Source of the DNA: Candidatus Babelota bacterium
GTDB lineage: Bacteria; Babelota; Babeliae; Babelales; JACPOV01
DNA length: 64,000 nt
Direction: 5' to 3'
Assembly (NCBI GenBank): GCA_016191325.1
Contig: JACPOV010000008.1
Location: 509,270-573,269 of the forward strand
In this document: positions 1 to 64,000 of the stretch, one piece after another
Layout of the letters: every line of letters starts with the position of its first letter
How positions within the stretch are numbered: position 1 is the first letter of the stretch
The notes under the pieces: model-generated
What the model saw: the letters and a program-made list of their open reading frames with translations, nothing else
The model's database searches: none
What the model was told of the DNA's origin: nothing
Position numbers and translations under genes: made by a program

Positions 1-46
1 CAATCTATATATATTTTAAATTTTTATACGAGTGGAAGCTGCGTTC

Positions 47-841
47 TTAATTCATTTTCTTTTGTTTGAACCAATAGAAAGCAATTCCACTCGCTATAGC
101 AAACCATGCAGAGAAAAACGTTTTCGGATGTTTCAAAAAAGGTGTGCACTGAGGCATTTCAGGAAGTTCTTGTTCCTGAAAACAATTAACTGTATTATCA
201 ATAGGCTGATAAATTTCATGCAAAGACACACAATAAGGGTACATCTTTTTCCAGCCTGGGGATTTTTTCTCTATTTGCTCTTTAGAATCAGACGAAAGTA
301 GTGAATCGAGTTCATTCAAAAAACTTTCTTGAAATTTTTTTTCCCATTCACTAGATTCTTCTTCTTTTACTACCGCTTTCAGCATTTTATTCACTTCAAA
401 CCCATCTTCAATGATCGGTTTTTTTGGCGAGTACACTATCTTTCGATCTTGTGCCGCAATTTGCGCACTCCAACCAATCGAGCCTTGAATTCCCTCGCGC
501 GGACCAACATAAGCACTGCTCGGCTCGGCCATATTATATTGCTCACAAACATCTCGTAACTGTTTTTCATTACCCTCATATACGGGGATATGTCCATGAT
601 GATTTTGTTTTCTGATCTTTTCACCAAAGTCCGTATTCTTTTTTTGAATAGGGGCGACTTTTTCATAATGTTTCTTAATCATCTTGGTATGATTGAATCG
701 ATCGTAACAATGAACACCCAGCCCCACTAATCCAACGCCTAAACTGCCCGCAAAAACGTGCGCAGGAGCAAGTGACGTTGTTTCCAAACATTTAGCTTGC
801 CCCACAAAGAATGCAAGTGCAAAAATTAATATTTTTTTCAT
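47..841 (-). CDS. hypothetical exported protein with C-terminal membrane anchor
   Basis: 264-aa ORF. Signal-like N-terminus MKKILIFALAFFVGQAKC. Hydrophobic C-terminus FFSAWFAIASGIAFYWF followed by KQKK. No family recognised. Confidence 0.6.
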   Translation of the reverse strand: MKKILIFALAFFVGQAKCLETTSLAPAHVFAGSLGVGLVGLGVHCYDRFNHTKMIKKHYEKVAPIQKKNTDFGEKIRKQNHHGHIPVYEGNEKQLRDVCEQYNMAEPSSAYVGPREGIQGSIGWSAQIAAQDRKIVYSPKKPIIEDGFEVNKMLKAVVKEEESSEWEKKFQESFLNELDSLLSSDSKEQIEKKSPGWKKMYPYCVSLHEIYQPIDNTVNCFQEQELPEMPQCTPFLKHPKTFFSAWFAIASGIAFYWFKQKKMN

Positions 842-916
842 AGCAATATCCCTAAAAAAGTCTGATTTCCCCCCTACTATTCTAGCTATTGCCTAATAAT
901 TGTCCATCAGCGCTCA

Positions 917-944
917 AGAAAAAAGGCACATTTTTATGCGCCTT
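917..944 (-). terminator. probable rho-independent terminator of 977..1579
   Basis: Imperfect 8-bp stem AAGGCACA/TGCGCCTT (1 mismatch). A T-run follows on the minus strand. Confidence 0.4.
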
Positions 945-976
945 TTTATGTTAAAAGCTCTTTTTGCTCATGCGTA

Positions 977-1579
977 TTAATGATAACTAAAATAGTCAAA
1001 AACAAAACTCTTTAATCCAGCAACTGCACCAATTCCGATGCACGCGATCCGGAAAGAATCAGCATATTCTAAACATCTAATTTCTCTTGGATGATGAGTG
1101 ATTTGGAGTTGCTCTCCAATATAAATAACTGAAACTGTATTTTTCCCGTTATTAACAGTTTTAGTAATACCCACAGTCACCGTCTTTCCTTCATCGCCCT
1201 GCAATTCAATTTTGTCTTTTATAAACTTACCTAAGAAGGTATTTTTTTCAAAAACAACAAAGTTATTATTAGTTTTTCCTAGACCTTGATGCCAGTCGTC
1301 ACTTGTCTCTATTTTTTTATTTATTAAATTAACAAGCACTTCTTTTGTTATCACCTCTGATTTCACTGGATTCATTCTGTTGTAGCGATCAAGTCTTTTC
1401 TTTTCAAAATCATGAATAAAACAACGTGCAAGAAAGCCGCCCCCCATCAAAGTCAATCCTGCAATACCAAGTTTATGATTTGCCAGCCACGAAGCTGCAG
1501 AAGAAAGCATTGTCGTTTGTTGATGCTCAGCGTGCGCTAAAATTGAGATTGAAAGTAAAAAAAATATACCTTTTTTCAT
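977..1579 (-). CDS. hypothetical exported protein with C-terminal hydrophobic tail
   Basis: 200-aa ORF. Signal peptide MKKGIFFLLSISILAHA. C-terminal ACIGIGAVAGLKSFVF segment. Confidence 0.6.
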   Translation of the reverse strand: MKKGIFFLLSISILAHAEHQQTTMLSSAASWLANHKLGIAGLTLMGGGFLARCFIHDFEKKRLDRYNRMNPVKSEVITKEVLVNLINKKIETSDDWHQGLGKTNNNFVVFEKNTFLGKFIKDKIELQGDEGKTVTVGITKTVNNGKNTVSVIYIGEQLQITHHPREIRCLEYADSFRIACIGIGAVAGLKSFVFDYFSYH

Positions 1580-1629
1580 TCTTTATTCCCTGCTTATTAG
1601 TTTCGGTCATCCCGATTATTGTCACAGAA

Positions 1630-1664
1630 AAAAATAAAAAATAAAGAGGCGCTAATGCGCCTCT
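1630..1664 (-). terminator. rho-independent terminator after the parA operon
   Basis: Perfect 8-bp stem AGAGGCGC-taat-GCGCCTCT. A long T-rich run follows on the minus strand. Confidence 0.55.
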
Positions 1665-1696
1665 TCTCAACTTTTGATAAAAAAATATGAAAAATT

Positions 1697-2020
1697 TTAC
1701 ACAAGCGGCCTGCCGCCTTTTAGCGAACGCTCTTTTCGCTCAGGGTATCGATCGCCCCGTTTCTTTTCTAGTTTTGCTACTGCTTGCTCAAAAGCTTCTT
1801 GCGCAAGCGCAGTAAGCGTCAATCCCGGTTCCCAGAAAACGACGTTTTTAATCTTATCTATCAAATCTATCGGCAAATGGATGGTGATCCGTTGTTTTTT
1901 TACCGATTCGGTATCCTGCTCGTGCACCGATTCAACTTTTTTTTGCGCCGAGCGAGTTGTCGTAGCTGCTAAATAGGCCTCAAGCGGATTACTGCCTAAT
2001 GTTTTTTTCTTTTTAACCAT
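1697..2020 (-). CDS. small ParA-associated DNA-binding protein, ribbon-helix-helix-like (ParG-type partner candidate)
   Basis: 107 aa, 14 nt downstream of parA, with an AAGGAG RBS. Basic disordered N-tail MVKKKKTLG... Then a beta-alpha-alpha pattern RITIHLPIDLIDKIKNVV...LTLTALAQEAFEQAVAKLE. Confidence 0.5.
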   Translation of the reverse strand: MVKKKKTLGSNPLEAYLAATTTRSAQKKVESVHEQDTESVKKQRITIHLPIDLIDKIKNVVFWEPGLTLTALAQEAFEQAVAKLEKKRGDRYPERKERSLKGGRPLV

Positions 2021-2034
2021 GAAAGGCTCCTTTT

Positions 2035-2796
2035 TTATGTCACTTCTTGTTTCATTACTTCTTTTGCAAATGCGCGATAATCGGCTGCGCCGTGGCTTGT
2101 ATCATCATAAGAAAAAATTGGCTCACTAAATGAGGAAGCTTCCGAAAGTTTAATATTTTCTCGGATAGCAGTTTTGAAAAGCATATCTTTAAAATTATTT
2201 TTCAACTCATCGATAACTTCTTTTGCATGCTTTGTGCGCGCATCAACGCGGCATGGAACGATTCCTGCAATAGCAAGTTCAGGATTGAGGCGTTGCTTGA
2301 TTACTTCGATCGTTTGCAATAGTTGAACAAGCCCAGAAAGTGCCATAAAACGAGTTTCCACCGGCACGATAACTTCATGAACTGCAGATAATGCGTTCAC
2401 GGTAAGCACGCCAAGCGTTGGCGGGCAATCAATCAGAATATAATCAAATGCCGCAGTTCCCATTTGTTCAATATGATGTTTTAATAATGTTTCAGAGCCA
2501 ACTTCGTGCGCCAATAATCTCTCGACGCCAATAAGCCACGTGGAAGATGGAACAAGTGAAATATTTTTATACGCAGTTGCAGCAACAATTGATGCGAGAG
2601 AAACATTTTCAACAAACGCGCTATAAATACCCTTCTGGCTACTAGAAAAACCGAACCATTGGGTGGTCGATGCTTGCGGATCAAGATCGATCACAAGCAC
2701 TTTTCTTTTTTTTTCTGCAAGGGCAGCTGCCAAATTTACCGTCGTGGTTGTTTTTCCACTCCCGCCTTTTTGATTAATAATCGCTATCGAACGCAT
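2035..2796 (-). CDS. parA: ParA/Soj-family partition ATPase
   Basis: Deviant Walker A IINQKGGSGKTTTTVNLA, then VLVIDLDPQAS. 253 aa. Confidence 0.9.
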   Translation of the reverse strand: MRSIAIINQKGGSGKTTTTVNLAAALAEKKRKVLVIDLDPQASTTQWFGFSSSQKGIYSAFVENVSLASIVAATAYKNISLVPSSTWLIGVERLLAHEVGSETLLKHHIEQMGTAAFDYILIDCPPTLGVLTVNALSAVHEVIVPVETRFMALSGLVQLLQTIEVIKQRLNPELAIAGIVPCRVDARTKHAKEVIDELKNNFKDMLFKTAIRENIKLSEASSFSEPIFSYDDTSHGAADYRAFAKEVMKQEVT

Positions 2797-2829
2797 TCTT
2801 TGCTCCTTTTTATTGCCCCTTGCATTGCC

Positions 2830-2852
2830 GTTGGCTATGGGGGCCCCAAATT
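2830..2852. repeat. GC-rich intergenic repeat motif (GGCTATGGGGGCCCCA), copy 1
   Basis: The 16-nt core is identical to the reverse complement of 56379-56394. It sits in a GC-rich spacer upstream of parA. Confidence 0.6.
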
Positions 2853-2960
2853 AACTGCTCACAATTCGCTCGCATAATAGCATGGGTAAAAAAAAGATTA
2901 CAAGGTTTACCTTGCTGCCTTTGCAGCATTGGGGGACGAAAAAAAATCGCGCAGCCAGCT

Positions 2961-3755
2961 TTAATCTTCGAGTCGCTCAAGCCCATATACTTTGCTTAAT
3001 TTAAACAAGTAGAAAAACAAGAAAAGCGCGCACATTAAATAAAAGAGATTCAGCAGCAAACCTTTTAGAAGAAGAAGCTCTATTGGTTCTTTTGCGATCG
3101 CTCCCCGCATTGCCTTAAAAGTATAGGTCATTGGAATAAAGGCACTTATTTTTTGAATCCACGCAGGCATCACTTCGATAGGGGCAAATGCACCGCAAAA
3201 TGGCGCAAAGAACCAACCCATTGGCCACGGCAGCGATTGAACCGTATGCCCCCAATAAATAATAAGTGCCGCACACACCATACCAATCGACCAACCAGAA
3301 ATCATTTGCAATAAAATACACCAAAGTATTGGTAATCCGATGCTGAACACATTAATGTTAAAAATGAAAAAAATCGCTGTAGAAAGCACCGCGACGGTCA
3401 TCACCACTCGAATTACTCCCATCATTAAAAGGCTACAAAGCCATTCAGAAATGGTAAGAGGTGTTGAAAAAAGATTAATTAAATTTCTGCTCCAAAGTTC
3501 TTCAGTAAGATTTACCGAAATTTCTAAACTTGAGCGGTACAGCATGTTCCAAAGAAAAACGCCACCCAAAATTGCAAGCATAATTTCTGGCGATTTATTA
3601 CCATCCTTCTCAGTAACCCATAAACTCATGAATCCCCAAAGAATGATATCAAACATCGGCCAATAGAAGTTATCAATAATGCGGTATAAATCTCTAAACT
3701 GCAAAAGTACGTGCCGCTCAATAACGCCAGCTATGCAATGCCATCTAATAAGCAT
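2961..3755 (-). CDS. ABC-2 type transporter permease
   Basis: 264 aa with about 6 hydrophobic segments. Immediately downstream of the ABC ATPase (10-nt gap). Confidence 0.75.
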   Translation of the reverse strand: MLIRWHCIAGVIERHVLLQFRDLYRIIDNFYWPMFDIILWGFMSLWVTEKDGNKSPEIMLAILGGVFLWNMLYRSSLEISVNLTEELWSRNLINLFSTPLTISEWLCSLLMMGVIRVVMTVAVLSTAIFFIFNINVFSIGLPILWCILLQMISGWSIGMVCAALIIYWGHTVQSLPWPMGWFFAPFCGAFAPIEVMPAWIQKISAFIPMTYTFKAMRGAIAKEPIELLLLKGLLLNLFYLMCALFLFFYLFKLSKVYGLERLED

Positions 3756-3764
3756 AGTTTTCCC

Positions 3765-4712
3765 TTATATATTTTTTCGTGCGATCGTTAAAAAATAATC
3801 TTCAAGTGTCGGTTTTTCTATCGAAATATGCGAATAAGAAGCATCGAGTCGGGCGCACATTGAAAAGAGCCCACTGATTGCTTGTTCATCAATAGAGACA
3901 TCCACATCTTGATCGCGAACAACAAATTGAAAACCTTGTTTTTCAAGTTCATCGATTAATAATGAAAGATTATTCGTGATCGTTAGTTTTACATGCGATT
4001 TTGAAACGGTAGCTGCTAACTTATCTGGGGTATCGTGAGCAATAATCGTTCCTTGCTTGAGAACTAATACGCGATCACAAACATGCGCAACTTCGTTCAT
4101 ATCATGTGAAGCTAAAAGAATTGAAACATTAGATTTTTTTTGCTGATCAAGCAAGAAATGCCGCACACTTTCAACTACATCAGGATCAAGTGAAGCAGTG
4201 GGTTCATCAAGAAGAACAAGTTCGGGGCTTGATAAAAAAGCTTTGGTGAGCATAACGCGCGTCATCTGCCCCGCAGATAAACCGCCCGTATAGCGATCAA
4301 GCAAATGCGAAACATTAAACGCACTTAAAAGCTCTTCACTTTTAAAGCGCGCCTGCTCGGCCGATAAACCATAGAGCTTGCCGATAATCCGCAAATTTTC
4401 CCATACGGTAAACTTTGATGGCAGCTTGGCGTATCCTGTTGCATATCCTATTTTTTCCATCACGGTCGCCTGATGCGTAGCAAAATCCTTACCAAAATAA
4501 CTAATGCTACCGCCAGTTGGTGTTAATGTACCAAGAAGCATTTGCATGGTAGTAGATTTTCCAGCGCCGTTTGGCCCCAAAAGGCCAAGAATCTCACCTT
4601 TTTCAATAGAGAAAGATATTTGATCTACTGCGACAAAAGGATGATCTTTTTTAAACCACGAGGATGAATGAAAAATTTTAGTTAATTGCCGTACGTGCAA
4701 TACACAATCCAT
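3765..4712 (-). CDS. ABC transporter ATP-binding protein
   Basis: Walker A GPNGAGKST, signature LSAGQ, Walker B LVLLDEPT. Confidence 0.9.
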   Translation of the reverse strand: MDCVLHVRQLTKIFHSSSWFKKDHPFVAVDQISFSIEKGEILGLLGPNGAGKSTTMQMLLGTLTPTGGSISYFGKDFATHQATVMEKIGYATGYAKLPSKFTVWENLRIIGKLYGLSAEQARFKSEELLSAFNVSHLLDRYTGGLSAGQMTRVMLTKAFLSSPELVLLDEPTASLDPDVVESVRHFLLDQQKKSNVSILLASHDMNEVAHVCDRVLVLKQGTIIAHDTPDKLAATVSKSHVKLTITNNLSLLIDELEKQGFQFVVRDQDVDVSIDEQAISGLFSMCARLDASYSHISIEKPTLEDYFLTIARKNI

Positions 4713-4879
4713 AAAAACCTATCTACAATGACAACTAAATTAAATGATTAGTGCTGATTGAAAAACAAAATTGTTTCGCTACTCTATAAAGTATAATACA
4801 AATCACATAAATATGAAAAATAGTGGGAAGATTTTTTTATAAACCCTAAAATATCCTGCACCTCCCAAAGGCACATATA

Positions 4880-5443
4880 ATGAATAATAAATTTCGTTTA
4901 ATATTTTTAATTATCTTTACTACAGCAACAGCTTTTCCTCAATATCACATACCTAAAACAAAAAGACATTCTAAATCTGCTACCACTATCACAACCAAAG
5001 CTGAGAAATTGCAAAAAGAAAAAAAAGAACTTGAACAACAAAATGCGGATCTTACTGAAGAAACTTTAAACCTAAGAGCAGATGGAGCTTCTTTATCAAA
5101 AGAACAAGATGCTTTTCACAAAGTAGGAAAAAGTCTTGCTTCTATTTCTTTAAAAAAAGAAGATGAATGTTCATTATTTATCAACACTGCTGGAAAAGTT
5201 ATCCAAAGTATTACATTTCATGAAGGTAGCAGAATCGGATTCGATAAAAAACCCATTTACGATTTATTTGCGGAACAACAAAAAAAAGCGAAAAAACCCT
5301 GTACACAAAATTGCGGGCCGACGAATATTATACCTACCGCTACATCATTTATTAAGCAATCGTTTGCCCCATTCATCGCTGGAATGATTGTAGCAACAGG
5401 CGGATGCGCAGCTTTTTATTTTGCATATTTGAAGAAAAAATAA
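4880..5443 (+). CDS. hypothetical exported coiled-coil protein with C-terminal anchor
   Basis: Signal-like MNNKFRLIFLIIFTTATAF. KEKKELEQQNADLTEE coiled coil. C-terminal FIAGMIVATGGCAAFYFAYLKKK. Confidence 0.6.
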   Translation: MNNKFRLIFLIIFTTATAFPQYHIPKTKRHSKSATTITTKAEKLQKEKKELEQQNADLTEETLNLRADGASLSKEQDAFHKVGKSLASISLKKEDECSLFINTAGKVIQSITFHEGSRIGFDKKPIYDLFAEQQKKAKKPCTQNCGPTNIIPTATSFIKQSFAPFIAGMIVATGGCAAFYFAYLKKK

Positions 5444-6412
5444 TTATGGCGTAACTGATGGCACTGCGTCTCTGTGCTTCATGCGCGTAAAACCTTCGCG
5501 CAACTCTTCTTGATAGAAAAGATACAATCCGACTACGACGACTGCTGACGAAAAGAAGAACGTCCACGTCAATTGTTCATGCAAAAACACGACGCCAAAA
5601 AGTGCTGCAAAAAGCGGGCAGAGAAATCCTGCAAAAGAAAGAAATGTCGCCGTATACGTTTTTAAAAGCGATCCGTACCAGTTATAAAAAATACCATTCA
5701 CGATGACGATAATTGTTGCGGTGAGCGCAATAAATGGGCCCCAGCTTGATACCGGCAGTGGTTGCCATCCTTCAAAAATGAGCGAAGTTAATAATGCAAG
5801 TGCTCCGCCGCCTAGCATACCAATTCCATTTATCTCAACAGGTGAATAACGATTTGTTTGCATTAAATCGCGCATGATAGTCCATCCGTAACACGAAGAG
5901 ATAACTGCACCTAACATCGCAACTTCAGGTAGCGAGAAGAAAAGAACAGAACCAAAAAGTTCTTCTTGCGGTATGTGCTGAATAAGTTCTGGCAAGAAAC
6001 CAAGAATTCCTATCGTAAGCCCCATCCACTTTTTAACCGTAAGACGTTCCGAAAATAAATAGTACGAAAGCAACGCAGTAATAAAGGGAGAAAGGTTAAA
6101 GAAGAACGACGATTTAAATGAGGTAAGCCCTTGGAGCGCCCATAAATCTAAAACATAGGCGGCGTAAATATGAAAAAGAACAATCGCAGAAAATTTCCAA
6201 CGATCTTCACGCGCAATAGTTGGCATTTTTCGATGATAAAAAACCCATCCACCAGTTAACAATAATCCTGCAGCAATCATGCGCACGCCAACAAAAAAAA
6301 ATGGCTTGCTATACATTAAAACAGCTTTACATAACGTGAAACTACTTGCACATAATGCGTAAAGAAAGATTATTGAAAACATTGCAAGATCCTTAATCAT
6401 AATTATGCTCAC
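5444..6412 (-). CDS. EamA/DMT-family transporter
   Basis: 322 aa with about 10 TM segments in two similar halves, typical of drug/metabolite transporters. The exact start is uncertain (GTG at 6412 or ATG at 6400). Confidence 0.8.
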   Translation of the reverse strand: MSIIMIKDLAMFSIIFLYALCASSFTLCKAVLMYSKPFFFVGVRMIAAGLLLTGGWVFYHRKMPTIAREDRWKFSAIVLFHIYAAYVLDLWALQGLTSFKSSFFFNLSPFITALLSYYLFSERLTVKKWMGLTIGILGFLPELIQHIPQEELFGSVLFFSLPEVAMLGAVISSCYGWTIMRDLMQTNRYSPVEINGIGMLGGGALALLTSLIFEGWQPLPVSSWGPFIALTATIIVIVNGIFYNWYGSLLKTYTATFLSFAGFLCPLFAALFGVVFLHEQLTWTFFFSSAVVVVGLYLFYQEELREGFTRMKHRDAVPSVTP

Positions 6413-6444
6413 CTCCTCATTCGACTACGGCGGCTCACTCATCC

Positions 6445-6551
6445 TTCGATACACCCAGGCTTTGCCGGGCACTCAGGACGAGCGATCTCTAAAAAACATT
6501 CTATTGCGCTCGTGGTGAGTGATTTCGAGCGAAGTGAGAAATTGTATCGAA
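6445..6551. other. GC-rich structured element in the leader of the DMT transporter gene
   Basis: Nested inverted repeats: TTCGATACA (6445-6453) with TGTATCGAA (6543-6551), and ACTCAGGACGAGCG (6471-6484) with CGCTCGTGGTGAGT (6507-6520, 12 of 14 pair). GC content is far above the surroundings. Confidence 0.35.
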
Positions 6552-6641
6552 CCATGCGCACTTACTATCTCCATGATTTTTCACAATTCAAAATTTAGAA
6601 TAGCTTTTATTGTTATAATTTCTAGTTTTTTCAACTAAATA

Positions 6642-6671
6642 AATAAGCCCGGAGTTTCCTCCAGGCTTATT
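6642..6671 (-). terminator. stem-loop terminator after 6696..6950
   Basis: 13-bp stem AATAAGCCCGGAG/CTCCAGGCTTATT with one mismatch and loop TTTC. Confidence 0.45.
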
Positions 6672-6695
6672 TACTGTATCAAAACAAAAATAATT

Positions 6696-6950
6696 TTATT
6701 TGTGTTTATGATCGCAGCTTGAACCGCAATGGCAGCCACAGTGAGATGAGCAAGCGCCCATTACTAACTTCAGGAGGGCGATCACACCACAAGCACCAAT
6801 GATGTAGTAAACAATCTTTTCATATTGCATAATATGCAACATTTCAAGCGGGTTGTAGCCAAGAGCCATAAGGCCAAGGTGGATACTGCCTAAAGCAGTG
6901 ATTAAACAAACGATCATACACATTAATCTCATGCCAGAAGTATGCATCAT
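6696..6950 (-). CDS. DUF378-like small membrane protein with Cys/His-rich tail
   Basis: 84 aa with two TM helices (ITALGSIHLGLMALG, IVYYIIGACGVIALLKL), resembling DUF378. C-terminus CSSHCGCHCGSSCDHKHK. Confidence 0.5.
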   Translation of the reverse strand: MMHTSGMRLMCMIVCLITALGSIHLGLMALGYNPLEMLHIMQYEKIVYYIIGACGVIALLKLVMGACSSHCGCHCGSSCDHKHK

Positions 6951-7060
6951 AACATCGTCTCCTTTTATTAAATGATACGTGACACTCTTTTCATCGCAAT
7001 ATACACAAACCGTTCTAATATGCCAATATTTTCAATCTGTTTTTTCAGTCGCATAATTTC

Positions 7061-9259
7061 CTATTCAGGCCCCCCGCCTTGCCCTATTGCAGCTTCCAAT
7101 TCTTGTTTTTGATATGCAAGTGATTTGTCCATCGCGCGTATAATTTGAGCGTACTCTGCAATAGTAGAAACCATCTCGCCAGAAACAAGCGATGCTACTT
7201 TGTCTGCAAACGTTGTAGCAATTTCATCCATTCCTGTTCCTTTAAGCGCTTTCAAGTCATTTTGAAGAACATTTACTCCCTGCAGCGCTGCATCCAAGTA
7301 AGCGACGCGTTGATCATGCGCCGTAATAATTGTCGGAACATATTCAGCAAATGTTAATTCTTGGTTAGTTTCTAAAGCATCCCATCCCGTAACTAAATAA
7401 TCTATGTTTACCAGCGTCCCTTTAAGCTGTTTAGTGATATCGCTGTATATCGCTACTAAATCATTTGTCGCTTTAACTAATTGATTTTGTGCATCAGCCA
7501 CTGCTTTTTGCTTAGTTGCATCAACTAGAGCAGCTGATAGTCTTTTTTTAATTTCATCTGCAGATGGATTTCCCGCAATTTCTTGTCTGGTAAATCCAAG
7601 AACTGTTAAATAATTTGTTTGAGATTGATCATAATTCTCATTAGCAGCTTGAAGAGTTGGTTGTTTAGCCTTAAAGAGATTTCGCACCGACTCACTAATG
7701 CTCTTAAAGAAATCGGTCACTGGCGTAAATAATTGCGCGAATCGTGATTTTGCAGGTATAGCGGATAGTTTTGCTTTCTCGATATCGATGAGCGTTTGAG
7801 CTTTTGCGATTTTATCTAGATCATCAGTCGTACGAAGATTAGTTAGAGATTCTCCAAAGCCACGCACAAGGTCGGCCAACTGAAAACCATATTCAGCAAG
7901 GGCGGCTGACCAATCCTTACCCGTTTTTAATCCAGTTGTTAATAGTGGCTTTTTCTTAATCAACAACTCTTTTATTTTAGTAACCTTTTGACCAATATCT
8001 CGCGCACTTTGAACGGGAACTAAACGAACAACCGTTTCAGCTGCACTTAAAAGACCGTCCACTTTACCTAAGTTGTTCACCATGAGGTCGAGTCCACCGC
8101 CGCCAGCTTTCATAACTTTTGCAATATCTTCGATAGTATTTGCATATTCAACAAGATTGCTTCCACTTTTTTTTGCTAATACACGAATTGACGGAACCCC
8201 ATCTATCGCTTTCTGGGCAACTGCCGCAACAATAGCATTTCCTTTTTCAGTCAAATCTTGGACTGCCGCACGAACTGCGGGAATTTGCGCAATATCCTCA
8301 GTTATTTCCGAAATTTCACCAAATACCTCTATCTCAGGCAATTTAGCTGAGGCCTTAAGAGCCAAATCAATCGCGAAGAGTGACTCCATGGTTCCTTGTT
8401 TTAACTTATAGCGATCGACAGCGGTTTTCACTTCTTGCATGCTTTGTATGACGCGATTTAGTTCTTTTTGATTTCCTAATTGGTACGTCTGCTCGAAAGC
8501 GATTATGAGATCGACCGTTTTATTATCCAGAGCTGCGATTTGATCCATCGGAATTTTTTGATCAAGTTTTAATTCTCGCTCCAACGCATTTGTCGCCAAA
8601 TTTTGCGGCTTAAATGCATCAATCTCTTTAATGCGCCGTTGGGCTTTATCTATTACTTCGTTGTCGTTATAGGTTCGCGCCATTTCTATAAGCGCATTAA
8701 GCAACACTTTTTGTTCAGTATACGATGGGCGAGCAGCAATAGAATCAATCTTGCTCTCTATAATGCTTTTGACAGCATCAGGCGATTGGTTACGAATATC
8801 ATTTTGAATCTCTGATCGAAAAGAGTTTGCCAACTGGTCTTTTTTATAATCGGGCGATTCGCGCAAGCTCTTGAGCTGCTGAGTTAGGGCAGCTATTTCT
8901 TGCTCAGCAGAAACGATATCTGATTGAATACTTTTTTGATTATTAATCGCATCAGTTATTTCACCTTCACGCTGCCCCATTCTATTAGAAATCGATGCAT
9001 ACTGCTTAGAATCTAGGCCATATTTTGTTGCGGCTTGTTCTAAGCGTACCTCAGCATCACGTTGCTCTTGCCGGAGATCATCTTCTCTTTTGCGTTCATC
9101 AGCGAGCCTTTTTTCATCCGTTCGACGTTTTTCTTCTTGCGATTTCAATTCGTCTTGAATTTGAGATTCATTTTTGAATCCGCGGTCAGTATTCCGTTCC
9201 ATGCCGATGAGCAAAATAAGTGCGGAAGCACACACGGTTATTGCAATTCCCTTTTTCAT
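7061..9259 (-). CDS. large exported coiled-coil protein, unknown function
   Basis: About 732 aa from the ATG at 9259 (MKKGIAITVCASALILLIG). Charged heptad-like region EEKRRTDEKRLADERKREDDLRQEQRDAE. No family recognised. Confidence 0.7.
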   Translation of the reverse strand: MKKGIAITVCASALILLIGMERNTDRGFKNESQIQDELKSQEEKRRTDEKRLADERKREDDLRQEQRDAEVRLEQAATKYGLDSKQYASISNRMGQREGEITDAINNQKSIQSDIVSAEQEIAALTQQLKSLRESPDYKKDQLANSFRSEIQNDIRNQSPDAVKSIIESKIDSIAARPSYTEQKVLLNALIEMARTYNDNEVIDKAQRRIKEIDAFKPQNLATNALERELKLDQKIPMDQIAALDNKTVDLIIAFEQTYQLGNQKELNRVIQSMQEVKTAVDRYKLKQGTMESLFAIDLALKASAKLPEIEVFGEISEITEDIAQIPAVRAAVQDLTEKGNAIVAAVAQKAIDGVPSIRVLAKKSGSNLVEYANTIEDIAKVMKAGGGGLDLMVNNLGKVDGLLSAAETVVRLVPVQSARDIGQKVTKIKELLIKKKPLLTTGLKTGKDWSAALAEYGFQLADLVRGFGESLTNLRTTDDLDKIAKAQTLIDIEKAKLSAIPAKSRFAQLFTPVTDFFKSISESVRNLFKAKQPTLQAANENYDQSQTNYLTVLGFTRQEIAGNPSADEIKKRLSAALVDATKQKAVADAQNQLVKATNDLVAIYSDITKQLKGTLVNIDYLVTGWDALETNQELTFAEYVPTIITAHDQRVAYLDAALQGVNVLQNDLKALKGTGMDEIATTFADKVASLVSGEMVSTIAEYAQIIRAMDKSLAYQKQELEAAIGQGGGPE

Positions 9260-9428
9260 ACCCACCCTTTTTCAAAATTTTTACTCTCAAAGCAGATTAC
9301 AGAACTAAAGTAATTAATTCAGATAGAAAAAAGCAATAATTTGCCTCGTGTAGAGATCGGCCACTATTTGAATAAACTCGATTTTTAACGCACAATAAAG
9401 AAAACTATTAATTTGTAGAAAGAATCAA

Positions 9429-10541
9429 ATGAGTATCAAAGCGGGCCTTGTTGGGCTTCCTAACGTTGGCAAATCCACCCTATTTAATGCGTTAACAAAA
9501 TCATCAGTGCCTGCAGAAAATTATCCGTTTTGCACCATTGAACCGCACTTAGCGATTACGGAAGTACCCGATGATCGCACCGGAAAACTGAAAGCGCTCT
9601 ATCAAAGCCAAAGTATTATCCCTGCAACGGTGAGCTTTGTTGATATTGCAGGCCTTGTTAAAGGCGCAGCATCAGGAGAAGGGCTCGGCAATCAATTTTT
9701 AAGCCACATTCGAGAAGTCGATCTCATTTTGCACGTACTTCGCTGCTTTACCGATCCTGATATCATTTATTCAGGCGCGGAGCTTAATCCTCTTGAAGAT
9801 TACGAAATCATCATGACGGAACTTATGCTCAAAGATGCTGAAACAGTTCAAAAACGTGAAGAAAAAGTTTTGCACCTTACAAAAGGTGCAAAAAATAAAC
9901 CGGCAGAACTAAAAGAACTGAACCTCGAGCAAGAAACACTCACAAAAATAAAAACCGCTCTTGATGCATTGAATATTGAAGGCGTCCGAAATGCTTTAAA
10001 AGAGCATCCACTTAACACTATTTCTCTTTTAAGCGCTAAAAACTTTCTTATTATCGCTAACGTTTCTGAAGGCGAGCTTGAAGATGATGGGTATAAAAAT
10101 AACGTTCACTATAAATCGCTTGTCGCAAGCTTTGGGCAAAACCGCGTCATTCCTATTTGCGCTAAATTAGAATCTGAATTGATTAGCTTGAGCGATACGG
10201 AAGCACAAGAGATGATGGGCATGCTCGGCGTCAAAGAACGGGGCCTTGCGACTATTATTCAAAAAACGTATGAACACCTTGGCCTTATAACTTTCTTCAC
10301 CTGTGGCCCAAAAGAGATTCATTCCTGGCCAGTAAAAAAAGGGCTGACCGTTCGGCAAGCATCTGGCGAAATTCACTCAGATCTTGAACGCGGCTTTATT
10401 TGCGCTGAAGTTTTTAATTGCGCCGATCTTTTTGCAGCCGGTAGCATTGCCAAGCTTAAAGAGCAAGGCAAAATGAGAACCGAAGGCCAAGATTATCTGG
10501 TTCGTGATGGCGACATTGTTTTAGTTAAATTCAACGTTTAA
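9429..10541 (+). CDS. ychF: ribosome-binding ATPase YchF
   Basis: GLVGLPNVGKSTLFNALT G1 motif. A C-terminal TGS-like domain ending in DGDIVLVKFNV. Confidence 0.95.
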   Translation: MSIKAGLVGLPNVGKSTLFNALTKSSVPAENYPFCTIEPHLAITEVPDDRTGKLKALYQSQSIIPATVSFVDIAGLVKGAASGEGLGNQFLSHIREVDLILHVLRCFTDPDIIYSGAELNPLEDYEIIMTELMLKDAETVQKREEKVLHLTKGAKNKPAELKELNLEQETLTKIKTALDALNIEGVRNALKEHPLNTISLLSAKNFLIIANVSEGELEDDGYKNNVHYKSLVASFGQNRVIPICAKLESELISLSDTEAQEMMGMLGVKERGLATIIQKTYEHLGLITFFTCGPKEIHSWPVKKGLTVRQASGEIHSDLERGFICAEVFNCADLFAAGSIAKLKEQGKMRTEGQDYLVRDGDIVLVKFNV

Positions 10542-10999
10542 TTGCGCCACCAAACTAATACATTAATAAACATTGCAAAAAGCACCCATGTGCCATACGG
10601 AACAAGCACAAGGGCGGCTGCAGGATTTATTGGCCAAAGCATATACATCAGCGCCCAAATCGAAATTTCAAGCGCGATCGTATTGATAATAGACCAACCA
10701 ATTAAATGCCGGCAGAAAAATAAATAACTCCACTGCACATTAATAAATGCGTTGATCACATATAATGCAGCAATCGTCGTTGTTTGGCACCAAGACTGTT
10801 GGCTATGCCACCATAAAATCGCAGATACTATCATTAAAATATAAAGAATCGCCCATGCAAGAGAAAAAAACCAGGCCGGCGGCGTAAAATTTGGTACCGA
10901 AAGTGTTCGGTACCAAGCCATTCCTTTTTGAGAGAACCATGTTCCCGCAATCATTACGCCAATATAAAAAGCGGGAATAATAATATATGAAATCTCCAC
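10538..10999 (-). CDS. tspO: TspO/MBR tryptophan-rich sensory protein
   Basis: 153 aa with 5 TM segments. Trp-rich motifs PPAWFFSLAWAILYILM and NVQWSYLFF. GTG start with an AGGGGA RBS. Confidence 0.8.
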   Translation of the reverse strand: MEISYIIIPAFYIGVMIAGTWFSQKGMAWYRTLSVPNFTPPAWFFSLAWAILYILMIVSAILWWHSQQSWCQTTTIAALYVINAFINVQWSYLFFCRHLIGWSIINTIALEISIWALMYMLWPINPAAALVLVPYGTWVLFAMFINVLVWWRN

Positions 11000-11012
11000 G
11001 TTGTTCCCCTTT

Positions 11013-13775
11013 TTATTTTTTTACTAACTGAGAAAATCGTCTTCTAATATCCTGCGCGTACATATTGATTTTATCTTCAATAGCCCTGATGTCGTCTTTG
11101 TTTACGTGTTCACGTTCGAGCTCTTTGGTTGTAGCAGTTCTCCATTCAATAACAAATTTGTCAAAAGCATCCTGAACTGTTTTATTATCCTGCTCGGTAA
11201 AATCGCTAAACTTAAATTGCTTTAATTTATTGATTACATCGCCACTATACAATGTAAATTGCTGATAAATAACAGGATAAAGTTCGAGATTATTTTTTCG
11301 CTCAAGCCCTATAATTTCCTCTTTTTTATCTTTGATTGCTTGTAAATGGGTAACAATAGCCGCGTAAAAAGCGTGCGCAAACATGCGATACATTTTTTCT
11401 TCAAGCATCGTAAATTGTTCTACGATATCCTGACGCTTCACTTCTTGCGCTACGTTTTTTCCCGCATTAAAAAAGTTCTCATCAAAATAAGCAAGAAGGC
11501 TATGCAGGCGCCCTGCTTTAAATAATGAGAGAACCTCTGAAAGTTTGTCTTTGTATTGCTCAGATCCGATTAGTTTTGCAAGGTCTGGCTCCGAAACAAT
11601 TCCACGATCATTTAATTCGTTAAGAACCTCAAGCAACTCCGTTCGAATTTTCGCTTTTTCTTCTACCGTCTTTGCTTTTTCTATTTTATCGGAAAAGATA
11701 TTAAAGAGTTGTGCAAGAAAACCATACGGCTCAATGATCGCGAGAGTTCCAAGTATTCTATTACGATTCTCAGGACTTGCATGGATAATGAGAGGAAGAA
11801 GTTTTTCCTGAACCTCTTTTCTTGTGCGCGCAGGATTAATAAGCACATCTCTCACGCTTTCAAGCAACTCTTTTTGTGCTGCATATTTTTTATCGTTAGC
11901 TAACGTTGTAAGTTCTTGGTAAAGTGCTGCGACTGCGTTTCTTTTCTCGATTGATGTGAGCTCAACCGGATTTTGTATAGCGCGAAGATACCGATCCATT
12001 ATTCCACTTAAATCAAATGTTGCTTGAGATTGAGCTCGTAATGAATCTATTTTTTTTCTATCTTCTGTGCTTAAAATAAATTTCTCGAGCTCTTGAGCAA
12101 AAGCTTTCTCTTGATTCTCCGTTAGCCGATCTTTTACGGAACCCGCTAACATCTGCACCGTTTTATTTTCTTGCAACGCTTTCATCTGCGCATCGTACGT
12201 AATATAATAACTGATCTTTTTTGTGCCCTCTTGCAGCTGAAGTAAAATCGCATCGTTCCCCGGGCTTGGGGCTTTCAATACTAAACGCAAAGCATCAAGA
12301 ATTGCGCTCAATGTTGAAGCCTTATTAATTGCGCGCGAAAGATACATAGCAAAACTAATTTCTGGAATATCTTTGTTCTTTTTTTCTTTATCTTGCTGCT
12401 TTGCTCCTTGCAGAAATTTATCAAGATAAGATTGATACGTACTGCTAAATCTAGGAACGTAAAAAAGATAACGACTAAGATCTACTTTTTGCATTACCTC
12501 TTGCGCAGTTTTTGCATCTTTTAATAATTGTAATAATGAAGCATTACCATAACCAACAGCGCCTCCTTCACGCGATTTACCTTTTTCTCGAATTTCACGC
12601 TCAAGCGCTTGCCGAATATCTATCGCTTCTTCTCGCACGCTTTCTTTTACGCCTGCTTTATGCTGCGATCTATAAAGATCCTCTTCAAGTGTTTCGACCT
12701 TTAGATAATTTTGATTCAAACGAAGAAGATTGAGTTCATTTAATAATTCATCATACGTTTGGGTACGAGAGATTGCTTCAAGAAATTGTTTATCTGAGAA
12801 TGCTGCAGTTCTTGAATCCTGATCAATTTCTAAAATTTTAATCTGTGGTAAATCTTTGCGCATCGCCGCTGCACTATTTATCAGCAATTGAGTGACGAAA
12901 TTTTTTGCAGACGCATCGAATTGTTCTGCAGAACCTAAAATCCACGGTTTAAACGCATCAATAAGCTGTTGCCCTTGATTCGCGTTTCCAATAAGCATAC
13001 TTGCTGTTTTAAATCTTTCTTCTGCAGATTTGTCTTCGCCTCCTGAAAGTTTTGCAAGCAACGAAACAATAGCTTCCGCTAATTTTTTAGGATCGTTACC
13101 CTGCACAAATTTAAACGCACTATTTTTTTTGGATCCCAAAGCGGATAATTCATTTTTAATACTCGTGAGGTACCCTTGAAAAGTGCCACGATAAACTTGA
13201 GCCATCTTTTTCAAAAACGCAAGAAGCTCTTCATCGGAAGTTTCTTTTTCGTCGGCTGAAAGTTTTGTGATTTGATCGATCGTAAGCCCGAGCTCTTTTT
13301 TTTGAGGCTCGCCTGAAGGCATGCCTTCGCCTGGTGGCGGAGGAATATCTCCGTCGTCATCTTGCCCGGGTGGAGGCGGAATATCATCTTCACCCTCTTG
13401 CGTTGGAGGTGGCGGCACATCTTCTTGCCCCGGCGCAGCATATTCTGGCGTGCGGAGTAAATCTTCAATAATTTTGAGAATCTCTTGCTCAGTTAAAGCT
13501 GATAATGTTTTTACTATCGCCTCGCTGCCTAATAGTTTTTCCAGAAGTTTTATTTGTTCGGCCGATAAATTCGGAAATTTTTTCTCAAAATCAAAACCGG
13601 TTGCTTGTCCTTTTGGCGAAACAACGATAGCAAACTCATCAATTTTAAGTTTGAGCCGTTCTAGAGATTTTACTAAAACTACATTATTCGCTTGAACAAA
13701 ATCTGAATATGCCGCAATAAGAAGCAATAAAGAAAAAGTTTGCCTATTAATTATTCGGTACATTTTTCTCCTCAT
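11013..13775 (-). CDS. large secreted protein with acidic polyproline repeats
   Basis: 920 aa. Signal-like YRIINRQTFSLLLLIAAYSDFVQA. Three D(V/I)PPPP repeats at aa 118-150. The remainder is helical with no recognised domain. Confidence 0.75.
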   Translation of the reverse strand: MRRKMYRIINRQTFSLLLLIAAYSDFVQANNVVLVKSLERLKLKIDEFAIVVSPKGQATGFDFEKKFPNLSAEQIKLLEKLLGSEAIVKTLSALTEQEILKIIEDLLRTPEYAAPGQEDVPPPPTQEGEDDIPPPPGQDDDGDIPPPPGEGMPSGEPQKKELGLTIDQITKLSADEKETSDEELLAFLKKMAQVYRGTFQGYLTSIKNELSALGSKKNSAFKFVQGNDPKKLAEAIVSLLAKLSGGEDKSAEERFKTASMLIGNANQGQQLIDAFKPWILGSAEQFDASAKNFVTQLLINSAAAMRKDLPQIKILEIDQDSRTAAFSDKQFLEAISRTQTYDELLNELNLLRLNQNYLKVETLEEDLYRSQHKAGVKESVREEAIDIRQALEREIREKGKSREGGAVGYGNASLLQLLKDAKTAQEVMQKVDLSRYLFYVPRFSSTYQSYLDKFLQGAKQQDKEKKNKDIPEISFAMYLSRAINKASTLSAILDALRLVLKAPSPGNDAILLQLQEGTKKISYYITYDAQMKALQENKTVQMLAGSVKDRLTENQEKAFAQELEKFILSTEDRKKIDSLRAQSQATFDLSGIMDRYLRAIQNPVELTSIEKRNAVAALYQELTTLANDKKYAAQKELLESVRDVLINPARTRKEVQEKLLPLIIHASPENRNRILGTLAIIEPYGFLAQLFNIFSDKIEKAKTVEEKAKIRTELLEVLNELNDRGIVSEPDLAKLIGSEQYKDKLSEVLSLFKAGRLHSLLAYFDENFFNAGKNVAQEVKRQDIVEQFTMLEEKMYRMFAHAFYAAIVTHLQAIKDKKEEIIGLERKNNLELYPVIYQQFTLYSGDVINKLKQFKFSDFTEQDNKTVQDAFDKFVIEWRTATTKELEREHVNKDDIRAIEDKINMYAQDIRRRFSQLVKK

Positions 13776-13792
13776 TTTTTAACCGGTTGAAT

Positions 13793-14179
13793 TTATTTTT
13801 GGGCCACATCAGGCATTATTTGATGAGTCAAATGAAAAAGTGATGCTTGCAATTGATCGGCAGGAGCCGCTGGAGGGCAATCAACATGGCTTTGTGCATG
13901 GCTTATAAGATCCTCAATCAATTTTTCAAGCGCTTTTTCTGAAAGTCCCAAAAGTAAGTTTACAATCGTGCTATTGCTTAAAAGTTTCTCTAAAATGATG
14001 ACAATTAATGATGCCGGGACAGGAAGAATGCGAACGCATTCGCGATCCGATCTATTTGTAGAGTTCAGCTCAGATCGTTCTCTTTCCTCGTTGCCGACTA
14101 AAATCTGCGCGTTTACTTTGTTTGAAGCAAATAGCACCGAGACGACCGTTAACGCCAAATACAATCTCATTTTTTTCAT
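13793..14179 (-). CDS. small secreted protein sharing an N-terminal module with 11013..13775
   Basis: 128 aa. Signal MKKMRLYLALTVVSVLFASNKVNA. ILEKLLSNSTIVNLLLGLSEKALEKLIEDLISH aligns with LLEKLLGSEAIVKTLSALTEQEILKIIEDLLRT in the neighbouring gene. Confidence 0.6.
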   Translation of the reverse strand: MKKMRLYLALTVVSVLFASNKVNAQILVGNEERERSELNSTNRSDRECVRILPVPASLIVIILEKLLSNSTIVNLLLGLSEKALEKLIEDLISHAQSHVDCPPAAPADQLQASLFHLTHQIMPDVAQK

Positions 14180-14384
14180 AGAATTCTCCTTTTTAATTAG
14201 TTAAGTTCTATACCAATGCCACCCATCAAAACAATAAATTTAGTAATGCGGCTACATAAAACACGCGATTAAAATTATCAATTTGAATTTTTCGGGTGTG
14301 CTTACGTCTAATCAGTGCACTTATTTACTTTTTTTGGTAGAGTAAGTATGTTGCACAATTGATATGTGGGCCTCAAGGAGTACA

Positions 14385-14858
14385 ATGAAAAGGGCTAAAG
14401 GTTTTTTTTCGATATCGGCAGTAGCCAAAATGTTTTCTGTACATCAGCAAACAATACGTTTGTATGAAAAAGAAGGGCTCATTTGCCCTAAGCGTTCAAA
14501 CGGCAATACGCGCCTCTTTTCAGAAGAAGATGTCGATAAACTCGAGCAAGTTATTTACTTAACGCACGAGTTGGGGATAAATCTTGCCGGCGTCGAAATG
14601 GTACTCAAGCTGCAAAAACAAATAAAGAAGTTACAAAAAGAAATTAATAAAGCATTTGCCGCTACCCAAACCGATCTCACAGCACAATCCGAAGAGTTTA
14701 AACAGCAAGCAAAACAACGCACACAGCGGTTACTGGAATTGAAGAAAAACAAGATGCACCCCGCAGCCCCAGATCCGTCATTTGCCCCAGGAAGCCCAAT
14801 CTCAAAAGAGATTAAACCATTGGATCTTCCGGAGTGGGAAATCTCGTACGAAGATTAG
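14385..14858 (+). CDS. hspR: MerR-family heat-shock regulator (HspR-like)
   Basis: HTH FSISAVAKMFSVHQQTIRLYEKEGLICPKRSNGNTRLFSEEDV...GINLAGVEMVLKL, followed by a coiled coil. Start moved to the ATG at 14385, preceded by AAGGAG. Confidence 0.8.
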   Translation: MKRAKGFFSISAVAKMFSVHQQTIRLYEKEGLICPKRSNGNTRLFSEEDVDKLEQVIYLTHELGINLAGVEMVLKLQKQIKKLQKEINKAFAATQTDLTAQSEEFKQQAKQRTQRLLELKKNKMHPAAPDPSFAPGSPISKEIKPLDLPEWEISYED

Positions 14859-15055
14859 ATTTTCTTCCTATTACTAAAAAAATATAAAACTTGCCCGCGA
14901 AATGGATCACTTTTACGGTAACTTGCTGAATGCCAACCGCTTGAAAACCCCTGCTCCAACACGAAACGATATTCCATCTAAAAAACTATTCCCATATGGG
15001 CTAAAAACGGGTACAGTTAAAGCATCGGAATGCCCTTTAACCTGAAAGGCTTCAC

Positions 15056-15511
15056 ATGGCTCAAAATTCTTTTTTTGATAACGAAAATACACAGTTTGAG
15101 CTCTCATACGAATTTCTAGCTTTGCTTAAGTGGCTCGTAGAAAATGAATCTGAGAATTTAAAAAAAATAGTCGCACGAGCTGTGCGTAATAACTTTATGC
15201 GCAATGTTGGAACCACAAAAAACGTAAATGCGGAATTTGTGCAATCGAGCATTGTGGATTTTCTTGAACTTATCGACACCCTTCTTCTAGAAGTTTCGCA
15301 TGAATCGAGAATTAAAAAAGCGGTAGAATATAATTTAATGCCTGCGATCGATCAAATAGATACCACTTCTTGCGATAAATCAACGTTACAAACTACGCTT
15401 GATAAAGCAACTGCTGCGCTTGAAGCATTTCCTGAAAAAAATCCTAAAGATATTCTCTGCGCAGAACTTTTAAAGCGCTGGAAGCCGTTAAAAAATAGCC
15501 AATTAAATTAA
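15056..15511 (+). CDS. hypothetical cytoplasmic protein
   Basis: 151-aa ORF with no signal peptide and no recognised family. A strong terminator follows. Confidence 0.55.
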   Translation: MAQNSFFDNENTQFELSYEFLALLKWLVENESENLKKIVARAVRNNFMRNVGTTKNVNAEFVQSSIVDFLELIDTLLLEVSHESRIKKAVEYNLMPAIDQIDTTSCDKSTLQTTLDKATAALEAFPEKNPKDILCAELLKRWKPLKNSQLN

Positions 15512-15513
15512 TA

Positions 15514-15558
15514 CTAAAAAAAATATGAGCTTGGAGTCGCAAGCTCATATTTTTTTTT
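15514..15558. terminator. bidirectional rho-independent terminator
   Basis: Perfect 11-bp stem ATATGAGCTTG-gagtcg-CAAGCTCATAT, flanked by an A-run and a T-run, between convergent genes. Confidence 0.75.
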
Positions 15559-15562
15559 AATA

Positions 15563-16219
15563 TTAATTAGAATTTAGTGGGAAATAATTGGTATAACATT
15601 TATAACATGCATACAACAATCCAAGACCGCAAGCCAATTGCGTACCCAAATATAATTGATGTTTTCTGGTAGATCTTTCGGTAGTACCACCGTCTTCTTT
15701 ATAGATAAGTTCCTTCTTTAAATATGGAGGAAACAGCCACATAGAAAAAAATATCCCATCTTCTTTTACACTTTTAATATTATTTAACAAAGATGATGGT
15801 TGTATTAAAGAATGATGATACTTTGTAGCTTTTTTAATATCTATAGGACCACGGTAGGAATCTGCAACATAACCCGAACCACCATCATAAGTTGTACAAA
15901 CCAAATAGTCGCCATTTTTATCTTTATAGAATAATCGACGGCCAAATAATTGATCTTCTCTTATCTCAGCAGACGTTATTTCTAGCTTAGGCGACTGGGT
16001 ATCAATCATACTATCGAATTTTTTTTGCTGATCCGCATTCCAAATTTTATAATTAAACCTCTTAAGATATGTTCCTTCTTTATCATGAAAGCTTACGCTG
16101 GTCCCTGAATTAAGATAATAGGCAGCGCCTTTAATGGCAGCATTGTTATTATTCTCCATAGAATAAATAGCACCTTGATGAAGTAATAAAAGAATAAAAG
16201 ATAAAAGTAATTTCTTCAT
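15563..16219 (-). CDS. hypothetical exported protein with C-terminal anchor
   Basis: 218 aa. Signal MKKLLLSFILLLLHQGAIYS. C-terminal LGTQLACGLGLLYACYKCY. Confidence 0.6.
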   Translation of the reverse strand: MKKLLLSFILLLLHQGAIYSMENNNNAAIKGAAYYLNSGTSVSFHDKEGTYLKRFNYKIWNADQQKKFDSMIDTQSPKLEITSAEIREDQLFGRRLFYKDKNGDYLVCTTYDGGSGYVADSYRGPIDIKKATKYHHSLIQPSSLLNNIKSVKEDGIFFSMWLFPPYLKKELIYKEDGGTTERSTRKHQLYLGTQLACGLGLLYACYKCYTNYFPLNSN

Positions 16220-16351
16220 TTATTGAACCCAGCAGCTTTGAAAAAACAAAATAATACAAATATAAATTATCAAATGGATGCGATTTTGTCAAATAAGCTT
16301 ATAGGGAATAAAGCTACAGCAGCTCGGTTTTATATAAAAAAAGCCTTAATA

Positions 16352-24236: not shown

Positions 24237-26453
24237 TCAACGCAGAACTTTACGCGTTTTACCACCTTCAGTCGAAATAATAAGTCCTTGAGCCTGAAGT
24301 GAATCAATAATGCGTGCGGAGCGATTGTATCCTATTCTGAATTTTCGTTGCAATAAGGAAATGGAAACTTCGTCAACCGATTTTAAAAATTCTATAACTT
24401 CTTTATAAAGATCTTGATCACTTTCATCAATATCCTCACCTTCTTGGATAGAAACAAGATCGTTCATATCGCAATATTCCACATCTTGTTGTTCTTTTAT
24501 ATGCTGCGCAACACCTTCGCGCTCTTTATCTGAAATGAATGCTCCGTGCACGCGAATTATCTGGCCCGCTGCATCCAAATAAAGCATATCCCCTTTACCC
24601 AATAATTTATCGGCTCCGGCGCAATCAAGAATAATGCGCGAATCAATTTTTGATGAAACCTTAAAAGCAATTCTACTTGGAAAATTAACTTTAATAATCC
24701 CGGTAATAACATCAACCGATGGCCGCTGCGTTGCAACAATCAAATGAATTCCTGCAGCGCGAGCCATTTGAGCAATACGCGCAATGCGCAATTCTACTTC
24801 TTTGGAAGCAACCATCATTAAATCTGAAAGTTCATCAATAATGATAACAATGAGCGGTAATTTTTCTCGTAACGCATCGCCAGCGCATAATTTTTGGTAA
24901 TCATAAAGATGACGAACGCCCGCAGCTGCAAGAAGTTGATAACGGCGCTCCATTTCTTGAACCGCCCATTTGAGTGCAACTCCCGCTTGCTTTGGATCAT
25001 CAACAATAGGGAAAAGCAAATGTGCAATATCAGCATACGCTGCAAACTCAAGGCGTTTTGGGTCAATTAAAATAAGTCGTAATTGTTCTGGTGTTTTTTT
25101 GCACAGCAGGCTCACGATCATCGCATTCAGTGCAACCGATTTTCCAGATCCTGTTGATCCCGCAATTAATAAATGTGGCATTGCAGCAAGATCGACGATC
25201 ATCTTGTTTCCGCTCGTATCGGCTCCTAAAATAAGCGGTAACTGAGCCGTTGTTTTTTGCCATTCGGAACTTTGCAGCAAATGAGAAAAATAAACAGGCA
25301 GGCGAGTTTGATTTGCAACTTCAAAACCTACGAGCGATCTTCCTGGTATTGGTGCAATGATACGAATAGAAATTGCTTGAAGTGCTAAAGCTAAATCATC
25401 CTCAAGAGCAAGAATTCTGCTCACCTTTGCATCGATATGGGGCTGATATTCAAAAAGGGTAACAACCGGGCCCGCTTTAATACCAACAACACGGCCTTGA
25501 ATACCAAAACGCTGCAATTTTTCTTCAAGTATTAATGCTAATTGCTCGTGTTTTTTTGCTAAATGCATTTCTTCTTTGCTCACATCTGGAGAAGAAAAAA
25601 TTGATGCGGTTGGTAAATTATATAATGACGCTGTCTCTTTTTTGCGCTCGGCAAAAGGAGATTTTTTTTCAATTTTTTCGTGTTGCAACGGAGATGATTT
25701 TTTTTCTTGTGTATTATTTTTTTCAGAAATCATATGCCATATGGCATCATTAAGTATTTCTGTCGAATGATTAGTTTTTTCTTGATCCGCAGTGCCGACA
25801 AGCAGCGTAATAAATGAATCCTTAATACGAGTGATTGTGTTTTTCAATAATCTGATTGGCAATACAACAATTGAAAAAAATTGCTTAAAGATTTTTAAGC
25901 GATAAAAAACAATCATCAAATAATTCGGCAATTTTAAAACTGATGCTCGCGAAATTAAAATGAGAGAAATGAGCAGAATACTATGCAAACACAAGCCAAC
26001 TAAAAATTGATCAAAGCGAATCATTTTTGCAACCAAAGCATTGCCCAAAACCCCGCCAGGCAAAAAACCGGTTCTCATTACGCACACATGATACCATGCA
26101 CCAACCATGCATGAACTCATCACAAATAATGACCATCCAATCAGCTGCGAGTGAATTTTTTTTACATCGCCATAATAAAAAAAGTGCCATGTTAAGAAAA
26201 ATAAAAAAACTGCAAAAAAAAGCGCACTCGTGCCAAATAAAAAATAAAAAAGCGCTGCTATATGTGCGCCGAGAAATCCAGCTTTGTTTGTTGTGTGAGA
26301 ATTTTCGCTTGATTGATAAAAAAGTGAACTATCTGTTGGGCAATAGGTCCACAGTGAAAGAGCCAAAAAGCATGCGAGAAAAAATAGCGCCAGTATAAAC
26401 ACAATTGTGCGAAATGAATACCCTCTCATGCGATACAACCATTCATAAACCAT
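24237..26453 (-). CDS. ftsK: DNA translocase FtsK/SpoIIIE
   Basis: N-terminal TM segments, Walker A GSTGSGKSV, Walker B IVIIIDELSDL, and a gamma winged-helix LLQRKFRIGYNRSARIID. Start set at the ATG at 26453, preceded by AAAGGGGGG. Confidence 0.93.
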   Translation of the reverse strand: MVYEWLYRMRGYSFRTIVFILALFFLACFLALSLWTYCPTDSSLFYQSSENSHTTNKAGFLGAHIAALFYFLFGTSALFFAVFLFFLTWHFFYYGDVKKIHSQLIGWSLFVMSSCMVGAWYHVCVMRTGFLPGGVLGNALVAKMIRFDQFLVGLCLHSILLISLILISRASVLKLPNYLMIVFYRLKIFKQFFSIVVLPIRLLKNTITRIKDSFITLLVGTADQEKTNHSTEILNDAIWHMISEKNNTQEKKSSPLQHEKIEKKSPFAERKKETASLYNLPTASIFSSPDVSKEEMHLAKKHEQLALILEEKLQRFGIQGRVVGIKAGPVVTLFEYQPHIDAKVSRILALEDDLALALQAISIRIIAPIPGRSLVGFEVANQTRLPVYFSHLLQSSEWQKTTAQLPLILGADTSGNKMIVDLAAMPHLLIAGSTGSGKSVALNAMIVSLLCKKTPEQLRLILIDPKRLEFAAYADIAHLLFPIVDDPKQAGVALKWAVQEMERRYQLLAAAGVRHLYDYQKLCAGDALREKLPLIVIIIDELSDLMMVASKEVELRIARIAQMARAAGIHLIVATQRPSVDVITGIIKVNFPSRIAFKVSSKIDSRIILDCAGADKLLGKGDMLYLDAAGQIIRVHGAFISDKEREGVAQHIKEQQDVEYCDMNDLVSIQEGEDIDESDQDLYKEVIEFLKSVDEVSISLLQRKFRIGYNRSARIIDSLQAQGLIISTEGGKTRKVLR

Positions 26454-26472
26454 ACGCCCCCCTTTACTTAAA

Positions 26473-27264
26473 TTATGCGTGCCCATTCAGCAATGAAACT
26501 GCTGATAAGATTGCAGCATACCAGCCGAATAACCACCATTTGCGTGCCATTATTATTTTTCTGACGAGAAATAAAAGTGCAACCGCAACTACTATCGCTA
26601 TCACCATAGTCAACTGCCATTGCCAATTCAAGAGATTGAGCGCATGCAGTTTGTGCATATCGTAAAATCCTTTTAGTGTGGCGGCGCAACTTATCGGAAA
26701 CTCAATCAAAAAAGAAAGCTCAAGCGCATGCCGCAAAGAAAATCCGCGCCATCGAGCTGCCGCAAATGTTAACCCAAATCGCGAAACTCCAGGCAAAAAG
26801 GCGATTCCTTGAGCAACGCCCAAAATGAACGCATTTATCTTATTCCATTGAGTTGATTGTTCTTGTGCGCCCAACAAACGATCGCTTAATAATGCAAGTG
26901 CCGTTAATAAAAAACCGAGCCAACGTGGCCATCCGCTCATGCCGCTATATTCAAAAAAAATAAAAAACATCAGCGTGACGAACTCTGCAATAAATCCACA
27001 TATTAAATAGTTTAGGAACGAGTAACGGTTTTTTAAAAAAAATCGTGGCAACAATCGCCACCGATTAAAAAAAAATATAATGAGTACAATAACCATTGGA
27101 CCATGCAGTAAAAAATCGAGCGCTTTAAGTAGTTCATTGTCATACGCAAACACGCCATAATTTTGCAATACGTTCGTAAGCACGGCGATATGCGTCGAAC
27201 TACTAATTGGCAGCATTTCAAGCACTGCTGCACAAAAACTGATAATAAGAAAACCAAATACCAT
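26473..27264 (-). CDS. uppP: undecaprenyl-diphosphate phosphatase UppP/BacA
   Basis: LPISSSTHI N-terminal motif, AQGIAFLPGVSRFG motif, 7-8 TM segments. Confidence 0.85.
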   Translation of the reverse strand: MVFGFLIISFCAAVLEMLPISSSTHIAVLTNVLQNYGVFAYDNELLKALDFLLHGPMVIVLIIFFFNRWRLLPRFFLKNRYSFLNYLICGFIAEFVTLMFFIFFEYSGMSGWPRWLGFLLTALALLSDRLLGAQEQSTQWNKINAFILGVAQGIAFLPGVSRFGLTFAAARWRGFSLRHALELSFLIEFPISCAATLKGFYDMHKLHALNLLNWQWQLTMVIAIVVAVALLFLVRKIIMARKWWLFGWYAAILSAVSLLNGHA

Positions 27265-27397
27265 CGAAACTACTTTCTGCTGGGGTGAGATTTTCCTCCA
27301 AGTATAAATAACCGCTGAGCAAGCGCAAACTGCATTGACGAAAAAAATGAAAAATAGTAGCGTTAGCTTGGTTTTTGATTTTAATTAAGGAGTTTAT

Positions 27398-28957
27398 ATG
27401 AAGCATCATCTCAAAAGGCTGCTCGGGGTTCTCGCCCTTATGACAGTTCACAGCATTTCGGCCGATATGAGTACCGTTTTTGGTAAATCATTTTATCGCC
27501 AACGCTCTCAGGGATCAAATGAAGCTCGCTGGATGGCGGGGCAAGCGCACCATCTTTATTTACCCGATCTTGATTGCTTAAATGGTAGCATCGCGTTTAT
27601 TGGTGAATATGGCCAAACATTCCGCGGTAAAAAAATCGGAGAATTTTTATTCTTTAATGGCACCGATACTATGACGTTCGGCCCAGCTAAAACCACCATA
27701 ACGGGAATGCCCGATCCTGCAGGCGCAAGCACCGATGTTTTTGCACAAAACTTCCTTTTAAATCCTAATTTTTTCGGCACGGTTTCTGCGCATCCTTTAG
27801 TGCGTAATTTTATTTTCGATATGAACCTTTATTTGGGCCTGGATGAATTGGTATGCGGCCTTTATTTTCGTGTAGACGTTCCATTCGGTTGGACAAGCTG
27901 GGATATGGGGCTTGAAGAAATTGTTACCAATACAGGATCGCCCGGTTTTCCTGCAAATACTTTCGGAAATCCTGCCGTACAACCATCTCCACTTAACAGT
28001 ATTATCGAAGCGTGGAAAGGCGGCGTAACCGATGCAAGCTTACCGCATTTGCGCCAGGGATTAAATTTTGCAAAAGTAGATGGCAAAAAATCAAAAGCGG
28101 GCGTCGCAGATTTAACGTTCTTCCTTGGCTATAATTTCTGGCGCTCCGATTGTTCTCATCTGAGCGTTCAACTTGCTCTTATTGCGCCAACAGGAAATAG
28201 ACCCCGTGGCGAATTTCTTTTTGAGCCAGTTTTTGGTAATGGACACCACGTTGAATTTGGCGCCGGTCTTACGGCCCATTATGAAATGTGGAACAACGGT
28301 TGCGATCAATCATTCGGGATGTATTTTGAGGGGAACGCCTATCACGTATTTTATGCACGCCAACACCGCACGTTTGATTTAAAGAACAACGGCATTGGTA
28401 GTCGCTATCTATTATTCAAGCGATTCTTGAATGGAACCTATCAAAACGAAGTTGTTTTTGGTGCAAATATTTTAACTCTTGAGTGTAAAGTACAAAATGA
28501 TATTCACGGCGATGCAGCACTGATGTTTGATTATAAACACAAAAGCTGGACGATCGACGTCGGTTACAACGTGTGGGGAATCTCAAAAGATAAAATCGCT
28601 ATCACGCAAGATATTCCCAACGGCACCTATGGACTGCAAGGCTTAACCCCTACAGCTCCAGTTCCAGGCGCTGGAAATAATACGCAAAGCCTTACGATGA
28701 TCAATGGTACATTTCAACCACCAACAGCAGATGCAAGCAGCCCTGTAACAATCACAAACGATAGCATCGACCCTGATTCTGCTGCAAATCCTGGTGCATA
28801 TTCAAACAAATTCTTTACGCACTTTGGCTATACCTGGGAAAATTGCGACTATCTACCGTTCTTGGGAATTGGCGGAGAAGTTGAAATTTCAGGCAGCAAT
28901 GGCCGCGCATTTGATCAATGGGGCGTTTGGATCAAAGGCGGATTCACCTTCATTTAA
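27398..28957 (+). CDS. putative outer-membrane beta-barrel (porin-like) protein
   Basis: 519 aa. Signal MKHHLKRLLGVLALMTVHSISA. Rich in Gly, Asn and aromatic residues with alternating strands, and a terminal strand WIKGGFTFI. An IGEY-containing block resembles that of 50066..51343. Confidence 0.6.
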   Translation: MKHHLKRLLGVLALMTVHSISADMSTVFGKSFYRQRSQGSNEARWMAGQAHHLYLPDLDCLNGSIAFIGEYGQTFRGKKIGEFLFFNGTDTMTFGPAKTTITGMPDPAGASTDVFAQNFLLNPNFFGTVSAHPLVRNFIFDMNLYLGLDELVCGLYFRVDVPFGWTSWDMGLEEIVTNTGSPGFPANTFGNPAVQPSPLNSIIEAWKGGVTDASLPHLRQGLNFAKVDGKKSKAGVADLTFFLGYNFWRSDCSHLSVQLALIAPTGNRPRGEFLFEPVFGNGHHVEFGAGLTAHYEMWNNGCDQSFGMYFEGNAYHVFYARQHRTFDLKNNGIGSRYLLFKRFLNGTYQNEVVFGANILTLECKVQNDIHGDAALMFDYKHKSWTIDVGYNVWGISKDKIAITQDIPNGTYGLQGLTPTAPVPGAGNNTQSLTMINGTFQPPTADASSPVTITNDSIDPDSAANPGAYSNKFFTHFGYTWENCDYLPFLGIGGEVEISGSNGRAFDQWGVWIKGGFTFI

Positions 28958-28980
28958 AGATTTTTCATTTTGCTGAGAAT

Positions 28981-29012
28981 AAAAAAGCCCGGAAAAACTC
29001 CGGGCTTTTTTT
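28981..29012 (+). terminator. rho-independent terminator
   Basis: AAGCCCGGA-aaaac-TCCGGGCTT followed by a T7 run. Confidence 0.8.
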
Positions 29013-29431
29013 ACGTAAAGAGGCGTTTTCCAGACGCTGATAAAATAGCTGCATTTCAGCAGCCCAATTCTCAATGCTGCCAGCAGAATCGTTTTTCTGA
29101 CTGGTAATGCCAACTTTCGGTACAGGGACAGTAAAAAACCAAAAACCCCGCAAATCTGGCAATTTTTATACAATTTCTAAACTTTCTTCTTTTGTCTGCA
29201 TTAATCATTTTTACCCCATGGAAAAATATCCGATTCTTTGATTTTCACCCGAGAAACTCATGAAGAAAGCGGGCAAAAGAGAGCTTTCTCATGTCTTAAA
29301 TTATTTCTATTTGACACATTTTATACTTTTAATTATTGCATTTTATATTCAGTTTGTACGAAAATGGTAATAAGTATGTAGGATTAGCCTACAAATACTA
29401 AGCAATATTAACCCTTATTAAAGGAGAGCAT

Positions 29432-29713
29432 ATGAAGAAGCTCGTACTAGCTGCTCTAGCAGTTGCCGCATTGTTCGCATTCGACGCAGATGCACGTTAT
29501 GGTTATAATTCTTGTAACTCTTGTCCAAAAAAACGTTGCTGCGCTGAACGCGTAGTTGAAGAAACTTGCCCGCAAGCTCCATGCTGCGTTCGCTACGTTC
29601 GCGTTGAAGAACCTGCTCAAAGAACTAAGCACGTTTCTTATTCTTGGGAATGTCCTTCTGACTGCGCTACTGAAGCTCCAAAGCTTATGGTCGGTCAAAC
29701 TTACGAACAGTAA
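29432..29713 (+). CDS. small secreted cysteine-rich protein
   Basis: 93 aa with a strong AAAGGAG RBS. Signal MKKLVLAALAVAALFAFDADA. 9 Cys in about 72 mature residues, including two CC pairs. Codon choice is unlike the AT-rich neighbours. Followed by its own terminator. Confidence 0.7.
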   Translation: MKKLVLAALAVAALFAFDADARYGYNSCNSCPKKRCCAERVVEETCPQAPCCVRYVRVEEPAQRTKHVSYSWECPSDCATEAPKLMVGQTYEQ

Positions 29714-29733
29714 TTCGTTAGTTTAATTAAGTT

Positions 29734-29779
29734 TGCCCCTTTAAAGCTTCTTATGGATGCTCAAAGGGGCATTTTTTTT
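29734..29779 (+). terminator. rho-independent terminator
   Basis: TGCCCCTTT...AAAGGGGCA stem followed by T8. Confidence 0.65.
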
Positions 29780-29861
29780 GCCCATGTGCTGACATTTTTT
29801 ATAGAAAGCCTATTTGACGTTTGGCCTCTCTCAATTATAATGGAAAGTAATGGAGGCTCAA

Positions 29862-30566
29862 ATGGACGGTTTAAAGCATATATCACCCATTCTTTTGGGT
29901 ATTTTTTTATCAATCTCTTCCCCTTCTTTCTCTGCAAACTATGATGCGATAAATCATTATAACGAAAAACTCTTGGCAGAAGAAAATCAATGCTGGCAGC
30001 AGTTTGAAAAAATCGGCATTTATCAAGATTCACTGCTCGCTCCTTATTTTAAGGAAGCCCAGCGCTATCAAACAAACTTTGATTTCCCAAAAGTCGACCT
30101 CCCACAAGAAACGTTAACCCTTTTTTACCGAGCTATGAGCGATTTTGGTATAAACCCCAGATCAATAAGCATCGTTGGCTCAGAGACCGATTCTCCCCTT
30201 GGTACACGTAGTTTTTCCCTCTTTGTAAATAAGGAAGTTTTCCTAAGATTCTCTGCCCCTGCCCAGCTTTTTTTGATAGCCCATGAAATCCAGCATATTA
30301 TTTATAAAGACAATTCTTTCTGCCACTTTTTAGAAAACACTGTAAAAAATGGCAAAATAAACGCCGATGCGCCCGTTTGTGCATATCTCCGCTTTACCGA
30401 GCTCAGGGCCGATATCAAAGCGGCCACCTTCAGCAGGGAATACGCTCAGGGATATGTTGCCTTCATACAGGAAATGATCGCTTCAAGGGGCGATACTAAT
30501 GGAATAACCCACCCAAAGAATAGTGACCGATTAAATCTCGCCCGAGAGATCTTAGCAGCCATCTGA
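29862..30566 (+). CDS. anchored HExxH metalloprotease-like protein, paralogue 1 (M48/M56-like)
   Basis: GGAGG RBS 5 nt before the ATG at 29862. Signal/anchor LKHISPILLGIFLSISSPSFSA. LIAHEIQHIIYKD, RFTELRADIKAA, YAQGY, HPKNSDRLNLAREI. Confidence 0.75.
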   Translation: MDGLKHISPILLGIFLSISSPSFSANYDAINHYNEKLLAEENQCWQQFEKIGIYQDSLLAPYFKEAQRYQTNFDFPKVDLPQETLTLFYRAMSDFGINPRSISIVGSETDSPLGTRSFSLFVNKEVFLRFSAPAQLFLIAHEIQHIIYKDNSFCHFLENTVKNGKINADAPVCAYLRFTELRADIKAATFSREYAQGYVAFIQEMIASRGDTNGITHPKNSDRLNLAREILAAI

Positions 30567-30695
30567 AAATCGACATTTCTTATACAGAGTTACCAATTTT
30601 CTCTCGATTTTATATAAAGAATGTACTAGACAAAAGCTTTAAATAGGTTATATTTAATAATAGAAATATATCTTACTTAGAAAATGGAGGTAGAT

Positions 30696-31448
30696 ATGAT
30701 GAAGAAATTCTTACAAATAAGCGCTCTTACCATCGCGGGACTTTTAGTAGGTTTCGGATGCTATTATAAATACGCTGATAAAAATACAAACAATCCTATA
30801 GAATACGCATACAATTATCTTTCAAAAGAAGAACAGAATACCTGGGCTTATTTAAATGCATTTGATATTAATAAAGCTCTACTTGAAGCTAAAGCAACTG
30901 AGCTTGAGCCTGACCACATAAGAAGACAGAACGAAAAAGCGCACAGTACAACTGAGCTTTCAGAAAAAACGCAGAAATTAGCTGCGGAAGTTTTAGCTTC
31001 ATGCGGGATTGATCCAGCAAGCATAAAAATTGTCGCAACTGAGAGAGATTGCGCTGCATGTGCTTCAGAAACTACTTTACTCATAAATGAAAAATTGCTG
31101 AACAGCTATTCAAGAAATGCGCAGCTCTTTATTCTTGCACACGAAACACAGCATATCATCTATAAGGATTATCTGCATATTTCAGCATTGGAAGCTATAT
31201 TAGCAGATAAAAATCTAAGCTATCAAATAAATAGTTTTAACGATCCTCTGAATTACTATTCTCGATTCTGCGAGTTTCGTGCAGATGCGAATGCGGCGCT
31301 TAAAGGCGGCCCATTTGCCCAAGGGTATTTGGAATTTACACAAGCATCGCTTAACGAGGGTGAACAAGCAGAACCAAATCACCCTTCTGATAACGATCGA
31401 TTTGCATTAGCACAAGAAATTCATTCAGCAATGCAAACAACAGCTTAA
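30696..31448 (+). CDS. anchored HExxH metalloprotease-like protein, paralogue 2
   Basis: GGAGG RBS. TM ISALTIAGLLVGFGCYY. LAHETQHIIYKD, RFCEFRADANAA, FAQGY, HPSDNDRFALAQEI. Confidence 0.75.
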   Translation: MMKKFLQISALTIAGLLVGFGCYYKYADKNTNNPIEYAYNYLSKEEQNTWAYLNAFDINKALLEAKATELEPDHIRRQNEKAHSTTELSEKTQKLAAEVLASCGIDPASIKIVATERDCAACASETTLLINEKLLNSYSRNAQLFILAHETQHIIYKDYLHISALEAILADKNLSYQINSFNDPLNYYSRFCEFRADANAALKGGPFAQGYLEFTQASLNEGEQAEPNHPSDNDRFALAQEIHSAMQTTA

Positions 31449-31469
31449 TTAAAAAGATGGAGATAAAAA

Positions 31470-32219
31470 ATGAAACTATTTAATAAAAAAACAACACTAT
31501 TAGCGATATCAATTTTAACAGTTGCAACTTATATATTTTATAAAAAAATATATAAGCCAAGCAAAACTGGCACCCAGAAGCATTACGAGCAATTGATTAC
31601 TGATAGACAGCATCAAGTATGGGATTCGTTAGAATCAGCCGGAATAAAACAGAATGAGTTTGAATCATTTTATGAAGAATACTTACCCCGGTATCTAAAA
31701 GAAGATGCTGAAACGCAACAAGCTGATATCTCACCCGAAGTACTTTCCGTGATTCATGAAGTAATGCACGATTTAAATATCGATCCAGAGACAGTGACAA
31801 TAACAACATTTGATGATGGTTCACCTGCCGCTGCAACTGACGGATTACTTCTTATTAATGAGAATAAGTTTAAAGCTCTATCAAGAGAATCGCAGCTCTT
31901 TGCATTAGCACACGAATTTCAACATATGCGATTCAAAGACGGCTCAACAATTTGCGCATTGCGCGAAACGGTAAAGCTTCATAGCACAGAGCAGGATGAC
32001 TCTTCTATGGATAATCCGTTTAATCAGTATTCTCGTTTTATAGAGACGCGTGCTGATATTAATGCTGCTATGATAGGTCCTAAATATGCCCAGGCATATG
32101 TTACGTACATGGATGAATCAATTAAGCGCAGTGGAGAAAATGCAGGTATTTCGCATCCAAAAAATAGCGAACGCCTAGCATTAGCTAAAGAAATTTATTC
32201 AGAAGTAGCACAAGCATAA
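31470..32219 (+). CDS. anchored HExxH metalloprotease-like protein, paralogue 3
   Basis: TM TTLLAISILTVATYIFY. LAHEFQHMRFKD, RFIETRADINAA, YAQAY, HPKNSERLALAKEI. Confidence 0.75.
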   Translation: MKLFNKKTTLLAISILTVATYIFYKKIYKPSKTGTQKHYEQLITDRQHQVWDSLESAGIKQNEFESFYEEYLPRYLKEDAETQQADISPEVLSVIHEVMHDLNIDPETVTITTFDDGSPAAATDGLLLINENKFKALSRESQLFALAHEFQHMRFKDGSTICALRETVKLHSTEQDDSSMDNPFNQYSRFIETRADINAAMIGPKYAQAYVTYMDESIKRSGENAGISHPKNSERLALAKEIYSEVAQA

Positions 32220-32248
32220 TTGCCTTGGCAAAAAAAAAGGAGGCTATA

Positions 32249-32995
32249 ATGAAAAATATACGCAAAGTTTTTACAGGAATTATTGCATGCATTCTGATGG
32301 CAACCGGCCTTTATTTTCTCAAGACAAAAGAAGCCCAACCGGTAAATAAATTTAATGAACAACTTGCTACCTTTGAAAAAAAAGCATGGGATTCATTAGC
32401 AACGGTTGGCGTTAATAAAGATGAATGTCTTGCAGAAATTATTCCAACAGAAAAACAATATAATAAAATGCATGCGAAAAAAACTCGCATCAGCCAAAAG
32501 CTTTCTAAAAAAACGATCAACTTGGCAAAAGAAGTATTAAGTTCGTTCGGTATAGATCCAAACTCGATCTCGATACAGCCTATTGATAGTAGCTCGCCGG
32601 CTGAAGTTGAAGAAGATACACTTTTTATTAACGAAAAAGAGCTGCATTCACTTCCAGAAAATGCGCAAAAATTCGTGTTAGGTCATGAGGCACAGCATAT
32701 ATTGCACAAAGATTGTTTCTGCAAAGCAGCGATAGATAATTTATCAAATCAAAAACTCGACTGGGAATCTCCTAGAAGTGATTACCCGCTCAATGAATTT
32801 TCTCGATTTATAGAATGGCGCGCAGATATTAAAGCAGCTATGGCAGGCCCCGATTATGCGCAAGGCTATATTGAGTTTGCCCAAATGCGAAACGCCTCAG
32901 AGCCCTATGATGATGATGAAGAAACATCTCATCCTCTCTTTAAAAATCGCGTTGCAATGGCCAAAGAAATTTATGCAACATTTCAGACTGCATAA
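32249..32995 (+). CDS. anchored HExxH metalloprotease-like protein, paralogue 4
   Basis: AGGAGG RBS before the ATG at 32249. TM FTGIIACILMATGLYF. LGHEAQHILHKD, RFIEWRADIKAA, YAQGY, HPLFKNRVAMAKEI. Confidence 0.75.
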   Translation: MKNIRKVFTGIIACILMATGLYFLKTKEAQPVNKFNEQLATFEKKAWDSLATVGVNKDECLAEIIPTEKQYNKMHAKKTRISQKLSKKTINLAKEVLSSFGIDPNSISIQPIDSSSPAEVEEDTLFINEKELHSLPENAQKFVLGHEAQHILHKDCFCKAAIDNLSNQKLDWESPRSDYPLNEFSRFIEWRADIKAAMAGPDYAQGYIEFAQMRNASEPYDDDEETSHPLFKNRVAMAKEIYATFQTA

Positions 32996-33015
32996 TAGAA
33001 ATTAATGGAGAAAAC

Positions 33016-33741
33016 ATGAACTTTAATTACAAAATAGTACTGTTATTAGCAATAGCCGCATTAACTATTATTGGAGTAGTATATCTACAAAAAAACAATA
33101 ATCAGAACAACATTCAATGCGTTATGGTTTCATATTTACAACAGCTCGAACAAGATGCCTGGAAGAAAATCGGTTCAATTGGTCTTACAAAAAATGAATG
33201 CTTAGAAAAAATAGATGAACTGCCACCACTTCCAACAATCGAAACACAAAAGCTCTCTCCGTACTTTGAAAAAATTTCTCAGGAAGTTCTCAACGATTTC
33301 GGTGTGGATAAAAATGAGATTTTCTTTACGCGCACAACTAAATCAGCGCCAGCATTTACTTCTGGTAAAACTATTCACATTCATGAAGAAGAAATGAAAA
33401 CGTTATCAAAACAAGAACAAAAATTTGTTATCGGCCATGAATTGCATCATATCATGAACCAAGATAGCGATCTTCATACCGTAATCCAGAATGAAGCTGA
33501 TATTAAAAAAGGTAATGGCAGTATAGATTGCCCACTCAATACACATTGCCGCTTTTGCGAATTTCGTGCCGATATTGAAACTGCATTAAAAAATAATGAA
33601 TATGCGCAAGGATACAAAGAATTTATACAACATTATCTCATTGATAATGGGCGCTACGACTCAGGTATCACTCATCCGAAGCATAAAGATCGTTTAGCAT
33701 TAGCGGAAAAACTCTGCGCTTCTCTCCCCCAAATAGCATAA
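33016..33741 (+). CDS. anchored HExxH metalloprotease-like protein, paralogue 5
   Basis: TM IVLLLAIAALTIIGVVY. IGHELHHIMNQD, RFCEFRADIETA, YAQGY, HPKHKDRLALAEKL. Confidence 0.75.
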   Translation: MNFNYKIVLLLAIAALTIIGVVYLQKNNNQNNIQCVMVSYLQQLEQDAWKKIGSIGLTKNECLEKIDELPPLPTIETQKLSPYFEKISQEVLNDFGVDKNEIFFTRTTKSAPAFTSGKTIHIHEEEMKTLSKQEQKFVIGHELHHIMNQDSDLHTVIQNEADIKKGNGSIDCPLNTHCRFCEFRADIETALKNNEYAQGYKEFIQHYLIDNGRYDSGITHPKHKDRLALAEKLCASLPQIA

Positions 33742-33993
33742 TTATTTGGTGCGCAATCCATTAATTTTTTCCACAGCCTCATTAATAGAATCTATTTTGG
33801 CAGCTTCTTGATCTTCTATCTCTATACCAAACTCTTCTTCGAGCTTCATAACTATTTCTAGTTTATCAAGCGAATCTGCACCTAACTGTTCTAATGAAGT
33901 ATCGCGGGTAACTTTTTGTTTATCGACATGCAAGACATCCGAAATAATTGTTACCATTTTTTGATAGGTATCTTGAGAATCAAAGTTTGCCAT
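33742..33993 (-). CDS. acpP: acyl carrier protein
   Basis: LGADSLDKLEIVMKLEEEFGIEI, with the DSL phosphopantetheine-attachment serine. Start at the ATG at 33993 (GGAG RBS). Confidence 0.9.
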   Translation of the reverse strand: MANFDSQDTYQKMVTIISDVLHVDKQKVTRDTSLEQLGADSLDKLEIVMKLEEEFGIEIEDQEAAKIDSINEAVEKINGLRTK

Positions 33994-34024
33994 AATGCTC
34001 CACAATAAATTGAGGCTGTTGCTA

Positions 34025-34936
34025 TTATTTAATTAAAACCAAAAGATTTTCAACGTCAGTCAAACTATTTATCGCAATATGCCGCTTTTCTGGATAATAG
34101 TCACGCACGATTTTCTGTAGTGAATCGCCTGGCCCCACATGAATAATTAAATCCCAATCGGCAATCGACTTAATTACTTTATCCCAGTGAATTGGACTAA
34201 CGATTTGTTCCATAATTTTTTCGCGCGCTTGGCTGCCACTTAAAAGTGAACTTCCATCGATAGTCGAGATGAGCGGAATTTGCAAATCATGAAAGTCTAT
34301 TTTCTCTAGATACGTGCGCAAGTGATCCTGTACCGGTTTCATTAGCGAACTATGAAGCCCTGCAAAAACAGAAATGTCATCGGTTTGAGCATCCTGCTGC
34401 TTAAGTTCATCTTCCACACCGATCATCTCATCTTTTAAACCGGATATGCGAAGTTTATTGTTCGTATGGTAAGCGCTTATTGAGGCATGTTTATATTCTT
34501 TGCATAACTCACGAACTTTGACAATCTCCATGCCTTCTTGTTCTAAGATGCGTGGCTCTAATGTTGTTAAAAGTTCCTGATAAAAATGTGCGTATTTTGA
34601 AAGAAAATAGAGACCATCGGGCAGACTCAAGCTGCCTGCCGCATGCAATGCGCACCATTGGCCAATTCCATAACCTGAAACAACCTGCGGGATTATTTCT
34701 TTTTCTTTTAAAAGCGCTGAAATCGCGCAGCTTACAAGAAAAATAGAGGTATAAGCGTGATCAATTTGAGCAAGCTCTTGCTCAGAAGAAGCGAAACAAA
34801 GTTTAACGAAATTAATATTTAGGCAAGTTGAAGCTTCTTCAAAATACTCCTGCATAATGCGGGAAGTATCATAAAGTTCTTTTCCCATGCCAACATATTG
34901 GCTCCCATAATCTGGAAACAGCATGCCAATTTTCAT
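34025..34936 (-). CDS. fabD: FabD-like malonyl-CoA:ACP transacylase homologue lacking the canonical GHSLG serine
   Basis: Collinear with E. coli FabD. FPDYGSQ aligns with FPGQGSQ, and GLHSSLMKP with PSHCALMKP. The nucleophile elbow reads GYGIG (34661-34675) instead of GHSLG. Confidence 0.75.
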   Translation of the reverse strand: MKIGMLFPDYGSQYVGMGKELYDTSRIMQEYFEEASTCLNINFVKLCFASSEQELAQIDHAYTSIFLVSCAISALLKEKEIIPQVVSGYGIGQWCALHAAGSLSLPDGLYFLSKYAHFYQELLTTLEPRILEQEGMEIVKVRELCKEYKHASISAYHTNNKLRISGLKDEMIGVEDELKQQDAQTDDISVFAGLHSSLMKPVQDHLRTYLEKIDFHDLQIPLISTIDGSSLLSGSQAREKIMEQIVSPIHWDKVIKSIADWDLIIHVGPGDSLQKIVRDYYPEKRHIAINSLTDVENLLVLIK

Positions 34937-34964
34937 CTGCGCGTTCCCCTAGAAATGTAGTTTG

Positions 34965-36368
34965 CTAAACGCGAGTACCGTACTCGTTTACAAAACGTTC
35001 CAAGCGTTTGCAACTCTCTTGTTTACCCAAAAGTGCAACAATATCGAATGCACCGGGCCCATGTACTTTACCCGTTAAAGCTAATCGAATCGGCTGCGCA
35101 AGTTCAACTAATTTGATGCCCCGCTCAGCAGCGAGTCGCTTTGCAATCTCTCCAACGGTTGAACTATCGACTACCGCCATTGTTTTAACTGCATCATTAA
35201 AATCTTGCAATAAAAGAGCTGCTTGCGCCGTACCAAATTGCTGCACTTCTTCATTTGTAGCGCGCGCGGAAGCATGATAGAATCCATTTATTTCATCAAT
35301 TAATTCGCGCATCGTTTTTACGCGTCCCTTATAAAGATCAATAGCTTTTAGAATGGTTGCTTCATTCCAATCGGAAAGAGCCGCAACAAAACCGGGCTCA
35401 ACATCGCGCGTAATAAAAGACAAAATCTTTTTAGCATCAAGTTCTTTAAGGTACATGCTATTTACCCAATCAAGTTTTGCTTGATCAAAAATAGCAGCTT
35501 TTTTGCCAACGGCATCGAGCGTAAAGAGCGAAACTAATTGTTCACGAGTAAAGATTTCTTGATCGCCATGAGCCCAACCAAGCCGCACCAAATAATTGCA
35601 AAGCGCATCTGCCAGATAACCATTTTTTTTATAATCAGTTACTGCAGTTGCTGCATCACGCTTACTTAAACGTGCACCTGATGGCCCCAAAATAAGCGGT
35701 AAATGTGCAAAATACGGAACATCAAAACCGAACGCATTATAAAGCACAATTTGTTTTGGCGTATTGGAAATATGGTCTTCGCCACGAATAATATGCGAGA
35801 TATTCATTAGTGCATCATCCACAACCACGACAAAATTATAAATCGGCGTTCCATCGGTTCGCGCAATAATAAAATCATCTAATTGCGTCGTTTCAAACAC
35901 AATCAGCCCGCGAATAATATCGTTAAATTCTATTGTTTTTTGTTCCAACGGTAATTTAATGCGAACAACATGTGGCACGTTCTCGTCGCCAATTTCAGGT
36001 TTTCTCAAACGGCATTTGCCATCATACTTGAAATAGTCATCTTCGCTGCGCATAGGAGCCGCTGCACAAAAACAGCGGTATGCTTTTGCGTGTTGCAAAA
36101 GCCATTGAATTTTTTCTTTATAAATCGCCATTCGTTCCGTTTGAATAACTAATGGTTCATCACTTTCAATTGATGTCCATTCGAGAGATTCAAGAATCGA
36201 ATCGGTAAATTCGGGTTTTGAACGTTCAATATCGGTATCTTCTATACGGAGCAGAAAATCACCATTATTGTGCCGCGCAAAAAGCCAATTAAAAAGAGCT
36301 GTACGTAAACCACCAATATGCAAATGCCCTGTTGGAGAAGGTGCAAATCGTACCCGAATGCGCTTCAT
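34965..36368 (-). CDS. gltX: glutamyl-tRNA synthetase
   Basis: HIGH motif PSPTGHLHIGG and KMSKS-like RLSKRD. 467 aa. Confidence 0.95.
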   Translation of the reverse strand: MKRIRVRFAPSPTGHLHIGGLRTALFNWLFARHNNGDFLLRIEDTDIERSKPEFTDSILESLEWTSIESDEPLVIQTERMAIYKEKIQWLLQHAKAYRCFCAAAPMRSEDDYFKYDGKCRLRKPEIGDENVPHVVRIKLPLEQKTIEFNDIIRGLIVFETTQLDDFIIARTDGTPIYNFVVVVDDALMNISHIIRGEDHISNTPKQIVLYNAFGFDVPYFAHLPLILGPSGARLSKRDAATAVTDYKKNGYLADALCNYLVRLGWAHGDQEIFTREQLVSLFTLDAVGKKAAIFDQAKLDWVNSMYLKELDAKKILSFITRDVEPGFVAALSDWNEATILKAIDLYKGRVKTMRELIDEINGFYHASARATNEEVQQFGTAQAALLLQDFNDAVKTMAVVDSSTVGEIAKRLAAERGIKLVELAQPIRLALTGKVHGPGAFDIVALLGKQESCKRLERFVNEYGTRV

Positions 36369-37036
36369 GCAAACTCCTGCACCGCTTCTTGCGCCAATTT
36401 AACCCAAGGCGATGGATAATCTGAAGCCTGATTTTTCGTTATCTCAAAAACTTTTTCAAACGCAGCTTTAGCAGCAGCTGAATTACCAAGGGCAACATAA
36501 TGTTGTCCGATGTAATATAATGCTTCATCAGCTTGTTTATTATCTTTTGCTTGCGCTATAAGCTCAAGTTTTGCAAAGCCATCTTGCTGTATTTTTTCAT
36601 CCTGAGTATCAAGCATCATGCGCGCTTGTTTAATTGCATATACATAATAAAGTGGCGAGCGAGAATTGAGACCCTTGATTACTTCTTCCATCATCGCAAG
36701 GGATTCATCTCGTTTTCCCATATGAAGAAGCGATTCGGCCTGCAATGCCAAAAAGTACGGCGCGCAGTTAGTTGCACTGAACTGTTTATAGCCGGTGCGC
36801 GCAGCCATTTCTACTTCAGCCCAGAGCTCAGCGTTTTGCTGCGCTCGAGCAGCGTCATGAAAAATATCGGAAAGCGTAGCAACCGCTAGCTCTTGTTTTC
36901 TCGTATAAGACGTATACCAATAAAATGAGCCTGCAATAATAATCGCTAAAGCAATACCAGCAGCCATTAAATAATTTTTATAGCGCTCGCCATAAGTGAG
37001 CCAGAAATCAACTGAGAGATATGATGATAATTCCAT
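36365..37036 (-). CDS. membrane-anchored TPR-like protein (YfgM-like)
   Basis: N-terminal TM AAGIALAIIIAGSFYWY, then TPR-like helices (ALYYIGQHYVALGNSAAAKAAFEKV). Overlaps the gltX start by 4 nt. Confidence 0.55.
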   Translation of the reverse strand: MELSSYLSVDFWLTYGERYKNYLMAAGIALAIIIAGSFYWYTSYTRKQELAVATLSDIFHDAARAQQNAELWAEVEMAARTGYKQFSATNCAPYFLALQAESLLHMGKRDESLAMMEEVIKGLNSRSPLYYVYAIKQARMMLDTQDEKIQQDGFAKLELIAQAKDNKQADEALYYIGQHYVALGNSAAAKAAFEKVFEITKNQASDYPSPWVKLAQEAVQEFA

Positions 37037-37099
37037 AATTTCTCCTTACTCAAATAATAAAATGAATTAGGCACAACGTAGCACAGGACACAAAAACTC

Positions 37100-38146
37100 T
37101 CAACGCTCAGAAATAGAAGATGCGTTAAGAGGTTTTTGTAGCATTGAAGAATTGTTCAACATTGATTCTACCGATTCGTTAAAACGATCAACAAACCTCG
37201 TCTGATGAATCGTATGCGCGTAAAGAAGTGCATCTTCGATAGCAGATGCTTGCGATGCACCGTGCGCAATAATAATCGGTTTTCGCACTCCCAAAAGAAG
37301 CGCTCCGCCTTTTTGCACGCGAGCGACATTTCTTTTTAGTCGCTTAAGCAAACGGCCTCCTAAAAATCCCAAGCAGCGACCGATCCATGTTTTTCTGCAT
37401 TCACGGTCCACGACTTTTGGAATTAAAGAAAGCATTCCCTCGAGAGATTTCAGCATAATATTACCTGCAAACCCATCGCAAACCACGACATCAACTTCAC
37501 CATGTAAGATATCATGCGGTTCACGATTGCCAATAAAATTTAATCCTGATGAAGCCAAAAGCTCATGCGCTTCTAAAACAGCTTTATTGCCTTTTGTTCG
37601 CTCGGCGCCATTTGAAAGGAGCGCAATGCGGGGAGAAGTAATATTTTTTTTGAGCTTAACGTACACATCGCCCATAATGGCAAACTGTTTTAAATGATCC
37701 GGCTTACAGTCGACATTCGCACCAAGATCGATAAAGAAAACCGATCCATGAAGCGCAGGAATAAATTCACCAATTGCTGGCCGCAATATTCCCTCTGTTT
37801 TACCTATAAGAAGCATACCACCCACCAAGCAGGCACCGGTGTTTCCGGCAGAAACAAACGCATATGCTTCCCCTTTTGCCACATCGTTCAATGCTACGAC
37901 CAGCGAAGCATCTTTTTTGCGCAAAATAGCAGAAGACGGTTCGTCTTCCATCTCTATTGTTTGGGAACAGTGGATGATTGAAATGGGTAACTTTTTCCAG
38001 TCGCTGTCTTGCTTATCAAGGCTCTCAAGGATACGATCTTGGTCTCCATAAAGCCCAATCTTAATTCCTTTGCGAGCAGCAAGCAATCCACCCAGAACTA
38101 TCGCGTGGGGAGCAAAATCGCCCCCCATCGCATCTAATGCTATCAT
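37100..38146 (-). CDS. plsX: phosphate acyltransferase PlsX
   Basis: IALDAMGGDFAP N-terminus, GNREP, VVVCDGFAGNI motifs. Confidence 0.93.
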   Translation of the reverse strand: MIALDAMGGDFAPHAIVLGGLLAARKGIKIGLYGDQDRILESLDKQDSDWKKLPISIIHCSQTIEMEDEPSSAILRKKDASLVVALNDVAKGEAYAFVSAGNTGACLVGGMLLIGKTEGILRPAIGEFIPALHGSVFFIDLGANVDCKPDHLKQFAIMGDVYVKLKKNITSPRIALLSNGAERTKGNKAVLEAHELLASSGLNFIGNREPHDILHGEVDVVVCDGFAGNIMLKSLEGMLSLIPKVVDRECRKTWIGRCLGFLGGRLLKRLKRNVARVQKGGALLLGVRKPIIIAHGASQASAIEDALLYAHTIHQTRFVDRFNESVESMLNNSSMLQKPLNASSISER

Positions 38147-38178
38147 AGGTTTACTAACAAGCTTTGGCTATTCGAATA

Positions 38179-38436
38179 TTATTGTGCAGCTTGAGGCTCG
38201 CTGCCAGCTTGTTGTGTTTTTTGTTTAGCGCGAATTTCTTGGCGCTTTACAACACGCTCGTTTTTGGTAGCGATAACTTTAACACCCTTATAGAAACCGC
38301 AACCCTTGCACGCAACGTGCGGAGAAAGTGGTTCATTGCATTGTTTGCAGGTGGTAATCGCTTTAACCTTGAGACCTTTATTTGCAAATCTAGAATCGCG
38401 GCGCGCTCGGGACCGCTTACGTTTTGGTACTGGCAT
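38179..38436 (-). CDS. rpmF: 50S ribosomal protein L32
   Basis: MPVPKRKRSRARRDSR plus a CxxC...CxxC zinc ribbon (CKQC, CKGC). It has a C-terminal extension. Confidence 0.93.
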   Translation of the reverse strand: MPVPKRKRSRARRDSRFANKGLKVKAITTCKQCNEPLSPHVACKGCGFYKGVKVIATKNERVVKRQEIRAKQKTQQAGSEPQAAQ

Positions 38437-38526
38437 ACGAAAACTCCAACATGTAGTTAATAATTAGCAATTTTTAATTTCTTGTCCTATGGTACAGTAA
38501 ATTGGGCTAAAACGCAAAAAACGTTC

Positions 38527-39387
38527 TTAATCCGCGGGTAAAAAACCTGCTTGGATAAGTGCGCGTTTTAAACCTTTATAATCACCCTTCTGTAACCAAT
38601 GGCACTTTATACCTAAAGCTTGCGCAGCATGGATATTTTCAATTTGATCATCCACAAAAAAGCATTCGCTTGGATTAAGTTGGTACATTTCAAGCACTTT
38701 TCTAAAAACAGCGCTATCCGGCTTCATCATTCCATAGCTGCCAGAGATGAAAATATTGCCTGGATCAAAATGACGCAGACCTTTTCTTCCATGGGAAGAA
38801 CGCATTAAAACGCTAAACGATATCGGGTCCCAATTTGATATAATCATATTGGTGCATCCGTTCTTAGCGCATGATGCAACGAGCTCTATTCCGGCAGAAA
38901 TGGGCTTGGTATAGCGCCCTAAAACCTGTGGATCAAATACTACTTTTACCATCTTTTCCAGCATAACTCGTTCATGTTCGCTTGAGAAATAATGCTGCCC
39001 ATCAAGCTCTTTAATCACTTGGAAAGCCAATGAAACGATCTCTTGGCCAGTAATTTTGCCTTTGAGCCAATCCATCATAATAGGAGGCATAAGCCCACCA
39101 TCAGGCAAATAGGCGATAAACTGTTGCTCACCCGCATGGTGATTCAAGCGGTATAAAATATCTTCAAATAACAAATCTTTGATGTGGAAGGGACTTTTTT
39201 GGTCGAAAACTATGTATTTGGCATAGTCGGTCCAACCAAGCTCATAATAGGAAATACCCCACATATCAGGCTTAAAAAGAACACCGCCAATATCCCATAG
39301 TACGGTTTTTTGCGCATCTGCCGCAAAAACAGAAAGCACGAGCGCTAAAAACAAAAAATGTTTTCTAATTGAATTTGATACTATCAT
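38527..39387 (-). CDS. HAD-superfamily hydrolase, exported paralogue
   Basis: Start at the ATG at 39387, giving signal MIVSNSIRKHFLFLALVLSVFAADA. HAD motif I-like VLWDIGGVLF. C-terminal FFVDDQIENI. Confidence 0.7.
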   Translation of the reverse strand: MIVSNSIRKHFLFLALVLSVFAADAQKTVLWDIGGVLFKPDMWGISYYELGWTDYAKYIVFDQKSPFHIKDLLFEDILYRLNHHAGEQQFIAYLPDGGLMPPIMMDWLKGKITGQEIVSLAFQVIKELDGQHYFSSEHERVMLEKMVKVVFDPQVLGRYTKPISAGIELVASCAKNGCTNMIISNWDPISFSVLMRSSHGRKGLRHFDPGNIFISGSYGMMKPDSAVFRKVLEMYQLNPSECFFVDDQIENIHAAQALGIKCHWLQKGDYKGLKRALIQAGFLPAD

Positions 39388-39454
39388 TTTCTTCCCTTCT
39401 GGTGAAGCTTTTCTCAATTAAGCATACCCATAGGGCAAAAAAACACAATGAGCC

Positions 39455-40222
39455 TTATAAATACCCATGACCGATAAGCACTTCTTTGAGTCGCTTATAG
39501 TCCCCGTCACCAAGGCAATGCCCCTTGATCCCGCTTTGTGCCGCTGCGGCAATATTTTCAGGCTGATCATCGATAAAAAAGCATTTTTCGGGGATAACAT
39601 TGCAACGCTCGAGAATTGTCTCAAAAAGCTTTTGATTGGGTTTTATTAAACCGCATTTACCGGAAATAAAAATATCGTTCGCCTCAACCAGCGAAAATAC
39701 CGATTTGCCATGCGGAGAATTATTAAGATGATCAAATGAGAGTGAATCCCAATTTGAAACGATGCCGTTACGATTGCCATTCGCTCGGCTCTCGTTTAAA
39801 AGTTCTGCGCCTTTGTTAATCGGTTTGGTATAACGCGCAATAATCGCCGGATCAAAAACAACTTTTATTACCTTGAGAATCAAGTCTCTTTCACGCTTGG
39901 AATAAAAATAGTTTTTTCTATCTAGTTCTTCAATTAAAGCCTTCAGTGAACGAATCATTTCTGGCCCGTTAACTTCGCCTTTGAGCCACGCCATCATCAT
40001 TGGAGACATTTTCGAGCCATCGGGCATTCGAGCGAGCTCTTCTTGCGTCTCTTTGGGGTTCAAACGAAAAAGAAGATCATCAAACAAAATACTTTTTAGG
40101 TGATCTATACTTTTTCTATCAACAAGAAGGTATTGCGCGCACGCAGACCAGCCAATTTCGTAAAACGAAAGGCGCCAGGTATCAGATTTGAATAGAACGC
40201 CACTTACATCCCATAGTATCAT
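39455..40222 (-). CDS. HAD-superfamily hydrolase, cytoplasmic paralogue
   Basis: MILWDVSGVLF..., SNWD, FFIDDQPENI. Collinear with 38527..39387 but without a signal peptide. Confidence 0.7.
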   Translation of the reverse strand: MILWDVSGVLFKSDTWRLSFYEIGWSACAQYLLVDRKSIDHLKSILFDDLLFRLNPKETQEELARMPDGSKMSPMMMAWLKGEVNGPEMIRSLKALIEELDRKNYFYSKRERDLILKVIKVVFDPAIIARYTKPINKGAELLNESRANGNRNGIVSNWDSLSFDHLNNSPHGKSVFSLVEANDIFISGKCGLIKPNQKLFETILERCNVIPEKCFFIDDQPENIAAAAQSGIKGHCLGDGDYKRLKEVLIGHGYL

Positions 40223-40261
40223 AGTGCCCTCTTAATTTGGCTGAGTTCTTTCATCAATGCT

Positions 40262-41386
40262 CTATACACTTTTTTGCCACATTCCATTCAGAGTTTGTTC
40301 AAGAACACCCGCAAGTTGTAAATCAAAAATCGCTGCCTGGCAGGTCGCCAAATCACTGCCCAGTTGTTCAACTAATTGGTCAAGCGAAAGTGGCCGTATG
40401 CAGGCTTGAACTATTTGTTGTGCAAGAGGAAGCGAAAAATTTATCGTAATTTGTTCCGCAACGGTAGAACTTTTTTCTTTTTCTTGCGCCGCTTCGATTT
40501 TTTGCACCGGCACCAGATTAAATTCTGCCAAAATATCTTTGGCGGTGTGTACCAATTTTGCACCCTGCTGTATCAAACTATGGCAGCCAGCGCTCAATGG
40601 ATCACTAATTGGGCCGGGAACTGCAAAAACTTCTCTTCCTTGTTCTAGGGCAAAAAGTGCCGTAATTTTAGCCCCACTTTCTTGAGCTGCTTGAACAACC
40701 AAGCAACCGCGCGAAAGCCCAGCGATAATCCTATTTCGTGCGGGAAAGTTTCCTGGAACCGGGGTAGTTTCTAGCGCAAATGAACTCATAAGCGTCCCGC
40801 CATTATCCAAAACCGATTGAAATAATCGTTGGTTAGTAGCTGGATACCATTTAAGCAATCCAGAACCCAATACAACAATTGTTCTACCGCCAGCTTTTAG
40901 CGTAGCTCGATGCGCCATCGCATCGGCTCCTAGTGCACCGCCGCTTACGATCGTAAAGTTGTGCGCAACCAACTCAGGAATAAATTGTTCAATTGCATAG
41001 TGGCCATAATTATTTGCATCACGGGATCCCACAACCGCCAGCGCTTCTTGCTGCGATAGTGGCCCCTTGTAATAAAGAACAACGGGAGGTAAATGAATCT
41101 CTTTTAAAAGCGGAGGATAATTTTTATCAAAAAGCGTTACGAAAGAAATATTATTTTTTTCGAGTAAATTAACTTCTTGATCGAGAGCGGATCGATCTGC
41201 AAGCCCAGAAATAATGAACTGCGCCGTTTGCTCCGAAAAGCCGAACGATCCTAATTCTTTTGCATTTAACGTATACAAAAGATGCAGATTATCGCCCAGC
41301 GCATCGTGCAATCGCTTGCACAAACCAGGCCCTACTCCCTTTATAAGCGAAAGATGTAGAGCCAGTTGTGCAATAGTTTCTTTCAT
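40262..41386 (-). CDS. dprA: DNA-processing protein DprA/Smf
   Basis: VVGSRDAN...IVSGGALGADAMAHRATL Rossmann-like core and a C-terminal winged-helix-like tail. Confidence 0.9.
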   Translation of the reverse strand: MKETIAQLALHLSLIKGVGPGLCKRLHDALGDNLHLLYTLNAKELGSFGFSEQTAQFIISGLADRSALDQEVNLLEKNNISFVTLFDKNYPPLLKEIHLPPVVLYYKGPLSQQEALAVVGSRDANNYGHYAIEQFIPELVAHNFTIVSGGALGADAMAHRATLKAGGRTIVVLGSGLLKWYPATNQRLFQSVLDNGGTLMSSFALETTPVPGNFPARNRIIAGLSRGCLVVQAAQESGAKITALFALEQGREVFAVPGPISDPLSAGCHSLIQQGAKLVHTAKDILAEFNLVPVQKIEAAQEKEKSSTVAEQITINFSLPLAQQIVQACIRPLSLDQLVEQLGSDLATCQAAIFDLQLAGVLEQTLNGMWQKSV

Positions 41387-41391
41387 GCCGA

Positions 41392-44022
41392 TTACGAATC
41401 AATACCCTCATCGCTTAATTGCTCATCAAAGTTAAGCGCTTTAAAAATATCTTGTGAGGAAGTATTAACATCCATATCAAAAATACTTACTTGATGATCC
41501 GTTTCAAATGCATCGGTTTTAATTTCTGCAGGAGCAGAACCACTTGTTGGTTCATTTTCAATTACTTCATCGGTAGCTTCTTCAAACGCGACTAAATGCG
41601 CAAGTCTTTGCTCTTCATCCATTCGAATCAAACGAACACCTTTAGCTTGTCTGCCCATTGTGCGAATTTCTGTTGGCGAAAGTCGAATCATTTTTCCGGT
41701 CGTATCAATAAGAAGAACGTTCGATTCATCGGTAACGGCGCAGAGCCCGATAACTTCCCCGTTTCGTGTATCGGTTGGAATTGTGCGAACGCCATATCCG
41801 CCACGATGCGCAACACGGAAATCTTCAGCTTTAACGCGTTTTCCATAGCCGCGAGATGTCGCGAATAAAATATCGCGATCATCAGCTATCACTTCCATGC
41901 CAACAACGCGATCTCCTCCACGCAAACGAATTCCCATAACACCGGATGCTTGGCGGCCCATTTGGCGCACTTCAGTTTCCTTAAAGCGAATACCTTGGCC
42001 CTTTGCTGATGCAATCACGATTGAATCATTTCCCGAACTTAGAGCACAGAATACTAATTCATCGCCGTCGCGCAAACTTACCGCGCGAATTCCTGAGCTA
42101 CGAATATTCGAAAATTCACCAGCATCGGTACGTTTAATGATGCCATTCTTCGTAAGCATCACAAGCGATTTACCTTCCATTTCACGAATGCACAGAAGTT
42201 TAACTACGTGCTCGTTAGGATTTAGCTGGAGCAAGTTAACAATTGCACGCCCTTTTGATGTACGAGAACCTTCAGGGGCTTCAAACACGTTCATGCTATA
42301 CACGCGTCCTAAATTCGTGAAGAACATTAATTCGTCGTGAGTTTTGGCTACAAAAACATCTTTTACAAAATCGCCCGATTCTTCGAGCGGCGCCATGCCC
42401 ATTTTTCCTTTTCCGCCACGATGCTGAACACCGTACGTAGAAAGTGGAACGCGCTTGAGATAACCGCGATCGGTAAGGGTAACGACGGTTTCTTCGTCAG
42501 GAATGAGATCCGCTTCGGTTAGAATATCGATCGGTCCTTCAATTTTTGTTCTACGAGGATCTGCATAATCGGTTTTAATAGTAACCAATTCTTTCTCGAT
42601 CTCTTTTTTCAAAATCGTCTTATCGGCCAAGATTAATTTGAGGCCGTTGATAATTTTTTTGAGATCTTCCATTTCTGCAAATATTTTTTCTTGTTCGAGC
42701 CCCGTTAAACGTTGCAAGCGCATTTCAAGAACCGCTTTTCCTTGTTCTTGAGTAAGCAAAAAGCGCTGATTTAATTTTGCAATCGCCTCTTCTGGCGTAG
42801 ATGAAGCTTTTATGAGCGCAACCACTTCATCAATATTATTAAGAACAATAATGAAGCCAGCAAGAAGATGTTCGCGCGCTTGCGCTCTGCCAAGATCGTA
42901 GACAGTTCGTTTATAAATAACTTCTTGGCGATGCAAAAGAAACTCACGAATCAGATCACGCAAGCTGAAAATCAATGGACGATTTTCAAGTAACCCAAGC
43001 ATTAGAATCGAAACGCTGGTCTCTAATTGAGTAAACTTATACAACTGATTGAGCACAACGGTCGGAATTTCTCCGCGCTTGAGTTCAATCACAACGCGCA
43101 TACCTTTTTTATCAGACTCATCGCGAATATTGGAAATGCCGTCGATAATTTTATCTTTAACCAAGTCTGCAACTTTGATAATAAGTTCAGCTTTGTTTAC
43201 TTGGTACGGAAGCTCGTAAATAACAAGCGCACTTCCTTTTTTTGTTTCTTCAATTTCAACAACGCCGCGTAAAATTAAATTGCCGCGTCCTGTTTTATAA
43301 GCGCGCACAATACCAGCACGGCCGCAAATAATGCCGCCTGTTGGAAAATCGGGCGCCGGAATTTTTTCAAAGAGTTCTTCATCGGTCATCGATTCATTTG
43401 CTAGATAAGCCAAGCAAGCATCGATCACTTCACCCAAATTGTGGGGTGGAATTGCGGTAGCCATACCCACGGCGATTCCGGAAGTTCCGTTGATCAACAA
43501 GTTTGGCAATTTGCTTGGAAGCACAATCGGTTCAACGGTCGATTCGTCAAAGTTTGGAACAAAGTGAACGGTCTCTTTATCAAGGTCCGCCAAAATTTCC
43601 TGAGAAATCTTTTCCATGCGTACTTCGGTATAACGCATTGCTGCAGCATTATCACCGTCTACAGATCCCCAGTTTCCTTGGCCATCCAAAAGTGGATACC
43701 GCTTTGAAAACTCTTGAACCATCCCCACCATGGTATTATAGACCGCTTGATCACCATGCGGATGATACTTACCAAGTACTTCACCCACGATACGTACCGA
43801 TTTGTGATACGGTTTGTTATAGTGAAAACCAAGCTGATTCATGGTATAAAGCACACGGCGATGTACCGGCTTCAATCCATCACGCACATCGGGAATTGCC
43901 CGGCTAACGACGACCGACATCGCATAATCAAGAAACGAACTTTTGAGCTCATCCTCAATCAAAACTGGCTTAAGTTTGCCGGTAAGATTTTCGTTTTGAG
44001 CATCATGAGTTGAAGATGACAT
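41392..44022 (-). CDS. gyrA: DNA gyrase subunit A
   Basis: DGLKPVHRRVLY, active-site AAMRYTE, C-terminal beta-pinwheel repeats and an acidic tail. Confidence 0.97.
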   Translation of the reverse strand: MSSSTHDAQNENLTGKLKPVLIEDELKSSFLDYAMSVVVSRAIPDVRDGLKPVHRRVLYTMNQLGFHYNKPYHKSVRIVGEVLGKYHPHGDQAVYNTMVGMVQEFSKRYPLLDGQGNWGSVDGDNAAAMRYTEVRMEKISQEILADLDKETVHFVPNFDESTVEPIVLPSKLPNLLINGTSGIAVGMATAIPPHNLGEVIDACLAYLANESMTDEELFEKIPAPDFPTGGIICGRAGIVRAYKTGRGNLILRGVVEIEETKKGSALVIYELPYQVNKAELIIKVADLVKDKIIDGISNIRDESDKKGMRVVIELKRGEIPTVVLNQLYKFTQLETSVSILMLGLLENRPLIFSLRDLIREFLLHRQEVIYKRTVYDLGRAQAREHLLAGFIIVLNNIDEVVALIKASSTPEEAIAKLNQRFLLTQEQGKAVLEMRLQRLTGLEQEKIFAEMEDLKKIINGLKLILADKTILKKEIEKELVTIKTDYADPRRTKIEGPIDILTEADLIPDEETVVTLTDRGYLKRVPLSTYGVQHRGGKGKMGMAPLEESGDFVKDVFVAKTHDELMFFTNLGRVYSMNVFEAPEGSRTSKGRAIVNLLQLNPNEHVVKLLCIREMEGKSLVMLTKNGIIKRTDAGEFSNIRSSGIRAVSLRDGDELVFCALSSGNDSIVIASAKGQGIRFKETEVRQMGRQASGVMGIRLRGGDRVVGMEVIADDRDILFATSRGYGKRVKAEDFRVAHRGGYGVRTIPTDTRNGEVIGLCAVTDESNVLLIDTTGKMIRLSPTEIRTMGRQAKGVRLIRMDEEQRLAHLVAFEEATDEVIENEPTSGSAPAEIKTDAFETDHQVSIFDMDVNTSSQDIFKALNFDEQLSDEGIDS

Positions 44023-44210
44023 ACCATGACCTTTCTAAATACCGCACTAATTTCTTTTGATTGAGAAGTTATTGAATGTTTTGCGTTAATGCAAGAATAT
44101 ATACTTTAATAATATCCTGAATTTCAAAAGGAGACAAGTTCAAGAACATTGATAAAATAGAGTCACCAGTGCAAAAAATAAGCACTTAACATTTGTTAAA
44201 AGAGGATCTT

Positions 44211-44675
44211 ATGAAGCCATTCTTTTCTCCTCGCGTGTTTTCTACATTGTTCCTATTAGCAGGGGCCCAATTAGCGTTATCTGCCATGAATCCGTTTTTA
44301 AAACCCCGTCAGTATCAAAAATCAAAGTCGTGCAAGCCTAAGAAAGTCTTTATTGAGTTAGTGGATTTCACGGACAATAATTATTTCCTTCATAAAGGTT
44401 GGTATGACGTTCAGGACTTACGGGATAATTTATCTAAAGAAGCGATCGAAAAAGCTGGCATTTTTTTTAAAGACTTCATGAGACTTTCAAAGGCACATCA
44501 ATGCTCCGCTTCATTGATGGCATTTCAAAAGCTCGGAATAAATAAGATTAGCAATTTTAAACAAGCGCAAGAATTAAAAAACATTATTTATGAATTAACC
44601 TCTTCAGCCTGCTGTCTTCCTGTGTGCAGTCCTACAGATGAATTATCTTTACGAAAAAAAGCGGGAATTGAATGA
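44211..44675 (+). CDS. hypothetical secreted protein
   Basis: ATG at 44211 with an AAGAGGA RBS. Signal MKPFFSPRVFSTLFLLAGAQLALSA. No family recognised. Confidence 0.55.
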   Translation: MKPFFSPRVFSTLFLLAGAQLALSAMNPFLKPRQYQKSKSCKPKKVFIELVDFTDNNYFLHKGWYDVQDLRDNLSKEAIEKAGIFFKDFMRLSKAHQCSASLMAFQKLGINKISNFKQAQELKNIIYELTSSACCLPVCSPTDELSLRKKAGIE

Positions 44676-44781
44676 CCATGGAGGTTTTGCTCTACCGGGG
44701 CCTGGAAATTTACAAATTCGGGATGTTCAAGTAAACTGCACATATGCAACTAACATTTCTCAATCCTTCATCTTGAATATC

Positions 44782-46611
44782 ATGGATATAAAAAAAATAA
44801 AATTACAAGATTTTACGCCAGACCGTATTCGCAATTTCTCGATTATTGCTCACATCGATCATGGAAAATCGTCACTTTCCGATCGCTTGCTTGAAACCAC
44901 CGGCACTCTTTCAAATCTTAAGCATCACGAACAGTTTCTTGATAAACTGCAGGTGGAGAAAGAAAGAGGTATCACCGTCAAAGCCCAAACCGCTTCGATG
45001 TTTCACACCTATAAGGGAAAAACGTATCTTTTAAATTTAATTGATACTCCGGGACACGTAGATTTTAGTTATGAAGTTTCTCGGTCATTGTACGCCTGTC
45101 AGGGTGCGCTTTTGCTCGTTGATGCTTCGCAAGGTGTAGAAGCTCAAACTATTGCAAACTTTTACTTAGCATTTGAGCAAGGACTTTCTATTATTCCAGC
45201 AATTAATAAAGTTGACCTTGCTACGGCCGATCTGCCACGAGTTCTTGGCGAAATGAAAAAAATGTTCGATTTTGATGAACCCGAGGTAATCGGAACATCT
45301 GCAAAATCTGGAATCGGGATTCAGCAAATATTAGATGCGGTGATTGAACGCATTCCGGCGCCAGAAAGTTCACTCGATAAGCCGCTTAAGGCACTTCTCT
45401 TTGATTCATGGTTTGATGAGTACAAAGGAGTCGTTTGTCTTTTAGCAATCAAAGATGGAAAAATTAGCAAAGGCGATATTATTGAGCTGGCACACTCAAA
45501 CGTGCAATACGAAGTTTTAGAACTCGGGTTAATGTATCCGGATCAAACGCCAATGGAATCGCTTTATGCGGGCCAAGTGGGCTATCTAATTTCTGGTATG
45601 AAAACCGTTAAAGAAGCGCGCATTGGGGATACAATTTATCAAGCACGCAAAGAAGTGGTACCATTTCCAGGCTTCAAACCTGCAAAACCAATGGTATTCG
45701 CGGGTATCTACCCGATTGATAATACCGAATTCGAGTTATTGCGAACCGCCATTGAAAAATTAACACTCAACGATGCAAGCGTAACGGTCGAGAAAAAAAC
45801 TTCTGTAGCGTTGGGGCTCGGATTCAAATGTGGGTTTCTGGGGTTGCTTCATATGGATGTTTTCAAGCAGCGCCTTGAACAAGAATACGGCATCACCGCA
45901 ATTGTTACCGCGCCCAGCGTTCTTTACAAAATTCGCAAATCGCATACCAACGAAATAGTAAATATAGAAAGTCCTGCTGATTTTCCTGATCCGAGCCAGA
46001 TTGAAGAAGTAATGGAGCCGGTGATTAACGCAACCATTATCGTTCCTAAAGAATACTTGGGCGGTATCATCAAACTTTGTCAGGATAAACGTGGCGTGCA
46101 GAAGGAACTTTCTTATTTGAGCGAAGATCGCGTTATTATGCATTATTCGCTTCCGCTCAATGAAGTTGCCACCGATTTTTATGATCAACTTAAATCGATC
46201 AGTTCAGGATACGCTAGCTTTGATTATGAAGAAGCTGGGTTCCAGCCGGGTGATTTGGTTAAGATGGACGTGCTCTTAAATGGTAAACCGGTAGACGCAC
46301 TCTCATCTATTGTGCACAGCGATAAAGCGTATCAAGAAGGCAAAGATTTGGTTGCGCGCCTTAAAGAAGTGATTAAACGTCAGCTCTTTGAAGTGGCAAT
46401 TCAAGCCGCGATCGGTGCCAAAATTATCGCACGAGAATCGATTTCTGCATTACGAAAAAACGTTACCGCAAAATGTTATGGCGGCGATATTTCTCGTAAA
46501 CGCAAGCTGCTTGAAAAGCAGAAAGAAGGAAAAAAGAAAATGAAGCAAGTTGGTAGCGTTGAGGTACCGCATGAAGCGTTCCTTGCTATCTTAAAAAAAT
46601 CGGATTCGTAA
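44782..46611 (+). CDS. lepA: elongation factor 4 (LepA)
   Basis: NFSIIAHIDHGKSSLSDRL, DTPGHVDF, NKVD, C-terminal LepA_C. Start trimmed to the ATG at 44782, which gives a typical length of about 609 aa. Confidence 0.95.
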   Translation: MDIKKIKLQDFTPDRIRNFSIIAHIDHGKSSLSDRLLETTGTLSNLKHHEQFLDKLQVEKERGITVKAQTASMFHTYKGKTYLLNLIDTPGHVDFSYEVSRSLYACQGALLLVDASQGVEAQTIANFYLAFEQGLSIIPAINKVDLATADLPRVLGEMKKMFDFDEPEVIGTSAKSGIGIQQILDAVIERIPAPESSLDKPLKALLFDSWFDEYKGVVCLLAIKDGKISKGDIIELAHSNVQYEVLELGLMYPDQTPMESLYAGQVGYLISGMKTVKEARIGDTIYQARKEVVPFPGFKPAKPMVFAGIYPIDNTEFELLRTAIEKLTLNDASVTVEKKTSVALGLGFKCGFLGLLHMDVFKQRLEQEYGITAIVTAPSVLYKIRKSHTNEIVNIESPADFPDPSQIEEVMEPVINATIIVPKEYLGGIIKLCQDKRGVQKELSYLSEDRVIMHYSLPLNEVATDFYDQLKSISSGYASFDYEEAGFQPGDLVKMDVLLNGKPVDALSSIVHSDKAYQEGKDLVARLKEVIKRQLFEVAIQAAIGAKIIARESISALRKNVTAKCYGGDISRKRKLLEKQKEGKKKMKQVGSVEVPHEAFLAILKKSDS

Positions 46612-46628
46612 AAAAAAGGGAATACGAA

Positions 46629-47723
46629 ATGAAAACGGAGAAGCAGCTGGTTGAAGGAAATGAAGCCAATATAGTTTCCGGCAATTTTTTCATTTTCTAC
46701 GCATTTGATGTGGGAGAGGATATTGCGCTCAACAAAGTTGAAGCAAGCAATGAACTCTTAATTAAACAACATACTCTTTCTAAATATTTTAAAAATTACC
46801 ATATCCCTCTGGCAGTTGACCTTCCCCAAGCGTCTGCCAACTCCAAATGCATTAAGGCAACGCTGCATGGTTTTGGTGTTATTTCTCTCGTTTACAAGGT
46901 GCCTTTTAAAGACACGTTGGAGACGATGAAAAAAACGCTCAATACGCTGGACGCGGAATTTCGCGAACAAAGTATTGCTGATGCACATGCTATATTTAGC
47001 AAAATAAAAAATTATATTAAGCAGGCGAGATTCTTTCATTTGCGCAATTCGTACGTAGTAATACAAGTTGATCAAGATCCACAATTGAGCGTGATCGACC
47101 TTAAGCAAAACCATGGCAGCACGATCGTTTCCCTGTTGCAGTTTGAAACGGAAAGCCTTTCGGAATATCAAAAAGATGCGATCATGGAATCGGCGACCGG
47201 TTACTATCGTGGAGATTTAATTATCATTGATACAGCTGCAGCGTTTGTTTATGACGAAGATTATGTTGAAATTCTAGATCTTTTTGAATTTGCAAATATT
47301 CAGCAATTAGAATTGCATTATTACGACCGCATTCTCGATCAACAACTTAATGTAGTCTATCAACAAGAAGCGTGGACCCTACCGCTCACCGCCTATATTC
47401 CGTTTATTAGTTCTCTCGCAAAAGATCCAGTTAGTAATCTTGATCGGCTCAAAGTAGAAATTTCAGTCATTATTGAGCGCATTGAAAGTAGCGTAAAAAT
47501 TGCGGGGGATGTTTACGTCGCGGAAACTTATACACTGCTCGTCGAAAAACTCGATCTGAAAACGTGGAAAGACTCGCTCAATACAAAACTCGATATTATC
47601 AAAGATGTACTTTCCGTCTATCAAAGCAAAATCGATACAACGCGCGAAGATTTACTTTCGGTACTCGTTATCGTATTGATTTTTATTGAGCTCGTGGTTG
47701 GTATTTTGAGTTATTTAAAATAA
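46629..47723 (+). CDS. hypothetical protein with C-terminal TM helix, possibly RMD1/DUF155-like
   Basis: 364 aa. The C-terminal pattern LNTKLDIIKDVLSVYQSK...LLSVLVIVLIFIELVVGI resembles the DUF155 tail. This is recalled from memory only. Confidence 0.45.
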   Translation: MKTEKQLVEGNEANIVSGNFFIFYAFDVGEDIALNKVEASNELLIKQHTLSKYFKNYHIPLAVDLPQASANSKCIKATLHGFGVISLVYKVPFKDTLETMKKTLNTLDAEFREQSIADAHAIFSKIKNYIKQARFFHLRNSYVVIQVDQDPQLSVIDLKQNHGSTIVSLLQFETESLSEYQKDAIMESATGYYRGDLIIIDTAAAFVYDEDYVEILDLFEFANIQQLELHYYDRILDQQLNVVYQQEAWTLPLTAYIPFISSLAKDPVSNLDRLKVEISVIIERIESSVKIAGDVYVAETYTLLVEKLDLKTWKDSLNTKLDIIKDVLSVYQSKIDTTREDLLSVLVIVLIFIELVVGILSYLK

Positions 47724-47726
47724 TAT

Positions 47727-49340
47727 TCAGTCTAACGACTTAGCCCATTCAGTATTTTTAGCATTGACAAAGCGAGCGAGAAGGACCATTTGGGTTAATC
47801 TTTCTCTGCGTTTAAAATTACTCATAGCCTGTACCTCTCGGTCGGTTAGTTTTTCACCAATAGGTAGAAGTGAGTTTGAGATATGCGCAATGCTTGTTTC
47901 GTATTTTTTATAGGTTTCATTCGCAATATCTTCAACGGAATAATTCTCGGTTTCAATGGTCAGGGGATCAAAAATATCAGATACAAACTTTTTTGCTTGA
48001 ATAGATTTTGTGTGATTAGGTACTAACGAGTTTGCAACATGGGTTGTACCAATATGTTTGTTCTTTAGGCCTTTTCTGCTAACCATTTTATATTGGTCAA
48101 GCCAATGATCGCAAAGCATTAAATTAATCTTAGCCTCATCCATATCCGCTATCAGTTCTTTTTCTTTTTTTAATTTTTTTCTCGCTTCCATAACCGCTGG
48201 AATTCGAGAAGGAGCATCTGCAAGGCGTTGCATTAACTCGGTGCGCCTTTTGCTATCGGCTTCATTTATACCCTTGTCCGGAGAAATAACGAGCGCATTT
48301 TTTTTTCGCAAAATCGGCTCTCGTCTTTTGAGTTCTTCTTCAGATTCGTGACCATGCGCTCCGAGCAGTTTTAGGTCTAGGGTGATATCATCTGCGGCGA
48401 GTGGTTGATTAATGCTGAGAAAATGATTGGTTTTGCGTACCTCATTAATCAATTCCTCCCGAATAATCATCAAATTTTGTATTACACTATTTGTATAATC
48501 TTCTCTGTTTTTATCAATTTTTTTTGTTTCTTCCGCGCTAGAAATATAAAATGGAATGTATGGTTCAAATCTAAAGTGAGTAGGGTTCAGAGTACTATTA
48601 CGATTCGCAACTGCATCGCTCCAGTCACCAATTATTTTGGCCGCAAGAAGATTCCACTCCTTGCCCACAAGAGGCTTAGAAATCTGCGCAAACAACGTTT
48701 GTTTAATTTCTTGCTCTAATATCTGTAGCGATTTTCTTTTTTCTTTCGTCTGCAATTTCGGATTTTGGATAATATCTTGTACCGCATCCTGCACTTGCTT
48801 GCTATTGGCTAAACTGTGATAAGCCCTTCTGAATTCTTCCTGATCAACGACTTTGGGCCAAGAGGTTAGGACCGTGACATATAAAGTAGCTAAAATGCTT
48901 ACCGAGTTCATTGCGTTTGATTTGAATAATTCAGACACGATCGGTTTTATTTCGGGATCGCTAGCAATAAAAAGTGCATCTTTTTTATTTGCGATGTTTT
49001 CTGTTATTGCATGAATAATAGAATCTTGACTCCCGTCAACTTTTGAAAAATCAATGTCCTCAATTAATTTAACTAAAAATTCCGATCCAGGCCCAGCGTT
49101 TGCAGATTTGTTAGAAATTTTTTTAAAAAGCAGAGCATAGAGTTCACTTTCCCGTGGTGTCAATCCAAAATGAGCAAACCACATCGCATGCTGCTTCTTT
49201 TTCAACAATCTGGCTTGCTTTAATTGCTCTTGATAGCCGCTATTAACGATTCTATTATATATTCCCTTGATATTAATTGCATAAGCTGAACTGGCAATCA
49301 ATTGAAGGATAAAAAAAATTCCCACCCTAAAAATAATCAT
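47727..49340 (-). CDS. hypothetical secreted protein
   Basis: 537 aa. Signal MIIFRVGIFFILQLIASSAYA. Helical, with no family recognised. Confidence 0.65.
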   Translation of the reverse strand: MIIFRVGIFFILQLIASSAYAINIKGIYNRIVNSGYQEQLKQARLLKKKQHAMWFAHFGLTPRESELYALLFKKISNKSANAGPGSEFLVKLIEDIDFSKVDGSQDSIIHAITENIANKKDALFIASDPEIKPIVSELFKSNAMNSVSILATLYVTVLTSWPKVVDQEEFRRAYHSLANSKQVQDAVQDIIQNPKLQTKEKRKSLQILEQEIKQTLFAQISKPLVGKEWNLLAAKIIGDWSDAVANRNSTLNPTHFRFEPYIPFYISSAEETKKIDKNREDYTNSVIQNLMIIREELINEVRKTNHFLSINQPLAADDITLDLKLLGAHGHESEEELKRREPILRKKNALVISPDKGINEADSKRRTELMQRLADAPSRIPAVMEARKKLKKEKELIADMDEAKINLMLCDHWLDQYKMVSRKGLKNKHIGTTHVANSLVPNHTKSIQAKKFVSDIFDPLTIETENYSVEDIANETYKKYETSIAHISNSLLPIGEKLTDREVQAMSNFKRRERLTQMVLLARFVNAKNTEWAKSLD

Positions 49341-49348
49341 TTGTATCC

Positions 49349-49870
49349 CTACGAAACAATCGTTACTTTTGCCGGACGTAAAACCTGATTATTAAGCATA
49401 TAACCTTTTTGGAGAACCGCCGCAATAGATCCTGATTCTTTTCCATCGCTAGCTTGCACGCTCATTACCGCTTCATGAAAATTGGGATTGAATACTGCAT
49501 TATCAGTAATTTCTTTTACCCCAAATTTCTCGAGCAACTTTTGTAAGTTTTTTCTAATCAATGAAAAACCTTCAAGATGTGCGGCCATTGTTTTATCGGT
49601 CATTGCATTGTCGCTTAATGCACGATCAAAATTATCGACAATATCGAGCAGCGGCACTAACAAACTTTTTTGCATCCCAAACATCACTGCAGCTTGTTCT
49701 TTTTCCAAACGCTTTTTAAAGTTTTCAAAATCAGCATTAAGAAGAGCGTAATTACGTTTGATCTCAGCCAATTGCGTTTCGCAAGTAACTAAAGCTTTCT
49801 CGCTTGCTTGATTGCCTTCTGTAACGTTGGTTTCATCTTGCACTTGATTATGCATCGCAGAATTATCCAT
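49349..49870 (-). CDS. grpE: nucleotide exchange factor GrpE
   Basis: Coiled-coil LLNADFENFKKRLEKE and a C-terminal beta-domain GYMLNNQVLRPAKV. Confidence 0.9.
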   Translation of the reverse strand: MDNSAMHNQVQDETNVTEGNQASEKALVTCETQLAEIKRNYALLNADFENFKKRLEKEQAAVMFGMQKSLLVPLLDIVDNFDRALSDNAMTDKTMAAHLEGFSLIRKNLQKLLEKFGVKEITDNAVFNPNFHEAVMSVQASDGKESGSIAAVLQKGYMLNNQVLRPAKVTIVS

Positions 49871-49908
49871 AGATATACCTTTTGCAATTTTTTTGTGTCT
49901 TTCTCGTT

Positions 49909-49936
49909 AGTATACCACATGATCAATACGTGACAA
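49909..49936 (-). promoter_or_regulatory. sigma70-like promoter for grpE
   Basis: On the minus strand: TTGTCA, a 16-nt spacer, then TATACT. About 40 nt upstream of the grpE ATG. Confidence 0.4.
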
Positions 49937-50065
49937 CTCTGCCTTTTTAGTATATCTATAATACGCATGCGTTTGACCAGAAAAAATTATTTGCTTAGAA
50001 ATAGTTTTTGGTTTCAACCATAGTGAATAAAATTGCCAATCAGGCAACATTAAGGATATGAACAC

Positions 50066-51343
50066 ATGAAGGCGAACATTCGTTGCCTGCTTGCACTATT
50101 TTTATTTTTTTGCTCACAATCAATGCTGCCTATTGATAACCCACATTTTTATCGCGCTCTTAGATTTTGGGATGAACCCCGCTTTGAGCGAGATAAATTG
50201 AGTTCATGGCAAGTTAATAGCGGATTTGCACGCACCAGCCACTCGCGGGATGATAGCGGAAAAATAAGTCCGCTTTTTGATATTATTGGCCCACAAAATA
50301 TGCAATTTCTCGGATCAAATCTGCCCAATCTTGATCCAGCAAATCCGATTGATCAGATTTTAATAGCATTAGCCGCACTGCCGCACAATGGTACTTTTGG
50401 GAAACTTTCGTTTACTGGAAATTTTGCGCTCTTTGAATGTATCGGCGAGTATTATCAAAATTTATTCAATGGCTTCTTTCTTCAATTTCACATGCCACTT
50501 ATTCGTTCACTCACCATTTCCAATATTCATTTCGAAGATCTTTCCCCAACAGACAATAGTTTCCCGAATATAACAACTCCCGAATGGCAAGCGTTACTTG
50601 ACGATTTAGGGCCAATTTTTAGTCGTTACGGCGTACGTTTTAAGCCGACATCGCACAGAACCGGCATTGGCGACTTTTCATTTCTCGCGGGTTGGGCCGG
50701 CACCTACCAAGATAGCTGTGTGTTAGATTTTCTTGATGCGAGCGCAAAAATCGGTGTTCTTTTTCCTACCGCGCAAACGACAAACATCGATCAACCTTTT
50801 GATCTCCCGCTAGGTTATAACGGGCACTATGGATTACCATTAAAATTCGATTGCGCCGTTGGTTTTTTTGATTGGGTAACGATCGGTTTTCATAGTGGCG
50901 CATTATTTCTTTTTAAAAAGGATAGAACATTGCGCCTCAAAACTGCTGAACAACAAAATGGATTTATTCTGCTCGCGCAAAACAAAGTAGAAATCGACCC
51001 TGGAACTATTTGGGAGTTAGGATCTTATTTTAAAGCGGATCACTTCGTTCGCGGTCTATCGCTTTTGGCAGGATATTCATTTACCAAGCGCGATGCTGAT
51101 TCACTTGAGCTTAAAATGGGCGGGAATGGTTTTGATGAAGTTATTATCAACTCTGATGAACGGCTACGCGGCTGGAACATGCACACGGTTCATGCAATGA
51201 TAGAATATGATTGTGCCGACACGCTACGAGATGTTGGCCCGCGCATTGGATTCTGGTTTGATATCATCGCTGGCGGGCGCCGCATTTTTAATGCGCATCT
51301 TTATGATTTAATGCTCGGCCTTGATTGCGCCTGGGTATACTAA
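50066..51343 (+). CDS. putative outer-membrane beta-barrel protein
   Basis: 425 aa. Signal MKANIRCLLALFLFFCSQS. Alternating aromatic/Gly strands with a C-terminal ...LDCAWVY. The CIGEYYQNLF block resembles FIGEYGQTF of 27398..28957. Confidence 0.55.
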   Translation: MKANIRCLLALFLFFCSQSMLPIDNPHFYRALRFWDEPRFERDKLSSWQVNSGFARTSHSRDDSGKISPLFDIIGPQNMQFLGSNLPNLDPANPIDQILIALAALPHNGTFGKLSFTGNFALFECIGEYYQNLFNGFFLQFHMPLIRSLTISNIHFEDLSPTDNSFPNITTPEWQALLDDLGPIFSRYGVRFKPTSHRTGIGDFSFLAGWAGTYQDSCVLDFLDASAKIGVLFPTAQTTNIDQPFDLPLGYNGHYGLPLKFDCAVGFFDWVTIGFHSGALFLFKKDRTLRLKTAEQQNGFILLAQNKVEIDPGTIWELGSYFKADHFVRGLSLLAGYSFTKRDADSLELKMGGNGFDEVIINSDERLRGWNMHTVHAMIEYDCADTLRDVGPRIGFWFDIIAGGRRIFNAHLYDLMLGLDCAWVY

Positions 51344-51348
51344 AACAT

Positions 51349-51384
51349 CCCCACTTGATGACAAAGTCATGCCGCGGGGACCCC
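51349..51384. repeat. GC-rich structured intergenic repeat (CCCCAC-hairpin-GCGGGGACCCC), copy 1
   Basis: CCCCACttgaTGACAAAGTCATGCCGcGGGGACCCC. It shares 16 nt exactly with 56344-56359 (reverse complement) and GCGGGGACCCC with 59017-59027. Confidence 0.6.
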
Positions 51385-51498
51385 AAATTTCATCCGAAAA
51401 AGCATAGCTTTGTTTCCGAAATAATTAAAATCATCAGAAATATACGGGACTTTTCGTACTAAGTACCCGGCATAGCTTTAGCGTAGATGGGTATCAAA

Positions 51499-51978
51499 CT
51501 ATTCAAGTAATGCTATTTCATCGCGCGATTCGCGAAGAAATTCAAGGTCCATGCGCATTTCTTCAAATCGTTTACTAAAAATAGAAATATCTTCTCCGGT
51601 ACAGTCTTTAATTTTCTGGCACACCAGACGATATTTATTTGCAAGTACCGTAACCATTCGCATTAAGTAAATCGTGTCTTCTGGTAAAAAAGAGGCCGCT
51701 TCAGGGCAATTAAAAACCATACGCTTCACTTCATGAACTAATTGCTCAAGATTTTTCTTTAATAGTGGAATTTTTTCCGCTAGTTGTTCAAACGGTTCAT
51801 GCGTTAAATAAAGATCAAGATCGCTCCATACGCTTTTGCAGATAGCCTCAATATGGTAAAATTGGCTGTAGGGATAAAGATATTCGGTTGAAACGGCAAC
51901 CATATCGGTAAACGGGTACTCAGCAGCGCTCAATTGAAAAAAAAGAAGAAAAAGTACTATTGATTTCAGGTGTTTCAT
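51499..51978 (-). CDS. hypothetical secreted protein
   Basis: ATG at 51978 with a GGAG RBS. Signal MKHLKSIVLFLLFFQLSAA. Confidence 0.55.
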   Translation of the reverse strand: MKHLKSIVLFLLFFQLSAAEYPFTDMVAVSTEYLYPYSQFYHIEAICKSVWSDLDLYLTHEPFEQLAEKIPLLKKNLEQLVHEVKRMVFNCPEAASFLPEDTIYLMRMVTVLANKYRLVCQKIKDCTGEDISIFSKRFEEMRMDLEFLRESRDEIALLE

Positions 51979-52115
51979 GTTCAGACTCCACTTAACCTCA
52001 AATGTTGCCTCATCATCTCCAGAATGCATTATTTATTTTCTAATTGTCAATTAAAAATAAATAGAAGCTCCTAGATGAGCGGCTTTCACACAAAAAAAGA
52101 CGGCGAAATAATTAT

Positions 52116-52715
52116 TTATGGAGTAAGGGCAATAAAAACCCGCGATGAGAACGCTCTAAACTCTTGGTATGCTATAAAACAACAGCCAAAAAAAGCGGCA
52201 GTTTTAACGTAACCAGAAACAATATAATATGGCCGAGAGCATTCATTCTTATAGAGGCCTCCAAGATCCGGCACCGACCGGCTCACTTTATGCAAGGCTC
52301 TCATATCTGTATTAAGTGGAGACCTGGGGCCAATGAGCTTAGGCCATCCAGTTAAACCGTGGCCGATACTTTCCATGTACGCCGCATTATTTCTCTGTCT
52401 GTCGGCTGGTACTTGTAAAAATTGATCTCGAACTCGATGATATAGGAAATTTGTTTCTAAAGCATAGGTCGCGTAAATTTGTTTTGAACTTTGTTTGTAT
52501 ACTTTCCGTAGACGGTAAATTTCTACATCGCTGCCAATAACTAAATTTCCTTGAGAAAGCCGCATAAGATAATCAACCGTTTTTTGAATCTGCACTGGCT
52601 CTTGAGAAAAGAAATTTTCCCAGGGAACGATAATTGAAGATTTATCGTCCATGCAACGTATATCGTTGTATGACGTTAAAACAATTATAATTAAAAAAAT
52701 AAGGCCACTATTCAT
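52116..52715 (-). CDS. hypothetical exported protein with C-terminal hydrophobic segment
   Basis: 199 aa. N-terminal MNSGLIFLIIIVLTSY. C-terminal VKTAAFFGCCFIAY. Confidence 0.55.
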   Translation of the reverse strand: MNSGLIFLIIIVLTSYNDIRCMDDKSSIIVPWENFFSQEPVQIQKTVDYLMRLSQGNLVIGSDVEIYRLRKVYKQSSKQIYATYALETNFLYHRVRDQFLQVPADRQRNNAAYMESIGHGLTGWPKLIGPRSPLNTDMRALHKVSRSVPDLGGLYKNECSRPYYIVSGYVKTAAFFGCCFIAYQEFRAFSSRVFIALTP

Positions 52716-52718
52716 AAA

Positions 52719-53225
52719 TTATTTCAAATTACTCAAAGTTACCATTGCTCCACCAATAGCACCGACTATTAAACTGCAAAAAGCTGTCGTATTGGGTACT
52801 GTGGCGCAGTGCTTTACCTTCCAATCAAATAATTTTTTTTCGTCATCATTAGTTTGCTCGACCGAACATTCGTAGATGTCATCTATTAGATATCCATTGA
52901 ATCGCACATCAAAAAACCAACCGTTTTTTATAAATCGAATGTTAGCGATAGTTCCATTTTTTTCTAAGTTACATGCTTCTAGTACCCTATCGCACTCTCG
53001 TTGATTAGATTTTGATTGCCCGAGAGCATGCGTTATTTCATAGTAACTTTTGAACTCTTTGTTTATTTCTTTTTCAAATTTTTTTGGAGTATAGGTGCGT
53101 AGGATTTTTAATTTTTTATCGAAATCATCAGCCCAAGTCACGCTTTTAGGTTTTTTTTCCATGGGAAAAATTGCATGTGTAGTTGATACTATCAATAATA
53201 TAAGAATTATGGTGCAGCTTTTCAT
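52719..53225 (-). CDS. hypothetical exported protein with C-terminal anchor
   Basis: ATG at 53225 with a GAGGA RBS. Signal MKSCTIILILLIVSTTHA. C-terminal AFCSLIVGAIGGAMVTL. Confidence 0.55.
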   Translation of the reverse strand: MKSCTIILILLIVSTTHAIFPMEKKPKSVTWADDFDKKLKILRTYTPKKFEKEINKEFKSYYEITHALGQSKSNQRECDRVLEACNLEKNGTIANIRFIKNGWFFDVRFNGYLIDDIYECSVEQTNDDEKKLFDWKVKHCATVPNTTAFCSLIVGAIGGAMVTLSNLK

Positions 53226-53226
53226 C

Positions 53227-53658
53227 TTAGTCCTCGAGCTCTTGATTTTTTTTGCGTTTCTTTTCATCAGGCTCAGCCAGTTCTTCATCTTGGCAACGCT
53301 TCAAACAAACTTTATGCACAATAGTGCCGTCTTTTTTTATGTTGAACATAATTTTTTTGCCTGATGCTTCCATATCGCAAACCTTATGCGTAGGATCAAA
53401 TCCAAAGAGCTTGAGCAACTCTCCCGTCTCTCTCTTTTTTTTAAAGAGCACCCCAGTCGAGAGGTTCAATACTGTAGAAAATTGTTCATCGGGTGTTGAT
53501 AAACGAAATTCTTCTGCCTGCGTCCGCAAATAACGCGGGTTACTCCTTACTTCTGCTACTTTGGCCCATGAAACGCGCTTTTTTTGCTTTGCTTGCTCCA
53601 TTCCTGAGAGCTGAAACGAAATTACTACCCACCCCAATAATGCATGCATTAGATTCAT
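53227..53658 (-). CDS. hypothetical exported basic protein
   Basis: ATG at 53658 (AGGGA RBS), because the upstream GTG start lies inside a terminator hairpin. N-terminus MNLMHALLGWVVISFQLSG. Lys-rich acidic tail. Confidence 0.5.
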   Translation of the reverse strand: MNLMHALLGWVVISFQLSGMEQAKQKKRVSWAKVAEVRSNPRYLRTQAEEFRLSTPDEQFSTVLNLSTGVLFKKKRETGELLKLFGFDPTHKVCDMEASGKKIMFNIKKDGTIVHKVCLKRCQDEELAEPDEKKRKKNQELED

Positions 53659-53710
53659 TGCGTGATCCCTAAAATAGTTCGTCCATAAGAATGAATAGTA
53701 TAACGCAAGA

Positions 53711-53741
53711 AATAAAAAAGGTGGCGTTAAAGCCACCTTTT
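53711..53741 (-). terminator. rho-independent terminator of 53780..54229
   Basis: Perfect 9-bp stem AAAGGTGGC-gttaaa-GCCACCTTT, with a T-run on the minus strand. Confidence 0.65.
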
Positions 53742-53779
53742 AAAATAAAGACTTATTTTTTGCCAATCAAACTAACGAA

Positions 53780-54229
53780 TCATATTTTAGCTGAACCAGA
53801 AGAGAAATATGAGTACAATCCAAATAAAGCAGAAATGATAATTGCTGTTTTAAAAATTCTAGAATAGCAAAACTCTGGGGATGTACCATCTATTAAAAAA
53901 TCACCTGTTATATTTTTTGTGTTTTTATCTACAGAAATCCCAAATGTATAGGTTCGCAAATAATCACGAATCCAACCGCGCTTATGCTCAATTAAAATTT
54001 TAACAGTATTTATTACCCCATTGTCTCCGAATGAATCTTCGGTTATTTCGCTGGAGATAACCTTGCATTGCTCATTATAATTCGTTGCAAATGCTTCACC
54101 ATCTTTTAGGTTTGCTAACTCATTAAACCGATTTGCACGCCTTGTTAATTCATTCACATCTACCGCGCTTGATATACCGGTGAATAAACACAGATTAAAA
54201 GCAAGCAAACTATTAATAAATTTCGCCAT
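53780..54229 (-). CDS. hypothetical exported protein with C-terminal anchor
   Basis: 149 aa. Signal MAKFINSLLAFNLCLFTGISSA. C-terminal TAIIISALFGLYSYF. Confidence 0.55.
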   Translation of the reverse strand: MAKFINSLLAFNLCLFTGISSAVDVNELTRRANRFNELANLKDGEAFATNYNEQCKVISSEITEDSFGDNGVINTVKILIEHKRGWIRDYLRTYTFGISVDKNTKNITGDFLIDGTSPEFCYSRIFKTAIIISALFGLYSYFSSGSAKI

Positions 54230-54416
54230 AATAAACCTCCATTTCTATAGCTAATTCAATATCTATTTATAATTATATACAAATTGAATTTAATTACAAC
54301 CTAGGGGTTATTTATAGCTACCTATAAAATTTGGATCCCTTGCAGATCCAGAAAAAATCTATATAATCAAAACTATAAATATGCATAATTGAAAATAATA
54401 AAAACAGGGAAATCTT

Positions 54417-54872
54417 ATGAAACATGTAGCAATTATAGCCACGTTGGCTTTGATCTTTAGTGCTTTTAACCCAATAACTGCACAGCCTTTAAAAGATACT
54501 TTTATACAAACAACTTACAATCTAAGCAATAACCCAGCAGCAACAGGTTTTGTTTCTCTCGTATCGTTAGCAGCTTTCTTTTATAGCTCCAAAAAAGCTA
54601 ACGATGCTAGCTGGCTATATGGTCATTGCAATACTCTTCTTACCGGGACAGATCAGCAAATTAAAGATGGAGTTCGACAGATTTTCGCAATGGCTCCAAA
54701 TCACCCACTAGCTGATGGAGAAGACACCGTCAGTTCGTATATTGAAAATACACAAAAAGCGCGAACAATGCACAGGAATTCGATTATAGCTTGGTCTCTG
54801 GCTGGTGGCGCTAGCCTTGGCCTTTCATTTGCTGCTGGCCATCTAGCATTACGATCATTATTTAATAAATAG
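54417..54872 (+). CDS. SLFNK-tail small membrane protein, array copy 1
   Basis: 151 aa. Signal peptide, a central hydrophobic segment (TGFVSLVSLAAFFY), and a conserved C-terminus IAWSLAGGASLGLSFAAGHLALRSLFNK. Confidence 0.65.
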   Translation: MKHVAIIATLALIFSAFNPITAQPLKDTFIQTTYNLSNNPAATGFVSLVSLAAFFYSSKKANDASWLYGHCNTLLTGTDQQIKDGVRQIFAMAPNHPLADGEDTVSSYIENTQKARTMHRNSIIAWSLAGGASLGLSFAAGHLALRSLFNK

Positions 54873-54880
54873 AGGATTTT

Positions 54881-55333
54881 ATGAAATACAGAATAAATAA
54901 ATTTTTAGTACTTTTACTTTTTATGGCGTCTACTTCAATGATGGCAAACGAACCAGGAAAGTTTAGATATATTCAGAATTTTTTAAATAATAAGTCAGGT
55001 ATGAATGCTACTGCTTCTCTGGTTTCAGGGCTTGGCAGTCTTTGTTGCTTTAAAATTGCACATAACGCATATATAAAATATAAAGAAAATGAATTTCTTT
55101 TGAACTCTGACACAGAACAAGGCACAAAAGACAGTGTTAGACGTATATTAACACAAATAAATATGGAGCCTGCTGACGTAGACGATGATGTAAGTACATA
55201 TGTTCCTGATCTTCGTGCCGGAATGATAAAAAATAGAAACAAAGTGATTGCTTGGTCTCTCGTTGGTGCCACTAGCTTTACTATTTCAGCTCTCACAGGT
55301 TATTTGACGTTCAAATCATTATTTAATAAATAG
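54881..55333 (+). CDS. SLFNK-tail small membrane protein, array copy 2
   Basis: 150 aa. C-terminus IAWSLVGATSFTISALTGYLTFKSLFNK. 8 nt after copy 1. Confidence 0.65.
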   Translation: MKYRINKFLVLLLFMASTSMMANEPGKFRYIQNFLNNKSGMNATASLVSGLGSLCCFKIAHNAYIKYKENEFLLNSDTEQGTKDSVRRILTQINMEPADVDDDVSTYVPDLRAGMIKNRNKVIAWSLVGATSFTISALTGYLTFKSLFNK

Positions 55334-55340
55334 GGATTTT

Positions 55341-55808
55341 ATGAGATACAGAATCCTTCATGCAGTTTTATTTCTTGTCGCAGCGAGCTCAATGGTTACC
55401 AATGCCCACGGTCAGGATTTTTTAAACTTTAAAAATAAACTAGATACAATCGCTGATCCCTCTTATGCCGGCTTTGCAAGTTATTTTTTCCCAATCTTCA
55501 CCGCTGGTACTTTTTATAGCTTCTACAAAGCTCTTACTGCTTAAGGACTATATAAAAATTATAAGAACAGTCCAGTGAATTCGCTTCCAAACGATCAAGC
55601 AAGAAATCGCGTTAGGCGAATAGCAACAAACCTCAATTATGTCGCAGCAGACATCGATCATCATGTGTCTACTCTTATACCGGAGACTAAAGACAGAATA
55701 AAATCTAACAGAAATTTGATGGTAGCTTGGTCGTTAGCTGGTGCGGGAAGTTTAACGCTTTCGGCAATTACTGGCTATTTGACGCTCAAATCACTTTTTA
55801 ATAAATAG
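55341..55808 (+). pseudogene. SLFNK-tail family, array copy 3, interrupted by one in-frame TAA
   Basis: ORFs 55341..55544 and 55575..55808 are in the same frame. A single TAA at 55542-55544 separates them. Both halves align with the paralogues, and the C-terminus is VAWSLAGAGSLTLSAITGYLTLKSLFNK. Confidence 0.6.
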
Positions 55809-55816
55809 AAGATTTT

Positions 55817-56263
55817 ATGAAATACAGAATGCTTTATGCAATTTTATTTTCTTTTCTTGCCTCCAATTTAACAATTAGTCAGCCACTCAGAGGCAGCTTG
55901 ATACAAAATCTCCAAACTTTAAGCAATAATCCATCAGTAACCGGTTTCATTGCTCTCGCTTCATTTGGTGCTTCACAGTATTGTTTCCATCAAGGGAAGA
56001 TGCACTCTTTGGAATTTGCGAGACTTTCACTTCTGCTTAATCATGGGATCGAGCCCAAAAAAATTGTTTACGTTTCAGATGCACCAGGTGGCCAAGTACT
56101 TACTGGACCGGTGACTGACTCAGGAGGCGCCGTGGGCTCATCAACCCCAAAGCTTAAAAAACATAGTAATTTACAGATGGCATGGTGTCTAGCTGGTATC
56201 ACAAATTTTACTATTTCAGGTATTGCTGGGTACTTAACACTCAGATCGTTATTTAATAAATAA
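55817..56263 (+). CDS. SLFNK-tail small membrane protein, array copy 4
   Basis: 148 aa. C-terminus MAWCLAGITNFTISGIAGYLTLRSLFNK. Confidence 0.65.
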   Translation: MKYRMLYAILFSFLASNLTISQPLRGSLIQNLQTLSNNPSVTGFIALASFGASQYCFHQGKMHSLEFARLSLLLNHGIEPKKIVYVSDAPGGQVLTGPVTDSGGAVGSSTPKLKKHSNLQMAWCLAGITNFTISGIAGYLTLRSLFNK

Positions 56264-56284
56264 AATATCTTAGAAAAAATGAGA

Positions 56285-56310
56285 AAAGCGGCTTTTTTAG
56301 GGCCGCTTTT
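56285..56310 (+). terminator. rho-independent terminator of the SLFNK array
   Basis: AAAGCGGC-ttttttagg-GCCGCTTT stem followed by T residues. Confidence 0.55.
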
Positions 56311-56331
56311 AAAATTACTGATTTGAAAATT

Positions 56332-56394
56332 GGCCCGCTGCCACGGCATGACTTTGTCACCCAGTGGGGCTTTTAAATGGGGCCCCCATAGCCA
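56332..56394. repeat. composite GC-rich intergenic repeat carrying both motif families
   Basis: CGGCATGACTTTGTCA (56344-56359) is the reverse complement of the 51357-51372 core. TGGGGCCCCCATAGCC (56379-56394) is the reverse complement of 2833-2848. Confidence 0.6.
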
Positions 56395-56421
56395 CGACGA
56401 AGTTCGTGCAAATGGGGTAAC

Positions 56422-56955
56422 CTAAAATGGCAAATCGTCTTGGAATGGCGGTTCATCTTTGAACTCTAGTTCGCCACTCTTTGCTGCCGGCTTCTTTTTT
56501 GCTGCAGCTGGCATTTCGTCATAATCAACATCGATTTCAGCTGTCGCTGCCGCTTGCACGCTATCGTTGCCGCGTGATGCTGGGCGCATTGATCGCTCAC
56601 CAGTTTCAGCATCAGCGCCGCCGCCGTTGCCCAGGAATACAACGCGATCTGCAACGATCGAATATTTATTGCGCTTCTGGCCTTCTGGAGATTCCCACGT
56701 ATCAAACTTTAAACGTCCTTCAACAAGCACTGCGCGGCCTTTTGCCAAGAATTGACGGCAGCTTTCTGCTTGCGCACCAAAAACATCAGCATCAATGAAG
56801 CACACTTCTTGCACCATCTGCCCAGATTGTTTGTTGCGATACTGGCGATTTGAAGCTAAGCCTAATTGGCACACCGCTTGCCCGGATGCTAATTGTTTAA
56901 ATTCAGGATCACGAGTCAAATTACCCATAATAATAATACGATTATATCCAGCCAC
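56422..56955 (-). CDS. ssb: single-stranded DNA-binding protein
   Basis: OB-fold NRIIIMGNLTRDPE...VEGRLKFDTWE, a Gly/Ala-rich linker and an acidic tip FQDDLPF. GTG start at 56955 preceded by GGAAAGGA. Confidence 0.9.
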   Translation of the reverse strand: MAGYNRIIIMGNLTRDPEFKQLASGQAVCQLGLASNRQYRNKQSGQMVQEVCFIDADVFGAQAESCRQFLAKGRAVLVEGRLKFDTWESPEGQKRNKYSIVADRVVFLGNGGGADAETGERSMRPASRGNDSVQAAATAEIDVDYDEMPAAAKKKPAAKSGELEFKDEPPFQDDLPF

Positions 56956-57044
56956 GAGATGTCCTTTCCGAAACGACAGCAAAAATCATTTATAATTAAA
57001 TTTGATAATACCAGAAAAAAAAAATTACTTAAGATAACGGATTG

Positions 57045-57323
57045 TTATATACATTGCTTTTTTAATTGATCTCGTTTTTTTTGCAGATCTTCTTTACTAG
57101 GATTTGCAAAAAGGCGCTCACCCTCAATTAAATCTTGCAGCTCCTGCATAAAGGTTTGATTTAATCGCGCACACGCAAGAATGGTATCGTTATTTTGTTT
57201 AATTAATTCTCCGTAAAGCTGCCCGATCTCATCCTTAAGAGCGCCAACGCGTTCTTTCTTTGGTGCAGGTGCATTGCTCACCAAAAGGCCTACCGCAAAA
57301 ACAGGAATAATTAATCGACGCAT
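57045..57323 (-). CDS. hypothetical small secreted protein
   Basis: 92 aa. Signal MRRLIIPVFAVGLLVSNA, then a helical region. Confidence 0.5.
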   Translation of the reverse strand: MRRLIIPVFAVGLLVSNAPAPKKERVGALKDEIGQLYGELIKQNNDTILACARLNQTFMQELQDLIEGERLFANPSKEDLQKKRDQLKKQCI

Positions 57324-57892
57324 GCTGATCTCCTTAACTTCATGGCTTGAACTGCGTAGGAAAAAAGAGCTACCAGAGAAAAAAATGCAGTAATGAGCAC
57401 AAGCAGATAAGTGCCCTGAAAGAAACTATTTTTTACTAATGCACTCATGAGAACCACCATAAGAATCGTTTGCATTCCCATAGCAAGTTTTCCCCACACA
57501 TCCGCTTTAATCGTCGCACCCTTTGTGAAAAACAAGTAAGATGCGCCGCCGATAAGCGTACATTCTTTTATAAAATATAGCATAAAAAACCAAACCGGGA
57601 GTTGCTGCGTAGAAAAAGTAAAAAAAATAACGAGCGCTCCGATCAAAAGTTTATCTGCAAGTGGATCAAGCAACGCTCCAATTATTGTTTGTTGTTTGAG
57701 GTATCGGGCAAGCATCCCATCAAGCACATCACTGAGCGCGGCGCATATAAAAAAAATAAACGCACGCAGATACAAGTGATCATGCAATGCATACATAATA
57801 AACGGAATGAGTGCAATGCGAAAAAGCGTAATCATTGTTGGCAATGTACACCATGCGTACAAATTGAGCTGTTTATCACCCATTAATTTCAT
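57311..57892 (-). CDS. pgsA: CDP-alcohol phosphatidyltransferase (PgsA-like)
   Basis: DVLDGMLARYLKQQTIIGALLDPLADK fits D-x2-DG-x2-AR-x8-G-x3-D-x3-D. The ATG at 57892 overlaps the mnmA stop as ATGA and is preceded by AAGGAA. Confidence 0.85.
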   Translation of the reverse strand: MKLMGDKQLNLYAWCTLPTMITLFRIALIPFIMYALHDHLYLRAFIFFICAALSDVLDGMLARYLKQQTIIGALLDPLADKLLIGALVIFFTFSTQQLPVWFFMLYFIKECTLIGGASYLFFTKGATIKADVWGKLAMGMQTILMVVLMSALVKNSFFQGTYLLVLITAFFSLVALFSYAVQAMKLRRSACVD

Positions 57893-58968
57893 ATCGCAAT
57901 TCCTTGAGGCATTCGGGAAATGGTGCCACTTCCAATGCATACAGCTTCATCATAAAATACGGCAAATTGGCCTGGAGCAATTCCCTGATCGCGCCCTTCA
58001 AGCTGCACGAATGCGCCCTTCTTTTCGCGATTATAGTCGACGCGTGCTTTATAAAGTTGAGCGCCGTGCCGCATTTTTACTAAAAATTCTTTCTGTTCAG
58101 GATCTCTTCCAGAAATCCAATGGCAATCGCCAACATAAAATGAATTTCGTTCTTTTTCAGCGCTGTGATAATTTTTAGAAATAAAGACGATATTTTTTTC
58201 AGGATCTTTATCGGCAACATACCAAGGACCGCCAGCGAGCCCCAATCCCTGCCGCTGCCCAATAGTATAAAACCAAAATCCTTTATGAACGCCCACCGGT
58301 TTTCCGGTTTCAAGCTCAACCAATGCTCCATCTTTTTCACCCAGATGATGGCGCAGAAATGCGGCAAAATCCAGCGTTCCTAAAAAGCAAATCCCTTGGC
58401 TATCTTTGCGCGTTTTGTTGGGCAAATCGAATTTTTCAGCGAGCGCACGCACTTCATTTTTTTGCAAGTGCCCGATAGGAAAAAGTGCACGGCTTAATTG
58501 TTCTTGGCTTAAATGCGAGAGAAAGTAGCTTTGATCTTTAATAGGATCAGGTGCACGGCTCAGAATGAATACCCCATTTTCTTCGTGTACTTGAGCATAA
58601 TGCCCTGTGGCCACCTTATCAAATGAATTATCAATTTTTGAAAAAAAAGCACCAAACTTTATTCGTTGATTGCATAAAATATCGGGATTTGGGGTATTTC
58701 CCATTTTCACCTGGGAGATCGTATAAGAAACCACTTGATCCCAGTACTCTTTTTGCAAAGAAATAACTTCAAGCGGCACGTTAAGCTGCGCACAAACTGC
58801 CTGAACGTACGATAAATCTTCTTCCCATGGGCAGTTTCCCAAGAAAGAAAGCTCATCCTCAAGCCAGATTTTTAAATAAAAAGCGGTCACCGCATGCCCC
58901 TGATCACGCAACAATTTGAGCGCAACCGAGCTATCAACCCCGCCAGATACTAGAACCGCAATATTCAT
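57889..58968 (-). CDS. mnmA: tRNA 2-thiouridine(34) synthase MnmA
   Basis: PP-loop VLVSGGVDSSVA and DSQGICFLG motifs. 359 aa. Confidence 0.95.
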   Translation of the reverse strand: MNIAVLVSGGVDSSVALKLLRDQGHAVTAFYLKIWLEDELSFLGNCPWEEDLSYVQAVCAQLNVPLEVISLQKEYWDQVVSYTISQVKMGNTPNPDILCNQRIKFGAFFSKIDNSFDKVATGHYAQVHEENGVFILSRAPDPIKDQSYFLSHLSQEQLSRALFPIGHLQKNEVRALAEKFDLPNKTRKDSQGICFLGTLDFAAFLRHHLGEKDGALVELETGKPVGVHKGFWFYTIGQRQGLGLAGGPWYVADKDPEKNIVFISKNYHSAEKERNSFYVGDCHWISGRDPEQKEFLVKMRHGAQLYKARVDYNREKKGAFVQLEGRDQGIAPGQFAVFYDEAVCIGSGTISRMPQGIAI

Positions 58969-58987
58969 CCAAAAAGCCCTTAATCAA

Positions 58988-59027
58988 CCCCACACACGGC
59001 CTTTAGGCCGTGGTTTGCGGGGACCCC
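58988..59027. repeat. GC-rich structured intergenic repeat (CCCCAC-hairpin-GCGGGGACCCC), copy 3
   Basis: CCCCACaCACGGCCtttaGGCCGTGgtttGCGGGGACCCC. Same architecture as 51349-51384 but with a different hairpin sequence. Confidence 0.55.
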
Positions 59028-59254
59028 GGAAAAACATTTTCCACGCTCATCTACGGCCTCACACCCGAAGTTTTCTGGGGAAAAATAAATCAATTACTAT
59101 CTTAGAATAGCGCAAAAACTAAAAAAAATCAGGCGGATTACAAATTCCGCCCCTGCCCTTAGCGGGCCAATGTATTGATTTATCCTAGCCGATTTTACTA
59201 GATTTCCAGTGATTATAAGAGTAAAAATTCTCATTTTTATAAACGGAGGAATGT

Positions 59255-60616
59255 ATGAAAAAATTATGTGCAATTGCACCGTTGCTTCTTTTGATGGCTG
59301 GCTTGAACAGCATGGCCCCAGACCAACAAAAAGCCCATGGTGCAGTAATTCTTGAAGCTCAGCGAATTCTTTGCGCAACGTATGCAGATGATGCATTGAA
59401 TGTCAGTACCTCGCAACCAGCGGCGGAAATAAATAAAAAATATGCCGAACTCATTGCGCTGTTCGATAATTATGTCACCAAATATGCTCGCGATCGTGAA
59501 TTAAGCATGATTGTTAAAGAAGCTGCCTCGGTGCTTGAAAGCGCAAAGCAGTCGCTCGCTATCAAGGGCGCAAAACCGTTCGTTCCATTCTCGGCCGAAA
59601 AACTTGCTGCTAATCAGGATACTCAAAAAATTTTTAATGCAGAAAATTTTAAAAAACTAGGCTTTCGCCAAGCATGCATTGATAAATTATTTCCCGCAAA
59701 AAAGCCAGTCAACCCTTCAACGCTTCTTTACGAAAAAATAGTGAGCGCTGCACCTTACGAAATCTACCAACAGTTTAATAACCTGAGCATCCCAGCATTT
59801 GCTGTAGACTCTTTTAGCAGATCTGGCATCCAGAAAGAAGATTTTGATAAATGGGCGAACTACGCGCAAGCGGCTAATGGATACGTTACATCGCAAATAA
59901 ATAAGGGAGCAGCGGCAAAGGGCTATGCTCTTCAAGTTACATCGCTGAATGACATTCTTTCGTTAGTGAAAAACACCGCTCAAAAATTGAAAGACAAACA
60001 AATCGGCGCAGCGCGCAAACAAGAAACCGAAAATGAGTTACGAAAAAAACTTCAAGAAGCTTCGCTGATTGAAAAAACAACGTTTGATTCTATCGCACGG
60101 CAAAATCCAGCACCAGCCGATTGGATCGCCAAAGCTGACAGTTCAAAACTTATGATCCAAACAGATACAAAGGGAAGCATTTCATACGGTTCATTCTTTT
60201 CACAATGGGATAAGCTGCAACAAGGAACAAAAGGCCGCGTATTCACTGATAGCGATTTTATGAACTTCTTAAAGGAAAATGGCATCACGAGCAAATATAA
60301 GTTTGCGGACGTAGCCGATACGCTCGATCAAGTTGTTTATCGTTTGCAAAAAGATAATGAAAAATTGAGCAAAGAGATCGAAACCAGCTGGTTTGGCAAC
60401 GACGGCAGAAAAAAGAAAATTGAAAGTAATTTAAACTTTATCAACACAGCTCAAGCAATTATAAAACGAATTCGCGGCATCTATCCAAGCGCTTCATCAC
60501 TTCAAATGGCGCAAATATCTACCACAAAAGACAAAGTGGGCACGATTCTTTATGCACAAGCAAGCATTTATCAAATTGCGCTCAATAAATTGATGAAAGA
60601 AGTTCAAGCCTTATAA
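59255..60616 (+). CDS. hypothetical secreted protein
   Basis: 453 aa with a GGAGGA RBS. Signal MKKLCAIAPLLLLMAGLNSMA. Helical, with no family recognised. Confidence 0.65.
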   Translation: MKKLCAIAPLLLLMAGLNSMAPDQQKAHGAVILEAQRILCATYADDALNVSTSQPAAEINKKYAELIALFDNYVTKYARDRELSMIVKEAASVLESAKQSLAIKGAKPFVPFSAEKLAANQDTQKIFNAENFKKLGFRQACIDKLFPAKKPVNPSTLLYEKIVSAAPYEIYQQFNNLSIPAFAVDSFSRSGIQKEDFDKWANYAQAANGYVTSQINKGAAAKGYALQVTSLNDILSLVKNTAQKLKDKQIGAARKQETENELRKKLQEASLIEKTTFDSIARQNPAPADWIAKADSSKLMIQTDTKGSISYGSFFSQWDKLQQGTKGRVFTDSDFMNFLKENGITSKYKFADVADTLDQVVYRLQKDNEKLSKEIETSWFGNDGRKKKIESNLNFINTAQAIIKRIRGIYPSASSLQMAQISTTKDKVGTILYAQASIYQIALNKLMKEVQAL

Positions 60617-60621
60617 AAAAT

Positions 60622-60650
60622 AAAGGGGCCGGTTTATCGCCGGCCCCTTT
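60622..60650. terminator. bidirectional rho-independent terminator
   Basis: Perfect 11-bp stem AAAGGGGCCGG-tttatcg-CCGGCCCCTTT between convergent genes. Confidence 0.75.
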
Positions 60651-60673
60651 TAATTCCTTAATAAGCAAGTTTT

Positions 60674-61105
60674 TTATGCTTCCATATTCTTTTTAAAAAC
60701 AGCAATTGCTAAAGAAATCGTTTGAGCATCATTCTTCTTTTTTAATTCTGGACTATTAGGGCACGCATTAGTTTTATTTAGGTAACAGCTCATATTCGCA
60801 TTGTATATTTCCTGAGCCTTTTTATCGAATTTATAAATCTCATTTTCGATTTTTTGTCTACTCGGCATAAAAACAACTTGCTTAGGATTACTAAGAAATA
60901 CAATCTCCCCGGCCGATTTCCAATAAGTAGCGACACGCGAGAAACTGCCATAAAACGCATCAACATCCGATTTTTCAATTGAATCAGCAATAGCTAATTT
61001 ATCTCTTTTCCACGGATCGATTTCATTCCTGTTCAAATAGCTCATAGAAAAAAGCGGCACTTGAATGAACATTAATCCAATAAATAAAATTTTTGATATC
61101 TGCAT
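60674..61105 (-). CDS. hypothetical secreted protein
   Basis: The ATG at 61105 gives signal MQISKILFIGLMFIQVPLFS. The alternative GTG at 61147 would overlap the upstream gene. Confidence 0.5.
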   Translation of the reverse strand: MQISKILFIGLMFIQVPLFSMSYLNRNEIDPWKRDKLAIADSIEKSDVDAFYGSFSRVATYWKSAGEIVFLSNPKQVVFMPSRQKIENEIYKFDKKAQEIYNANMSCYLNKTNACPNSPELKKKNDAQTISLAIAVFKKNMEA

Positions 61106-61134
61106 AATCGACACTTTCAATTTTATTTTACTGA

Positions 61135-61854
61135 CTACTTTTTGCACGATTCTTGATGAAGCTCATTTGCCAACTGAGTAGAATAGCTTTCAGTTGTATT
61201 TCTTATCTTCTGGGCATCGCGAATAATCTTTGGATATTTTAACCAGTAAGCACCATAACCCATAGCGCACGTCAATCCAATCGCGCCAAGTGGATTTAGA
61301 TAACCAGCAGTAATTCCCGATACAAGAAAATCACCAAAAACTGGAGTTTTGTATATTCCTGTCAACATATCCCATAATGGTTCCGGAAATCTTGAGTCAT
61401 AGATCCCGTCGCATGTCATGCCAATGGCCGCACCAACACCAAATAGTGATGCAACAGTCACTAAAGAATATGCGCCAATTCTTCTTAATCTGCCCGGTGC
61501 ATTTTCGGTTTTGCAAGTTTCGTATATCGTTCGGGCCTTATCAGTGTATTCTTGCGCTTGCTCATATACCTTTGTTTTTCTTGGATTTGTTTCAAAATAA
61601 GCTTTCATAAGAATTGTTGGCTTTTCAGTTGCCAAACTTACCTGAAGATTAGTGTTTTTTATGGCACCATCCATGGCGTTCTTAAAATTCTGAAACCGTA
61701 GATTGAACTTCGGTACATCAGTCTCATCAATAGAAGTTTTAAGCAAATTATTCTGCTCTAACGACCAGTGTTTTGCTGGTTCACTATTCATTGCATTCAG
61801 CTGTGCAACAGTAAAAATCGCAGTGAATATAACGCTATTTATTTTTCTAATCAT
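61135..61854 (-). CDS. hypothetical exported protein with Gly-rich C-terminal membrane segments
   Basis: ATG at 61854 with a GGAG RBS. Signal MIRKINSVIFTAIFTVAQLNA. C-terminal SLVTVASLFGVGAAIGM and GAIGLTCAMGYGAYW segments. Confidence 0.55.
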   Translation of the reverse strand: MIRKINSVIFTAIFTVAQLNAMNSEPAKHWSLEQNNLLKTSIDETDVPKFNLRFQNFKNAMDGAIKNTNLQVSLATEKPTILMKAYFETNPRKTKVYEQAQEYTDKARTIYETCKTENAPGRLRRIGAYSLVTVASLFGVGAAIGMTCDGIYDSRFPEPLWDMLTGIYKTPVFGDFLVSGITAGYLNPLGAIGLTCAMGYGAYWLKYPKIIRDAQKIRNTTESYSTQLANELHQESCKK

Positions 61855-62124
61855 TTTGAACTCCATCTTATAAAAAACCACAATTTCTTCCATACTTACT
61901 TATACTAACAAAATAACGTATTTATTCAAGCTGAATTTAAAATGATTTTTTATAGTAGAATAATTAAAAAGCCAAAAAATGTAATAATGAATTCATAAAT
62001 TAATTTAACCTGCGATACAAACCTGGCTCGTTTTATATCGCACATACACAATCGCCCAGCAATTGACAACTTGTAATTATCTGGCATTCTTATCGTATAT
62101 ACTTTTATTGAATGCGAGGACCCT

Positions 62125-64000
62125 ATGAAGTTTTTATCAGTTTTATTTATGATACTTTCCCTGACCGGTTTTTCTTTGAATGCGATGGAAGGAGCAAAAC
62201 CAGCTTATTTGTATAAGGAACATTTCCAAGCACAAATTCAAACCACTCGAACGGCATTTAAAGCAGCAATCGAAAATGCAAAAAAAGAAAATCAAATTAT
62301 TTCAGAGGATGCTCTGCTCGCTGTACCAGAATTGCAACAAGATACCATTCAAGCACAGCTCTCCGCGCTAAAAGATAACGCAAAAAATAATATTATTGTA
62401 TCGCACGCTGGACAAAAAAACGCAATAGCAGAAGCACTTTATAAAGAACTTTCAAAAAAAGATTCAATTGCATCGGTTACCAATGCGCCAAAAGATTCGA
62501 TAGATATTTTAATCGCCCCGCATTCGCTTTATAGCGAAATGCAATCTATATTCAATGCATCAGAAAAATTACTTGCCACCAATGGCTCTAGCATTGAACA
62601 GCATCCCCTCTTTAACTATTTTGCCGCATTAAAAAAAGATGGTGTTTTTGTAATCAGTCTTTTAAGTGGGCCAACGATCCAAAACTTCACCGATTTATTA
62701 TTGGGTAAGCACGATCTTGAATTGAGCAAAGCACATGCAATTTCCGAGCCGAACGTTAAAATTTTTAATAACGTAGAAACCTTCTTCCGCTGCTTAGATA
62801 TCTTTAAAAGATATTATGAAGAAAAAACAAGTAATACGATTAATTGCGATTTATCATTCTCATCAGTACGCACGCCTCTTAAAACATTTTGTGAAGCGCT
62901 TGTAAAACAATATCCAGAACTCAAGAATATGAATGCTGAACAACTTGAACCATTTATACGATTACTCGCTGTATTTAACATTAATCAGGTAATAACCGAT
63001 TTAAATATCACTTTAAAATTATCTCTCAAACCAAAATCAACCGAATCTAAAGTTTCATTTAAGCCGATTGGCTTGAATCTTGAAAGTTCTGAACAATCAA
63101 ACTCAAACGACATTTCATTTGCGCAACAAAATCTTGATAAACAAATTCAAAATTTAGATGGCAGTGAATTATCCATGCCATACATCAAAGATGCAGATGG
63201 TGCGCAGCAATTTAAAGCAATGAAATCAATCCTAGGTAGAAAAAAAATTAATTATGTCGATATTGGTGGCGGACGAGGCGAAACGAATGCAGTGGTAAAA
63301 GCTCTCCAAGATTCAGGATCTGAAGTTAATGTACTCAGTATTGAACCGTATGTGCCATTTGCTGAGCTTTATAAAAATGCATATAAAGCAATCGATGTGA
63401 AGAATGTTCATGTTATACAAAAAACAGCTCAGGATGTGACGGTCAAAGATATCACCGATTATTTCAACAATGAGAAAGCAGATGTTGTTTATGCTTCCCA
63501 CTCTTTCTATTTCATACTCCAAGAGCTTCATAAAGCTGCCCAGGAATCAATCTATGGATCAGCAAAGCCGCTCAACCAACATCCGCTCTGGAAATATTTT
63601 GACATGTTGAATGATAAGGGCGTATTGGTAGTTACCTTGCAAAGTGGCGCGGGTGCACGCTTATTTAGAAATGCGCTCATGGGAAATCATGGATTGTCAT
63701 CCAACTCAGCTAATGATGAAATTGTTTCACTTTTAAGCAGCTTTGGCAACTTGGCAACCTTCTTAAGGCATTTCGAATTTTTTGCAAAACAATATGAAAA
63801 AGAAACAGGTAAAAAAATTACTATAAAAATGCACCATGCCGTTGCCAATGTGCCGCTTGGTGATTTTTTAATTGATAAAGATTCCAAAACGAATGCGTAT
63901 ACGCTCAAAGATTCTTCGAATAAACTCGCTTCCAAGATGCTCGATTTTTATGGCAACTGGAAAGAATTGCAAACTACTGCATCTTCAACCATTGAAAATA
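62125..64000 (+). CDS. secreted protein with two methyltransferase-like modules (partial, continues past the window end)
   Basis: Not in the ORF track because no stop is reached. I translated 62125 to 64000 without a stop (625 codons). Signal MKFLSVLFMILSLTGFSLNA. SAM motif I YVDIGGGRGE at 63253-63282. The first half is an internal paralogue of the second. Confidence 0.7.
   Translation, partial: MKFLSVLFMILSLTGFSLNAMEGAKPAYLYKEHFQAQIQTTRTAFKAAIENAKKENQIISEDALLAVPELQQDTIQAQLSALKDNAKNNIIVSHAGQKNAIAEALYKELSKKDSIASVTNAPKDSIDILIAPHSLYSEMQSIFNASEKLLATNGSSIEQHPLFNYFAALKKDGVFVISLLSGPTIQNFTDLLLGKHDLELSKAHAISEPNVKIFNNVETFFRCLDIFKRYYEEKTSNTINCDLSFSSVRTPLKTFCEALVKQYPELKNMNAEQLEPFIRLLAVFNINQVITDLNITLKLSLKPKSTESKVSFKPIGLNLESSEQSNSNDISFAQQNLDKQIQNLDGSELSMPYIKDADGAQQFKAMKSILGRKKINYVDIGGGRGETNAVVKALQDSGSEVNVLSIEPYVPFAELYKNAYKAIDVKNVHVIQKTAQDVTVKDITDYFNNEKADVVYASHSFYFILQELHKAAQESIYGSAKPLNQHPLWKYFDMLNDKGVLVVTLQSGAGARLFRNALMGNHGLSSNSANDEIVSLLSSFGNLATFLRHFEFFAKQYEKETGKKITIKMHHAVANVPLGDFLIDKDSKTNAYTLKDSSNKLASKMLDFYGNWKELQTTASSTIEN

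Follow-up and report, generated by a model that had tools for sequence, protein, structure and literature searches.

A four-copy tandem array in a Dependentiae genome encodes a lineage-restricted orphan family of putative exported membrane proteins

Dependentiae (Babeliales) are a phylum of obligate intracellular protist parasites. In a 64,000-nucleotide window of one such genome, whose MnmA has its nearest relatives in Candidatus Dependentiae/Babeliales MAGs (the window being the whole stretch of DNA that was analysed), four adjacent reading frames of similar size all end in SLFNK. What do these genes encode, what keeps their ends alike, and could their products act at the interface with a host? 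The features on which the answer rests are listed by their coordinates in the window, with the strand where one applies.

53750-56375: variable segment of about 2.6 kb that holds the 149-aa gene and the array; about 45 nt stand in its place in the sister species
53780-54229, - strand: orphan gene for a 149-aa protein with a predicted signal peptide and a predicted hydrophobic helix at the C-terminus; divergent from the array
54230-54416: 187 nt of divergent intergenic DNA that separate copy 1 from the orphan 149-aa gene (-)
54417-54872, + strand: copy 1, 151 aa, intact; putative signal peptide at about residues 1-22 (ITA before the predicted cut, QP after it), hydrophobic segment at about 40-58, then a helical polar region; C-terminal helix 123-145, tail RSLFNK
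54855-54894, + strand: junction 1, TCATTATTTAATAAATAG-AGGATTTT-ATGAAATACAGAAT, that is, stop, Shine-Dalgarno-like spacer and start
54881-55333, + strand: copy 2, 150 aa, intact, KSLFNK at the end
55316-55354, + strand: junction 2, same element as junction 1, 7-nt spacer GGATTTT
55341-55808, + strand: copy 3, 155 codons, in-frame TAA at 55542-55544
55791-55830, + strand: junction 3, same element as junction 1, spacer AAGATTTT
55817-56263, + strand: copy 4, 148 aa, intact, RSLFNK at the end, TAA stop
56284-56310: terminator-like hairpin, AAAAGCGGCUUU-UUU-AGGGCCGCUUUU, between copy 4 (+) and ssb (-)

The array of paralogous genes is real. Four co-directional paralogues lie head-to-tail on the + strand across 54417-56263, and the boundaries assigned to the four frames in a preliminary description of this DNA are borne out by the sequence. 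The copies share 31-37% amino-acid identity (34-37% relative to copy 1), with pairwise BLASTP E values of about 1e-17 to 1e-19 (6e-19 for copy 1 against copy 4, 8e-17 for copy 2 against copy 4). As had been described, each has a signal-peptide-like N-terminus (the leader assignment being a rule-based reading), a hydrophobic segment in the middle and a conserved C-terminal helix, and the SLFNK end is present in 4/4. Residues A125, W126, L128, G130, S137, G141, L143 and S147-K151 are invariant across the copies. No further ORF of at least 60 aa in the 1.27-Mb genome ends in SLFNK or a close variant of it.

The preliminary description did not recognise the family, and we likewise found no match to it in Pfam, NCBIfam, PHROGs, PADLOC, PDB sequences or Foldseek. 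For the four curated collections (Pfam, NCBIfam, PHROGs, PADLOC) the best E value was 0.016 and no match was common to more than one member; the sole PADLOC match, to Cas12c (E 0.016, one member), is at chance level, and Pfam gave nothing even at E values up to 1. The best PDB sequence (hmmsearch) had a non-significant E value of 0.14. Foldseek, run with an AF2 model of moderate confidence, returned only generic helical bundles (best E 0.25), and searches with Rfam and with tblastn against phages had no match. An exhaustive HMM scan of 1.84 billion representative proteins found one outside homologue, the metagenomic protein P0007 (JGI 3300047160), which aligns with the family over its full length (hhalign probability 96%, E 6e-9) and whose gene adjoins two TLC ATP/ADP translocase genes; a cadherin-repeat protein from the same scan was discarded as spurious, its match resting on 'AVTWSLVGG'. 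Word-indexed searches of 5.8 billion protein clusters with 4- and 6-sequence profiles recovered only proteins of the genome itself and P0007. Within the genome there is a weak fifth member (C2:890496-890900; hhalign probability 77%, the match lying mainly in the N-terminal half), and the profile, when iterated towards a second island of small membrane proteins, extended to one member at most. Whole-genome searches, which took in 41 relatives and then all 261 genomes of the order/phylum, did not find the family in the 260 other Dependentiae genomes; weak matches in relatives proved on inspection to be non-coding or in unrelated frames. Pattern scans of genome contigs, JGI metagenome contigs (twice) and viral contigs had no match, and no relatives of the SLFNK proteins were found in phages or viral contigs. 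Six sequences are thus counted as members: the four array copies, P0007 and the weak fifth member. The four copies and P0007 have one collinear layout of about 130-160 aa, with a leader, an (N/H/D)P-capped mid hydrophobic segment, a helical loop, a C-terminal helix of the pattern W...G...S...G(Y/H/F)L and a short basic tail. A sortase-like C-terminal sorting signal of the PEP-CTERM or GlyGly-CTERM kind was also considered and rejected, since the tail does not occur on unrelated proteins and the profile retrieves family members only. By sequence comparison, then, the SLFNK proteins form a lineage-restricted orphan family.

Because the family is limited to one genome and one metagenomic protein, selection can be estimated only from comparisons between saturated paralogues. 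Synonymous sites are saturated between all copies, the C-terminal helix included (helix pS 0.54-0.66). The middle of the protein had been singled out as variable; it is indeed divergent (12-34% identity, the Gly/Pro/Ser-rich middle of copy 4 being the most divergent at 12-21%), but the signal peptide and N-terminal half are about equally so (18-48%), and the last ~33 residues alone stand out in conservation (52-73% identity among copies). The saturation of synonymous sites, together with a dN/dS of 0.13-0.37 in the C-terminal helix, means that the conserved tail reflects purifying selection on the protein and not recent gene conversion; the earlier proposal that gene conversion or unequal crossing-over had kept the ends alike is not upheld. 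Nor is diversifying selection, as dN/dS is at or below 1 wherever it can be computed and uninterpretable at this saturation. Paralogue pS is 0.55-0.98, compared with a dS of 0.50-0.63 for orthologues of this genome and its sister species, G001, which places the duplications before the species split. By these measures, the copies are old tandem paralogues of a fast-evolving family.

One copy appears to have been inactivated recently. Copy 3 had been taken for an intact gene of 155 codons; the TAA at 55542-55544, however, divides it into ORFs of 67 and 77 aa, so only three of the four copies are intact. The frame is otherwise whole and collinear with the remaining copies, and this single TAA is the interruption inside it. 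The identical stop also occurs in contig L015 of a Logan assembly of run SRR12113392, which was built separately, from a sample that is possibly the same as that of the genome. Copies 2 and 3 are the most conserved pair in the C-terminal region (73% identity, dN/dS 0.13 at saturated sites). Copy 3 is thus probably a recent pseudogene, its stop being judged recent because the copy has no additional lesions.

The junctions between the genes are conserved as DNA, as the preliminary description had it: TAATAAATAG, RRGATTTT and ATGARATACAGAAT recur at 3/3 internal junctions, but the spacers measure 8, 7 and 8 nt and not 8 nt throughout. Rare codons recur identically at 3/3 junctions: TAG, which makes up 16% of stops, TAC, with 23% of Tyr codons, and AGA, with 17% of Arg codons. 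Identity at third positions reaches 0.83 over the last 6 codons, versus 0.48 over the preceding 27. Conservation above the codon-usage expectation is confined to ~40 nt per junction, a tract too short to argue for gene conversion; it is probably a stop/Shine-Dalgarno/start cassette through which translation of each copy is coupled to that of the next. The divergent upstream region, the four genes with their 7-8-nt Shine-Dalgarno-containing spacers and a single terminator would together make up one transcription unit. The array promoter presumably lies in the divergent region, which contains an inverted repeat (GGATC-N7-GATCC at ~54333-54350) and in which a consensus scan of the + strand gave no convincing sigma-70-type site. 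The hairpin downstream of copy 4 (-16.3 kcal/mol, z = -3.3 relative to shuffles) resembles an intrinsic terminator and would close the unit.

Comparison with the sister species pointed to an accessory status for the operon. G001 is syntenic at the locus (SSB 99% and MnmA 94% identical) and lacks the array there, together with the orphan 149-aa gene, whose product had no homologue but itself among the 5.8 billion clusters. Identity of the island proteins drops towards the array, from 91 to 70, 63 and 52%. In two further genomes (G003 and G004) the same slot, bounded by a conserved 176-aa gene and by ssb, is occupied by a signal-peptide protein of 574/576 aa that looks WD40-like by eye; the content of the slot is thus swapped between close relatives. 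The operon is best read as accessory and rapidly turning over. Some 50 small ORFs of the genome begin with a signal-like stretch and have a hydrophobic helix at the C-terminus; they include two more tandem families of three copies each and a dispersed cluster of two members. The operon belongs to the large, fast-turning-over set of signal-peptide orphans thought to serve dealings between Dependentiae and their hosts. The earlier suggestion of a surface or host-interface family under diversifying selection survives in part: the array occurs patchily, within an island of exported proteins that is hypervariable, and this agrees with a role that is accessory and possibly at the host interface, but the selection component is unsupported.

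How the proteins might sit in a membrane was judged from charge, hydrophobicity and a structural model. Counted in 12-aa flanks of the two hydrophobic segments, and presupposing insertion into the bacterial inner membrane as any positive-inside argument does, K/R residues number 34 on the loop side versus 18 on the outer side, with the bias in the same direction in 6/6 members. Every member has 3-5 K/R before the C-terminal helix versus 1-2 in the tail, and K, KK or KKAR directly follows the mid segment in 5/6. The loop between the hydrophobic segments spans 58-74 aa. The picture of an exposed variable region between conserved anchors therefore fails on both counts, as only the C-terminal anchor is conserved and the K/R bias puts the middle on the cytoplasmic side. 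An AF2 model of copy 1, built on six sequences (mean pLDDT 74, pTM 0.54), has helices at 2-17, 23-37, 40-74, 79-92 and 102-149, of which 40-74 and 102-149 are the two long ones. The simple Hessa sum for the C-terminal helix is +2.6 to +3.7 in the array copies and P0007 and +5.0 in the weak fifth member; for the mid segment it is +4.1 to +7.9, versus a median of +0.65 for real transmembrane helices of the genome. With such marginal hydrophobicity, the mid segment may not span the membrane, and retention in the inner membrane is itself in doubt.

Taken together, we favour, at about even confidence, an accessory, fast-turnover operon of Sec-exported small helical-hairpin membrane proteins, the SLFNK orphan family of Dependentiae. 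The cleavable signal peptide would direct Sec export or insertion, and the mature protein of ~130 aa, all-helical in the model, would most probably form a helical hairpin in the membrane. A short N-terminal amphipathic helix would remain outside, the weakly hydrophobic first helix would cross the membrane, a helical loop of ~60 aa would lie on the K/R-rich cytoplasmic side, and the C-terminal helix would return to leave (K/R)SLFNK outside. In the latter helix, G130, S137 and G141 fall on a would-be packing face, bracketed by W126 and Tyr/His142, which makes it a likely anchor and oligomerization module; such a module would explain why strong purifying selection acts on this helix alone.

Several other explanations have to be weighed against the hairpin. 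It is possible, although we think it unlikely, that the proteins are anchored by a single pass in type I fashion, which was the picture of the preliminary description: the C-terminal helix alone would span the membrane, (K/R)SLFNK would be a short cytoplasmic stop-transfer tail, and a helical head of ~100 aa, with the mid segment in its core, would be periplasmic or on the surface, exposed and diversifying. The weak hydrophobicity of the mid segment, worse than that of nearly all real transmembrane helices, speaks for this, as do the two basic residues in the tail, expected of a cytoplasmic tail, and the combination of signal peptide and C-terminal helix in the ~50 further small proteins. However, the K/R pattern before the C-terminal helix and after the mid segment better fits a cytoplasmic loop, AF2 gives residues 40-74 as one continuous long helix, and the head has no excess of non-synonymous change. 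We also consider it very improbable that the array is a functionless remnant on its way to being lost, with copy 3 already dead. The in-frame TAA and the absence of the segment from G001 are consistent with decay; full-length frames, however, have been kept in three copies despite saturated synonymous divergence, the C-terminal helix has remained constrained, the junction signals are intact and copy 3 has no more lesions.

The marginal hydrophobicity of both segments also leaves some room, though release is a distinctly doubtful reading, for proteins whose helices escape SecYEG stop-transfer, reach the periplasm and depart by a secretin-dependent route or in outer-membrane vesicles. Their tail-anchor-like C-terminus would then insert into the host vacuole or the mitochondrial outer membrane as an anchor, adaptor or small pore. 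The SLFNK end, in which a short basic tail comes after a moderately hydrophobic C-terminal helix, resembles eukaryotic tail-anchor signals. The genome has two secretins yet no marker of a type III (FHIPEP) or type IV (VirB4) system, and effectors typically have an accessory, fast-turnover distribution like that of the array. On the other hand, type II secretion substrates are normally soluble, folded proteins, and simple insertion into the inner membrane already accounts for the K/R pattern. Dependentiae do export many orphans, and Chromulinavorax destructans releases vesicles inside food vacuoles and reshapes the mitochondrion of its host (PMC6561590). The SLFNK proteins nevertheless bear no likeness to a known effector or pore former in Foldseek (best E 0.25). 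The fuller proposal, that they are new Sec-dependent effectors independent of injection systems, which get through the bacterial inner membrane thanks to two marginally hydrophobic helices rich in small residues, leave through secretins or vesicles, insert themselves into a host organelle or vacuole membrane by the tail anchor, oligomerize through the C-terminal helix and draw variant heads from the tandem copies, is improbable. An immunity or defence role, with diverged membrane proteins protecting against a membrane-acting toxin or phage as in tandem 'orphan immunity' arrays, is highly unlikely. The proteins are indeed small, diverged, tandem membrane proteins within a variable island, but the array is flanked by ssb and by genes for orphan exported proteins, with no toxin-like gene adjacent, the only PADLOC match is at chance level, phage and viral-contig relatives are lacking, and a cleavable signal peptide is seldom carried by immunity proteins.

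The locus bears on the means by which Dependentiae, which lack type III, IV and VI systems, get their proteins into hosts. Several per cent of the genome consists of small exported proteins that have a C-terminal helix. The SLFNK array offers a compact and clean instance, in which a strongly constrained helix sits on a free-running body and sister species differ in presence or absence, and it could be used as a test case for the destination of small exported proteins.

Among known systems, the pilins of type IV secretion (VirB2/TrbC/TraA) have a cleavable leader, two hydrophobic helices joined by a basic loop of ~10 aa in the cytoplasm, and termini that are predicted to lie outside; virB2 paralogues form tandem arrays in Anaplasmataceae. 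The SLFNK proteins resemble them in leader, helices, basic loop, predicted outer position of the two ends, small size and tandem diverged copies; the assignment was rejected because their loop is 58-74 aa and not ~10, Pfam has no match, and a search to which control genomes responded found no VirB4 ATPase (PF03135) in the 98.9%-complete genome. The ElaB/YqjD/YgaM (DUF883) proteins are inner-membrane proteins anchored by the C-terminal tail; they share a helical soluble part followed by a Gly/Ala-rich C-terminal helix that starts near a Trp and has a basic end, but lack a signal peptide and a second hydrophobic segment, and Pfam gave no DUF883 match at E up to 1. Chlamydial Inc proteins, thought to act at the host interface, are type III secreted, and only a very short loop separates the two lobes of their hydrophobic domain. 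Like the SLFNK family, they are small membrane proteins with two hydrophobic segments, evolve quickly, are lineage-specific and come from an intracellular bacterium; an Inc-like assignment was rejected since the SLFNK segments are ~60 aa apart, the leader is of Sec type, and the type III export-gate marker FHIPEP (SctV/FlhA) is absent from the genome.

The closest likeness in description is to the exported ORFans of Dependentiae themselves. Signal peptides are found on 44% of CDS in C. destructans, and ORFans are over-represented among these CDS (Deeg et al. 2019, PMC6561590). Like these, the SLFNK proteins come from a Dependentiae genome, have a Sec-type leader, no recognisable domain and a restricted distribution, and would have a host-interface role; the array is, moreover, surrounded by other signal-peptide orphan genes. 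The ORFans are, however, a class by description and not a homologous family, and the SLFNK family, its C-terminal helix and its tandem layout do not appear in that work (PMC6561590). Exported orphan genes of this type are already known to be common in Dependentiae, and on present evidence the SLFNK proteins are one more lineage-specific orphan family and not a new kind of system.

We analysed the four co-directional reading frames of the array, all of which were borne out by the table-11 ORF listing and the raw sequence:

54417-54872, + strand, copy 1
54881-55333, + strand, copy 2
55341-55808, + strand, copy 3, with an in-frame TAA inside
55817-56263, + strand, copy 4

Aligned over their whole length, the copies are 34-37% identical to copy 1, and they recognise each other in pairwise BLASTP (copy 1 against copy 4, E 6e-19; copy 2 against copy 4, E 8e-17). 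All four end in SLFNK, an ending absent from every other ORF of at least 60 aa in the whole 1.27-Mb genome. The preliminary description counted four genes; four frames are indeed present, but copy 3 is interrupted by TAA at 55542-55544, which leaves two ORFs of 67 and 77 aa. The same stop is found in a separate Logan assembly of SRR12113392, which possibly derives from the same sample as our source genome and hence is not independent; the Logan contig differs from the window by one base in 12.5 kb, outside the array (position 53835, A versus C, inside the 149-aa orphan gene upstream of copy 1). Reading this TAA as a sense codon is not plausible, as TAA is the commonest stop of the genome. The aligned residue in the other copies is Ser, Tyr and Ser. 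The copy 3 stop looks recent, because the frame is otherwise intact and copies 2 and 3 are still the best-conserved pair in the C-terminal region.

The family had been described as unrecognised, and this was confirmed. Profiles of Pfam, NCBIfam, PHROGs and PADLOC gave no match that was either shared among members or significant, and a profile search of PDB sequences reached a best E of 0.14. An all-helical AlphaFold2 model built from six sequences (mean pLDDT 74, pTM 0.54; helices H2-17, which is the leader, H23-37, H40-74, H79-92 and H102-149) retrieved only generic helical bundles from the PDB with Foldseek (best E 0.25). A word-indexed search of 5.8 billion protein clusters matched only proteins of the source genome itself. 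Exhaustive HMMER comparison with 1.84 billion representatives added one credible member, a 160-aa protein from a JGI metagenome (P0007; full-length alignment, E 2.7e-4 against the whole library); a second match, to a cadherin-repeat protein, was spurious. In hhalign the four-copy profile matched P0007 along 136 columns (probability 96%, E 6e-9); among the features aligned are a mid segment capped by NP and the tail ...ISVITGYLSIKNAFK. The P0007 gene adjoins two TLC ATP/ADP translocase genes and lon, and therefore P0007 also comes from an energy parasite. When the profile was extended with P0007, one weaker member appeared in the source genome (C2:890496-890900, 134 aa, E 2e-6; hhalign probability 77%, N-terminal half only), and further iteration within this genome found nothing beyond it. 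No further member was found when 41 relatives, and afterwards the 261 genomes available for the order and phylum, were searched whole in six frames (the few weak matches fell in non-coding or unrelated frames). Nor did scanning contig collections (genome, metagenome and viral) or phage records turn up a relative. The SLFNK family is undescribed and essentially limited to one species.

Identity between the copies is 18-48% in the leader, 21-47% in the N-terminal segment and first hydrophobic stretch, 12-34% in the middle and 52-73% in the last 33 residues. Even across these last residues pS reaches 0.54-0.66, with dN/dS at 0.13-0.37, so the C-terminal helix is kept by protein-level selection and not by recent homogenisation. 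The saturation of synonymous sites contradicts gene conversion of the conserved C-terminus, and on the same grounds the earlier proposal of unequal crossing-over or conversion in the array is not supported. An excess of non-synonymous change in the middle was not seen; dN/dS was never above about 1 in any region, saturation making the ratio uninformative on diversifying selection.

Conservation at the DNA level was observed at all three internal junctions, where about 40 nt are nearly identical (TCATTATTTAATAAATAG, RRGATTTT, ATGARATACAGAAT), although the spacers are not uniformly 8 nt as first described (8, 7 and 8 nt). Three choices that are rare in the genome recur at all three junctions: TAG as the stop (16% of stops), TAC for Tyr (23% of its codons) and AGA for Arg (17% of its codons). 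At third codon positions, identity reaches 0.83 over the last six codons versus 0.48 over the preceding 27. The start of copy 1 and the stop of copy 4, which lie outside the internal junctions, differ from the junction sequence. Since the tract is short and embedded in saturated sequence, we infer that it is better explained as a constrained stop/Shine-Dalgarno/start cassette, which would serve translational coupling, than by conversion. The four genes look like one operon, as there is no internal terminator and a stable hairpin follows copy 4 (56284-56310; -16.3 kcal/mol, z -3.3). The intergenic region that separates copy 1 from the divergent 149-aa gene contains the inverted repeat GGATC-CCTTGCA-GATCC (window 54333-54350), which could be an operator or a terminator-like element of the - strand.

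We compared the locus with that of a sister species of the same genus (G001; SSB 99% and MnmA 94% identical), which is syntenic from grpE through mnmA. There, ssb comes immediately after the orthologue of the 169-aa gene, and about 2.6 kb of the source genome (window ~53750-56375, the 149-aa gene and the whole array) corresponds to about 45 nt. The 149-aa gene, divergently oriented and itself an orphan, is one of five small orphan proteins, predicted to be exported, encoded left of the array (window 51499-54229, - strand). Four of the five have orthologues in the sister species, with identity dropping from 91% to 70%, 63% and 52% towards the array, and the fifth, the 149-aa protein, is missing along with the array; for the housekeeping proteins on the flanks, identity is 84-99%. 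In G003 and G004, congeners that are less closely related, the corresponding slot from the 176-aa gene orthologue to ssb is occupied by a single 574/576-aa signal-peptide protein, WD40-like by eye:

L024 8748-10472, the protein in one of the two
L025 1446-3176, the protein in the other

Because the content of the slot has been replaced, as seen from the missing segment, the identity gradient and the 574/576-aa protein, the interval from the 176-aa gene to ssb is a replacement hot-spot for exported proteins. The array duplications predate the split of the two sister species, as pS between copies is 0.55-0.98, which is saturated, whereas dS between orthologues is 0.50-0.63 (Nei-Gojobori). The difference in the segment reflects either a deletion in the sister species or import of an already diversified array into the source genome. 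The right edge of the segment (window 56340-56420, compared with L023 10585-10630 of the sister species) carries GC-rich structured repeats of the form GGGGCCCC ... short hairpin ... (G)TGGGG, apparently as two adjacent copies in the source genome and one in the sister; the boundary of the indel thus falls on a dispersed repeat. The hairpins flanking the segment (53716-53741 and 56284-56310) are alike and have the shape of bidirectional terminators (AAAAGGTGGC...GCCACCTTTT and AAAAGCGGC...GCCGCTTTT).

Leaders, assigned by rule-based reading, run in every member examined from a basic n-region through a strongly hydrophobic h-region to a -3/-1 site of small residues, with putative cleavage at ITA↓Q, MMA↓N, TNA↓H and TIS↓Q in the array and VNA↓E in P0007. 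The mid and C-terminal hydrophobic stretches are only marginal: the simple 19-residue sum on the Hessa scale was +4.1 to +7.9 for the mid segment; for the C-terminal helix it was +2.6 to +3.7 in P0007 and the four array copies, and +5.0 in the fifth, weak member. By comparison, 54 helices taken from bona fide polytopic proteins of the same genome have a median of +0.65 (interquartile range -1.0 to +2.3). Aromatic residues (W126 and Y/H142) frame the C-terminal helix, and its invariant small residues G130, S137 and G141 would lie on a putative packing face. Within 12-residue flanks of the segments, K/R number 34 on the loop side versus 18 on the outer sides, in the same direction in 6/6 members. 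By the positive-inside rule, this bias favours a helical membrane hairpin (N-out, loop-in, tail-out), for which we consider the chances about even, over a type I topology with the middle exposed, which is unlikely; release to a host membrane is more improbable still. The exposed middle under diversifying selection that had been proposed is not supported, since the predicted topology would put the loop inside.

The window spans C2:509270-573269 of the source genome, whose assembly has 1.27 Mb, a completeness of 98.9% and 39% GC. A crude screen of this genome revealed about 50 small ORFs with a signal-like N-terminus and a C-terminal hydrophobic helix, mostly singletons, and, besides the array, two three-copy tandem families and one dispersed two-member cluster. 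The two tandem families, and a second island of small genes, lie at:

C2:507909-510848 (window 977-1579 and just upstream), three-copy tandem family whose proteins (193-200 aa) combine a leader with a hydrophobic segment early on and a C-terminal helix
C2:87334-90087, second three-copy family
C2:889690-897032 (L005 is its first part), second island, at least eight genes of 98-154 aa

Each gene of the island encodes a leader followed by one or two hydrophobic helices; the fifth SLFNK member sits among them, and the other island genes are not detectably related to one another. Markers of type III (FHIPEP) and type IV (VirB4) secretion were not found in the genome, which encodes two secretins. 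Judged from sequence, the array is an accessory, fast-turning-over operon of small membrane proteins predicted to be Sec-dependent, and an accessory role at the host interface is plausible for the family.

Out of 185,000 species genomes, those with the MnmA closest to that of the source genome are MAGs that bear the label Candidatus Dependentiae or Babeliales. In the cultured member of Dependentiae, Chromulinavorax destructans, signal peptides are present in 44% of CDS, a set enriched in ORFans; the cells shed vesicles inside food vacuoles, with export ascribed to Sec (PMC6561590). The array is an ordinary kind of locus for Dependentiae: what is new is the undescribed family, and not the kind of locus that encodes it.
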